Shown piece after piece: positions 1-64,000 of a stretch of 64,000 nt of DNA. The stretch's first letter is position 1, and each line of letters opens with the position of its first letter. Position numbers and translations under genes: made by a program. Source of the stretch: Oculina patagonica (lineage: Eukaryota); contig NC_135758.1 of assembly GCF_052425735.1 (NCBI RefSeq), forward strand, positions 28,024,001 to 28,088,000, read 5' to 3'. A model generated the notes under the pieces. The model saw only the letters and a list, made by a program, of their open reading frames with translations. It was not told the origin of the DNA and searched no databases.

Positions 1-357
1 ATCACGGCCGCCGGCGATCCCCTGGTTTACTGCAGAAAATGAAAGCGAAATGCGGTGCTTTAGCAGGTCATGTTTCCTCTAAGAACGTCGCATTTTCAAA
101 AATTACTACCTCATATCCTCAATATTTGAACCATTGGTTTTTTCTTTGCGAAGTGCTTGTGAAATACTCAGCAAACGAGACACCGAGCGGCCAGAAAAGA
201 ACCAAAACAGATTTGAACGGCAGACGAGAAGAAAGTCCAAGTGAATACTTTCCAAGCCAGCGTTACTTCTTGGCAGCGGATTTCTAACACCAAAATAACT
301 AGGACCCAATCTCTTTTATGCCAACAGAGCTCCAGTTCACCACTTTCAATTATTAAT

Positions 358-474
358 TAGCCTGTGAACAGGCTCTCTGGTCGAGAATGAGAAGGGAAAG
401 GGGTGAAGGGTTTTTATTCCTCCCCAAGTCCCTTCTCGGCTCGCCGATTAGATCGGGAGTCTGCTCGCAGGCTA
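358..474. mobile_element. MITE with TAGCCTG...CAGGCTA termini
   Basis: Imperfect terminal inverted repeats TAGCCTGTGAACAGGCTC / GAGTCTGCTCGCAGGCTA; same termini as the elements at 12569 and 46127; no clear TSD. Confidence 0.6.
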
Positions 475-747
475 CGGTAAATTCAGTGTAAATTGGAGTG
501 ATTTTCAAGTGTGACCCCGTGTTTAGGTGTTTTAACTGAATAGAACTAATGCAAAAAAATTTAATCGTAAAACGCTGTGAATGACGGCAAAATCAAAAGT
601 AAGCCAATCTAGGTTCCTGATCGACAGTTAAACGCCTCATCTGGCAGGTCGTCGATAACTTCAGGAACATGAAACTTTCTGGAACATTTCGGAACACGGC
701 AAAAATATATTTTAAAAAAATTACAAAAAAAGGAATAATGGGGATAA

Positions 748-935
748 AATAGGCCATTTCCGAGTTACCCTTTGTCTCTGTTTCAAAACGAGTCTACGTG
801 CAAAACCATTCAAATGAAAATGAGTTTGATTTGCATGAAAATGAACCAGTGGGTAAAACTCATTTTCATATGAATAGTTTCGCACTTAGACTCGTTTTGA
901 AACAGAGGCGAAGGGTAACTCGGAAATAGCCTATT
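748..935. mobile_element. Palindromic MITE (AATAGGCCATTTCCGAGTT family)
   Basis: Long imperfect inverted repeats AATAGGCCATTTCCGAGTTACCCTT...TTTCAAAACGAGTCT versus AGACTCGTTTTGAAA...AAGGGTAACTCGGAAATAGCCTATT. Confidence 0.8.
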
Positions 936-1294
936 GTGTTATCCTCTCTTGGTTTCTTTAAAAATTATTTATATCAAATTTAGCTACATCGCATCAGAAA
1001 GAAATTCATTTACACGGGGTAGGTACGGAGGGGTGGTGGTAGAATAAATGGGTTGTTGTTTACCAATAATGACCCACCGTTTCCATCACGTGTTTTGTCG
1101 TCGTGTCCGTACAAATATGGATGACAGCTCCAGCTCTGACGATGATTGCAAGGTAAAAAGCCTTTCTAAAAAAATACTGCGCGAGTTTTGCAAATATAGT
1201 TTGTAACACTATTATATTTTGGTTCAATAGATCATCGATGTCATAATATCCTAGTTATTTACTTTTTCGCTTAGAGCTATCACACATGGCTCGC

Positions 1295-1403
1295 GTGGCC
1301 CATAGCAACGTGACGTCACTTAATTTAACAACGGAGGTAAATAAAACGGAAGTTCGAGAAGCGGAAGGCACAGGTCGTCGTCATGTTCATATCACTATAT
1401 AAG
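1295..1403 (+). promoter_or_regulatory. Promoter-like motif cluster (RFX X-box-like, CRE, two ETS cores, TATA-like)
   Basis: GTGGCCCATAGCAAC 1295-1309, TGACGTCA 1311-1318, CGGAAG 1347 and 1362, TATATAAG 1396-1403. X-box, CRE and ETS cores are retained in copy 2 (from 2166). Confidence 0.45.
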
Positions 1404-1527
1404 CAAAAAATATGGTTTGAGAATAAAACGCAGAGTACCAGTTGTGCTAGAATAAACGAAATTAAATTTGGGAGTCCGTTAAGTACTCCAGCTAGTTAAA
1501 CTCTTTTTCCATGATATCGCGGTGACT

Positions 1528-1846
1528 ATGCAGCCAGTCACCCATGGGAGATGTCGTAAGCTTGTGATTTTACTTGACTTCTAGTGCAGCAGTTGCTATA
1601 GCTAATTTTTGCGGCAAAGGGCATTGTTCTTGGTGTTTTTTCTCTTGTTCTCTCGAAGGTCACAATTCATGTGAGACCTGTAACAGGTGTAAGGCCAATA
1701 ACCTAATTGGAGGTGTTATCAATAAGTATAAGAAAGACCACATCTTAGCATATTCCCTACTATCACTTGCCGATTTAAATAAAAGTTCTAAAGATAGGAT
1801 CACTTACGCCGGTTCGCTGTATATTTGCCAGAGAAAAGTCAGTTAG
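1528..1846 (+). CDS. Candidate two-exon 71-aa Cys-rich small protein (hypothetical)
   Basis: ATG 1528 (A at -3), exon 1528-1555, GTAAGC donor, 103-nt intron with pyrimidine tract and AAG acceptor, exon 1659-1846 in matching phase: MQPVTHGRCRHNSCETCNRCKANNLIGG... No recognised homology. Confidence 0.25.
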
Positions 1847-2386
1847 GATGAGTGGAATACCTAACTTGGTTTAAAGGTCAATATTTTTCTTGAAATGTAA
1901 AAAGAACAGTTGTCTACAACCATAATAAGGTTTTTTTAGGCTTTAGAACAAATAACTGAATAGAGTTCTTTTTATTGTCTAGGTCGTTTTCAAAATTTTG
2001 TTTCAGACTGATCGCGAAAATTCAGTTGTCTTTTTTAAAATATACAAAGTAAAAAAAATGTCTTCGGCAAACACTGCGTTACTATGGTAAACCAGTACAA
2101 TCAATGAACCAATTGTTTTGTGTTCATCACCTCGATTGAAAATCCTCGCATCTCACATGGCTCACGTGGCCCATAGCAACGTGACGTCACTTAACTTAAC
2201 AACGGAAGTAAATAAAACGGAAGTTCAGGAAGCGGAAGGCACAGGTCGTGATGTTTATATCACTATATGAACAAGAAATATGATTTGAGAATAAAACGCA
2301 GAGTACCAGTTGTGCTAGAAGAAAAACGAACTCGAATTTGGGAGTCGGTTAAGCACTCCAGCTCGTTAAACTCTTTTTCCATGATA

Positions 2387-2859
2387 CTCTTTTTTTATAT
2401 AAGAATATTGTTTTTCCGACCCAGGCTGAATATTCTTATTTTTCATTCAATTTTAGGATGAAAATATTCTTGTGAACATTCTTAGATAATACCGTTTGAC
2501 ATTTCTGTTTTAGTATGTATTGAGGTATCAATTACAAGCGTTTGGTGTCCAGATCTGTATCGTGTTACATTGTGCACATGTACCATTGCTTTTCGCTGCA
2601 GCCAGCAAGATCAAAATGTCGCGTCAGACACTTGGCCGTTTTGGCTTAAAACAAAGCATTCCTCACAGAGATAAAGAGACGGAAATGAAAATACCTGATT
2701 TTGTTTTAACTAAAAATTGTATTGTATTTACAAATTTTCAACTCAAAACTATATTCTTTTCAAAATCTCAGCCTCGAAATTATTCGTAAAATATTTTTTA
2801 AAAATCACAAATTTCAGCCTCGATATTCTTATAAACTAGATTCTTATAAAAAAAGAGTG
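2387..2859. mobile_element. Non-autonomous Tc1/mariner-type MITE, TA target
   Basis: TIRs CTCTTTTTTTATATAAGAAT / ATTCTTATAAAAAAAGAGTG, flanked by TA on both sides; absent from copy 1 (CCATGATATCGCGG empty site). Confidence 0.85.
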
Positions 2860-2902
2860 TATCGCGGTGACTATGCAGCCAGTCACCCATGGGAGATGTC
2901 GT

Positions 2903-3132
2903 TGTTACAGCCCGCTACACCCGCAGGGCCAGGCTAGGGGTAGACTTTGTAGGAAACCGAAAAACTTGACTTGTAATTGTACCCCCGTGGGTACCCTACA
3001 GCGAGCGTCACGTGACTCGCATCGTGTTCGCTGTGCTCAAAGTTGTAAGTCCACGCACAGAATCGAAGCTGTGAAACAAAGATTGTTTGTACACCAGAAG
3101 CCGTGAATAAAGACGTTGAGTTTAACAAAACA
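2903..3132 (+). repeat. 5' LTR (230 bp)
   Basis: TGTTACAG...ACAAAACA, identical on inspection to 8905-9134; contains AATAAA near its 3' end. Confidence 0.97.
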
Positions 3133-3135
3133 TAA

Positions 3136-3148
3136 TGGTCCTTCGAGC
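3136..3148 (+). promoter_or_regulatory. Primer binding site, tRNA-Tyr
   Basis: TGGTCCTTCGAGC 3 nt after the 5' LTR, complementary to the 3' end of eukaryotic tRNA-Tyr (...GCTCGAAGGACCA). Confidence 0.8.
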
Positions 3149-3244
3149 TGTGGATTTAGAAGATCGCAAGAACATTTTGCTGTGGATTGACTGACTTCTG
3201 TGAGACTTCGTGCAGTCAACACTCGAAACCACGTGGGCAACAAG

Positions 3245-6200
3245 ATGGCCGCCAGTGGAAGTGACAGTGATATCGAAGACGAGCTATCTCGAAAATCAGT
3301 GGAGCAACTACGTGGATTACTCAAAGAAAAGGGATTATCGACAGCTGGAAAGAAAAAGGTCTTGATTCAGAGGTTAGTAAACGCATATTATGAGTCAAAG
3401 ACTGCTGTGAAATCAGAGCTGTCAGAATCACACGAAGATTTGAATTTCGCTAAACTTAGCAAAGAACTTCCTCCATCCGTTAGCAAGGAACAGTCGAAGG
3501 AAATTACTTCGATTCGACGTAAAGCGAAAGTATTGCAGGGGGATATTGAGGCCTTAATTCGTGATATTTCAGAGCTGAGCGAAAGTGAAGGCAATAAGGT
3601 CAAGATACAGATTAGAATCGAGAGATTGACAGAGTTTCGCATGGCATATCTTCAGTTGAGAGATCGTATAATTTCACTACTCTCAGACGAGGAAATTGAC
3701 GATGAGCTAAGCTGTTGGAGGGAATTCTTGGATATGATAGATCGAGCTGTTGATGCTGCCCATGAATACTTAAATAAGGAGTCCAATTCAAATGAACAGT
3801 CCTCAAAAGGGAGTGTACAAAAGGAAAGTCACCAATCATCTAATCTTAAACTGCCTAGAATTGAGTTGCCCAAGTTTAATGGTGATGTGTTGAAATTTCA
3901 AAACTTCTGGGATCAGTTTGAAGCTGCAGTGCATGACAATGATGATTTGCCCAATGTCCAGAAATTCACTTACCTGCGTTCAGTGCTGACTGGCATTGCT
4001 TTGCAATCAATTGAAGGGTTTGAAGTTACTGGGGCGAACTATCAACCGGCAGTAGAATGTCTCAAGCATAGGTATGGAAGAAAACGTGTGGTAATCTCAT
4101 CCCTTGTCAAATCAGTCATCAAGATGGATGCAAAATCTGTTGTAACTGCAGCATCCCTTCGAGATCTTTATGACACTTTAAAGAACCGAACTAGGGCTTT
4201 AGAAGCTCTGGGAGAAAACCCAATGAGTCATGGTTGTATTTTGTTGCCAATGTTTAAGACCAAGTTGCCATCAGAGTTACTAGAAAAGTGGGAATTGGAG
4301 CTTGCAGACACCCCTGAAGATGAGATTGGTCTTGAATTGTTCTTTAAGTTCCTCAATCGACAAGTTGTATCCAAAGAGGCAGGAGAGAGGAACCTAGAAC
4401 CAAATCTTAGCCCAAAAGGTCGTAGTCCAAATAAGGAAAGAGACAAAGCAAGAAAGCCACCGTTCATTCCAGTGAGTGACCGAGAACAAGTGTCAACTGC
4501 ATCTGCTTTGTTCAGTGAGGCAAAACCACCAACAATTCCAAGTTGTAGATTTTGCAAAGCAAATCATGGGTCACTTAACTGCCCAGTGTTTAATGGCAAA
4601 CCAGTAGATGAAAGATGGAAATTAGTTCAAGAAAACAAGTTGTGTTTCAATTGTCTAAAGCCTACCAACAGCAAGCATTTCTCTAAAATCTGTCGTCATC
4701 CCAAGTGTTCTGTTGTAAATTGCGGTCAACGTCATCACAAGTTACTGCATAGTCAGCCTTTCGTCGCAAGAACTGAGAATCCTAACAATACCACATTGAC
4801 TGGATTGGCTGCTTCAAAACCCTCTTCATCTCTGAAGGAGACACTTCTTCAGACAGCGTTAGCTAAGCTATCAGTGAATGGCCAAGAGGTTACAGTTCGT
4901 GTTCTACTTGACTCTGGCAGTCAACGGTCGTACATCCGAAAGAACATTGCAGAATCCATTGGTCTGCAAGGCCCCTCAGAATTATTAAGTGTTGCAACCC
5001 TGGGAGGAGACACAAGTGAAACCAAGAGATTTCAAAGAGTGCGATTTACTCTTTCGCCAATTCAGGGACATCCAACAGGAACTGTGGAAATGGAAGCTCT
5101 TACTATACCCAAGATTTGTAATCCCTTGGGACCTGTCAAGTTGAATCTTAAGAACAATCCTCACCTGCAAGGTTTGACTTTTGCAGACTCCTACCCACGC
5201 AATTCAGTTCAAGTAGATGTTCTTATCGGTGCAGATCACTACTACTCTTTCGTAACTGGAATTTGTAAGAGAGGAGAAACCCCTGAATCATTGGTAGCTG
5301 TAGAATCTCACCTTGGATGGATACTTACAGGACCTGTAGACAGTTCTTCAGAGCACATTTCATCCATGCTAACAATAGTAGAGAATAAAGAGATCACCAC
5401 AAGTCTGAAAAGGTTTTGGGAACTAGAAGCAATTGGCATAACTGAAACTGTGAATCCAACTATGTCACAAGAAGAAGAGTATGCAGTCACTGACTTCAAT
5501 GATGGACTGAACTTTGATGGAAGAAACTACGAAGTTCGATTGCCATGGAAGAAAGATCGTCCAAAACTTGAGAACAATTATGCGCACGCTGTGAAACGAC
5601 TTGAAAGTATCGAAAGGAAGCTAAAACGAGACCCTGAGAAAGCTGAAGCATACACCACTGCAATCAACCAGTATGTAGAGAAAGGCTTTGCAGAGGAAGT
5701 AACTGACTTGAGCAGTGAAGATGGAACTGTCCGATACTTACCGCACCATGCTGTTTTCCGTGCTGACAGAAAGACCACAAAGTGTAGAATCGTATTTGAT
5801 GCTTTTGCCCGAGAGCAAGACAGTGCATCTCTCAATGAGTGTGTCCTTCCTGGTCCTGCACTACAACCAAACCTTGCATCTGTCCTGATTCGTTTTCGTA
5901 CGCACAGAGTTGGCATGATAGCAGATGTAGAGAAGATGTATCTTCAGATTAAACTTGCACCAAAGGATCAAGACGTTCACAGGTACTTGTGGAGGGATCT
6001 AAGGACAGATGAAGTACCTAAAGTTTACAGAATGCGAAGATTGACATTTGGAGTGAACTCTAGTCCATTTCTTGCCATCGCAACAGTGCATGCTCATGCC
6101 AATAAGTATGCAGAGACATTCCCTAATGCTGTGAGGGAAATTCTACATAACATGTATGTAGATGATTGCTTAACGGGAGCCGACACAGACAACTCTGCAA

Positions 6201-8971
6201 TGAAGCTTCAACAAGAGATGTCAGAAATCATGATGACAGCAGCATTTAACTTGACAAAATGGGCTAGCAACTCAGAGCTCGTAATGGATAGCATAGACCC
6301 AGAGAAAAGAGCATCATCGCCACTAGTGAAGTTTGATTCATGTGAACCACTCAAAGCACTTGGTGTTTCATGGGACTTGACATCTGATTGCTTCAGATTC
6401 ATTGCACCAAACGAAATGGTTTCATCCCATGATCCAATGACAAAGAGAAGTCTTTTAAGTTTAGCATCCAAAGTGTTTGACCCAATGGGACTGATTTCGC
6501 CTGCCACTGTGAAAGCAAAGATCCTTTTCCAAGAGCTCTGGCGGAGAGGATTAGAGTGGGATGACCCATTGGACAGTGACATTAAAAGGGAGTGGTCATC
6601 ATGGAAGTCAGAGTTGTTGCAGCTAAAGAAGGTGGCCATACCTAGATGGTTTGGAACAAGTGTCACTTCGGAGTCTACCGTCGAGCTACATGGTTTTGGA
6701 GATGCCTCCCCAAAGGCCTATGGAGCAGCAGTGTACATTCGAGTTATTGACAAGCTGGGACAAGCATCCTCTCAGCTAGTGATGTCGAAATCCAGAGTTG
6801 CACCTATCAAGGAAGTGTCACTTCCAAGATTAGAACTACTAGCAGCAGTGGTCAATGCTAGATTATTGAAGTTCGTTGTAGATACTTTGCAAATCAAGAT
6901 GAACCGTGTTGTATGCTGGACAGATAGTATGGTGACGCTTCACTGGATTAGAGGACGAAGCTCACAATGGAAGCCATTTGTAGCAAATCGAGTATCAGAA
7001 ATCCAGTCGACATGGGATCCCGAGTGTTGGCACTACTGTGCTAGCGAGGACAATCCTGCAGATCTGTTGACACGTGGATCGAATTGTGACAAGCTGATGT
7101 CAAGTGGACTTTGGTGGAATGGACCACAATGGCTGTCCTTACCTCTTGAGTATCAACCCATCCAACATCAAAGTGAAGATAGTCCACCAAAAGCCTGTGA
7201 GGAGGAAAGAAGAGTAACCCATGCTTTCACATCAGTCACCGTGAAGCCATTAATCGATATGTCTCGCTACGGAACATGGATGAAGCTGATCCGAGTAACT
7301 GCTTACGTGTTAAGAGCTGTAAAGGTGTTCAAAGCAAAATGCAAGTCTCCCGTGACTGAGCTGTCAGCTGAAGAAATGCAACAGGCAGAGTTGAAGTGCT
7401 GTATGTGGATACAACAAGATGTATATAAAGAAGACTACGAGCAGCTGAAAGCTGGAGAAGCACTGCCCAAAAGCAGCCGCCTGTTAAAGCTAGACCCTTA
7501 CTATGACAGAGCTGATCAAGTAGTAAGAGTAGGTGGACGATTGCATTTCGCTGACATTCCTGAAGAAACAAAGCATCAAGTAATCCTGCCACATGGACAT
7601 TCTGAAGTCGCAAAGATGATAGTAGATGTCCACAAACAGATGTTCCATGCTGGTCCAGAAACCATATTGTCAACCCTGAGACAGAGAATTTGGCTAACCC
7701 AAGGAAGACGTGAAGTCAAGCGAATAATCAGAAAATGTGTAACTTGTCAAAAGCAGCGTGTTGGCCCTTGTGATCAGAAGATGGGACTGCTTCCTGAGGA
7801 GAGAGTTACACCCTCACTACCGTTTACACACATTGGTACTGACTTCGCTGGGCCCCTTTACGTGAAAGAGGGATCAAGTGTGAAGAAAGCATACATTTGT
7901 GTATTTACCTGTGCATCGTCTCGCATGGTTCACCTAGAGCTAACAAACAGCCTGACAACAGATGAGTTCCTACAAGCCTTTAGTCGCATGACAAATCGCA
8001 GAGGTCTGTGCGATACAGTGTGGTCAGACAACGCAAAAACATTTGTAGCAGCAAGTAATGAAATCAAGAAGTTGTATGCCAACCACAAGACACAAACCCA
8101 ATCTATGTGGGATGCAATGGATCTAGATCGTATCAAGTCTGAGTTATCATCAAAGGGGATCAAGTGGAAATTTATCACTGAGCGCTCGCCATGGAGAGGT
8201 GGTTGGTGGGAACGATTTTGTAGAGCAGTCAAAGAACCACTTTGTAAGGTCCTAGGAAGAGCACTTCTTACCTTCACTGAACTGAACACACTGCTTATTA
8301 AAATAGAAGGTGTCATCAACTTAAGACCTCTGACTGCAGTGAGTGATGATCACAGAGATCCATCGCCAATTACACCTGCCCATCTCGCCATTGGCAGATC
8401 ACTTAACCAACTACCTGATGTTAATGAAGACAGCCTTGAGATGTCCAGTAAGAAAATTATGGAGAGGTATCTTTACGTGCAGAGATTATTCAACCACTAT
8501 TGGAAGCGCTGGAAGCAAGAGTACCTGCATCAGTTGACCGTGAGAAACAAGTGGCATAAAGAAGAAGCCCCCATAAAAGTAGGAGATATTGTGCTGATCT
8601 CAGATGATAATGTGTCTCGTGGAAAATGGCCGTTGGCTATAGTTCAAGAAGTTCACCCTGGACGGGATAAACTTGTGCGAACGGCAACAGTACGAACTGA
8701 GAAGAGTGTTCTACGCAGACCGGTACAGCGTCTACACAAATTAGAAGTAGAATCAACAGCCCCACAAGTGATTCCTGAAGAAGTTCGTTTGCATGGTGGG
8801 GAGAAGAATGAAACAAACATTGTTCATAGTGAAACTAGTACTGTTCCTGTTAGTAAGCCAAATCGCAGTGTTGTCCTCTCCGATAGAGGACAAGGTGGGG
8901 AGAATGTTACAGCCCGCTACACCCGCAGGGCCAGGCTAGGGGTAGACTTTGTAGGAAACCGAAAAACTTGA
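3245..8971 (+). CDS. BEL/Pao Gag-Pol polyprotein with N-terminal SAP-like domain
   Basis: First ATG at 3245 in the 1923-codon ORF. Motifs: LKLPRIELPKFNGD (Pao Gag), three Cys/His knuckles, LLDSGSQRS protease, YVDD RT, FGDAS RNase H, HHCC plus DFAGP/SDNA/WER integrase. The stop lies inside the 3' LTR. Confidence 0.95.
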   Translation: MAASGSDSDIEDELSRKSVEQLRGLLKEKGLSTAGKKKVLIQRLVNAYYESKTAVKSELSESHEDLNFAKLSKELPPSVSKEQSKEITSIRRKAKVLQGDIEALIRDISELSESEGNKVKIQIRIERLTEFRMAYLQLRDRIISLLSDEEIDDELSCWREFLDMIDRAVDAAHEYLNKESNSNEQSSKGSVQKESHQSSNLKLPRIELPKFNGDVLKFQNFWDQFEAAVHDNDDLPNVQKFTYLRSVLTGIALQSIEGFEVTGANYQPAVECLKHRYGRKRVVISSLVKSVIKMDAKSVVTAASLRDLYDTLKNRTRALEALGENPMSHGCILLPMFKTKLPSELLEKWELELADTPEDEIGLELFFKFLNRQVVSKEAGERNLEPNLSPKGRSPNKERDKARKPPFIPVSDREQVSTASALFSEAKPPTIPSCRFCKANHGSLNCPVFNGKPVDERWKLVQENKLCFNCLKPTNSKHFSKICRHPKCSVVNCGQRHHKLLHSQPFVARTENPNNTTLTGLAASKPSSSLKETLLQTALAKLSVNGQEVTVRVLLDSGSQRSYIRKNIAESIGLQGPSELLSVATLGGDTSETKRFQRVRFTLSPIQGHPTGTVEMEALTIPKICNPLGPVKLNLKNNPHLQGLTFADSYPRNSVQVDVLIGADHYYSFVTGICKRGETPESLVAVESHLGWILTGPVDSSSEHISSMLTIVENKEITTSLKRFWELEAIGITETVNPTMSQEEEYAVTDFNDGLNFDGRNYEVRLPWKKDRPKLENNYAHAVKRLESIERKLKRDPEKAEAYTTAINQYVEKGFAEEVTDLSSEDGTVRYLPHHAVFRADRKTTKCRIVFDAFAREQDSASLNECVLPGPALQPNLASVLIRFRTHRVGMIADVEKMYLQIKLAPKDQDVHRYLWRDLRTDEVPKVYRMRRLTFGVNSSPFLAIATVHAHANKYAETFPNAVREILHNMYVDDCLTGADTDNSAMKLQQEMSEIMMTAAFNLTKWASNSELVMDSIDPEKRASSPLVKFDSCEPLKALGVSWDLTSDCFRFIAPNEMVSSHDPMTKRSLLSLASKVFDPMGLISPATVKAKILFQELWRRGLEWDDPLDSDIKREWSSWKSELLQLKKVAIPRWFGTSVTSESTVELHGFGDASPKAYGAAVYIRVIDKLGQASSQLVMSKSRVAPIKEVSLPRLELLAAVVNARLLKFVVDTLQIKMNRVVCWTDSMVTLHWIRGRSSQWKPFVANRVSEIQSTWDPECWHYCASEDNPADLLTRGSNCDKLMSSGLWWNGPQWLSLPLEYQPIQHQSEDSPPKACEEERRVTHAFTSVTVKPLIDMSRYGTWMKLIRVTAYVLRAVKVFKAKCKSPVTELSAEEMQQAELKCCMWIQQDVYKEDYEQLKAGEALPKSSRLLKLDPYYDRADQVVRVGGRLHFADIPEETKHQVILPHGHSEVAKMIVDVHKQMFHAGPETILSTLRQRIWLTQGRREVKRIIRKCVTCQKQRVGPCDQKMGLLPEERVTPSLPFTHIGTDFAGPLYVKEGSSVKKAYICVFTCASSRMVHLELTNSLTTDEFLQAFSRMTNRRGLCDTVWSDNAKTFVAASNEIKKLYANHKTQTQSMWDAMDLDRIKSELSSKGIKWKFITERSPWRGGWWERFCRAVKEPLCKVLGRALLTFTELNTLLIKIEGVINLRPLTAVSDDHRDPSPITPAHLAIGRSLNQLPDVNEDSLEMSSKKIMERYLYVQRLFNHYWKRWKQEYLHQLTVRNKWHKEEAPIKVGDIVLISDDNVSRGKWPLAIVQEVHPGRDKLVRTATVRTEKSVLRRPVQRLHKLEVESTAPQVIPEEVRLHGGEKNETNIVHSETSTVPVSKPNRSVVLSDRGQGGENVTARYTRRARLGVDFVGNRKT
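8892..8904 (+). promoter_or_regulatory. Polypurine tract
   Basis: AAGGTGGGGAGAA immediately before the 3' LTR. Confidence 0.85.
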
Positions 8972-9134
8972 CTTGTAATTGTACCCCCGTGGGTACCCTA
9001 CAGCGAGCGTCACGTGACTCGCATCGTGTTCGCTGTGCTCAAAGTTGTAAGTCCACGCACAGAATCGAAGCTGTGAAACAAAGATTGTTTGTACACCAGA
9101 AGCCGTGAATAAAGACGTTGAGTTTAACAAAACA
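8905..9134 (+). repeat. 3' LTR (230 bp)
   Basis: Identical to the 5' LTR; followed by TSD GTCGT. Confidence 0.97.
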
Positions 9135-9707
9135 GTCGTAAGCTTGTGATTTTACTTGACTTCTAGTGCAGCAGTTGCTATAGCTAATTTTTGCAGCAAA
9201 GGGTATTGTTCTTGGTGTTTTTCTCTTGTTCTCTCGAAGGTCACAATTCATGTGAGACCTGTAACAGGTGTAAGGCCAATAACCTAATTCGAGGTGTTAT
9301 CAAGAAGTATAAGAAAGACCACATCTTAGCATCTGCCCTACTATTACTTGATTTAAATAACAGCTCTAAAGATAGGATCACTTACGCCAGAGAAAAGGTC
9401 AGAGAAATACTGGCCAGAGAAAAGTCAGGTAGGATGAGTTTAACACCTAACTTATTGGTTTCAAGGTCAAATTTGTTTCTTTAAATGTAAGAACAGTTGT
9501 CTACAACCATAATTAAGGCATGTTTTTGGCTTCTTTTTATTCAAACTACAGCTTGAAAATCGGCCCGTACGTTGATTCATTTTCTGTGCGTTTTCATCAA
9601 TCGAGAGAAGCGCTATCTGTAGTAAACAATAATGATACATTTATTTCAAGAGTATCCCATGTACGTAAAAAAGAATTCAGTGAACTCAGTAAACAAATAC
9701 TGCGTTA

Positions 9708-10074
9708 ACCGCCATCGAGCGATTTGTCGATAGACCGGGAACACGAGACTTGGTGCAGAACTTAAGTGAACTGTCCCTATATGAGGTTTTTAACTTGAGT
9801 GGCGACCGCATTGTCGACGGAGATGGCGATCGAGGTGTCTTATCACTGGTATCGATCGACACTCGACCGTTGTCGAACATGGAGCGCTCGATCGACCCGC
9901 TCGATCGCGGGTCGATCGAGGTGTCAATCAATATCGCAGGTATCGATCTTCACTCGACTGCGGGTGTCATCTGGAAGTGAATAGTGATGGCGGACCAATA
10001 CATCACTTTCGGTACCGCCGAGTTAACCAATCAGCGCGCGCGCAAAGCACTATTCACTTGTGTACACATGATCC
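9708..10074. repeat. CpG-rich TCGA/CGATCGA interspersed repeat remnant with a nested small inverted-repeat element
   Basis: Dense GATCGA/GTCGA motifs; nested arms AAGTGAATAGTG (9975-9986) and CACTATTCACTT (10048-10059). Confidence 0.55.
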
Positions 10075-10196
10075 GCATTGTTTGGTTTGTCAAAACCTCA
10101 TTTAGCGAGATAAAATAATCTTCTCTAATAACTGCAGTTACGTCACCAAACAGAGGTAAACAGTTACCACAGTAAACCTCTCTCGTGAAAGGACGG

Positions 10197-10611
10197 CATG
10201 TAAAACCAAAGGAACCAATCTAGCCGATCACAAGAGAAACAGGCAATCCATTGAACTCAGCCAAAACTGGAAGCAGTTGGCATTTCCCCGACACGAAGCG
10301 CGGGATAATGTGTGTGAGCGCCAGTCACGATGGCTTGGGTTTTATTTACCTCTGATTGGTCGAGGTGGCGCGACGGTAGAAGGTCATGTCGCCCCATTGC
10401 ACGGTCACCCCAAGTTACGTCTCGCCTGCAGAGCAGCCGATGTAGTTTCGAGCGCGCGTATGCGGCGAATCGCGAAAGGCGCGCGGCCTTCTCGCAATCG
10501 CGCGCTCTTTTAAACGCACTAAAAAAGTACACAAACGCCTGCTACGCAGGCATTAAAATAAAACAAAAGCAAAAGAGAATTACTTTTGACACTCGATTAA
10601 AAATTGCTCTA
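10197..10611. mobile_element. Decayed MITE (same family as 63652-63937) with a nested GCCTGC...GCAGGC element at ~10423-10551
   Basis: Colinear similarity to 63652-63937 (GTAAAACCAAA, GAAGCGCGGG, AGTCACGAT, CTGATTGG, TTACTTTTGACACTC...GCTCTA). Confidence 0.7.
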
Positions 10612-10724
10612 ATGCATTGTAGATGAACTGTGAGAGGATGGGGTAATGCGCACAATGCAAATTATGTAAAAAAAACTGCTATTAGTGTCACATACATACA
10701 CTATATCACAAACAAACCGCTGAC

Positions 10725-11415
10725 CCACAGATGTCATCTTCTTAGACTTCTCTAAAGCTTTTGACTCCGTACACCATGAACGTCTCTTGCTCAAATTAAA
10801 ATGTCTCGGGATCAACGGCTCATTGCTGCGCTGGCTTAGGCCCAAATGTCGAGCTTCACATCAGACGAACTAAGCTGAGCGAATTACGTTCATGATAAGT
10901 TCGACGTTTGACTCAGTTGAGTTCGTCAGACTGAATTAAGATCAACTAACACGTTCTATTCGTCTGCTTCAGACTTCGGTGTGAAGATCGACGTTCTATC
11001 CGTCTGAAGCAGACGAATAGAACGTGTTAGTTGATCTTAATGAAACGAAATAAATGAATAAATTTAGAATTTTATGATACTGTATTTTAGTCTCGAAATG
11101 TTTGTTCTCGCTGCTCTGAATTTGGCTCAACGGTTGGTTCGAAGAATTGTTCCGACGTTTGACCCAACGGTCGAGCTTTACCTCATGTGAAGTTCGACGT
11201 TTGGCCCGGCCCTTAGAAGCTTTTTAACTGACCGTCTACAACGTGTTGCTGTTCAAGGCACCTACTCATCCGGGTCTTGTGTGAATTCGAGTGTTTTCCA
11301 AGACATAATCTTTATAGGTCCACTTCTATTTCTAATTTATATCAACGACATGTCGTCTAACATTTCTTCCAGGCAAAGAACGTTTGCCGTTGACACTAAA
11401 GTATATAGAGAACTA
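10725..11415 (+). mobile_element. Decayed non-LTR retrotransposon (CR1/L2-like) reverse transcriptase fragment
   Basis: Translates TDVIFLDFSKAFDSVHHERLLLKLKCLGINGSLLRWL, then after the MITE SFLTDRLQRV...GPLLFLIYINDM...FAVDTKVYRE (degenerate FADD). Confidence 0.85.
10839..11212. mobile_element. PIF/Harbinger-like MITE inserted in the LINE, with internal 40-bp perfect inverted repeat
   Basis: TTA on both flanks; TIR CCAAATGTCGAGCTTCACAT / ATGTGAAGTTCGACGTTTGG; internal arms 10935-10974 and 11002-11041. Confidence 0.8.
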
Positions 11416-12568
11416 TCAAACATAACTATGTCAAGTAATTACTTACAAGTGCTGCACCTCTCCGGTTTGTACTAATATCTGCTTCTTTTTATGGTCGGTT
11501 TTGCATGAGGTCTTCCAAGGGGTAAGAGCGACAAACGACATGACCCTGAATACTGGTGACACAGGAACATTTTCACAGCGACAAGTGACATCATTATGGC
11601 ACTGAAATGCAAGAGCGACACAATACGACAGCAACACAATAGTGAATAAAATGACAGCGACATTTACAGCTGTTGGCTAGACGACTTCGGTTCTCAGAAA
11701 CATGTGACATTGCGGCATGGCTACCCCCTTGGAAGGCCTCATGCATGTTTCCAAAATTTAACGCAAGCTTTCTAGCTTGCCCTGGCTGTCCGTACAGGGT
11801 AAAATCCACCGGGTGCGTATTTCTGAAGAGACGTCAAATTTTCTGTGCAAATATCCGCCCAGCCTGTTTTTTGTTTTTTTTTGCAACATTAACGACTACT
11901 AATAAATACTTGTTAATATATGAAAATTTTCAGATACTCTTTTGTTAATTTAGCTCGAGATAAATTTGGCCGTCCGCAGTAGCAGAAAACGCCGTCCATA
12001 TAAGGTCATAACAAGTTTAGATTGTCGACAGATTAGCTGCCCGTAGGAGTTTTGATTCAAAAGATCGATGTGATTGTATAACACTTAGAATTTGCAGGAA
12101 AGTTGATTTAATCACCCCCAGAAACATAGCAAGACATCGAGATCTTCGAATCGTTGAAACATAAATGACACCAAACGCCCATCAGTCAAAAGCAGTCCTG
12201 TCGCAATAACCCGCCAAAAGTTTGTGCTTTTAACCGTACAGCAGCCGGTCACATGCACACTCAACTGGGTATCTTAAACTTAAAACTGTTGGAACTAAAT
12301 GTCGTATAGTTTATTTTAGTGCAAAATAATAATTCGATTTTGTGTAAGAACTGACACTGTGGCGACTTTTATGCCTCAGCTGGAACTTGTTCAGTTGAGT
12401 AACCAAATTTAACAAAAATAAAATGCATAGTACGTATTTCTAATTTCGCAGCAAGTAAAGGCAAAATATCATTTATTTCAAACGGGATATGAAATAAAGC
12501 CAATTAAACTCAAACAAAATTTTATTAACTGCCGGATTTATTTGCACGGAAGAATATTAAGTACAGTG

Positions 12569-12612
12569 TAGCCTGAATTTCAGACAGAGAAAGACGTCTG
12601 AAATTCAGGTTA
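12569..12612. mobile_element. 44-bp minimal TIR element with 9-bp TSD
   Basis: TAGCCTGAATTTCAGAC-10nt-GTCTGAAATTCAGGTTA flanked by AGTACAGTG (12560-12568, 12613-12621). Confidence 0.75.
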
Positions 12613-13388
12613 AGTACAGTGTAGCTAGGTGTTAAATGCCACATTCGGCTATGTAGTACATTTGCCTTGCTTCAAGCTCCGATACATAATCTCGTGAAAA
12701 CCAAAACAGCCACTACTGAAAGACAGCTTATAAGAGCTTTTCGGTGAAATCCAGTGCAGCTGGGAGTTAATTTCTGATTTTGGTCTAAACGTTTCAGAAA
12801 GAATCCTATCGTGACTGGAAACAAGAGACGCAAATTACGTTTTGGAAACTGCAGAACACCGTCCAAATTGGTGGGAATGTAGGAAAAAACACCAACTGTT
12901 TCGTTTTCTCTCCTCTAGCCAGAATCACGCAAAGATGTGTTGCGTCTAGAAAGTTGCCATCAGATGTTTTCTGATTAGATTTTTTATAACTTTAATCTTG
13001 TGGTTGTATTACTTTAAAAACTTGACAAATCTGTCTCGTTTATCGTGTTCTCGATAGCTAGATACTTGAAATCTGAATATAAATCTAATGTACCAGCTGA
13101 GCCGATTCATCTTGATCTTGTTTAAATATGCCGCTGAGCTGTAAGCCCGAAATTGGCTGTCAGTGATCGGCATTCAATTAAAAAAATCTCATTTCTTACA
13201 AATAGTAACCACATCTCCTTGCCTGTTGTTTAGTTCCCCAGCTCGTGGTCGATCGGGATCGAAATGTAACAACAAAGCTGCCCTTTACTAAGTCAAACTG
13301 TATTTCCATCTGCATGCACCCCTTTCTATGGACTGAAGTAGTAACTCTCGCAGAGAAAGGTAGGCTTTCAGTATTTGTTTTTTTTTTG

Positions 13389-13422
13389 GTGTGTGTGTGC
13401 ATGTGTGTGTGTGTGTGTGTGT
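13389..13422. repeat. (GT)n microsatellite
   Basis: Interrupted GT dinucleotide run. Confidence 0.9.
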
Positions 13423-15654
13423 TCCGCTATAACTAGTCAGAACATGTAAATTAGTAACATAGTCCCTGCTGTAAAACGTAATTTAACGATAAAACCTGCA
13501 TGTAAGGGCTTTTGGAGGAAAGGAGCCGATTGTAAGATTCAGTGATTCAAGTATTTGAATCGAGGCAGACGTTGTCTAAATGAAAGGCAGTTCTATTTTT
13601 TTTTAATTTTTCCGGAGAATGTCTTGGCACAAACGCAACGCGAACACATGAACAACGTACGAGCCGCTCAACTTATACGACGTTGTAAATTGCTATCAAT
13701 TCCCTTAAATTTCAAGCGGTAGATTATTCGCAGAAAATTTATTGTAGAACTGAAGTTTTCGCTATCTACTAAAAGAAAGATCCGTGAAGTGCTAACGTAA
13801 AAACAGATGCGCCCCTCTGGCATCTTGGTAACCATGTTACATGACTAGGAACAACGTATAAACGATCCCTTCATTTACAATTTTAGGCTGTATATGTAGT
13901 TAACTTTGAAAATACAATACGTTTGTTTGGATGTTTGGATGGAAGGGATCCGTTGTATTGGCATTATTGTAAATTTAGTGGAATAGTATGAAAATAACCA
14001 AAAGTTACTTTTGGTTGACTGTTTCGCTCTCGGGAAATTTCTCTCCGGGAAAATTTAAATTAACTTAAAAAAAATAATTATCTGAGTATCCTATTAATAG
14101 CATAAGCCCCCTCTCCTAGTGTCTGCGGTTACCGTCTGATTAAAATACAAAAATTAACTGTCAAATTAAATACGATGCCTGAAAAATAACTCTTTTCCAT
14201 TTTATGGAAAACTAGCAAAGCAAACATTAAAATGGGTAAATTTGCTGCGAGCTCTTTACAATTGACGCCTAATAGAGATAATGTGTCTCGTAATCTAAAT
14301 GAAACAAAACAAAAACATTTAAATTACATCTAATATTGATGCAGCTATTTGAAAATGCTAGAAAGATAAATAATAGCAGAGAAGTGTCATGGAATAAAAA
14401 TAGTACTGCGTTTTTGAAATTGAATATCAGAGGAGTTTGGAATATGTGTGACGCCTGTTTCAGAGCTTATAGAATTGAAAGCAAACTTGAGGAAAGCGGC
14501 ACTTTGGCCAAGTTAATCACTATAACTATTATACTGAATGAGGTATAAAAAATTAATGTGACTTGTATTTTTCGATCTTGAGTTTATTTCCCCTCCATAA
14601 CAATCCTAGAAAGTCGAACATGCTAGAATTTAAGAAATGTGTTTTAGACTGACTAATGAAAAAATTAGACCAAACAGGATGCTAATTTACTAAAAACTCA
14701 CATCTTAGGCAACACTTACATGGCGTGTATTTTTTACGGATAAGCGTTTGAGATAGTACTGTAACTTCACCTAAAACAATAAATTTAATACATTGCCAGG
14801 CGCAACTAAAATACAAAACTAACAAGCCGGATCGGTAATTACTGATGCGTCCTCTATTTCTGTGAATGTGTATTCAGTCGCGCTCTGCACGAATGATGTA
14901 AAACCTGTCAGAAATATGTGTTTATTTTATTTAACTTTCTAAATAAATACGATACATCTTTTGCTGGTCGAATCTCATAAAGGGACCGCATCTTTTTTTT
15001 TCCCTTGGCACAAATAAACAGTTTTAAAATATTTTCGGTCTATAGTCCTTGTGTAGTCTCGATCCCACCTGTTTTCCAATTACGATTTTCTTCTCCTAGG
15101 GGAACATAGTTTGACTTATTTTTGTTTATTTTTTTTTCCCTTGAAAGGACTGGAGATGTAATTGACGACGATCTCCGAGGGGCTTGATGCAGCTGGTGCG
15201 ACAGTAATGAAAAAATATTCTACTTATATTTCGACATCGCGACTCAGTAGAAATCACTCAAGCTTGTAGTCGGGTAATATCTTCAGTCTTAGCTGATATT
15301 AGCGTCTTTGTGTGAAGCCGCCTCTTATCATGCATGATGAACCATAGGTGATCTAAATTCATCTTGAACTTAACCAGTCTCAAGTCGACAAACCGCAGTG
15401 ACGCGGAATAAGCCGTTTTCTTCTAATTATCACACGGGAAAAACAAACAGCTTGGGATTGTTTGTGTCGTTCAGGATCAAACGACTGACTTGCAAAGTAT
15501 AGACATCAATTCTGCAAAGTACAGTACACAGACCATAATCTAGTGGCGTGACTGAACTAATAGCAAGCAGAGAGGTGTTCTATTCTGAGTAAGCATCAAA
15601 GGACTAGTTTACAACACCTTACAACACCACAAAATTTCGACACTTGGCGATGGC

Positions 15655-16680
15655 ATGATGTTATCGACATCTACAAGATGTGCCGACTTTCCTCCTCCTA
15701 CAAGCCTCTCCTACTCCACAGCATCCTTCTCAGTTTTTCTCACCATCCTTACTATTCCAGGCAACTTCCTTGTGTGTTTAGCCATTATAAAGGATCCCTT
15801 CCGTAACTTGAAAACACCATTCAATTATTTCCTGCTGAGCTTGGCTGTAACGGACCTAATGGTGGGAGCGATCATGGACCCAGTTTCAGTGGCGTTTCAC
15901 ATCAGCGAAGCACTTCAACTTAACGTCGTGGACATCAAAGTCCTACACATCTTCTATTTTATCTTAAGCACGGCGTCTATTTTGACACTCGCCGCGTTGA
16001 CAGTGGACAGATATATTGCCGTCGCTACGCCGGTGAAGTATAAAACAATGATTACATCCAGGCGCGCCATTGTGACATCGGTGTCGATTTGGGTCGTAGC
16101 GTTGGGTTTCTCCTTCATCTACTTCAAACTCGGTTTCATATTCTACTCCTTCATCTTTGCCAACACCGCCGTGTTCAGCACATTTGTGGTTCTCATCTTT
16201 GTTCATGTAGGCATCCTTAAACGCTTGCGTGAACGATCAAAATATTGGCGGGATCGAAGAGCAGGGGAATGTACCGAATCCGACAAACAGGAAAACAGAA
16301 ACAATCTCGTCAACACAAAAAGGGAAGGCAAGGCAGCCAAGGCATTGATGATTGTTCTTCTCGCCTTCTTCGCTTCGTTTACACCCGCTTGTGTCATGAT
16401 CTACTTGTTAAATTTTTGCTCAAACTGCAGCTGTTTGATAATCCACGTGTTGCGGGATTTGCAGTTTTTAATCGTGCTGTGTAACTCGGGTATCAACCCA
16501 TATCTATACGCATGGAGGCTTCCTCAATTCAAAAGAGCTTTTTACAAATTTCTTCACCTGAAGTCTCGAGGCAAAGTGAGTGACATTACCACAACATCAA
16601 CTCATGTCGTAGGCAGGCCGGACGACCAAACGCCTGAGAATCTTGCCGACAATGAGGGTGAAAAGATATCCAGCGTTTAA
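15655..16680 (+). CDS. Rhodopsin-family (class A) orphan GPCR, melanocortin/adenosine (MECA)-like, paralogue 1
   Basis: 341-aa single-exon ORF with seven hydrophobic segments; GN (TM1), LAVTD (TM2), DRY, TM4 W, NSGINPYLY. Confidence 0.93.
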   Translation: MMLSTSTRCADFPPPTSLSYSTASFSVFLTILTIPGNFLVCLAIIKDPFRNLKTPFNYFLLSLAVTDLMVGAIMDPVSVAFHISEALQLNVVDIKVLHIFYFILSTASILTLAALTVDRYIAVATPVKYKTMITSRRAIVTSVSIWVVALGFSFIYFKLGFIFYSFIFANTAVFSTFVVLIFVHVGILKRLRERSKYWRDRRAGECTESDKQENRNNLVNTKREGKAAKALMIVLLAFFASFTPACVMIYLLNFCSNCSCLIIHVLRDLQFLIVLCNSGINPYLYAWRLPQFKRAFYKFLHLKSRGKVSDITTTSTHVVGRPDDQTPENLADNEGEKISSV

Positions 16681-19600
16681 TAGTTCCTAAACTGTGCTCA
16701 GTCACGAAAGGGTAAACTCAAGATCGCTCTGCAGCTTCTCTACAGAACTGACATTGGCTCAAATCATATATTGGACTTTTTGAGTGTTAGACAGTTTAGC
16801 AGGGCCGTAACTAGCAATAGGCAAGACAAGGCATTTGCCTAAATGTGTCAAAATTAAAAACAGAATATGCTTTGTTGGGAAAATAATCCCTAGTTGCTTA
16901 AGAAATACCTCAAGATAAATGTCTCTGAAAGAGTTTCAGAGCTTTTACATTTCAAAATTTTCTGGAGGGCATACACCCAGAACCCTTTAGCGAGATCTTG
17001 CCTCGTTTGTTGCAAAGGTCTAGTTATTACAGTCCTGATTTTAGTCATTAAAAGGATAGTTTCGTTTACGTTTTGCAGTCGTAAAAATGGAGTATTTCGT
17101 TTGGAGCGAGCAGCCGCGGGGCCTTTTCTGCCAAACAAAATCAATTACAAACATTCATCGTAAGGGAAGTAATCTATTTGCTTTCCGTTCATCCAGAATA
17201 ATTACAATATTGGCATGGGACTTAAGCATTTTCACTTAATTACCAAGAACTAAAGAATAAAATCAATTTGCTCTAAAAACTCGACAATCCTTGATACTCA
17301 TTATCGAATGATCGAGCGTCATCTTATATCACTTTTAAAAACAATGATAGTAAATGTATTATTTTCAGGGAAAATTTTATTTCGTTGAAAGCCTATTGAC
17401 TTTTTGTTCGCATTTGTCGCTAACAAGATATAGGCGTTTAGTAAATTATCTTGTTTTATTTTATATCATCACCATAATCTTTTCTTGGATAAATTATTTT
17501 CTTAATATTGATCCTTTTACCAGTTCGGTATGCTACTTATCCAGTGCTACTGGGCCGTGAATAACTCATATATGTCGTGATAATATATGAAATATGTTAA
17601 TATAGCTGCATAGTCAATAAAGAAGAATTAGGAAATTCTAGAAAGATCATAAGATTTTCTGGTTGTAAAAAGTTTGTTTAAGTGTAAGTAATTTTTGTTG
17701 TTAAAATTGCAATTGTTTAAACTAAACTAGGCGTATTTTCTGGTTACAACTTGGCGACTTGCATGTGTTCCATTTTATCAGTGTCCGACATCTTGTCTAC
17801 ATCTCGATATTTACGTTTCAGGCCAATGAGATATTTCCTGTGGATATGACAAATCCTATTTGGGAACTTTTTAATTTTTAAGTACAGGAAATATTATAGT
17901 TCGTGCTTACTTTATTTTGACTGCTGCTTGTTGTTTATAATTCGTCAGATATATTTAAAACGCAACGCAAACCCCGTCTTGTATCGTAATGGAACTTCTT
18001 TTGATCGTAAAAATATTAGTAGTGCAAGAAACCTGACAAAATGTAACTGTGTTGAACCGCATAAAGGCTTCATTTTAATAGACAAAAAAGCGTTTCAAAA
18101 TGATATAAACGAGAAAAAGAATCGCGTTACGGTCGTAAAGAGAAGCATAGAAATACGATTATATAAATATTAATAGATGGTGTTTCAACGTCTTACTGAA
18201 AGTAAAAGCAAATAAACCTAAAGCATACATTCTGCACCATGCGTCTCTCACCTTCTTGTCTCGGTAACCATGGTTATGCATCCTTTGGTAGGGGATATTA
18301 TATGCCTTGTATCGGTGCTAATTTATTTTCTTTTTTTTTTTTCAGAAAAAGTATTTAGCAGTGCGGTGATTTTGCTCAACTTAATCGTCTCCAGTCCTAT
18401 CTCTTCAAAATTTGCTGAACTGTAAACCTGAAATGTGTAATAAATTTTATTTGCGAAAACTGTCTTTTAATGCAAAGTTCTGTAGTCTGCAAGATATCGT
18501 GTTGTTACCCAAGTTATCCAATGTTTTCAAATAAATAGTCACGCAAGGTCATTCTTTGCGCGTCAATTTTTTGTGAAATGGCGAAAATATAAAGATTGTA
18601 CAGCTCTTCAACGGATAAATTATAGGACCTTGAAACACAAGGGGAATATTAAGAAAACAATGCCTTTCCTGTACTCTACTGTATTTATTGATGAAGTTTT
18701 TTGGTCGTTTTGACTTTAGGAGGGCCAAATATGGAAAATTCATATATTGGGGTCTGAAATATGATTAGGGATTCAACTGTTGACTAACCCGACCCAATAT
18801 TATAAACAGCAATCCCGCTATTATCTTAAGGGCCTTTTCTAAAACGTTTGGAGTTCTTTTTGCAACAAGGAGCTCAAAAGTGTGACCACTTTTAGTGTAG
18901 CTTCCTTCGCAGACGTTCTTTGGGCTCGTCATACGTTTTAGGCTGAAACAGCATCTCGCCCCTCCCTGTTAAATCTAATAACTAAAGTACAACCCCCCTC
19001 CGCAAACCCCGGCCTGCATCGCAAAAATTGAAACTATTTTATCTTTTATATTTTATTCTTATATCTTTAAAAATATATAAGCTTATAAGCTTGTAATATT
19101 TTTATTACTTATTTTATTTATTAAGATGGCGATTATGACACTAAGCTGTATTGTGTCACCAAATTTAGAATAAAGTCGATTTGAAAACACTTTCCATTTT
19201 TACTACGCTAGCCCGGCGATAAAGTCTGTTTGAGGGTTCAGGAGCTTTTACACAAACCAACTTGACAAGAAGGTATAAAATGGAAGGACTGATAAAAGTA
19301 AAAATATTTTAAAACGCGACAAAATCACCTGCGATGCCCTCTCAGTCTTTTATTTTCCATACATTTTACACAAGAAGAAAAAAAACGTGTTTTTTTGTTG
19401 AAAATTAAATATCACCTCCTTCTTTTCATTGAATAATTTACACATTGCCCCCTCTTTCGGTGCATTACTTTATACACTCTCCCCCCCCCCCTCAACTCGT
19501 TTTAAAACTCCCCCCCTCTCCTGATAGTTATTGCACACAATCCCTAACTGGTATAATTTCCCTTAATAAAGATTTAAGTATCCTGAAATTTTTGGACGAT

Positions 19601-21089
19601 AGTGTCTCATGTTCACCACATCTGACGTGTCCATGGCAACCAGTTTTGACAGCTTGCACAAAACTCACATTTTTGCTTTTTTATTCCTATTTCTATTTCA
19701 TTACCGACACTTTATCAAATTATCTATATGTAAATGTTTATTAACACGAATATGAGGACAATATGAACTTTTAAACGTCAGACTTCAAGAAGGCGGATTG
19801 AATTTGTGTCTTGATCAGCTCTCTGTGTAATACCTGTTATTGCAGTTCTCTCTACAGTTTGACTTACAAACCAGGCGAAAGAGTCATTCTGCATTATTTT
19901 AACTCGTTTTCGCTTACCTTCTTTTAAAACAAAAGAATATATTATCGCAGGCTCAACTCAATAACAGCTATTTATCAGTGCTTCATTGTTTTTTTTTTTC
20001 TATAGATCAAGTGGTGTATTTTTCAATTAGTTAGTATAATTCAGAATCTCATCAGACAGGTTGCTGTCAAAGTTTTGTACTTATTTACATTAAAACTTGA
20101 TCATCCAGCTACACTACATTATATACTTGTTTACAGCGCTCTTGTACAACGGCTCACGCATGCATTCCATTATGTATATTGTTAATTCTACTCTCGGGTG
20201 GCTAGCTTGAAGTTCAGTTCCAAGATGATCATGTTTTTACACGCTGTTCTGTCTAAACGTACCGTTTTTCGACTCAGTTCCACCTAGCTCTTACTAATAG
20301 TTTTATGTACAATATACGTTTCACTACTGTAGCGTAAATACTTTCATGTAAAAATCCATGTAAAAATGTACAAAATGCACAATGAACCGTTCCGCTTTTT
20401 TTTTCTTGCTCCTTTTCCTTCCGTTTTTCGGCTTTCTTATTCTCGTTACTTTCTATTCTTCACATCCTTTCTTGTGGCTGAAAAAGGTTTTGACGTAATC
20501 ATTGGAAAACCCTGAAAAGGCGATCTTAATCAATTACAGGTGTATTGGCCTGTTTTTAAGCACCGTTTTTGCACTTAAAACGGATCGTGTTTTTCTTTGA
20601 TTAGCTCTTTCAGAAGGCAACCGATATTCAAAATGAACAGTCCTGTATAAAGGTCAATCCTAGCTGTATCAGCTGCTTTTCACAAAAATCCACTGACTTT
20701 CACACTGACGACGTCACATTTGTTCAATGACCGCGCCAACAAATAGAGCCTAATGCGCGTTTAGCCGTGAAAGGGTTACGCAAATTAAAATGTTGTGCTT
20801 AATTTATAAGTACATATGATGTTGAGAATTGCTTTATTTGTGGCAAATTGTTGCTTTGACCTGTTCACCTAATAATTCAAGCTAAATATTTTTTTTTCTT
20901 TTCTCCGCGTTCAGACAAAAGCAAACCATCGGTTTCACCAATTCAGAAATCTCAATCCGGGATTCTCGAACTAAAAGTTTTTTTAGAGTAGCTGAGCAAT
21001 TTTTGTCTCGTGTTCAGTACGAGACAGGCCAATGGGCCTTTGATTTTTTTTGTGCTCTCGTGACCCTGTGACCTGTTTAGAAACAATAA

Positions 21090-22118
21090 TTATTTAACGC
21101 TGGATATCTTTTTATGTTCATGACCGGCACGATACTCGGGCTTTTGATTTTTCGGCTTGTCTACGCCATGTGTACCAGTGGGAACGTCGCTTATTTTACC
21201 TCGTGGATTTAAATGGAGAAATTTGTAAAATGCTCTTTTGAACTGTGGAAGCCTCCATGCGTACAAATATGGGTTGATACCCGAGTTACACAGCACGATT
21301 ATAATCCCCAAATCCCGCAACCAGTGGATCATCAAGCAGCTGCAATGTGCGCAAAAATTTAACAAGTAGATCATAACACAGGCGGGTGTGAGCGAAGCGC
21401 AAAACGCAAGAAGAACAATCATCAATGCCTTGGCTGCCTTTCGTTCTTTTTTTGTGTTGATGAGGTTGTTTCGGTTCTCTTGTTTGTCGGATTCGGAACA
21501 TTCCCCTGCTCTTCGATCTCGCCAATACTTTGATCGCTCACGAAGGCGTTTAAGGATGCCTACATGAACAAATATAAGAACTGCAAATGTGCTGACGACA
21601 GCGGTGTTGGCGAAAACGAAAGAGTAGACGATAAAACCGAGTTTGAAGTATATGAAGGAGAAGGCCAAAGCTGCAACCCAAATTGACACAGAACTCACAA
21701 TGGCTCGTCTGGATGTGACCATTATTTTATACTTCACTGGTGAAGCTACCGCGACATATCTGTCAATCGTTAGCGCGGCTAGTGTTAACATAGACGCTGT
21801 ACTCAAGATAAAATAAAACATATGAAGAATTTTGATGTCCACGACGTTAAGTTGAAGTGCTTCGTCGATGTGAAACGCCACTGAAACTGTGTCCAAAAGT
21901 GCTCCCACCATAAGGTCCGTCATAGCCAAACTCAGAAGAAAATAGTTGAATGGAGTTTTCAAGTTACGGAAAGGATCCTTTATGATGGCTAAACAGACAA
22001 GAAAGTTGCCTGGGATGGTAACAAGAGCGAGAAAAACTGAAAAGGATGCTGTGAAGTAGGAGAGACTTGTTGGAGGGCGAACGGTTGCACAGAGACTGTT
22101 GGGCGTCGGGAAGGTCAT
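21090..22118 (-). CDS. Class A orphan GPCR, paralogue 2
   Basis: 342-aa ORF, closely similar to paralogue 1 along its length; LAMTD, DRY, NPYLY. Confidence 0.93.
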   Translation of the reverse strand: MTFPTPNSLCATVRPPTSLSYFTASFSVFLALVTIPGNFLVCLAIIKDPFRNLKTPFNYFLLSLAMTDLMVGALLDTVSVAFHIDEALQLNVVDIKILHMFYFILSTASMLTLAALTIDRYVAVASPVKYKIMVTSRRAIVSSVSIWVAALAFSFIYFKLGFIVYSFVFANTAVVSTFAVLIFVHVGILKRLRERSKYWRDRRAGECSESDKQENRNNLINTKKERKAAKALMIVLLAFCASLTPACVMIYLLNFCAHCSCLMIHWLRDLGIIIVLCNSGINPYLYAWRLPQFKRAFYKFLHLNPRGKISDVPTGTHGVDKPKNQKPEYRAGHEHKKISSVK

Positions 22119-23563
22119 CGTCAGTATTCGAGTTTGAACCTTCAGGGTTGTAAATAAGAATTTATAATTTCCTTAGTCTCTTAATATTTTATGTTGATAC
22201 TGAATTCTCCCATAACTCCCTGCTTGCTGGATAGGATTTTAAGTGACTTGCAATTGACCTTCTTTAAACGTAAGATCTGAAGATTGGAATCATCAGCAAG
22301 CACGTCCACAATTACCAAAAGTCGCTTCCTCGATAGTAGCAAGAACGGTCAATTCTATGGCGTAAATAAAGTAATATTTGCGAATCTCCTGTGGTTCATC
22401 ATCCTTATTTTACCTAACAGATCTCAGGGGACATGTTCGTGGCCGGCATGATTCTCTGCAGGGCTTTGGTTTTCCGGTTTGGCTCAGAGTGGAGATGTTC
22501 TCTGGTTTTGTTCCGTTATATAGTTTCTTTTTGTTGGTTTGTTGTTTTTGTCAAACCATCTGCACATTTTCGAGATCGCTGTCGGTTGTTACCGTATAAT
22601 TACATTCGTATTTGCCGTTGAAGAAGAAAAGGAAAATTGTATAGCAAATATGTCATGCAGTTTTCCTAAAAATTAGAAAATTGTAATTCGTTGTCATGAT
22701 CTTAGATGGGGCAAGTATGCAGACTAGTATAATGTGTATATCCCAAAATCTATTTCTTTTCACATGTGTGCCAAAAAACAAGAAGCAAAAGATTCTGCAT
22801 AAGTTTTGGATTCATATATATGTTTATTTCATATTATAATTTTATTACGAAATCAAAATCTCATTGAGTGTTATGTTTTTTGATCATGTAGAGCGCAGCA
22901 AATTACAAGTGCATTGTAACCTGTTTGTTCAAGTTATTATTTTACGTATTCTTAAAAGACGAGGCATGCAATATTGAACTCGCTTTTAATTAACATCAAT
23001 AATAAAAGCAGTTGTTTTTTTCTTTTCACGTTGTCTTTGAACTTGTTATCAAAACTCATATTTAAGATTTTGCAATATAGTGCATTAAATTTAACATATA
23101 ATTTATTATTATATTTTTTATACCCAGAAAATACAAAAAAGACAAAAGGCTCTGTATAGTGACATATTGATTTCACTAGCAATAAAAAACTCATAACATC
23201 TTCCGTCAAATTAACTCAATGTGTGATTTCCAAAAAAGTAACACGCAAAGGAAATTAAATCAGACTTTGGCAGTTGAACATTAATGAAGGTCAGATTTTA
23301 CTGAATATTTATTGATATGAGTGGGAACTGATGTATACTTTAAAACTTTTCTTGCATCAATTACCCAAAAAAGAAGACATAATTCGTGCATCTGTATTGG
23401 TCATGAAACTGAGAAATTTGCGTTGCTATGTACTGTGATCTGCACGTTGTCTAGCGTTACTTCGTGGATGATAGGTCTCATCTGCAGAAATACAATGAGG
23501 AAAAAAAATGCTTGGGACTTCAAAGATACGACGTCCTATTTATGTTATTTTCTCCTTAGTTAA

Positions 23564-24241
23564 AGCCTGGTTTTCACTGGCGACGCAAGCACAAGCGCAA
23601 GCACAAACGCAAACATAAGTAGTTTGTGCCAAGTGAAAACGAACGTCTACATAAGCATATAAGCACATTGGCATTAGAATATGATGTTTACAAGATAGAA
23701 GACTCCATTCTCGACTCCGTACTGTCGGCAAATATTGCGGCAGAAACTCTCAGGCGTCGAGTGTTGTTGTTTCTTCTACTCTTGTGATAAAGAAGCGAAA
23801 ACGACTGCAAAATGGAGGAAAAAGAAATATTTGGGGTTATAGATAATTTTTTAAAAAAAGAATATATCTTTATTTCTTTCCCTTCTAGATCCCACACTTG
23901 TGTCTTTTGTGTTTTTGTCTCCCCTCCTCCGAACAGCCTCGACAAAACGTTTATCAAAATCAACCGCGGCCTCTGCGACTTTGTTGAAATGCTGGAACGA
24001 GTGCTTTAATTGGCCAGACACGGCCAGACGTAAACAATTTTCTTGTGCTTATGCGATGTTTCGTTTTCACAGGAACACAAGCACAAGCGCAAGCACAAGA
24101 AAAGGAAAAATTTTGATCCTTGTGCTTGTGCTTGCGCTTGTGCTTATGCTTGCGCCGAAGCCGTTTTCACTATGAAATAAGAGCTGTTATGCTTGCGCTT
24201 GTGCTTGCGCTTGTGCTTCTGTCGCTAGTGTAAACCAGGCT
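23564..24241. mobile_element. MITE with GCACAA/GCGCAA subterminal repeats
   Basis: TIR AGCCTGGTTTTCACTGGCGAC / GTCGCTAGTGTAAACCAGGCT, TTAA on both flanks, hexamer arrays at both ends. Confidence 0.85.
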
Positions 24242-25670
24242 TTAATCTGCTCGTTTTTCCAAAACAGGCCGTTTCATGGATAATACATAACGTAATGGAA
24301 ATTTATTACAAAATTCGGCATACCAGACGTGAAACGTGAGAAAATAAATTTATATCTGTGTTATAAATGCTTCTGTTTTTACAGTGAATTGATTGCCCTG
24401 TTACATCTTGAAAAAGTAGGGACGACGAGGGCAGCGCAGTTCTTTCAGTTTCTTGACTAATACAGGTGTATACTATGTTTTCATTGTTAGAAAAGTATGA
24501 AATTATCTCCGTCTCCCACTAAGATCACTGTAATATTCAAAAACGTCTCCTTTGCTGAGAGGGCGTGGTCAATTGTCACAAAAGGGCTTGATTTTCACAG
24601 AAACAGCGGAAAAACTCTCAGAAAATTCTTGAAATCATTTTTACAGCACACTAACAATGCTTTAAATGAATTTCTAGATGAATTATGCTTAAAATAGCTA
24701 AAGGAAAGAAAATTCCTTATTTTGGACCATGACGTCATAATTAAATGCATCAAAACATCATCTTAACGCAAGAATTAAGCTTGGCAACATTGATTTTCGA
24801 AATCAGCGTACTCGATTTAGTAAAAATAGCTATGTTGCCAAAAATCAGACAAAAATGCCCGTGGGTGTCACATTTTGGACTCCAGGGTACCTGACTATGA
24901 CATTTGCGCCACACGGTCTGCTTTAATTTTGTCTCCATGTTAATTTTATCAAAAACAAAAAACTGAAGCAAACAATGATTTTGGCTGAAATAGTTCTTTT
25001 AGAGTAATAAGGAAAGAAGTCAAAATAAAATAAAAATAGATGTCACGCAGGTTTAACGCAACTGTATTCTAATAGAAAAATTCTTAGCTAGTTTAATCCA
25101 TTCAGTAATTTTACACTCTCGACGAATATGTAAGCTCAGTAACCCGTTCTAGAGCAACGCGGATTAAAGTTTATTGATTACAAGCCTGGATTGAACAGAA
25201 AACAATCGAACAGGTAAACGTACACATTTAGTCGCGTTATTTGCTGTGCTCTACACGATTAACATAAAACTTGTCAAAATTTTGTTAAAGAAGGTTTTAC
25301 TTTCTAAATTAACAAAAACAACCACGAAAACAAAACCTTTTTACTTGGCACACATGCAAAAAGGATTTAGGGATATAATATCTCCGCAGGTGCATCTACA
25401 GTTTGGATTCTAATTAAAGAGTAACATGCCGGCTCGACAAGCTGTAACAAATAATTTTCAACATATATTTCGACAAGGTGACAAACAGTTTTATTTAATC
25501 AGGATCGTCCAATCAAGAGCAAATGCTGCTGATGTCAAAATATGCCCTGAATAAATAATAAAAAAACTACAACTAGTAAAAAACGGCTACAAAAAGGAGT
25601 GAAATCGTACCCAGCAGAGAGTTGTGATATAAGTCAGTGTCAAAACAAAGGAGGTTTGCCAATTCGGACG

Positions 25671-26688
25671 ATGACATTCCCGGCGCCCGACGATCTATGT
25701 GCAGGCGTTCCTTCTCCAAAAAGTCTCTCCTACTTTACAGCATCGTTTTCAGTTTTTCTCGCTCTGGTTACCGTTCCAGGCAACTTCCTTGTCTGTTTAG
25801 CCATCATAAAAGATCCCTTCCGAAACTTGAAAACACCATTCAATTATTTCCTGCTGAGTTTGGCTGTAACGGACCTACTGGTGGGAGTAGTCATGGACCC
25901 ATTGGCAGTTGCATTTCACATCAACGAAGCACTTCAACTAAACGTTGTAGACATTGAAATTCAGCATAGTCTATATTTTATCTCAAGTACAGCCTTTATT
26001 TTAACACTAGCTACTCTTACAATGGACAGATATGTGGCCGTAGTTTCATCAGTGAAGTATAAAACAATGGTTACGTCCAAACGCGCCATTGTGACATCGG
26101 TGTCAATTTAGGTAGCGGCGTTGGGCTTCTCCTTTATATACTTCAAAGTCGGATTCATCGCGTATTCCTTCGTTTTTGTCAACATTTGCGGTTCTCATCT
26201 TTGTTCATGTAGGCATCCTTAATCGCCTGCGTGAGCAATCGACATATTGGCGAGATCGAAGAGCAGTTGAATGTACCGAATCCGACAAACAAGAAAAAAG
26301 AAACAACTTCGTTGACACGAAAATGGAACGCAAAGCAGCCAAGGCATTGGTGATTGTTCTTCTCGCCTTTTTAGCTTCCTACCTACCCGCCTGTGTTATG
26401 ATCTACTTGTTAAATTTTTGCGCACATTGCAGCTGCTTGATGGCTCACTGGTTGCGGGATTTGGGGATTATAATCGTTCTTTGTAATTCAGGTATTACCC
26501 GTACTTGTACGCATGGAGGCTTCCACAGTTCAAAAGCGCTTTTGTGAAATTTCTTCACCTGAAGTCAAATGAATTTGAATGACGGTCCTGTATGTAACAG
26601 AAATGAACAGAAGATGTAAAAAGTTGTAAAGTCTAGTTTCTTAAAGACGGCTCATGAACATGAAATCGAGATATCTAGCGCTTTATAA
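25671..26688 (+). pseudogene. GPCR pseudogene, paralogue 3
   Basis: ATG 25671 (MTFPAP, like paralogue 2); TM4 Trp codon changed to TAG at 26109-26111; ~17-nt deletion near 26184; 1-nt deletion in the NPxxY codons near 26497. Confidence 0.9.
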
Positions 26689-27927
26689 GTTCTTTGCAAA
26701 GCGATACTATTCAAGTAGGGTTCGATTACTGGTTAAATTCTAAAGGGTATCTTCCGGGAAATCTCTCGTAAGCGAGTCGTTTTCAGTAAAAGCCACGCGA
26801 ATCGAAACCATTTATTGCTAGCAATATTAACGACTATTTAAATCCACAAATAATATATCTTTTTAAATTTTGTCGTATATGTAAACGAATAAAAACCTTC
26901 AAACGTAAAACTGGCATGCATATTTACCAAACTGAATTACTGATCTGCCTTCGGCTGGTACTACCACGCGTTCTTCAAGCTATCAATCAATAGATGACAG
27001 TGTGAATAACTGTGAGGCGTTTATGTTATATCTATTTAATTGCTAAGAGAATCCATTTTTATCTCGACACTCATTTTCCGATTGGCGCTTTAGGAGCGGA
27101 ACCCCATACCTGAGAAAATTTGGTAAACCCATTTCCGATGCCCGTCAGTCCGTCCGTCCTTACGCCACTTGCATTTTTTGGCTTGGTTAAATTTGTTTAT
27201 TTTATATCTTTGTAACTTGTGACGATATATTTCATGATATCTCATTTGAATAATTAAAACTAATTATACTTGGCGGCTTTATATATCGGCTCGGGTATCT
27301 TCATTAAACGTTTCCTTTCTCTGTCCTTGTGTGCAGTTCGAGCATTTAACCAACCCAACATTAATCATAAACATACAGGAACCCATTACTAGGAAGCCGG
27401 GGCGACAGACGATAGCAAGAATTGAAATTAATAAGATGGTCTAACTTGAGAACACGGAAGTTAAGTTTCAAATTTGGCTCTTTCAAATTGGATTACCTAG
27501 TGTCTACTTCGTGCAGACGTTTCCTATTTCCTGGATAAAATTCCCTTAACTTACCATTTATCACAGGACGTTCTTGAGCTGCCTTCTCGAATCTTCGTTA
27601 AGTACCTGCCTTAAAACGTTTGCTAAGTATTGAATGTTATTATTCACTCGCAGACAGGCCTTTCTTTCTGCTTGTTTTGTTTCCATTTAGTGATTTTATT
27701 TCTGCTAATTAACCTGCCACTTATTTAAACTCTTCTGATAATGAAGCGTATCTTAGCAAAAATCCGGGTTTTTCTTCAGTACAGTTGTAAGTTATAATTA
27801 AAAATTTATGTTATTTGGATTATATTTTCCGGAATCTCAAGAGTGAGGATTATTCCTCTAATGTACGATCCTGACTCAAACGTTTTGATATTCCTGTAAA
27901 ACACAACCTTGATCTTGTAAAACGTTC

Positions 27928-28896
27928 TCAATGTTTCCTAAAAATATTGCCTCGAAAGGCGCGTTGAAGATCTTCCACATTTAGTTCCGAGATTCTCCCA
28001 TTTTGCTTCCAGCCACACAGAACACTTTTGAACCCATTTCTGTAGTTTGAACTTTGAAATGCGCAAACTATTGGATTAACACACGAGTTACTGTACAGCA
28101 ATGTAAGAGAGATTTTGTAAAACAGCAGTGGGCTCTTTGCCGTTGCGGCATAAATTATTACTGAAGATATGTAAGGCGCAAAACAAGCAAGAAATACGGA
28201 TGTTAAAATCGACAGAAGTTTTACAATTTTTCGCTTGGAACGAGCGTCGTCTTCGCTCGATGCTGCTGACTCTGACATTATGGTGTTGCTAAAATACAAT
28301 TCTTTTATCAGTTTAAAATAACAGAAGCACACAATAAACAGGGAAATGACCATCGGCATAGCAAGAAACGCAAAATAAAAAGTTCCACCCGGTATTTCGT
28401 CCCATTTATCTACACATGTCTTTGATTGTTCCTCGTACTCAATGAAGAAAAGAAACGGTATTAAAACGGAAATACAAAACAGCCAAACTCCAGCGATCCC
28501 GTATTTGACGTTGTTTGTGTTGAGTCGAAATCTTGTGCTCATTGGGCGAAGTAGAGCGTGGTACCTTTCGAGGGAAATAACTGTTAGTGTCACCCCTGAT
28601 ACAGATAATGTCAGCATCGGCAGGCTGTTTTGGGTTACAAACTTGCAGAGAAAATTGCCAAGGTTGCCGCCGGGATGATCCAAGAATTTGAAGACCTCTG
28701 CTGGTATAAGCCACAGAAGTGTGAGGAGATCGGCTACGGCTAAATTCGTTAGGAGAAAGTTGATGGTTGTATGCATGGTATTGGTTCTTCGCACGACCGT
28801 AATAACTAACGAGTTTCCAAAAGTTCCGACCAGTATGATTAAAACATGGATCGGCAAGACGATCAAATCCATGGCTGAGTACGGTGGGTAGGACAT
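27928..28896 (-). CDS. Class A GPCR, neuropeptide (RFamide/galanin/NPY-type) receptor-like
   Basis: First ATG at 28896 (MSYPPYS); GN, LAVAD, TM3 CK, ERY, ECL2 Cys, CFAP, NPIVC. Confidence 0.9.
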   Translation of the reverse strand: MSYPPYSAMDLIVLPIHVLIILVGTFGNSLVITVVRRTNTMHTTINFLLTNLAVADLLTLLWLIPAEVFKFLDHPGGNLGNFLCKFVTQNSLPMLTLSVSGVTLTVISLERYHALLRPMSTRFRLNTNNVKYGIAGVWLFCISVLIPFLFFIEYEEQSKTCVDKWDEIPGGTFYFAFLAMPMVISLFIVCFCYFKLIKELYFSNTIMSESAASSEDDARSKRKIVKLLSILTSVFLACFAPYISSVIIYAATAKSPLLFYKISLTLLYSNSCVNPIVCAFQSSNYRNGFKSVLCGWKQNGRISELNVEDLQRAFRGNIFRKH

Positions 28897-30273
28897 TTTC
28901 CGACTTGTTCTGTGGTTTAAGAACAACGTTACTCGAACAACCAAAGAAGCCAAGTGGGGGTATTAAAGTGATGTAAGTAGAATAAATTCAAATCCTCCAA
29001 TGTTCAGTGTAAAATTACTCTCTTGTTCAAAAGGCCATCTGGTTGTGCCCACAGCATTTTAAAAAAAGAGTTGGATTTTACGGCCACAAGCAGTCCTCAT
29101 TAATTGAAAAGTCTTTGTCGTAGATATACAGTGATTGAACGATTCCCCTTTTATGCTGTTTTTGCCATCCTTGACGCTGTCATAAACCATTGTGTAATTT
29201 TTTTTATTATAATCATTACCCCTTTTTAATTTCGCAGTTTTGCTTTCCATTCTATACTGGAGCAGTGCACAAAGTTTACTTTAAAAATACTTAACCTTTC
29301 ACTAAATAAATAAAACCTTATATCAAGGCTTCACAATAATTCTACCGTGAATTGTACTAGGCAAATTTGTCTTTATAGCATACACTGTTATTGGTTGCCT
29401 TGTTGGCGTGTATGAAGACAAAAACAGGCTTATGACGTCACGCTAGATTTCTTTGCTTTATTGAATTAAAGAAATACAAAAGTGCCATTTTGTGTTGACA
29501 TAGCTTGATGCAAGTACTTTAGTGAGTTTGGAAGATCTTGAAAAAATCAGCCATCCTCGTATTTACATGTTGTTAGTAAGCACGAGCGTGCGAATGTGAC
29601 AGTTATTATTTGCCCTTTTCTGAAGAGAAATCAAAGTTTCAATGGCAGCGCGCAGGACGGCTGACAGATCAAGCTAAAAGCCTTTCATAAGAGTTATTTA
29701 TATTTTATGACAGTTTGATGCTTGAATGGAGCAATGAAAACTAATCAGAAGTTTGGATAAATTAACGGCAGGTGCAATGAACAAATTTCCTAAAAAAAAA
29801 ATAAAAATATCATCAGAATCCATTTCTGATTCCTGTTTTCAACCCCAGCTGAACTCACGATAAAAATTGGGCATTGAAATGACCTTTCAGACTAATAGAT
29901 TTATTGTAACTGTGCTGAGGACTCATGCACGTTTGAAATGAGCGCTTTTTAGAACAGTCGTGAGTCTTAATGCTGCAGTCAGTTTCAGAAACCGTTTGAA
30001 TACGCAGAAATTCATGCAGTGAAATTTTTATTTTTTTTAATTTTCCTGAGGGGAAATAAGGCGCTTTTCATTGCCAACAAAAGAAACTTTATTAAAAAAA
30101 ATTTCGCAGAGGAACAATCCCAGTGATATAATGGGGACAAGGGTCTCGGGTGAGTTGTGGAGCATTTCATGGTATCCTCTAAAGTCGCAAATAATACATT
30201 ATATTTCTCGCTTACTTTTCTTGCACAGTAGTACTATAAATACACTGACACTTTAATAAAGTCAATTTGTTCA

Positions 30274-31065
30274 TATAGACTCTTGGTTTTAAGCCATGCA
30301 TCGTAACTTGATTAAAAATATAACACAAACAGCGGTGATAAACATTATGAAAAATCGCATTTTTATAAACTTGACGTTTCGTATGCTAAGCTACATAGGT
30401 CTTTCGAGCATCCAAATCACTAAACGCCTTTTAAGGCGTTTAGTCACTTTTAAAAATCTTGTGTATCCGACTTCTACTCTTTCGTCAACCTCAAGATCAT
30501 TTTTCAGAACACACGCCGCATCAAATCCTTCTTTCCGTACAAAGACCGCCTCAACCGTTCTCAACGATCTAAGGTCATCTACAAAGCTAGCTGCTGGGAC
30601 TGTGACGATGTTTACATTGGGAAAACAAAACGACGATTGCATGACAGAAAAACTGAACACTTTAAGGCCCTCACTAAATGCGACCATCCATCAGCTATTG
30701 CTGATCACATAAAAACCACAGGCCATAACATCAAATGGGATCACTTTGAAATCCTTGCGTCAGGCAAAACTGACCTCCACTGCAAGATTAAAGAGACCTT
30801 ATACATTCATGAACTACAACCTTCTTTAAATGCCAATGTCGGCAGTGAGAGGTTGTTACTTTATTAACCTAAATGTAAATATTAAGTTACTGCTGAAGAT
30901 CAATTGTCTCAGTCTCGGTTCCAGACCCCTTTCATAACAATATATAAATAGTTGCCAAAATTTTAACGGTCTTACTTTTGAAAATGTATGTAGCTTAGCA
31001 TACGAAACGTCAAGTTTATAAAAATGCGATTTTTCATGTTTATCACCGCTGTTTGTGTTATATTT
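30274..31065 (+). mobile_element. 5'-truncated Penelope-like element: GIY-YIG endonuclease remnant, pLTR and inverted partial pLTR
   Basis: Translates RIKSFFPYKDRLNRSQRSKVIYKASCWDCDDVYIGKTKRRLHDRKTEH...KETLYIHELQPSLN (stop 30867); 30314-30397 is the inverted copy of ~30987-31066; 12-bp flanking direct repeat TCAATTTGTTCA (30262-30273, 31066-31077). Confidence 0.92.
30974..31015 (+). ncRNA. Minimal type I hammerhead ribozyme motif (U3:A8 variant)
   Basis: Stem I ACTT/AAGT, core TTGAAAA, stem II GTATG/CATAC, GAAA, palindromic ACGT, cleavage triplet GTC; located in the PLE pLTR. Confidence 0.7.
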
Positions 31066-32338
31066 TCAATTTGTTCAGTTTTTGATCATTCGAGTTAATA
31101 ATCGATATTTAATTTTTCTGAAAGTGATCCCTTATTTCCCCTTGTCAGTGCATTGCTGCTATCAAAAACATTGTTTATTATGAATCTTCATCTTGATGGC
31201 AGAATAAGCTCCTTATCCTAACGTCCTAACGTCCTTGCATGAAGGATTAGTTGAAAAGTAGTTCACAGCCGGGTGGAGGAAAATTGCTTTCAGTGTAGTT
31301 TGCTTATATTTATCAGGCCGTTGTGTGTCTTTCCTGTCTTTCTGAAACTTTGGTACGAATGATCAGAACCTGCCAAGAGAAAAGTATAAGCAAAAGATAT
31401 ATATGGAAATTAGTGGTAAACGTTCTTGGCCTCTAAAGAGGGACCTGAAAAGGGGAAGAGGGGTTAAATCCCATTTTCCAGCCCAAATTTGCCCAAATCC
31501 CATTTCCCAGCCCTAACAGTTTTGCCTAAATCCCAGTCCCATTGTTTTGTGATTCCCAGACGCAGTGACCTAAATCCAATTTTTCCAAGGAAAATTTGCC
31601 CAAAACACAGTTCTTATTCTACCCCTTCAGGCCTCTCTCTAAATTAAAGTTAATTTTCAGCGTATTGGTAAACATAGGCGAGTAAAAGATCTTATCAAGT
31701 ATATTAAATCGAGGCCGATAAACCCTTCCTGCCAATGAAAACAAATCGAACGCTGGTGAAAGTATAAGGAAAATAGGGTGTTTCTTACTTTAGACAAAAA
31801 TGTTCTTCGTATATTATACAAATTAATGTATCTTTCTCAGCCTGCTATAGCGATTGCTAGTACGAGCGCTTCATAACTCAATTTCAAGAGCTTTACTAAT
31901 TTTGCTTTGGCAAAATCACAAATATTTTATGAATTGACAAATATAAATCCCTTCTCTCCATGATGTTGTTTTCAGGTTTTTATTTTTCTTAATTAAAAGC
32001 AGACCTTTATTATAGCAATGAAAATGGATGCGCATATAAATGCATTATCATTCCTATCATTCATATCGGCTCCGACTCTCCACGCGCGTTTACAAAGAAA
32101 ATGGACGCTACATGAAAGTCTCACGAAGACTTATGCTATTTCGGAAATCGTTTGAATTGTGTTTACGAATAACAGCAAGCTCGACAGTTTTAAAAATCTA
32201 ACTTAATAGTCTCCGGCAATGCAACTACTAAAAGGTTGTGTGATATATCTATACAACTGAACAAAAACAAACATTTTCGCGAACTTTTGAATAAATAGCG
32301 TCGAAAAGGACCGACGATTTAAAGTTTCCATTCTTACC

Positions 32339-32536
32339 TCAATCAGAAATTGTATTTTCTTCTGTAGTTTCGGTTTCAATAGGAGGACGTACAGTTTCAC
32401 CAGTTTTCCACATCATACGAAGTGGACTAGTTCCAATTAGTTCGACAGAAAGGCCGTATACAAGTCCAATATACGAGACAAAAACAAGGAATTGAACCAA
32501 CGGTGTGACGTCCATATTGACGATGGGAAGAATCAT
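32339..32536 (-). CDS. Candidate single-pass membrane microprotein A (~65 aa; start uncertain)
   Basis: MILPIVNMDVTPLVQFLVFVSYIGLVYGLSVELIG...; stop followed after 1 nt by donor GTAAGA, 81-nt intron 32337-32257 ending GTTTGTTTTTGTTCAG, downstream AATAAA (32011-32006). The frame stays open upstream, with another ATG near 32641. Confidence 0.45.
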   Translation of the reverse strand: MILPIVNMDVTPLVQFLVFVSYIGLVYGLSVELIGTSPLRMMWKTGETVRPPIETETTEENTISD

Positions 32537-33477
32537 ATCTGTTGCTATACTTGGAGGAGTTGAGGATTGTTTTGACCACAGACTGTGCGCGGCTTCGTGT
32601 TTTTTAGAAACTTGGCATTCGACAAAATATTTTATTTTCATCAACGTGAAAAGTATTACTATACCAGTAATTACTGTATACAGCAAACCTGTTTATTTTC
32701 AAGTTTAGTTTGTACAGTTGAGAGAATACTGACTTTGAATTATTCTTCTGTGGAATAAATGCATTAATATTCTCAATACTGCACCAAACGTCAGTAAAAT
32801 CATAATTTTGACAAAGAATTTATTGTTAAAAGGACAGGTACCAGTTGAAAACGTTTTAAAATTTAATTAGAATTCAAATTTATTGAATTATCTGTTTTAT
32901 TATTAATGCTTCTTCGAGAAAATAGTTTTTTGTTTTGTTTTTTGTTTTTCCATTATTATTTTCTACAAGCCTACACCAAATTACTTGACATGATACCAGC
33001 TAGCATACTGACTGCTCACGGCCTTCCTCATTTTTTACAATTGTTCAAAGCGAGGAAAGAATCGCTTGATAACTGGACGCCAGCGCAAAACAGGAGGCGA
33101 GATGGAGTTTTGGGGCTTGATAACATGGCGATCTCCAGCCCGGTTTTACCGGGCTGAGATTTCAGCTCGGCTTCCAGAAGAAATCTTCTTAAAAAGTGTT
33201 GCGATTACATGAAGAAATTTTCATCCCGTTTTTTTTTAACTGGGCTGGAAATTTCAACCCGGGCAGACGTGCTGAACAACATCATGTAATCGCATTCAAA
33301 TTTCAGCCCGAGCTGAAAAGTGAGCTTACGGGATGCGCAGTGATGGTTTATAACGAAAGAAAATGGCGGCCACCATAGTTTTTTTAAGTTTTAAAATTGT
33401 TTAACCCGCTTAGCCTTTCTAAAAGGTGTGGTGAACCCTGGTAGTGAGGGCCATCAACATCTCATCTAAATCTAATA

Positions 33478-33755
33478 TAAATAAAGACGCATTTTTCAAC
33501 AATGACACGAGCATGGGAGAAAGAAAAATTCTGAGTCCCCGACGGGAATCGAACTCATGGCCTCCCAGATACCGGTTGGGGGCTCCAACCAACTGAGCTA
33601 CGAGAGACTCGTAGTGAGCTGGGCCATTTACTAGGTTGATATGTGACACGTCACATATCAACCTAGTAGATGGCCCTAGTAGATGGCCCGTCGGGACTCA
33701 GAATTTTTCTTGTCCCATGCTCGTGTCATTGTTGAAAAATACATCTTTATTATTT
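33478..33755. mobile_element. Foldback element containing a tRNA-like segment
   Basis: Inverted arms (TTTTTCAACAATGACACGAGCATGGGA...AAAAATTCTGAGTCCC) around a central 27-bp-arm palindrome; minus strand 33610-33533 has A-box TAGCTCAGTTGG and B-box GTTCGATTCC. Confidence 0.8.
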
Positions 33756-36540
33756 ATCACCGAGCTCAAACTTTACCATCTTTATTATTTACTATCTCAT
33801 CTAAATCTCTTTACGATGTCATGTACATTGCCAAGCCAACTAGTAAGAAGAATCAAGCTGAAAATCATCACTTTATCTTAGTAATACTAAAAAGAAAACA
33901 AATATCATTTCAGAAGACCACAGTGAAAAAACCCCACTTTTCTGACGGGTGCAGAGGAAACATAACCACACCGATTGACTTTCATTTGTTTTCTCAGCTT
34001 GACTGAAATATATAATAATATGCAACAGTTCTTTTTTTCCGTTTGCGCTTCTTGTCAAAACAGACCTTATTTTAATAGCTGTCATACTTGTTGGTTTTAA
34101 CGATTTAGTCGTTAGTGTTTTTCTTCTTGTTTTGGACAAAGTGCCCGCCTGTAATAATAGGACATTGTAAATGAATTCTTAGATAGCATTTTTTCACGAA
34201 AGATTAATTTACAAATAAGAGCATGTTTTTACTGCTTTGATCATTTTGCAATGTGTGGTTTAATTTCTTTAAAAAATTGCTGGTTTTAGGAACGTCCGCA
34301 TGGTTTAATTTCACAACCGTTTTGTTCTACCGGTGATTTCAGACATAATTTAAGTTACAACAACGGGCAAATGCGGAAAAAGGAAGTCGGTCGGCAAACG
34401 GAAATGTTTTTTAGGAAATGTTAGGAAAGTACTGAATCTACAAAACCGTTCGTTGTAAAGCTTCCAAAGGCGAGAGCCGACTAGGAAGAAAGTGATCTCC
34501 CGTTCTTGGTTTGACAGCTGGTCAAGTCATTCATATAGGTCAAGTGGCGAGCTAGGTGGTTTAAGTACTCTTGAAGAACAGTTTTTCCTCCTTTAGGCAA
34601 CTTCCCGTTTTGTCAAGGCATGGTGGTCGTTGATGGGCAGAAATTCTTAGGAAAGTTATAACTTATAGCAACTGAACCGCACAAGATCGGGAAATTTAGG
34701 AGTTAGTTCACATTTGGTCAAAACCATCGCATTTAAGAAAAGATGATTACTTGTTCCCCGCGCAGCATTTGTGTTAAAAGAAAAACTTCTTTCCCGCCTT
34801 TTTGTCTTTTCCCCCCTTAAACACAATAATACCATAAGTACCAGTTTTCTTCATCTTAATGCTTCAGCCGATAAACTGATCTAAAGGCTGATGCACGTGA
34901 TATTTCCGCGCGTATAAAGTCGCTAAAAGGGACCAGCTATCCAGGGAACTCTATGCTCAAACTAGACTCCGGGGGTTAGCTAGCCTATAGGCTTTTAAGC
35001 CCGGGCCTACAAATTTCTTACCCTATCGCATTTTTAAAATGTGTAATAGAGAGCAATTCAGGCTTAAAAGCACTTTCAAGAGGAAATGGAAAGCAATATG
35101 CATCATAAATATCGCAACTAATATAGCTTAATATCGCAATTGATCAAGACCCAAGCACGTAGAAACTCGGGTGACATCTTGAGTAGTCAAGTGATAGGTA
35201 TATGTCGTTAAGGCAAGTGCGTATATATGTTTAGCAATGAGTGAAAGTTGGTCCATTCTCTGTAACAAAATGTCAAAATACAGTTTTTGCCAAACTGCAC
35301 TTTTGGAAGTCTTCACTTATCGAGAGCATGTCCCCGGACCCCCCGTCCCCCCCCAGCCCCCCCAGAGGCGACTAGGCCCACAAATCCAGAAAGCTGGCTA
35401 CGCCCCGAAGTAATTAATCAGTGCCCACGATCTTAATTGCAGTAATATAGCGGTTGCCTTTGGATGATTTCCATAACTCTACGCGGACCACGCTCCACCA
35501 AAGATCGTGAACGAAAATGTGTAGAAAAAATATATGCTTGAAGGACATTTTAATTTCTTTTTACCATAGCTTGTTGCTTGACTAAGCGCCTGGAGTTAGC
35601 TATTCTTACCACAATTGTTTAATTCCAAATATAAATAATATAATATTCATTAATTGATAAATTCAAGAGAAACACATCCACACAAAACTGTAGATTTTGT
35701 TTGCATATAAAAGTGTTATCTTAAAGCTCAAACATCTACCTTAACAAGTCTAGATTCTGACTTGCTCACCTAGGAGCGGTTTAAAAAACTGAATTTCCTT
35801 TTTCTCCTCTGGATAACATCATAATTTTTGGTATTATAGAAACTTTAAATGCACAGTTTTACAATGTATAAGCCAAACACTGATTAACTATTGCAACAGA
35901 GTTCTTTTGTTAAACAGATGATAAACTCGAATGACAAAACTAATGAGGCTCAAATATTTGTTACCGGTAAATATCACTGTAAGATCAAATTTTTAATTAC
36001 AAGACTGAAAATATATGTACCGGCCAAAACGAAATTATTTACTTTTTTGACCTTTTTAAAGTTTAAATAAAGATAAAAATTAAAAACTGCGTCCCCTACG
36101 TATCGACCTGAAACTTTTTCTTACATTTTCTTGTCTAGCCGTTGTGAATTATCTCTGGTAAAATTTCAACAATCCTTGTGTCAATACACCCTGCCTCTGC
36201 CAATAAAACATCTCTCTTTTTTCAAAGGCGTCACTAAGATATTCAACCGAGATTTCTGCGATTGATGACCCAAAGACATTGCAAAATTGTTATTAAAAAC
36301 ATCATTTCCAGGAGTTTTTCCTTATGGGCAAGTTTTAACAATGTTTGACATTCATCATTGGTTATTAGTCTACCCTCACATTTCTTACTCGCTTCACTCG
36401 AGAACTTTTAATTGGTAAATTTGGAATTTTACTTTCTGCTGAATAGCTTAGTGAAATAAAAGTTGATTTTGTGAGCTCATTATCAAAAGAACGATCAATT
36501 AAAATGACTCCACTGAAAAAAAGAAACCTTATTCAACTAA

Positions 36541-36768
36541 NNNNNNNNNNNNNNNNNNNNNNNNNNNNNNNNNNNNNNNNNNNNNNNNNNNNNNNNNNNN
36601 NNNNNNNNNNNNNNNNNNNNNNNNNNNNNNNNNNNNNNNNNNNNNNNNNNNNNNNNNNNNNNNNNNNNNNNNNNNNNNNNNNNNNNNNNNNNNNNNNNNN
36701 NNNNNNNNNNNNNNNNNNNNNNNNNNNNNNNNNNNNNNNNNNNNNNNNNNNNNNNNNNNNNNNNNNNN
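36541..36768. other. Assembly gap
   Basis: Run of N. Confidence 1.
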
Positions 36769-36774
36769 TGGAAA

Positions 36775-36883
36775 ACGCGATGGACTAGCATCACATCCAG
36801 GGAGGAGTAGAAATACTCCTGGTTGCTTCATGCTACGGAAACCGCCATTACGCTCGTATGCAGACTTTACCTTTACCCTTACC
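36775..36883 (+). mobile_element. 3' part of a tRNA-derived SINE
   Basis: GCGATGGACTAGCATC...GGAGTAGAAATACTCCT...GCTTCATGCTAC with (TTTACC)n tail; resembles the 3' part of the SINE at ~62980-63180. Confidence 0.6.
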
Positions 36884-37585
36884 ACACGCCTAAAGAATAA
36901 ATATGAACCCCTTTTAAGAGTTAATAGCGTCCCAAATTAAGAGCATTTTTCTATATATCTAACATTTTTTCAATGAATCATTTTTGAAAGACTCTTAACA
37001 ATACTCAACCATATCAAAGTTGAAATAATTAGAAGGTCTTTTGAGATGCAATATTTAAGAAAACTGGAAACTGTATATAAACAATAAACTTATGAAACAG
37101 ATGTTTGCCTGTTACCAACGATTGTCAAAATTTGAATTTAAATTTATATTATTTGCATTCTAAGGGGGACGCTTCACACGGCAGCCAACACTTCTAACTG
37201 CTCTTTGTTTAGATGATAGGGAAATGCTTCCCCTGATTGGTTAAAACAAATGAGTATATCTTAAGAGGGATGCAGGGAAACAACTTTCATGCTGACAAGA
37301 GTCAGATATTACAGATGAAATTTTAGAATTTATCCAGCGGTTGCAGGCTTACCCTAACTACAAGGATAACCGAATCGCCTGGGATATCTTTTGGAAGAAA
37401 CTGAGCCGCTTAAACCTCAAAAACAACATTTTTTGTGGAATAAGCATTAACTTTCGAAAACAGCAACGACATGGACAATCTTTGATCTTGGGAACGGCTT
37501 CTATAGTTTAGTTCGCTGGTGCACTCGATTATTGTCTTACTAAATTCAGCGTTTAAGAGAGTACAAGAAGTTAACCGAGTAAATA

Positions 37586-37780
37586 ATGTCTCGTTATTCG
37601 GATGACGAAGTAACTTGGGAAGTTCGCCTGATGGTGACTTGTATCGTCGTATTTTACACTATTGCTGGAGTGTTCTTGGTTCGAGAATGCTGGCCACTCG
37701 TGAAAGATATCTGGCGATCGTATTTTCCAGAAGAAAAGAAGATAAAGTCTCCGGATTTAAAAACTAAGAAGACAATCTGA
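37586..37780 (+). CDS. Candidate single-pass membrane microprotein B (64 aa)
   Basis: A at -3; upstream TACTAAATTCAG branch/acceptor; acidic N-terminus, TM LMVTCIVVFYTIAGVFLV, Lys-rich tail; AATAAA at 38048. Confidence 0.55.
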   Translation: MSRYSDDEVTWEVRLMVTCIVVFYTIAGVFLVRECWPLVKDIWRSYFPEEKKIKSPDLKTKKTI

Positions 37781-38266
37781 CAGGGTAGCTGTAAAGTTTT
37801 GAACTTCTTCCAGTTTGACAAAATGGAAACTGCAGTGAATATATACTGTATATAAACACAAACTTTGTAATACTGGTCGCTGTGGCGGCGTCGTTAACAT
37901 GCACTTGTCGTGAACACCTGTAAACTGAATTTAATTCTTAGATGTGAACTATACTCTGACTTTCAAACCTCAATGTCAAATTTGAAAAGAAAAAGGTTTT
38001 TCAATTGTTTGTACTTGTAGAAGAAGCTAAGTGGGGGAAATGAAAGAAATAAATATATGTACCAATGCTCTCGTTCTGGTTGTAAGTTAATTGTTTGACG
38101 CTGACTATTTTCAAACCCTTCTGCTTGTGCTGAAGCCTTCGTCAGCCTTTATCGCATTTTATTACCAAAGAGAGCTTTATGAAAACGAGTTCAAACTTAA
38201 CGCATATTTAGTCATTTTTCCCGACTTATCTTAAAGTTTTACAAAAACTGTCCAAATCATCCCCAC

Positions 38267-38373
38267 CCGTCCGTTCGTTCTTTTGTTTCTTCGTTCATTC
38301 TTTCGTTCATTCTTTCGTTCGTTCTTTCGTTGTTCGTTCGTTCTTTCTTTGTTCGTTCGTTCGTTCGTTCGTT
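38267..38373. repeat. (TTCG/TTCT)n low-complexity repeat
   Basis: Degenerate tetranucleotide array. Confidence 0.85.
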
Positions 38374-39570
38374 ACGTTTTAAGCATTCTTAGAAAAAAAA
38401 GGTATAAAATCGTTTGCAATTATAATCGAAATTATAAAACTGCGTTTGATTTCCGAATAGGAAAGTAGTGTTTTGCTTTTGAATATTCATATGATCGTTG
38501 CCGATTTGGCGAGGCAAATTCGAAAACTTCCCCCAGATTGAAGATTACTCGACTCACAGCTTAATTGTGTTTACTTTAAAATCAAAATAGTTTATTTAGA
38601 GAGCGTTTTGGTACGCCTATACACAAAGTTAAACAAATAAGTCCAAAAATTGCTAGCTTAATGTTTGCAAGATCATTTCATTTTTGTTTTTTCTTCGTTT
38701 TTGTGCACTAATAGACGCTTAAGCCTACAGGACTCTCTTTTTGACACTAAGAAATATAGATAGATAACACAGTGCTTCGTATTCTTTTACCGCCAGAGAT
38801 GTCTTCAGCTTAAACAAATATTTTACTTTATTTCTCACTTCTCGTCTTCGAAACGTGAGACCATCTGGGCCCGAGCGTTTCTTGATATAAAAAAGTCAAT
38901 TAAAATTTGCTTTAATTTCCTTCAGCTTTTGCTGGAGCTAATTTGTCGACTTTTCGGGAGGAGACTTTTGTTTTATGGCTAGAGCGTAGAAATTGTTCAC
39001 TTCTATTGTCCAATCTCCTGTAGACTATTCTTAATCTGTTACTCCTGACGTCGTTGTGTAATTATGGGCATTAGCATACGTGCATTTGACGCGAATAAAT
39101 TTCAACCTCAGCTGTCTTCATTTTCAAAAAAGCTCTGGTTTAAAGAATTGTTCAAGTCCTTCATCTTTTAAATTGTAAGTTTTTGTTTCTACTGTTTTCG
39201 TTAACTGCGTTTTCCTTGTTTGCATTTTAACGTGTTAAAACACCTTTCAAAAGTAGAAAGTTGTTTATGTTATAAGCGTATGGCACACCAATTATAGAAG
39301 CTGCATTTGAAATGTTATCTTCTAAAGAAAGGTTTCTTGTGTAGCTTGGAAATTTAATTTGTTTTTCTCTTTTATAAATTCGTTGGAGATTTATTTTATT
39401 TTACTTTCCGAGCAACGAACTATCCACGGGTAAGGTAACGAATCCGATCACATCAACCGACATCGGAACGCGCCGGTCGACACACCAGCGACCCATCTTC
39501 GAGCGAGAAGAGTAAAACTCAATTATCGTCTCCGTCCGGTTTAATTTTCTTTCTTTTTATTTCAGGCGAG

Positions 39571-39771
39571 ATGGAAATCCACAGTGACTACATTATCTAC
39601 TTCATAAACTTCGTCATCTACGTTGTTCTTTGCGTTATGGTCATCAAACAGGCCAAGAAAGACATCTTTGCACCAAAGAAAAAAGAAGAGCCAGTTATGT
39701 GTCCAACCCACGGATGTCCATTAGATATTCCGCAGACCTATAAAGAACACATGTACATCAGGCGATCTTGA
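39571..39771 (+). CDS. Candidate single-pass membrane microprotein C (66 aa)
   Basis: Strong acceptor TTTCTTTCTTTTTATTTCAG 5 nt before GAG-ATG-G; upstream donors GTAAGT (39175) and GTAAGG (39430); TM YIIYFINFVIYVVLCVMVI followed by KQAKK; CPTHGC motif. Confidence 0.6.
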   Translation: MEIHSDYIIYFINFVIYVVLCVMVIKQAKKDIFAPKKKEEPVMCPTHGCPLDIPQTYKEHMYIRRS

Positions 39772-40448
39772 ATCCTGATATACACTACGATATCGGTAGT
39801 TAAACTGATTAAAACTGGATTTCTTGCTTAAACACTAAGCTTGCCCTCTGAAGAGACAACAAGAAATTAAAATTGAAACCTGACTGTCATGTTTCGATGT
39901 ATTATTTTGACGAGTTTGAGGAAAGGTGTAAAAAATATTCATAAACTGCTGATTTTAATTTTACGGTTGGAAAACTTCCATATTTCCATATTTTAAAGGT
40001 AGCAACAAACATAACATATGAATGATCCGTTTTGCTTTTTTAGAATAATTGCGTATATCTAAAACTCTGATTCGGTTTACCGAAAATAAGAAAAAAAATT
40101 CGCCCAGGATATCAGAGTTGTCTATAACAGAAAACTTATAATTTGAAATAAATTTGGCGGGCACACGAACTATACTTCCAAATTGACTTTTGTCTTAGAG
40201 GTTCCCCCACAGAGGTGAACTGCATTAACATCGAAATAGTCACAATATTTTGTTCTCGTTGCAAGCTGTTTTCAGAAGAGTCAGAAGAGTCTCTCTCTCA
40301 AAAAAACGTTCTCCTGATCTTGAGTCCTAAAAACACAATGTTACATAAAGGTTTACTGCTATTTTGTTACAGTTTGTGGCAATAAAACAGTCTAAAATGC
40401 GAGGCAAAATCTTGAACTAAAGAAACACAGAATCTTGCTAATTGCTAA

Positions 40449-40652
40449 ATGTGCTGTAAGCTTTATTTTAACTACCAAGACATAGAAAGCCCCAAGAGTT
40501 TTGCTCCCTTATATGTGTCCCTGCTTCTTTCAGTAGTTTTTGCTTCTTTTGTTGGTTGCTATACATTTTTAAAATGTCGGATTAGAGAATATGCAAACAC
40601 AACAAGCCAAAGTCCACCATATCTAAGAAATGTTTTTATTCTCAAGCCCTGA
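40449..40652 (+). CDS. Candidate single-pass membrane microprotein D (67 aa)
   Basis: TM LYVSLLLSVVFASFVGCYTFL followed by KCRIR; upstream acceptor TATTTTGTTACAG (~40372); weak start context. Confidence 0.3.
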   Translation: MCCKLYFNYQDIESPKSFAPLYVSLLLSVVFASFVGCYTFLKCRIREYANTTSQSPPYLRNVFILKP

Positions 40653-41793
40653 GAAAAAGAAAGGAAAAGTGAAATCATAGATTCATCGGTCGAAAGAGTC
40701 GCAAGCAATAAACGTCGCTGGGTTTTACCTATTTATATAAACGGCCCTGTTTCAAAGGGTCCAGCCTGTGTCTTACCATACGGCAGTCGGCGGTTGAAGT
40801 CTCGAACGGTGAAACTTTGTCCCTTAAACCGAATATTCTATCTAGTGAATTTGCCAGACAATGCATCACGCACTTTTTTTATCCAGAAAAGGTTACAGAT
40901 TTATAGTTATAGCCACTATGACAAGCTCAATCTCTATATCAAGTTATGTGCCGTTTCGCTGAATATTTGCGGCATACCAAATTGACATTGAGGGCAAAAG
41001 GAAAACATTTTTTTCTATGAAAGGGACGATGCCTCATATTGTTACTTCTGCTAAAAACTGAAATTATATGAAGTTAAAACGTGGCTATCGACCATTTTCA
41101 CGCTGAAAATTTTAATAGACTATTTTATTTATGTCCATACAACTAGAACTTATATTTTCCAAGTAAACCAGATTTTTTTTATCAGGAAGACACCTACCAT
41201 TTTCTCTATCCTTTATTTATTCTTAAAATAAATATTGCTTTGTGGCTGACTGAGCTTGTTGTTTCATCAGCAGGTTATATAAATATATAGTCGACACCTT
41301 GCAATATGTTTTGGACTGTGCTATGTTTAATCAGCACGCAAGTTGAGAAACATCATTTTAAAACTGCTTCGAGTATCAGTATATTTTATGACACCCATGA
41401 ATAAAGAGCTCTGTTTTATTTTTATACCTTTTCCTTTGCCCTTTTCCAGTATTAACGAATGAATTCTCCATGAAGATCTCTCCATATTTCGCATAGTAAC
41501 AGTTCGGAGAATCTAGAAATTGAAATTGTTTATCCTTCATCACGTTGTAACAGCAAAGGCCAAAAAAATGCCTTTGCTAGCCAGAAAAACAAATATTTGC
41601 TGGAATGAAATATCAGTCACCCAGTATGCCTTGTTTGAACAGTCTCTTAACTGTAAACTTTTGTTGCACAAACTTAAAGCTTTCTGGCAGCTAATACAAT
41701 ATACCAACACGGGTGAAAAAGGCACTTCTTAGCTATAAAAGTAGATATTATCTAGTATTTTTTATTACTTGCTTGAAAGCAACTAGCAGTAAT

Positions 41794-43126
41794 ATGTGGC
41801 TGATTATTACCGCCGCCCTGCTCGGGGCAGCTTTCTCTAGCAATCCTGAAGGTACTTGGAAAAAATCTTTTACCTACTTTTAATCTTGTTGATAGAACAT
41901 TGAATCAAAAATTTCATTTGAATAGAATGAATCACTGAATCTAACCATCTTGGACAACTAAAACCAACCAACAAGCTTTAGCTTGTTTTGTTTTTGTCTT
42001 TTTCAGAAAGCTACCATATTCGGAAATTTTTTGTACAATTTGCGTCCGAGTTTTTTTTTTTTTTCAATCTGTAACCTGCGCTGGTAACTATAGTTATTAA
42101 AAAATGCGTGTTTGCTTCGTTTATATAAAAGACGTTCAAAATATATGAGGGAGTTATGACTATAAAAGAACTAATATTTTTCCTTTCTTTACAGAAATAT
42201 ATAGGAGACTATTGACAAAAAATTAAACTGAAGTTTTCCTTACTATAATATAGAAAACATCGGAGCTTGGGATCCTAACTTGTTTGAAGGGGACATGTTG
42301 CTGACAGCTGAACAAAGGGCCGCCGCAGAAGCTGGCCAAGACGTGGATGCCCCAGTGTCCCGGGGCTCCATAAACAGAGGGCTGTGGAGAGAAGGAGTTT
42401 TAGTTTACAGAATCGACAGCAGTCTGAGTAAGTCGAATCTTCATCAAATTTCCACTAATTTTCACTTTTCCTATCTTGCTGGTACCCCCCAGCATAATGT
42501 CGCCGGTACCCATTTATACACCTGGGTGGAGAGAGGCACTTTGAGAGTAAAAAGTCTTGCCCAAGAACACAACACAATGACCCCGGTCAGGCCTCGAACC
42601 CGGACCGCTCGATCGGGAATCCGGCGCACTAACCATTAAGTCGCCGTGCCTTCCTTTATGGAGGACAATTAATAACGCTTAATCGTTCCGAAGTCCTTAA
42701 GTTCCCTAAAAAATGGGATTTTTTCAGAAACTGCTGCATTTGTGCATGCATCCCTTTAGTGAACATCCTGTTTTTGCCATATTACTTCATCTCAAATTTT
42801 CTTTATTTTGGAGGATTTGACATATAAGGAACTTGTATTCAGTTTCGGGTTTTCTTTATCCCTATGCACCCTTACTAAACCTTTGAATTCGTAGTCGTTT
42901 CAACTTGTATTTCTAGGCTATTTTTAGTGACTTCACTAAAATAATGTAATTTGCACTTTAATTAGGTCGCAATAGCAGAGCGATGAGTGCAATTAATGCT
43001 GGAATGAGAATGTGGAGTGAAAACACCTGTATCAAATTCAGAAAAGCTAGTGGAGGTGACAGGAGTTTCGCCAACTTTAAAAACGGAGGAGGGTGAGTTA
43101 CAGGGACGCATTTATCAATCACCTCT

Positions 43127-43172
<46 letters not shown>

Positions 43173-46100
43173 CAGTAAGTCAGTCAGTCAGTCAGTCAAT
43201 CAATTAGTCAGTCAGTCAGTCCGTCGTCAGTCAGTCAGTCAGTCTGTCAGTCCATTAATCAATCGATCTATCGATCTATCCATCGCGGATCCATAAGCCC
43301 ATGAAATCTTTTACTTCTCGCTCGTTTGATTCTGAGGGTCTGTTTATATGGAGAAGCGTTGCCACTGGAAGGAGGGTTAGAGGGTTGCCCTCCATACCGA
43401 GCCACCCCGGGAGAGAGAGCTTTTCATATGTTTCTTTTTAAATAGCTGCAAGCTGTTTATATGAGAAATTGCAAAGTTGGCTCGGGGGGCAGGGTGACCC
43501 TGGGTGGAGGGTCACTCGCTTTGAAGGTAGGGTGACCCTGGGGAGAGTGCCAAATTTATTCCATATAAACAGTTTGGTAATTTTTGCCCCACCTACCAGG
43601 ACAATGTCGACACTTTGCCCAAACGCTTCAATCGGCCAACAAAATGGAGGATAATTTAAAATTGAAGTCTGCTGTAAATTCCTCCAAACAATGGCCTTGA
43701 TCTTTCTAATTTTAGAAAAGGCCGCCATATTAGATTTTTTTTAAACAATTCTCGCCGGCCAGTCTTTTAAACTGGAGGGCAAAGTTTTGGCTCGGTCAAC
43801 AGGGACAACTTTTCTCAGTTTAAACACTCGGCAAAAGATGGCTCAGGGGAGAGCCTAACCCTCCTGCCAGGGACAACTCTACTCCGTATAAACAGGCCCT
43901 GAGTTTCGCAAAATAAGTTGCATCGGTGTACACAGGAAATATGCGCTCAAGCAAGTGTAAATACTGTCACGGGAAACAAGGTTCAAAAACGCTAGTCAAA
44001 AAGTAGACATACCATATTCTCTGAGTTCCATCGTATTACAAAACTCGTGTGAACTTCCTTTTAGAGTTATTCTTAGTGGCGTCTATTTTAACCTAATAAA
44101 CCCTTTGGTATATTTAAGTAAGAGTACAAAAAACAAAGGAGAGGGAAGACTCGAGGTAAAATATAGTTGCAATGCCTAAGAAAACAATAATAAAAAAGAT
44201 ATCCAAATATAAAGCATATACACAAGGATGCAAAAACCAAATTAAAAATGGGGATGGCTAGTACAGACCTCGAGTAGTCCCAATTATTCTTCCTAGTCTG
44301 ACGATTATTGGCGTAGTAGAAACGAATGTTGCGCTGAATCTGCTGCCACTCTGATTGTGTTACTATATGGACAGGTGTTCTTCATATGTTGGTCAACTGA
44401 CTGGAAGACAACAGCCGATCACTTTAGCTTCTGGATGCTGGACTCCCGGGATAGTTGCACACGAGATCGGTGAGTACTTCAAATAAAGCACAGTGGTCTG
44501 TAACCATTGAAATCACCGTTTATAAAACATATTATTTGTTCTTGTAGTATGAAAGTAATACATAATTTATCAAACAGAGGTCACACGAATAGAATAAACT
44601 ATCAACAGTGTAACATAATTGTCTCATTACGTAGTTTTGTCTGAAATCATTTTTAATTTTCTCCGGCAATGTACGATTGGGTGAATGCGTACTCTTAACT
44701 GCTTTGTTGTTGAGTTGGTAATGGAAATATTTTGCAGTTTTTTTTTCTTTGTTTTTTTTTAGAAATAAAAGGGATTCTCAATCCTGTCTAAATTTTATTC
44801 TTAGACAAGAAAATCTAAGTATGATTAGTACAATAGAATCCCGATTTCTCGACCCTCAGGGGGGGGGGGGGGAATTACAGAGAAGTACTATCCAAGGGTA
44901 ACGAAAATTTGTTCGAGAAATCGGGAGTTTTTGAGAAACCGAGGGTTCAAGAAACCGGGATTCAACTGTATGAGTAGGATGCGAAAGTAGGAGTAGAATT
45001 CGTTGTAAGACCATTTCACCTCAAATTGCCAAAATTTGTCCTTCCTATAATGCCTCTTGTCTTCTTGGCAGCAGTTCATCATTTGGATCTTAACAGAACG
45101 ATTCTGGGCCTATATACAACAGACAGTAATGGAATCTTCCCTTTTAGGTCACGCACTTGGTTTTTACCACGAACAATCCAGGCCTGACAGAGATGAGTAT
45201 GTCACCATTTATCGACAAAACATTATGGGAGGTATGATCTAACCATAGCCTATTTTCTAATCGGGATTTTCCTATCTAATAAATTATTTACTTATTGAAT
45301 TTTTAAAGAATTTTAAACACCAGTTATATTAAAAGTTATTTTACATGTTTACATGAAAGATATACCCAATAAACAAAGAAGAGATAAAGTCAATAAAAAT
45401 GGTATTAGAATGATGGTATTGTACAATGCAAGACCCGGATTTGTAGAAGCTTTATCAGCTAATGTCTCCAAGCATTTCCACCCCAAACCTTGACAGAACC
45501 GAACAGGCAAAGACCAGACCACAACAATGGGAACTTTGTGCCCTACTCTTTGCGATAAGCTGATATGTGTTTTAGTTCTCTAAAGTCCCCTGCAGCGAAT
45601 TATACCGAAGATGCAGGATATTGTATTGATATTAGTATTAGTGTAGTTTTTTTAGTTTTAGCAGTGTCCCCTGATTAGTTTGGTGTATTATTCCCAGGCT
45701 ATAAGGTTTTGACACTTTAATAAAGTTTTCACTCACAGTCATTCACTCACAGGAGACGGGGCCTACAGTTTATCGTCCTTATCCGAGAAGACTAGGATAT
45801 CTAGCCACTAGTATGCTCTTGGTAATAACTTTCCTTTAAGATTCATGGCAGTTACTGGACAATTAGTAGTGCATATACTGAACATGTCTTCCCACTTGTT
45901 TCCCATCAGGTATGGAGTTTAACTTCAACAAATACGACCGCTCCAAAATTGACTCTCTTGGGACACCATATGATTACGGGAGTGTCATGCACTATGAATC
46001 GAAAGCTTTCAGCAGGAATGGGCGTCCGACTATTCTACCAAAGAAACAGGGGGTAGGTATGACAACGCAGCACGCACAATTAAATGGCAGTGGGTGTTAA

Positions 46101-47355
46101 ACAAAGGAAGAAGGTTTGCAACACTCTAGCCTGCGTAGCTGGCGGTATTGTTGGGTATTAAAGCGCCCGCTCGTTGTCGCGGCTTCGCCGCTTGCTGGTG
46201 GGCGCTTTACAACGCTTTAAAACGCTTTAATACGCTTTAATACCCAAAAATACCGCTAGCTACGCAGGCTACAACACTCGTAGTCGCTTTGGGCACGCTT
46301 AAAAGCTACAATGAGCGACAAGTCCATGAGACAGTTGATTGAAATAAATACTAAATTTAACATTCCCAGTTTCCACTCTAAATCCGGTGCAGCTTGTGTG
46401 CCACTTCCCCTCCCCCTTTTTCAATGCTGTATACAAACGGAGGCAAGTCTTGCAGATAGTAAATCCAACATTGTTTCGGGAGGGAGGGGGTAATATCGAA
46501 GGGCTGAGGGATAAAATTTGACCATTTAGGTATTCAAAAAGTGCCGAGTGTCTTAACAATTTTGGCGCTCATTGTACTGAGCTAATATTTTCGCACATTA
46601 ATTGACGTGCAAATTACTGTAGAATGTATCACATGAAGAAATGTTCAGCGGTTGAAATCAGTACCTACTTTTGTTTTGGTGTCATAAACCATTTTTACAA
46701 GCATATTTTTTAAAAGCAATTTTTTCAATTACTTTAGTGCCGTCATTACAACAGCAGCAACAAGGTGCAACAAGTGAATCAACAATTACCTTATATTATT
46801 CGCCTTTAAATTGATTAAACAGTAGCATAGCAAGTCTGAAGTATGTCTTGTTTACTGCGTAAGTTTATAGGTCGTGCAATGATTAGGAAATTAAAATTGC
46901 TATGGCTAAAATTTCCCCCCAGCATGGTCATGCAGTGAACACTTTTTATTAAATATTTCACTCACTAGCTGATTACAGTTTTCTTTTACGTTGTTTTTGG
47001 CAGGAAACGCTTGGTAACCGTAAAGGCCCGAGCCCAATTGACATCAAGCAGATGAACTTGCTGTACAAATGTTCTGGGGGTGGTGGTGGCGGTGGAGGTG
47101 GACCTAACCCTCCCCCTCCTCCCCCTCCAACAGGTTTGGTTACTTTGATAAATGACGTGCCATATTATAAAAGTAAAATAGTATACAGCGTGTTTCGGAA
47201 ACGGGTAGAGGAATTTTTGGAAAAAATGAGACGGTTTTTTTTTCTCAGATTGCCGGGACACTGGAAGGTACTGTAGTTACCATGTTCCCAGAGGAGACTG
47301 CAAAAGAATGCAAGTTGTAAGAGAGAAGTGCAAAAAGAGCTGTGGGTTGTGTTAA
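41794..47355 (+). CDS. Secreted astacin (M12A) zinc metalloprotease with Gly/Pro linker and C-terminal ShK domain, 8 coding exons
   Basis: Exons 41794-41851, 42254-42427, 42966-43092, 44375-44469, 45148-45231, 45910-46052, 47004-47133, 47249-47355, all GT-AG with consistent phases. Signal peptide [19 protein letters not shown] pro-motif, [24 protein letters not shown] Met-turn, six-Cys ShK ending [15 protein letters not shown] at 41734. Confidence 0.93.
42478..42652 (-). mobile_element. tRNA-derived SINE (intronic)
   Basis: Minus strand: A-box TAATGGTTAG, B-box GGTTCGAGGCC, then TGTGTTCTTGGGCAAGAC...CTCTCTCCACCCAGGTGTATAAATGGGTACC. Confidence 0.85.
43129..43283. repeat. (ATCA)n/(GTCA)n compound microsatellite
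   Basis: Tetranucleotide arrays in astacin 1 intron 3. Confidence 0.9.
43336..43899. mobile_element. PIF/Harbinger-like MITE
   Basis: TIR GGGTCTGTTTATATGGAG / CTCCGTATAAACAGGCCC with 3-bp TSD TGA. Confidence 0.85.
44831..44968. mobile_element. Tc1/mariner-type MITE
   Basis: TA-CAATAGAATCCCGATTTCTCGA ... AAGAAACCGGGATTCAACTG-TA. Confidence 0.75.
45505..45798 (-). mobile_element. SINE-like repeat remnant
   Basis: Blocks GACCAGACCACAACA...GCCCTACTCTTTGCGAT and GAGACGGGGCCTACAGTTTATCGTCCTTATCCGAGAAGACTAG, recognised from memory as a common cnidarian interspersed repeat. Confidence 0.5.
46127..46271. mobile_element. MITE with TAGCCTG termini and 8-bp TSD
   Basis: TIR TAGCCTGCGTAGCTGGCGGTATT / AATACCGCTAGCTACGCAGGCTA; CAACACTC on both flanks. 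Confidence 0.9.
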
Positions 47356-48516
47356 AACGAACCACTTGGATAGGGTAAGTTACAAGATAAAACATTTTAT
47401 GCGGTTTTAAATACCTGAAAGGAAAGCCTTGTGATTTGAAATTTGGATCTCTAGTCGTCTTTTTACTTTTAAGATGCAAGATGCAATTTTACCTTGCAAT
47501 AACACCTTGTTAATTTGCTTTTTTCTTCCTTGTACCTAATTAATCAGTAGGGTGCAAATTTCAAAGCCATTTTTCATTGTTATATGAAAGACATTTTTTT
47601 CTAGTTTTTATGACTGAAAAAATTCCTTCGCGGTGATTGGCTGTGGGTAGGCATTTAATCATAAATTTTACGTTAGTGCATATTAATTCGCGCGCGTTCA
47701 TAATTCTCTTAAAGAGAAATCATCAGAAAGCTCGAGTAATTTTACATAATTTACAATACTCTTGATATTTGATCGTTTTTTCAAGTTGCACACGCCTAAA
47801 CACTCGTACATTTTTGAAAGAAATTTTAAAAATCATTCGTGGTGTAAATCTTTAAAATCGTATGAATAAAAGCGCAAATAAGGGTTTACACTTCGAGTAA
47901 TATTAGAAAATTTTCTAAAAATTACACAGAAGCGTTTGGTTACTTTGAAACTAGACTCATAAATCTCTTATCAATGTGTCCATGGTGTTTTGAATCAATT
48001 ATGAGCATAACAAAAGTGTGAATAAATCGCGCCCTAACCTTTAATCCCTTAACAATGCTAGGCTTGATTTCTCATTAATTTTTTCATCGCATGAGACTGT
48101 TATCTTTATTGTGCATTTTCAGGTTGGCCCAGCTTGTATCATGGAAATCTCTTCTTACAGAGGATGATGAAATAAAATGATTAAATATAACATCAACACT
48201 GTGTGGCCAATCCGGCAATAAAGTAATGTTTAATAAACGAGCAGGAGAGCTTTATCAAGTTAAAAACACGAAGAGCAGCCAAATGTGTTTTAGACTTGAT
48301 AAAGCACGAACTGCGAGTTTATTGAACGGCTTCAAAAACCTCTGATGTAGATCTTTTCATTGCTGCACCGATATTTAGATTTTGGGTTATTTTGGCCAAG
48401 AATGTTGGACATAAAATTTAGCCGTGTCTTTATCAGATATAAAGACACTCATTAAACATTAATTTACTTTGTATTTTCTTAGTGAAATATAAATGAGTTT
48501 TTGAAAGGGTATCAAA

Positions 48517-48700
48517 TATAGAGCGTATTCACTCACGTGGCCGGCATCGATGCAAATTTATTGGAACAAAAAGAAGCGTTTACATAGAAAAGACTTCAAA
48601 TCCCGCAGGATCGGCTCGGTATACCAACATGGCCACCGTTTCATTATTCTGGAGCACCAATAATTTATGGCCGCGTGACGTCATGTAAATACGCTCTATA
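48517..48700. mobile_element. MITE (TATAGAGCG...CGCTCTATA)
   Basis: TIR TATAGAGCGTATTCAC / GTAAATACGCTCTATA. Confidence 0.75.
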
Positions 48701-51572
48701 ACCTGCAATTGGCGATGTTCCACGTTCTAATTGTTTTAAAGACCAGGTAAAGAGTAAGAAGAGGCGCGTAAAAATAGGCCTTATGCATGATAACGTCATA
48801 TGCTCAAAATTCACCACCAAGCCTCTTTTACGCGAATTATCCTCAACCCTCTGCCACCTTCAAGCAGTTTTCACGTGGGTATTCTTTTCAACTTTTCTGC
48901 TTTGAGAATTCGTTCATGATAAAATTTACAAGTTTGTACTTCGAAAGCGAGGCTTGATGGTGAAACTAGCCACTCTGACGTAAACATGCATAAGGGCTAT
49001 TGGTCTGGTAGCATCCAGGCCATCAGGGTTATGCTGAATACGGTCGCACAACATCATAACAGCAAACCAGGGACCATCCGAACAACTGACTGTTGTAAGG
49101 TGGTGACAGTTGTAGGGAGAGTTTGCTTTGGTAAAAGTATTACTAACCGTCAACTGTCAAAACACGTCAAAAAGCGATATTTTAACCGTCAACTGACAAA
49201 CGTACACCCCTATCGAGACCCTCAGTTTTATTTAGATCTACGCACGGTCGTGACAAAGAAACTGAATGGCCATCATATAGAAAGGAGGCCATTAGCATCG
49301 AGAAGTTGCCATCAGCGGATTTTTAACTGTATTACCAGCGACTAGTATTGACACGATGCTTAACGATTAGATAAGATTAAACCAAGTTTTAGTTGCGATA
49401 TTTGCGCCCGTCTGCCGCGTCTTTCCTTTTTCTCGTGTTTAAAAGTGACTTAAACAACTTTAGCAAACAAAGGGGATTTTTAAGCATCTCAAACCACGAT
49501 TTCCACGGAACTGACAGTAAGTTTGGTAAAACCCATTTCAACAATTTTGTCCAGTGGAAGGGTACAGGGCAGGAGCCTGGGTGTAAAGGTAGTGGGAACA
49601 CTACGGGAGGTGGGAGAAGACAGGGCGGGAAGCGGGATTCCCAAGCTAGGCAGAAACGGTCAAAATGGGCGGGAACAACTAAGGAGGGGAGGAGTGGTTG
49701 GGGGTACAAAAATGTGAGGTTAAGCCCCCTTGCACTCTCTTTTACCTTCCTCATCGGTTTTGTTTCGTGTTTTCTGTCCGGGTTTGAGCATTTACCTTAT
49801 GGCAACTATTTCTATAGATTACAAAAGTAATGTATTTTAAAATTTAATGAAAAATTTTGCAGAAGATTTTGTCGACATTACCTAGATTTATAGGGTGAGA
49901 CCCCTTTATATCATCAGTAAAGAAATTAATTCGCGAAAAGCACCTTTAAAGACCGAAAGTGCGAAAGTGAAAGAATCCTTTGTTTTTGTTTGAGTTAACA
50001 GGCCAACAAAAACATCTCGATCACTCTGGGTAATAATAACAATAATTAAAGCAACAACGGTGCGCACGCGCAGGCACCTCTTTTCGAGACTCATTCGTTA
50101 CCAGGACCAGTTACTGCGGTTGCAGAGTAATCTCGTTCCCATATCTACAAGATTACTGGCAGAGGTCAAAGCTGCAGCCCTTGTTGTGTGCTCTTGGGCA
50201 AGACACACTCTACTCTTAACCTAAAATGTTAGTCGTCCCCTTGTTCCTTGACCCAGGTTTGGGTCGAGAGACGTGGAAATAACTGGCAGTTCAGGCTAAC
50301 CCTACCCTGGGAGACCTTAGTGGAGGGGGCTGGGGTACCTTCTGCTACAAACAAGCATTCATCCAGGGAAAACGATAGTTTTCGTGCTAAGGAAAACGTC
50401 CGGAGGCTCGTAAACTTATTTTCATGTTTACTTATACCCCATTCACACCAACAGAACACGTTTAGTTGAACCAGGTTTAATAAATTGAAAATCAGCAACC
50501 GAACTGAACTGAAAGAGTGAATTTCACATAAAGTTCAGAGAAACTCTAACTTGTGCTTTCATGCATTAAGCTAAATCTAAAGTGGACCAACATCAGTCAG
50601 AAAATTTTACGAAGAAAACAATTTTAAACCGTGAACTAAACAGCTTTCATGCAAAAGTGTCTTAGTTTTGATGTAAATGGGGTATTACTGTACCATGAGG
50701 AACAAAACATATAAAAATCATATATAAATCAACCATGCAATCGCCGTCATGCCATGTCGCAAATAAATATACTCGAATAATAAAATTCTTCAACGTTAGT
50801 AAGAGCGCGTGTTTATGCGTGTGCCAGTGGGAGCAATCGTTTACATAAGTATATACTTTCGAATACTCCCAAATTTTCTCGAGCAAAACGTAAAAATTTA
50901 CACTTTATTGAACTAGTTAGTTGAAAAACATCTAGATATTGCTTCTGTGTATGTAAGAAGAAATTGAATCACTTTGGGGAGTTACAAGTTTTTGATGCAT
51001 GCTTTTTGGTTTAACCTGATACCTGGTGGGGAAAGACGTCGCCATGAGTACGAAGCCTGAAAAAAATCCATGGCATTCAGCTGGGGAGTGCTTTGACCTC
51101 ATTATCTCCTCTCTACTCGACCAGTGCAATGCTCTACGAACTGGGTTATGAAAAGTAAATTGGAAGCATACGAAATGTGTGTTCACATGTCCCCGAAAGA
51201 AAAACATACAAACATGAATAAGAAATGATTATCACAACTGTTTTTGTAATTTTTAAAGCAATTTCAAAGGAACCTGAAGCTTCACGGGCAAGGGACTTGC
51301 ATGATTCAGCTGGGGTGATGTTGCATGATTCAGCTGGGCTGATGTTTCATGTCCTTTGTAAATAATCGCGTGTTCCTCAGTAAACACCATCACATATTTT
51401 GTTTATGCAGCCGCGGGTTTCTTGTGATGATGATTGTCAGCCTTTTCTTCTTGAACCCAGGTCCTATACTGCTGTGCTAACAAAATAACACAGGTGTCTT
51501 GGGTATACAAGTGTTTCACGATGATATAAAATAAAAACATTCGTTGTGGTTCCTTCACCCAACGCTGTGAAA

Positions 51573-54500
51573 ATGTTGCTGTTCATGGTTGTTGCGTGTT
51601 TGGGTAGCGCCTTGGGTTATAGCCCAGAAGGTAGGTGTGAATGACTTATTTTACTGCAAAGTATTGGGGGGACATTGGGGGGTGTTCACCCTCACGCCAT
51701 ATTAGGTCATCCCAATAAAATGTTTCTTTTCCCATCGCCCCGTCTCTTGTGATGGTAAGTCGGTCGGTCGGGCAAATAAAAAAGAATGAATACTTTAAGG
51801 GGTCTGGGTTCATTTAAGAAGCCAGGAGATGCAGAACCGAAAGATTTTGTTTCAGTCGATCTCGCTGAGAATGTTGGAACAAGCGTTAATGCCCTTGGCA
51901 CGAAACAGCCTTTGAAACTTATCGATGTATCGATGTTAATTAAAGACAAGGACATCACATCATACCAATGTTGATAATAAAACTAGATCGTGTGCTTGTA
52001 AATCAAAGTACTTGCCTCTTTGACTAGTGAATCTGGATTTTCTTTTACATTTCGAAAAAAATGGGTCGGTCGGGCGATGGGAAACGAAACATTTTATTTG
52101 GATGGCCCTACCGCAAAAAAATTGGCAAATACCGCAATTTCATAGTAAGCCTACATAGCGGGCGGATTCGTTGACGCGAAGGCAAAAATCGAACAGTTGG
52201 ACCGCGGAAACAATGATACGACCTTAAAATGATTGTCAAAACAGACTAATTGTAGATTAAAATGTTTGACAAATTAGGGCTGTTTCAGCTTGCTTCCAAA
52301 ATGACCAGAAACGGGTGGGCTAAAAATGGTGGGAAAAAGAAGCGCTAAGCTAAGAAAACGCATCCCGCGGGTTTGGAGAATTCCGTAACACTGCGAATCA
52401 AGATTAAAATAACCGAAATATCGCATAAAAAATTGGCTAATACTGCAACACCGCAAACCCCAATGTCCCCCTCAGTATTGTATTGACATCTGGCAGGCGC
52501 GGTAATTGACATAATGGTTAGACCTTTGGACCAATCTAGATCGCACTGTCCGGGTTCGAGTTCTGACCTGGGTCATTACGTTCTCTTCTTGAGAAAAGGC
52601 ACTTTGTTCTGTCATTACCTTTCTCCACGTAGGTAGTTTTAGGCATCAAAGAACTGTTAGAGCAATTTGACAAAGTGGAGGGGACTAGCTAAAATAAAGA
52701 AACCGGGATACGCTCTAGCTATAGTGCTTTGCAATGAAATATGTTATAGTGATAAGTTAAGGTTTATAATTATCCTTAGCTTCTAGTCTACTCAGGAATC
52801 GGTGGTATTCACAAGAAAAAGTGTCCTAACGTTTGCATTGATCATGAATTCGCTAGAATTCTGCACCGGCTTGTTGTTTCGTTTCATTTTTTTTTCTTAA
52901 GAAATGTACAGTCAAGATCATTTCTCAGATTTCCTGTTTGTTAACCTATTAGTCATCTCCAAACTAACTAAATTTCTAGCTTTTGCTTTACACTGTCTGA
53001 GTCCGCACATTAAATTATAAACGGTTCGTGAGAGTAAAAAGAAAAACTCTCGATTAAGCCTTAAATTCTTCCCAGGCGAATTAAACGAAATTGATATAAG
53101 AAAAGCAATTGGGAACATATGGATACTGAGCCTGGAAGAACAGCATATTACAGTCATCGTACCAACTTCATTTACGTATTATCAAAATGCTCTAAAAAGT
53201 CACTGGTTAGTGCAGATTCAAAAGATCGTTTAAACTAAATATCTCCTGGCGTTTACTTTATTAATTGCCACTCAGTTTCAATATTTGATTTGGTACCGCC
53301 ACAAGCACGATCGTGAGATATAGGTATCTTATTTTTTAGAGCTATCAGAATTAAATAAAACACGTTGAGTAGTAAAAGATGGTGGCTCTCAATATACAAG
53401 TCAAGACTATATTTGCGATTCATGATGCTCTCTTTAATGTATATAGAGAACATAGGAGTTGGAGATCCTAATCTGTTTGAAGGGGACATGATCCTAACTC
53501 GTGAACAAAGGGCCGCTGCAGAGGCGGGCCAGGACGTTGACGCAGTGAGCCGGGGCTCCATCAAGAGGGGCTTGTGGAGAGAAGGAGTTTTGGTCTATGA
53601 AATTTCCAGTAGTTTGCGTAAGTTAATCAGTCTTGTAAAAAGATAAATCAATAGATGGATGAAGTATAATGTTTCAACGCCTTTCAAGTTCGCAAGTGAG
53701 ACAGCGGTTCATATCCTTAAAAGCGAAAATGTCCTGCGCAGCGTTAATTTAAATGAACCCATTGGATTAAATGTAAAGTTTAACGCTGGAAAGTTCAATG
53801 TAAAATACTAAACGTTTCGGCAGTGCTGCCTTCATCAGTAGTAGTAGTAGTAGTACTACTACTACTACTACTACTGATGAAGGCAGCACTGCCGAAACGT
53901 TTAGTATTTTACATTGAACTTTCCAGCGTTAAACTTTACATTTAATCCAATGGGTTCATATCCTTAGTCTTGTTCAGCTTATAGCCTGTTAGATTATAGC
54001 CTGTAATTATGTCAAGGGAAGTTATGGACACAATACGAGAACTTCAAGAAGAATGCTCCTATCACGCTTAAATGCAAAAAAAATCAGGCCTCAGAAAATT
54101 CCATTCCAGTGGTACTTGTCTATGGAACGAACTGTCCCCAAGTCGCAATACGCTTTTCAAAAAGCCTTCAGGCAAACAATTACTGACCCACAAAATCGTA
54201 TTGTTCTCTCGCTGCAATATATCGAATATTGCAGCCATGAAATGCAGCCATAAAATCGTCCATGTCAAAAATAGGGTTTTTCGCCTGCAATATACCCAAT
54301 AATGCTATGAACCGAAGTAATAAATAATAAATAAAGGCGTTACTGAAAAGCTCTGCTTTTAGCATGCTTGACAGTGCTCTTGAAAATCGCAGATCGAGTT
54401 GGCTTTTCTTTACAACCTTTGTACCACGTTTCATTATAAGAAAATTACGTTTTTACAATCTCGATTCCGACATGGGCCTTTTTTTAGGAAACACCTCGGG

Positions 54501-57500
54501 TATGTTTTGTATTTTATTTGGCCCAATATTTCGGCTGGACAAAACTAACCTTTATCAGAGGCATACATTGCTAAGTGAGTGTGAAAAAAAAAAAACAATT
54601 ACAAAATTTGTTGTTAGCCTTACGTGGGCCGCAACTTGAGCTCTACACTTAAAAAGCAAAGCTAACTAATATTAAAATACTTCTCTATAAAAAATACTAT
54701 GTATGAATAAAAATACTGCACTGCAGTTTACCTTTCGGTTATTAATTACTTTCAACAATATCAGCTAAAATGGCAAGTCCTACATAGTGGCTAAATAAAA
54801 GTATAGCAATTTTCTACAATTTCTTTTTTCTCTCTACAGGTAGAAGTTCTCGAGCAATGAACGCTATTCGAGCTGGAATGAAAATGTGGTCTGACAATAC
54901 TTGCATCAAGTTCAGAGAAAGGAGAGGAAACGAAAGAAGCTACGCTTACTTTCAAACGGGTGGAGGGTAATATTAATACAAGCAAAAGCAGCTCGAAATA
55001 AGCTTCAATTTTGGAGTTTTGGTGACTTTATTTAGACGAAAACTTGGATATTGCAGAGAATTAGGAAGGAAAAAATTTAGGAATAGGCGACGAGGTTTCG
55101 AGCACGTTCCACGAACTTTTTTCGGCCGCGAACACCAAATCATCATAAAGAATTTTTCTTGCCTTACATTCTTAAAGGGAACCTCCACTCTAACTACAGG
55201 TTGACGTTGAATTGTTTGAAATAATACCTAAATTCGAAATCTAACAGGAAAAGAGAAAATAACATTTAAAAGCAACAAAAAGTGGAAACGATTGTCGCTT
55301 TTAAATTTCCCGCGCGCCGCCATTTTGGATTTTATTGACGTGTAATGGTTTCTACCATTGTTTATTGTTAGGAAGCAGAGAATCTTTTCTTTGTTATTAA
55401 TTACCTTGGGGGGGGCGCCAAATCCATAATCTTTCCCAATTTTTGTTATTATTTTAAAAAAAGGTTATTTCTCCATTTTCCTGTAAAATTTTGAATTTAG
55501 GCATTATATTTCAAACAATTCGATGTCCACTTGTTATAAGATTTGAGATTTCTCTTTAACCAATTTGTCGTGGAATTATCTAGGTGTTCATCGATGGTAG
55601 GGCAGACTGGGCGAAGGCAGGCTATCACTCTGGCCTCAGGATGCTGGACTAATGGAATCGTAGCTCATGAGATTGGTAAGTTGACCACTTCCTCCCGACC
55701 ACATTTCGACTTTTGTTAAGTGAGCCCATTTATAAAGGCTGTTGGATCGTAATAGAAAGTTGGGTAAAGTCAGATGATCCACACTGCCCGCACCTTTAAT
55801 TTAGCAAAAGTGGTTTTGCTAAGCATTGGAGTTCCTGCCCTTCGAAAGAAGTTTATTTCATGTTTTATTGATAGGCCATTAGAAACCTTGTTTCTAAAGG
55901 ATATTAGGAGTCGTATATAACTCTAAAAAAAAAAACAAAGAAAAAAAAAGAATTACATATTTACGGCTTTCAGGGAATCAGTGCACGGGCATTCTATAGG
56001 CTTTATTCTCAATATATTAACGGCGTTTTGCGGTTCCTCATTTTACCTGTGTTGTTTTAGGTCACGCACTTGGTTTTTACCACGAACAATCCAGGCCTGA
56101 CAGAGATCAGTATGTCACCATTTATCGACAAAACATTCGGCGAGGTAATATAATGGCAATACAATTTTGACGCAATCGGTAAATTATGCTACACCTTCCT
56201 TATTTCTATAATCATCACACTATTTATTTGCGTTATTGTCTGATTTTACATTTAATATTTATTAGGTAAAATAGTCTGGCATTCGATAGTCATGAATCAA
56301 TGGGGAACAATTTGAAATTGTTTTGGATATTTTTAGGGTTTCCTTTACAGACACTGTAAGGTAACAACTACAACGGTTTCGTTTTACATACAAAACAAAG
56401 TTGCTGAGCGGCAATAAAGAACTCAGCAAATTGTGATTATTTAAAGCTTTAAAACAGTGTTCCATCGGCTACTTTTGTCAACTGAATTTGTCTACTAACA
56501 AAAAATAGCAAAACTTTCTAACCGTACCTGTTAGTTTAAAGAGACTGTGTCAAAGATTGTAGCCAAATTTAGTCCCTGCAATGACCATCAAATTCGGTGA
56601 AATACAAAAATAACCACTTAAAACAGTGAAGGAACATTTCAATAACACAGCAAATACAAAAGAAGGTACGGATGGCCAAAGTGAAGAAGATTGAAATGGA
56701 TTGCGATATGGGTTTTTAAAATATTGTTGGGCTGAACAGTTTTCAAAATTTAAAGTTAGCCTAACTTTGAAAGACGGTCTTGTTTGTTTAAAAGTTTGAA
56801 TTATAACGCCTGGGAGACACATTTGGCTACAATGAAGTCTTGGTTTTGTCATTAAGATCCATAGAAATAATTTCTTAGCAAACACTAAGGTTCATAGCAA
56901 GTATTTGAGCCGTGACACAGTCCCTTAATTTAACGTCGTGACAATACATCATTTTACACAACAAAATCCGAACCAAAAGCCATGTAGGGGAACCCAACCA
57001 AGAAACTTAACGTTTCCCCGCCTAATTATAGTGTTACATCTGCATTTAAGGTATGGAGTTCAACTTCAACAAATACGGTCGTTCAACCATTGATTCCCTT
57101 GGAACACCGTACGACTACGGCAGTGTCATGCATTATGACTCCAGAGCCTTCAGCAGGAATGGGCGGCCGACTATTGTTCCAAAGCAACAGGGGGTTAGTA
57201 AAACAAGGCAGTGCGCGACATAAAGATGGATGCAGGCCCTGGATGTCCCCATTGGGGACTGTCAACTGTTTGTGATGTATTTTAGGATACCTAATAATAT
57301 TGTTCGTGAAATGGACCTATTTCCCGGATACGGCATCATTTAAACCGAGACCTAAACTATTTTGGATATCACACAAAAACCGAATTTTTAAATAAAGACA
57401 AAGGATCTCAGCACAAGTGGCTCCATATGGAGCCAAAGAACCTCGAAGACCATTTCACCATCTTAAAGAAATGCAAGAGTAAACTTGACTGCCTGATATA

Positions 57501-58996
57501 TGAAATGTTACATATCAGAGAATTTCAGCCAACACTCAATATACAATCAGACTCAATCAGAGCAAAATTGTCTGCATAATTGTATACGTATTTATATGCA
57601 AGAACAAACGCCAAACATTTCACTTGACAATGACATCTGATGATGTTTAAACGTCGTATATTATATTGAAAATATTTCCACAAGCTTTACTTATTCGAAC
57701 ACCTACAGATTATTCACTAATCTGCCAGCAAATTAGTTAACAATCGTAGGTAGTGCTGATTCCCAGAATTAACTGTACGCTCTAAGCCAGTGAGATAAGA
57801 TAGATAGATTTTATTTAAAAAAAAACATTGCAGCCGCCACCACCCCCCCCCCCTTGAGGTTTTTTCGAATTTTTAAAAAGAGGATTTACTCTGCAATGCT
57901 GAAACTTTCAGTAGCTGTTCATTGATCCCTTGCAAAAATTTTGATACGTCAATCATGTGTCCATGATATTTGACGTTGCCATGGCAACGTTATAATTACA
58001 AGCATGTCCTGTCAAAAATCGTCATTTTCAACATTTTTCTTTATTTTTCTAGTTTTTTGAAAGAGAATTGCACGATTTGAATATTTTGCGTTCATCCTGG
58101 CTTGATTTTGCATCAATTTCCGTTATTGTGACTTTCTAAAAAAATGGTGAAATCCAAGATGGCGGATCCAAGATGGCGGCTATAATGACGTCACGTGACG
58201 TCATATGACTTCACAGCCAACAAAAAATATGTCATCTTGTAGAGTTCGCTACGGGCTTTCTACTCAGTGCAAAAAAATATTTCGCTGCGCCTTAACAGTA
58301 CGAAAACTCAGGAAGGGGTCCCATCCACCCCCCCCCTCCCCTCAGTCCCCTGTACGATGGTGGGGGTACGAGTTTGCTTGTACGTCCGAGGGTTAAACTA
58401 ATGATGGGTCATTTTATTTTATTTTATTTTGGTGCACGCTAGGAAACACTTGCACACCCTACCTTCAAAATGAGCATTCAGCTGAGAATAATTTCACTCA
58501 TTTTTTTGGCAGGTAACACTTGGAAACCGGCGGTACCTGAGCAAAATCGACATCCAACAGATGAACCTGTTGTACAAGTGTTCTGGGGGTGGTGGTGGGC
58601 CTAATCCTCCCCCTCCCCCTTCTACAAATGCACCTCCAGGTTCGTGTGTGCTAGTGTGCTAGACTAGTAAATTAAACGTTTTTCTTTTCGACAAATTTAC
58701 ACTGCTGTCGATGTCGTGTTGTATAAGCAAAAGCTTCGTTGTAAGCTTGGTTAATTAACTGANNNNNNNNNNNNNNNNNNNNNNNNNNNNNNNNNNNNNN
58801 NNNNNNNNNNNNNNNNNNNNNNNNNNNNNNNNNNNNNNNNNNNNNNNNNNNNNNNNNNNNNNNNNNNNNNNNNNNNNNNNNNNNNNNNNNNNNNNNNNNN
58901 NNNNNNNNNNNNNNNNNATTGGTCAGTTGCCTGCTTGCTTCCTTCCTTCCTTCCTTGCTGCTTGCTTCCTTGGTTAGTCGGTTGGTGGTTGGATGG

Positions 58997-59054
<58 letters not shown>

Positions 59055-62000
59055 TATTGATTGATTTTGTAATTATCTTTAGGTCAGTGTCGTGACACGG
59101 GCAGGTATTGCAGCTACCACGTTCCTCGCGGAGATTGCGACAGGCTGGAGATTGTCAGACAGAAATGTAAAAAGAGTTGCGGTTTATGTGGAGGAGGTAA
59201 TACTTAGCGTGACAATAGTAACAATGAGCTGAAATACATTAACTTTAGTATACACGCTAGCTAGTTCCATGTCGTATGGAAAGAGATCAAACGGCCATGC
59301 TAAAAGTAATATTCCTTCAATTTTATTTCAATACTCTTTTCCCTCCCTGCAGGAACCCCGCCACCGAACACTAACCCTCCTCCACCTCCACCTCCGGACA
59401 CCGACATGCCGCCAACCCCACCTCCACCAAACACCGATATGCCGCCAACCCCGCCTCCACCAGATACGGACGCGCCGCCGCCTCCTCCTCCACCAGACAC
59501 GGACGCGCCGCCGACTCCGGTACCTCCAGGTCTGTACTCATGTGCACAGGTTTATAAATCATCCAGGTCCGTTTGCATCCATTTAAAAAGCCGGACTCAT
59601 AGGGGCTTCATAGATCATTTACATCTTTTGGTAAAAACTTTACATTTACGAGAAAAATGCAATTGTCGCTTGTACATTTGCTTCTAGGTTATGGGTCACG
59701 ATCGTTATGAAACGATTTCCTTTGGTGATCACCAAAAGCTGAAAAATTCGACTAGAGGAAACTATTTTCCTAATTAAGGTACCCCTTTGCCCTTCTCATT
59801 TACACCATTGTCTCTTTCAGATCCTGATTGTCGTGACACAGGCAGGTATTGTAGCTACCACGTTCCTCGTGGCGATTGTGACAGGCTGGAGATTGTCAGA
59901 CAGAAATGTAAAAAGAGTTGCGGTCTATGTGGAGGAGGTAATTGTGAAACTGGAAATTGTTTTCAGGACAAATAAATCTGACTTTTACGGCAAAGAACCT
60001 TCGAACCGTCGAGTACGATTGGTGAACGAACCTATATCAACAAAACTTCAGCTGAAAAGCCAATAAAAGTACATAAGTACATAATTTATTCCTAACCCTC
60101 ACCTAGGAAATAGCCAACTGGTCAGCCTCCTACCGGCTGAGGTTTTTTAATATGTTATGTTTATTTANNNNNNNNNNNNNNNNNNNNNNNNNNNNNNNNN
60201 NNNNNNNNNNNNNNNNNNNNNNNNNNNNNNNNNNNNNNNNNNNNNNNNNNNNNNNNNNNNNNNNNNNNNNNNNNNNNNNNNNNNNNNNNNNNNNNNNNNN
60301 NNNNACATGACATAACATAACAAAACATACAGTCAAATCTCTCTTAACGGACACCTCTATATATAAGACAGACACCTCTCTTTAATACGGACACCTAGTG
60401 TTGGTCCCGTCCCTGCCGTGTCTCAGTCATTTTCCTGTGAACTCCCTATAAGACAGGCACCTCTCTAAGACAGACAGTTGGAGCCGGTCCCAACAGTGTC
60501 CGTTTTAGACTGAATTAACTGTAAACTTTTTTTCTCTCGAAACTTGACAGTAGCTTTTAGCTAATATTATTAATATTAGTAGCTAACATCTTCGAGAATA
60601 CAATAAAAAAAGTTTAAAAAGGTTGAGTGGCATGCCAAGAAACTAGATTTGCGCTAACGTGCATGTCCACTTTAATAATAAATTAACTTACACTTTTGTT
60701 TCTTCCACAGTAATCCCGCCACCAACCAATCCCCCTCCACCACCACCTCCAGATACCGACATGCCGCCGACCGGGCCTCCGCCTCCTCCAAATACAAACC
60801 AACCCCCTGCTAGTAAGTAAGCAACTTTTTCGGTGTACGTGTCTTGTTTAACAGTAACCATTCATACAACAGAAACTGATATAAAGGGTATGGTTTTAGT
60901 CATCTCAATATCATAGCCACACAAAAGCAGTTTCTAAAAGCTACCCACCGCTTATTAGAATAAGGGCACTTATCAGAATGGGGGGGGGCGCTTATTCGGA
61001 AAGGGGCGCTTATTGGAAGGAGGGCTCTAAATCGAATCATTACAGTAACTATAAATTTAAAGTGGCATCGAATACATTCCTTTTAGAATTCAACTAAACA
61101 AGCTGCAGTCGATGCAATAGCATGTCGAAAAGCTAACGTGAGCAATTCAACTCTATGTTACAGTGATTAGCATCGTTCTCATTTGTCCTCGAAACATTAG
61201 TGCAAAGTCAACTGAAGGTTATAGTAATGATGCGTGGGGGCATTATCTTGCTAAATAATAAAGTTTTCTCAGTAAATGTATTGTATAAAGTGTACATAAA
61301 GAGGTCTGTTTACAGTGACCATCCCTATCATTGTTACTCAGGCTCCTGTGGCGTTTCGCCACTCGGACACAGCCGTGTGATTGGAGGAGATGACGCTACA
61401 CCAGGTGCCTGGCCGTGGCAGGTTGGTGAACTAATCATAACCGCTAGCTTTTTTCTTAAAGGGACTGTGTCACGGATTTAAGCTAATTTTAGGCATGGGA
61501 AATGAGCATCAACTTTCGCAAAATATTAAAAAAGCTTCTTAAAACAGTGAAGGAACATTTCAACAACACAGCAAATACAAAAGAAGGTACGGATGGCGAA
61601 AAGTGACGAAGATTGAAATGGATTGCGATATAGTCTTTTGAAATGTTGTTGGGCTGAACAGTTTTCAAAGTTAGCTTCGTTTACCTGTAACTTTAAATTA
61701 TAATGCCCAGGAGACAAATTTGGTTGCAATGAAGCTATGGTTTTGTCATTTCGATCCAGAGAAGTAATTTGTTTTCAAAAAGTAAGTTTCAGAGAGAGTT
61801 TTCGGCAAAACTTAATAAAATAAACTTTAATCAGCCGTGACACAACCCCTTTAATGAATGTTATTTTGATCCTAACACGCCTCTTTTGTTAATGTTCCTT
61901 TTAATGCGCTCAAGGTTGGCTTGCATACCAGTCGCGGAGGATTTTTCTGCGGTGGAACGTTGATAACACCAGAATGGGTTGTCACGGCAGCGCATTGCAT

Positions 62001-63636
62001 TTCAAGCATGTGAGTTGTATTTTAGGGGACTAAAAACAATTGGACTAAATTTTAAGGGGTTATGGTTACCATTAAGCCTGCTACTCATTGGAGGTGCGGG
62101 GATCTGCTCCCCCCTCTTGTACCTGTGTAACTGAATGGAATAGGTGATGATCCTGGCTGCTACTCGCCAACTATATCATCGTCATCATTATCATCATTTA
62201 ACCATTCTCCTGGTATATAAATGGGGTAGGGGTCTTTCCACTGCAATACTACGTGACATACCTGCCTGTCTATTAGAAATGAAATGGGTCTCTTACAGTA
62301 AGGCAAATAAGAATACAATAAGTGACAGCTAGTACCCCTTTCATAGTGAAGGGGTGCACGACTGGTACCCGTTGTATCACTTAGATAAAATCCCTATTTG
62401 GGGCAGTTGATTTGACCTCTTCTCTTAACGGACATTGTGGTGGACTAACTGTCTACCTGAAGTCATTAAGAGCACTATTAAGTAGGTATAATTCACTTCT
62501 TTTATGACACCGGCGAAATTTCTTGCATTATTTTCCAGTGATTTGAGTACTTGCTATGATAAATCTTGTAAGAAGTGGGTTTGTGCTAATAAGAATAAAA
62601 GTGTCTTTTCCTTGGCTGTATTTCTCAACCGATTTCGTTTTGTGCGCCAGGAGTCCCTCATATTATGTGCTCCGTCTGGGAGATCACAACCGACACAGAA
62701 ACGAGGGAACAGAACAGAATATCGCCGCCTCAAGAGTTATCAAACACCCAGCATATGACAGCAGACGAACTAACAATGACATAGCTCTTATCAAGCTTTC
62801 GCGAGCTGTCAACATCAATGACCGCGTATCGCCGGCATGTCTCCCAGAAGCAAACTACATTGTTCCACCGGGGACCAATTGCTACATCACTGGTCAGTCT
62901 ATAGGGTTTACGGTCAAATGTAGTTTTTCAATGATTTTTTACAATGTTTACAGGTATTTTTATTACTTCTAGTCATAGTGGGATGCACGGTGCGTTTAAC
63001 TCGGAAATGGAAGGTTCGCGATATTCGAGCTTGTACATTATGTTGTGTTCTATTGGGCAAGGCACTTTAATGCTTTTTTCCATCCGGGGTTACGTACAGT
63101 TGTGCACCGGGGATTTATTCAGGAGGGTGGGGAGAAGAAGTACTCCTAGACGCCTAATACTACAGTGACCGGAGTAAGGAAAAGCACCAACCTTTATGTG
63201 CCACAAGTCTAATCCTGTTCTTTAGGACTATAGGGATCTAGAATGCTTACTTGATTCGTTTTGTTTTTTCTTTTGCATAGTACCTACATACATACTTTAT
63301 TTGAAATAGGTTAAACTAAAGGCAGCCAGAGGCTGATGTGGACCTACATTAAGCTACAAGACTAATTGTAAACAGTATATAAGAATTAGAAACAATCTAG
63401 AAACACGGAGTACAACTTTTAACTTATATTACAGCATGACTTTAGTCATTCATGATGTATGAAACTTTGCAATAAAAGCGTTTGACTCCTTAAGGTTTGG
63501 CACTAACTGACCGATTTTTTTTGATTTTTTTTTTTAATTGCAGGTTGGGGTAAAATAAGACATCCAGGTAACTCACATCACACTCTTCAGCAGGCCAAAA
63601 TATCTCCAGTGTCAGAATCGGATTGCAAAAGAAAAA
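51573..63636 (+). CDS. Secreted astacin-ShK-Pro-ShK-Pro-trypsin (S1A) dual protease; 3' end lies beyond the window
   Basis: Exons 51573-51630, 53447-53617, 54840-54966, 55584-55675, 56061-56144, 57051-57193, 58513-58639, 59083-59196, 59353-59529, 59821-59937, 60711-60812, 61342-61421, 61915-62009, 62651-62892, 63544-63636 join in frame without a stop. Motifs: [28 protein letters not shown], two ShK, CG...[46 protein letters not shown] at 51525. Confidence 0.9.
51666..52473. mobile_element. MITE (GGGGGACATTGGGG termini) with a nested MITE at 51703-52110
   Basis: Outer TIR GGGGGACATTGGGG / CCCCAATGTCCCCC with AGTATTG on both flanks; inner TIR CATCCCAATAAAATGTTTC...TTCCCATCGCCC / GGGCGATGGGAA...GAAACATTTTATTTGGATG. 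Confidence 0.75.
52494..52690 (+). mobile_element. Decayed tRNA-derived SINE
   Basis: TAATGGTTAG, GTCCGGGTTCGAG, GGGTCATT...; same family as 42478-42652. Confidence 0.7.
53720..53959. mobile_element. Penelope-like pLTR remnant as a 207-bp near-perfect palindrome (53753-53959)
   Basis: Arms are exact reverse complements around (TAG)5-TA-(CTA)6; flanking direct repeat GGTTCATATCCTTA (53706-53719, 53953-53966); hammerhead core in each arm. Confidence 0.75.
53869..53906 (+). ncRNA. Minimal type I hammerhead ribozyme motif (mirror copy on the minus strand at ~53806-53843)
   Basis: Stem I TACTA/TAGTA, CTGATGA, stem II GGCA/TGCC, GAAA, palindromic ACGT, cleavage triplet GTT. Confidence 0.7.
56540..56924. 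mobile_element. TTAA-target MITE (Kolobok-like termini), copy A
   Basis: TTAA-AGAGACTGTGTCA ... TGACACAGTCCC-TTAA; internally similar to 61460-61850. Confidence 0.8.
57420..57680 (+). mobile_element. Penelope-like element 3' remnant with degenerate hammerhead motif (57621-57658)
   Basis: Translates [47 protein letters not shown] (GIY-YIG C-terminus, compare KETLYIHELQPSLN at 30.8 kb); CAC-TTGACAA-T-GACATC/GATGTT-TAAACGTC-GTA. Confidence 0.75.
57835..58392. mobile_element. piggyBac-like MITE remnant (right end intact)
   Basis: Ends TTGCTTGTACGTCCGAGGG-TTAA; left TIR not identifiable, so the left boundary is approximate. Confidence 0.55.
58763..58917. other. Assembly gap
   Basis: Run of N inside an intron of the dual protease gene. 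Confidence 1.
58927..59066. repeat. (TTCC)n/(ATTG)n microsatellites
   Basis: Tetranucleotide arrays just before the first ShK exon. Confidence 0.9.
60168..60304. other. Assembly gap
   Basis: Run of N inside an intron of the dual protease gene. Confidence 1.
60330..60521. mobile_element. Tc1/mariner-type MITE
   Basis: TA-CAGTCAAATCTCTCTTAACGGACAC ... GTGTCCGTTTTAGACTGAATTAACTG-TA with internal GACACCTCT repeats. Confidence 0.75.
61460..61850. mobile_element. TTAA-target MITE (Kolobok-like termini), copy B
   Basis: TTAA-AGGGACTGTGTCACGG ... CCGTGACACAACCCCT-TTAA. Confidence 0.85.
62978..63180 (+). mobile_element. Strongly decayed tRNA-derived SINE
   Basis: CATTATGTTGTGTTCTATTGGGCAAGGCACTTTA and GAAGTACTCCTAG blocks shared with the other SINE copies. 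Confidence 0.55.
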
Positions 63637-63651
63637 GTAAGTCACGTTTTA

Positions 63652-63937
63652 TAGAGCAGTTTTCAATTGAGTGTCGTAAAACCAAAACCAAAGTAATTAC
63701 TCTAGCCAATCACAAAGAACACTGACAATCCAGTGAACCAATCAAAAACTCGAAGCAAATACATGTAGCTGGCATGAAGCGCGGGAAAACGTTCGCGAGC
63801 GAGTCACGATTGGTTTTGGTTTTACTTCTGATTGGCTAAGAAAGTGGCGCGAGATTTTTAAGCCAATCACTAAGAGTAGTAATGCAAAACCAAAGCAAAC
63901 GCAATTTACTTTCGACACTCAAGTGAAAACCGCTCTA
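63652..63937. mobile_element. MITE (TAGAGC...GCTCTA)
   Basis: TIR TAGAGCAGTTTTCAATTGAGTGTCG / CGACACTCAAGTGAAAACCGCTCTA; inserted 15 nt into an intron. Confidence 0.88.
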
Positions 63938-64000
63938 TACTGCTGATCAAAAACTAAATTCTCCTTTCAATATCATTACATAGTCAGAAACACTACTTTT

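Follow-up and report, generated by a model that had tools for sequence, protein, structure and literature searches.

Three linked genes for predicted single-pass membrane microproteins in stony corals

The window analysed here, 64,000 nucleotides from the coral Oculina patagonica (RefSeq assembly GCF_052425735.1, contig NC_135758.1, positions 28,024,001 to 28,088,000 of the forward strand), contains three small open reading frames, ORF1, ORF2 and ORF3, which are, by their evolutionary signature, genuine conserved protein-coding genes, far beyond chance. It is very probable that they are three separate single-copy genes of unrelated, Hexacorallia-restricted families, the products of which would be N-out/C-in microproteins of about 65 residues with a helix-packing role, and that a fourth frame, ORF4, is a chance product. 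The first-pass annotation had described the four frames as a cluster of membrane microprotein genes, and this description stands for ORF1 to ORF3, where start and stop are kept and selection is specific to the frame, but not for ORF4, which has no RNA cover in the runs mapped and a frame that is broken in the nearest relative.

Coding conservation of ORF1 to ORF3

ORF1 lies on the minus strand (32339-32536, including the TGA stop codon, 65 aa) and the others on the plus strand: ORF2 at 37586-37780 (64 aa) and ORF3 at 39571-39771 (66 aa), both including the stop codon, and ORF4 at 40449-40652 (67 aa), 3' of the poly(A) signal of ORF3. Coordinates and lengths, as given initially, check out, and each of the four translations has a single hydrophobic stretch with a Kyte-Doolittle mean over 19 residues of 2.0-2.6. 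An assembly gap at 36541-36768 is neither touched nor spanned by any of the four frames; it is 4 kb away from ORF1, and on its downstream side 818 nt separate it from the ORF2 ATG and 454 nt from the first RNA-covered base. A copy of a high-copy 173-bp repeat forms the right edge of the gap.

Conservation and dN/dS in related corals had been suggested as a check, and ORF1 to ORF3 turned out to be constrained, in the named frame only. In other corals, the orthologous loci are collinear and keep start and stop of each, with dN/dS values of 0.14-0.41 against the window at a dS of 0.2-0.8, and pairwise values among the relatives themselves of 0.04-0.61. The pN/pS ratio is 0.21-0.35 in the named frame as compared to 0.84-1.97 in the two shifted frames, which carry 3-8 stops, and the purifying selection is frame-specific (Fisher p = 1.3e-4, 1.9e-6 and 4.5e-7 in the three tests). 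All indels within the three frames are multiples of three, with no frame-breaking one as opposed to 2-17 per 300-nt flank, and identity to the orthologues is 86-92% versus mostly 61-72% in the flanks, which have many odd-length gaps.

The three families and their transcripts

In ORF1, the N-terminal 38 residues are conserved, with the core MI[IL]P..N.D[VI]T..VQ...F..Y.G..Y.LSVE..G..P, and are followed by an acidic, variable tail. Orthologues that are full-length and share its start and stop are present in L015, L016, L017, L028 and L029, with dN/dS values of 0.26-0.35 at a dS of about 0.6, and conservation of an in-frame extension of ORF1 up to 32641 was not found in relatives. A word search gave 41 clusters of family 1 members, and with a cut-off of E = 1e-3 the ORF1 profile retrieved 25 representatives from 1.84 billion proteins. 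The Nematostella protein XP_032237908.2 (P0096) matches this profile with E = 5.5e-10, and KAK2555324.1 of Acropora cervicornis belongs to the 90% cluster represented by P0085, which matches with E = 1.0e-19. With a significant profile match over its N-terminal core, ORF1 belongs to the hexacorallian LOC116618412 family, and family 1 is, by these matches, a family of stony corals and sea anemones. Spliced transcripts from Acropora and the gene models of two species belong to it. The view that standard annotation would miss such genes is only partly true, as family 1 is annotated as uncharacterized or hypothetical in Nematostella vectensis and Acropora cervicornis. Directly 3' of the ORF1 stop codon there is a 5' splice donor, G/GTAAGA (32332-32338, minus strand), and every close orthologue has GGTAAG or GGTAAA right after the stop. 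This donor had been counted among the gene-like signals, and it is indeed not only conserved but serves in Acropora as a coding splice site: both the gene model and Logan transcripts stay open through the donor and are spliced there to a second exon, which has 17 codons. An AG located 2 nt 5' of the ORF1 ATG is a putative acceptor.

ORF2 has an acidic N-terminus, one helix, an invariant juxtamembrane E.WP.VKDIWRSY and then a basic tail. Its orthologues are found in L016, L017, L019, L020, L022, L023, L025, L026 and L030 to L035, with dN/dS values of 0.16-0.22 against the window, and in comparison to near relatives all six substitutions are at third codon positions, five of them synonymous. In ORF3, the first 35 residues, comprising a short acidic N-terminus, an aromatic-rich helix and KQAKKDIFAP, are almost invariant, and the tail carries a CP.HG motif. 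Its relatives form 18 protein clusters with 70-98% identity and the same stop position, dN/dS against the window is 0.14-0.41, and a tandem paralogue is located between ORF1 and ORF2 in L025 and L026. In an AlphaFold2 model of ORF3, residues 3-32 form a single helix with pLDDT 78-95, and confidence is low for the tail. Judged from these sequences, families 2 and 3 both occur in several diverged stony-coral lineages.

ORF2 and ORF3 appear to be transcribed. RNA mapping covered positions 36800-42750 of the window, and three runs from three organisms gave discrete covered blocks at 37222-38041 and 39566-40364. The runs X1, X2 and X3 had been labelled RNA by guess; their contigs have GT..AG joints (39174 to 39566 and 41849 to 42252), which argue for a cDNA origin. 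In the confirmed poly(A) run X23 (3.5 million reads), reads on ORF2 or ORF3 were not found. The block with ORF2 (37222-38041) is unspliced here and is followed by an AATAAA at 38048-38053, on both sides of it contig cover from the three runs is absent apart from repeats, and its assignment to the plus strand follows from ORF2 and the poly(A) signal, as contigs do not give the strand. In the case of ORF3, an X1 contig joins the 3' end of a non-coding exon 1 (39145-39174, plus strand) to exon 2 with coding sequence and 3' UTR (39566-40364), which defines a 5'-UTR intron of 391 nt (39175-39565) with a GTAAGT donor, a pyrimidine tract and a CAG acceptor. The cDNA joint thereby confirms this acceptor, which lies 5 nt ahead of the ORF3 ATG and had been noticed before, and the spliced transcript has an in-frame TAA 12 nt before the ATG. 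Contigs of X1, X2 and X3 over exon 2 terminate at 40351-40364, and an AATAAA follows at 40381-40386, just past the last covered base.

ORF4 was rejected as a gene. RNA depth is zero over 40382-41774 in all runs mapped, a homologue was not found in its own genome, and in L022, the only alignable relative, the corresponding sequence is 66% identical and has six frame-breaking indels and a stop.

Topology, gene neighbourhood and competing explanations

A single helix, an acid-containing N-terminus and basic residues after the helix had been proposed as the common layout of the products, and this holds across the families of ORF1 to ORF3 and fits an N-out/C-in orientation. The net charge is -1 to -2 in the N-terminal flank and +1 to +2 over the first 15 residues that follow the helix, the helices span 19-23 residues with Kyte-Doolittle 19-residue means of 2.1-2.4, and all three families thus have, at the sequence level, what characterizes type III proteins, namely one helix, a non-basic N-terminus and positive charge after the helix. 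The products would insert with a very short acidic N-terminus on the outside or in the lumen, and with the basic juxtamembrane segment and the tail in the cytosol. Invariant columns of the three families concentrate in the helix and the juxtamembrane region, and the most conserved part of family 1 includes the invariant polar residues Q, Y, S and E. As the helix and the residues following it are most conserved, a packing of this region onto a larger membrane protein is most likely; through contacts of helix and juxtamembrane segment, each product would be a small subunit of such a protein or complex, with a regulatory or structural role, and it is unlikely that the products are mere anchors or secreted peptides.

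A synteny check, which had also been recommended, revealed that the microprotein block is collinear across lineages. The order GPCR-ORF1-ORF2-ORF3-astacin is collinear in close relatives, and the ORF1-ORF2-ORF3 trio is kept together with the ORF3 paralogue in two distant lineages (L025, L026); slow rearrangement of these genomes may be all that lies behind this linkage. In L027, ORF1 is present, and ORF2 and ORF3 were not found within 10 kb. Both in the window and in the two distant lineages, a GPCR gene is found downstream of ORF1 at a distance of 3-4 kb, and it is an orthologue of the window's GPCR4 in L026 (78% identical, same strand) and a GPCR1-like gene in L025. The GPCR4 of the window is somatostatin/galanin-like and GPCR1 is adenosine/amine-like, so the neighbouring receptors, initially regarded as melanocortin-like, represent two different subtypes, neither of which is specifically melanocortin-like. 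In L016, several stops interrupt the GPCR4 orthologue, in L029 about 250 of its N-terminal codons are missing, and ORF1 is intact and constrained in both despite the broken adjacent GPCR.

Small hydrophobic ORFs can be untranslated chance products of T-rich non-coding DNA, or they can lie in conserved non-coding RNA or UTR. A chance origin is true of ORF4 and of a frame at 33873-34085 (minus strand), where the frame is not conserved and RNA cover is absent, and the whole window has 22 ATG-ORFs of at least 60 aa with a hydrophobic stretch, the majority clearly non-genic. The span of the finding contains five ATG-ORFs of 60-120 aa with a hydrophobic helix versus 0.16 expected from dinucleotide shuffles, a null model that is too lenient, and as ORF conservation in relatives is lacking for two of the five, again ORF4 and 33873-34085, the criterion 'hydrophobic small ORF' is by itself wrong two times in five here. 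For ORF1 to ORF3, however, the synonymous excess is frame-specific (p = 1e-4 to 5e-7), start and stop are kept, and indels leave the frame unbroken at a dS of 0.5-0.8 with flanks full of breaks; three-base periodicity is not expected from non-coding conservation. A chance origin of these three is refuted at the level of sequence evolution, and a non-coding explanation is very improbable. It is less far-fetched, if still rather unlikely, that the three arose long ago from a single microprotein gene by tandem duplication and have diverged past recognition: they are alike in architecture and size, tightly linked, and have the acceptor of ORF3 and the putative AG of ORF1 at similarly short distances (5 and 2 nt) before the ATG, and tandem duplication does occur here, as the ORF3 paralogue in L025 and L026 is 33-39% identical and shares M.[IV]H.D.I.Y and CP.H. 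Against this stands that hhalign comparisons among the three alignments gave probabilities of only 6.1%, 0.15% and 10.2%, that the aligned pieces are the hydrophobic helix only, that broader alignments of ORF2 versus ORF3 dropped to 0.5%, and that six-frame and HMM scans of the own genome with each family found that family's own gene alone, without cross-hits. The faint shared motifs after the helix that had been pointed out are thus not significant, and a common family, as had been assumed, was not detected by any of these methods. A relation to any Pfam, PDB or Atlas family was not detected either, and ORF1, ORF2 and ORF3 appear to be three separate orphan families, mutually unrelated as far as detectable.

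As the hydrophobic stretch is N-terminal, it could also be a cleaved signal peptide, in which case the small products would be secreted, for example as precursors of neuropeptides or antimicrobial peptides. Short peptide precursors do occur in cnidarians, and small residues in ORF1 (…YG/LS) could be a cleavage site, but signal peptides usually drift, whereas in all three proteins the hydrophobic stretch and the residues preceding it are the best conserved part. The N-terminal region is moreover acidic, not basic, the basic clusters come after the helix, the helices are 19-23 residues long, and the tails are variable or of low complexity without repeated processing sites, which together make secreted peptides quite improbable. 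That GPCRs can have single-pass partners is well established, with MRAP and RAMP as examples, and the GPCR gene near ORF1 in the window, L026 and L025 could suggest that the products are accessory subunits of the adjacent class A GPCRs. Yet ORF1 stays under selection in L016 and L029, where that receptor gene is broken, the adjacent GPCR varies by lineage between two subtypes, L027 has ORF1 without the other two nearby, a Pfam match to MRAP (PF15183) or RAMP (PF04901) is absent even at E up to 10, and linkage is weak evidence because collinearity extends over the whole block, astacin gene included. Drawn from neighbourhood alone and somewhat weakened by these results, the GPCR-accessory idea is unsupported speculation that has little chance of being correct. 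A similarly slim chance is given to a joint function of the three (in some lineages four) unrelated genes, which would then encode co-expressed subunits of one membrane module that possibly tunes the adjacent, fast-turning-over GPCR array, as an independently arisen cnidarian counterpart of MRAP and RAMP.

Known small membrane proteins and implications

The family 1 proteins of Nematostella (LOC116618412, XP_032237908.2) and Acropora (P5673_022954, KAK2555324.1) share with ORF1 the core MI[IL]P..N.D..W/P.VQ…Y.G..Y.L..E, the helix position and the donor site; a described function exists for neither. Their tails are longer, and Acropora adds a second coding exon, whereas in the lineage of the window the stop lies directly before the conserved donor. 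Scans of all of Pfam-A, with a limit of E = 10 for the proteins of the window and of E = 1 for every aligned family member, did not reveal any similarity of ORF1 to ORF3 to MRAP, RAMP, FXYD, KCNE or the SERCA regulins. Vertebrate MRAP/MRAP2 and RAMPs are likewise small single-pass membrane proteins, and the ORF1 to ORF3 genes adjoin GPCR genes, but the dual-topology antiparallel dimer of MRAP and the large ectodomain of RAMPs have no counterpart in proteins with an N-terminus of 6-14 residues, and the GPCR beside ORF1 is dispensable in relatives. In FXYD and KCNE proteins and in the SERCA regulins (phospholamban, sarcolipin, myoregulin, DWORF, sarcolamban), a conserved helix binds a pump or channel, and by analogy the helices of ORF1 to ORF3 may act in the same mode. 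The F-x-Y-D motif was not found in sequences of families 1-3, and the regulins are tail-anchored with a cytosolic N-terminus and a C-terminal helix, which is opposite to the N-terminal helix of ORF1 to ORF3. Stannin and the vertebrate SMIM collection are likewise 50-100 aa long, with a single helix near the N-terminus, a cytosolic tail and a mostly unassigned function. The best Atlas neighbour of ORF2 is an SMIM38 cluster with a score of 0.80, a level that shuffled sequences reach a third of the time, and two family 3 members match Pfam SMIM43 with E = 0.09 only. Homology to this group is not shown.

Although recognised as a class, membrane microproteins are poorly catalogued, and described examples from cnidarians were not found in the searchable literature. 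The three membrane microprotein genes described here are real by evolutionary signature, and two of them have support from transcripts as well. Their membrane helices are conserved to an unusual degree, and the genes have stayed linked in diverged coral lineages. They also provide a calibration for small hydrophobic ORFs picked by eye in AT-rich DNA, as three of the four named frames were true and one was false, with one further false frame in the span. As family 1 spans corals and sea anemones, it is open to study in the genetically tractable Nematostella.

Frame-specific constraint on three of the four ORFs

In the first-pass annotation, a cluster of three or four microprotein genes, speculatively of a single family, had been proposed, and the ORF listing of the window contains all four ORFs at the positions given there: ORF1 (32536-32339, minus strand, 65 aa), ORF2 (37586-37780, plus strand, 64 aa), ORF3 (39571-39771, plus strand, 66 aa), and ORF4 (40449-40652, plus strand). 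The frame of ORF1 stays open upstream as far as an ATG at 32641, and this extension shows no conservation in the orthologous loci. The window holds 79 ATG-initiated ORFs of at least 60 aa, 22 of which have a 19-residue hydropathy mean of at least 1.6. The span of the finding contains five ORFs between 60 and 120 aa in length whose hydropathy mean is at least 2.0, versus 0.16 in dinucleotide shuffles, but as the shuffles destroy T-rich runs, and as two of these five hydrophobic ORFs are non-genes, counting on the basis of composition is unable to decide between genes and chance.

ORF1, ORF2, and ORF3 keep their start and stop codons in the orthologous loci, with the sole exception of a truncated copy of ORF3 in one locus (L019) that is six codons shorter. 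The dN/dS ratios relative to the window (NG86) are 0.26-0.35 for ORF1, 0.16-0.22 for ORF2, and 0.14-0.41 for ORF3, at dS values of 0.23-0.82; the two shifted frames of the same ORFs give pN/pS values of 0.84-1.97 and contain 3-8 stops, and the synonymous excess in the true frame has p values of 1.3e-4, 1.9e-6, and 4.5e-7, respectively. In comparison with their closest genomic relatives, the three ORFs are 86-92% identical and have either no gaps or only gaps of 3 and 6 nt, and the 300-nt flanks are mostly 61-72% identical with many gaps of odd length, except for the region upstream of ORF1 (91% identity, two gaps). ORF4 resembles the flanks, with 66% identity and six frame-breaking gaps.

Transcripts and gene structure

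Contigs and reads were mapped on the interval 36800-42750, among them three runs that carry three organism labels, are available as Logan contigs, and are RNA only by guess. The cover by contigs is found in blocks with sharp edges at 37222-38041, which holds ORF2, at 39566-40364, which holds ORF3, and at 42252-42429, which is an astacin exon, and the depth of mapped contigs and reads is zero across 38392-38988 and 40382-41774. Two GT..AG joints are present in the contigs, 39174>39566 and 41849>42252, and because of these joints and the blocky cover the contigs are regarded as cDNA-derived. The first joint therefore assigns ORF3 to exon 2, with a distance of 5 nt between acceptor and ATG; the spliced transcript has an in-frame TAA 12 nt upstream of the ATG, and an AATAAA follows downstream at 40381-40386. 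The ORF2 block is unspliced, with an AATAAA at 38048-38053. Compared with contigs of near relatives, ORF2 differs by six substitutions, all six at third codon positions, of which five are synonymous and one exchanges E for D, and two of the three changes in ORF3 are synonymous; frame-breaking indels (1 and 5 nt) start in these contigs only downstream of the ORF3 stop. The one genuine poly(A) run (X23), which is small, gave no reads on ORF2 or ORF3 and covered only repeats and the astacin exon. ORF4 has no cover in the mapped runs and starts beyond the poly(A) signal of ORF3. The observation of the first-pass annotation holds for ORF1, ORF2, and ORF3, which are under frame-specific selection; ORF4, flank-like and without cover, drops out.

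The second joint concerns the multi-exon astacin gene, whose conserved upstream exon (region 41543-41928) has its last base at 41849 and is joined in run X3, with GT..AG borders, to the second exon at 42252-42429. The true astacin start therefore lies at least about 400 nt further upstream than the first long ORF of this gene. A microsatellite, (TTCGTTC/TTCTTTCG)n at 38270-38375, separates the ORF2 and ORF3 genes; it draws unspecific read depth and gives a repetitive FFRS ORF at 38283-38468.

In the case of ORF1, G|GTAAGA comes directly after the stop codon, and all close orthologues have GGTAAG or GGTAAA at this place. Other lineages of this family (family 1) have a frame that is open past the donor, and prokaryote-style gene calls run into the intron (…GKFV = GGTAAGTTTGT). 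The gene model of Acropora and the proteins from two Logan contigs instead go on from the donor point into a second exon of 17 residues. The Acropora model and the contigs are transcript and splice evidence for family 1, not for the genome of the window. Collinearity with the genome marks two further Logan contigs (L028 and L029) as genomic or unspliced, and they are uninformative on splicing. ORF1 could also be thought to be the N-terminus or an upstream ORF of the adjoining receptor gene GPCR4, which is rejected because a short second exon, and no receptor, closes the Acropora gene model, and because GPCR4 decays in relatives.

Gene order and the neighbouring receptors

The window is eukaryotic DNA of cnidarian type with a G+C content of 36-40% and includes a retroelement-like ORF of 1908 aa. 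It also carries four class A GPCR ORFs without introns, at 15655-16680 (plus), 21090-22118 (minus), 25671-26547 (plus), and 27928-28896 (minus; GPCR4), and the microprotein ORFs occupy the 13 kb that separate GPCR4, the last of them, from the astacin gene. The GPCR at 25671-26547, the third copy, consists of two ORFs of 146 and 74 aa in different frames and is probably a pseudogene or the result of an assembly frameshift. The four ORFs are all clear of an assembly gap (36541-36768), which is separated from ORF1 by 4 kb and from the ORF2 start downstream of it by 818 nt, and "ORFs" called across it are runs of X. An inverted, incomplete copy of a 173-bp interspersed repeat forms the right edge of the gap (36777-36844), and a further copy is found at 42482-42654 inside an astacin intron; this SINE- or MITE-like repeat has thousands of copies genome-wide (at least 4397 first-look candidates), about 90-92% alike, and it reaches very high depth in transcript contigs. 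A MITE-like inverted repeat with 48-nt arms (33480-33527 and 33704-33751, 90% complementary, 176 nt between them) accounts for the mirror-image ORFs on opposite strands at 33419-33661 and 33636-33881.

Close relatives keep GPCR4, ORF1, ORF2, ORF3, and the astacin exons in collinear order. In two distant coral lineages (L025 and L026), with ORF1 at 57-63% identity, the order is ORF3, ORF2, a diverged ORF3 paralogue, and then ORF1 on the opposite strand, with order and orientation kept within 6.3 kb, and a GPCR comes next after ORF1. The paralogue between ORF1 and ORF2 (L025:8148-8333 and L026:7400-7585, both minus) is 33-39% identical and keeps M.[IV]H.D.I.Y and CP.H; no such ORF3-like paralogue is present in the window outside the gap, nor in the gap-free close relatives L016 and L017. 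The ORF2-ORF3 pair is seen again in L035, and L027 contains ORF1 with neither ORF2 nor ORF3 within 10 kb. In one relative (L015:10804-11979), the ORF3 orthologue is followed closely on its downstream side by an inserted transposase gene of the Harbinger type (DDE_Tnp_4), which has a Myb-like neighbour.

The receptor next to ORF1 is a GPCR4 orthologue in L026 (78% identical) and a GPCR1-like gene in L025 and L027. GPCR4 is intact in the window and in L026. Several stops interrupt its orthologue in L016 (L016:2511-3022), and in L029 (L029:3079-3456) most of it is deleted, with a loss of about 250 N-terminal codons; ORF1 is intact and constrained in both despite this decay. Such a pattern suggests that the GPCR array turns over by birth and death next to a microprotein cluster that stays stable. 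The receptors had been called melanocortin-like, which is at best loose, as the best matches among solved structures are somatostatin/galanin/opioid-like for GPCR4 and adenosine/amine-like for GPCR1. For the suggested role of the microproteins as GPCR accessory peptides, the neighbourhood in a wholly collinear block is the sole support, and because GPCR4 decays in relatives, this role is weakened.

Three unnamed families and their likely mode of action

Homologues of ORF3 form 18 protein clusters with 70-98% identity, and as many of them were called with TGA read as W, the stop is at the same place in these clusters. ORF2 has one called protein cluster and twelve further loci found by tblastn or HMM. 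ORF1 has 41 clusters with identities down to 54%, and its profile search against 1.84 billion representatives gave 25 matches at E values up to 1e-3, among them the "uncharacterized protein LOC116618412" of Nematostella vectensis (XP_032237908.2) and a cluster containing Acropora cervicornis KAK2555324.1 ("hypothetical protein"). Family 1 is thus already in the databases as an uncharacterised protein, and there is no named protein among the remaining members of the three families. No credible Pfam match was obtained up to E = 10 with single proteins or up to E = 1 with all aligned members, the best ESM Atlas scores of 0.79-0.85 are at chance level, profile searches of the PDB gave no credible match (best E 0.5-0.9), and searches of the available literature gave nothing specific on XP_032237908.2, KAK2555324.1, or cnidarian microproteins. 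A six-frame search of the own genome with each ORF finds only the ORF itself, without paralogues or cross-matches, and hhalign comparisons among the three families reach probabilities of 0.15-10% (0.5% with broader alignments), which does not support the idea of one common family. The three families are unnamed, taxon-restricted single-pass microproteins, of a kind that is already known.

All three have a short acidic N-terminal flank, a helix with a hydropathy mean of 2.1-2.4, and a net basic stretch in the next 15 residues. The positive-inside rule relates flank charge to membrane topology, and on this basis an N-out/C-in orientation is predicted. Conserved positions cluster in the helix and the juxtamembrane part in all three families: M1, P4, N7, D9, T11, Q15, Y22, G24, L25, L29, S30, E32, and P38 are invariant in family 1, E.WP.VKDIWRSY is invariant in family 2 (ORF2) with distant lineages included, and family 3 (ORF3; 15 sequences compared) has 23 invariant positions within its first 35 residues, with C-P-x-H kept also in the ORF3 paralogue. 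The AlphaFold2 model of ORF3 has one confident helix at residues 3-32 and an unstructured tail. FXYD, KCNE, the regulins, and MRAP are microproteins that bind larger membrane proteins, and their helices are tightly conserved with polar or aromatic positions fixed. The three families resemble them in this respect, and because of such tight conservation of the helix, the most likely mode of action by analogy is that these microproteins would bind a larger membrane protein via the conserved helix.
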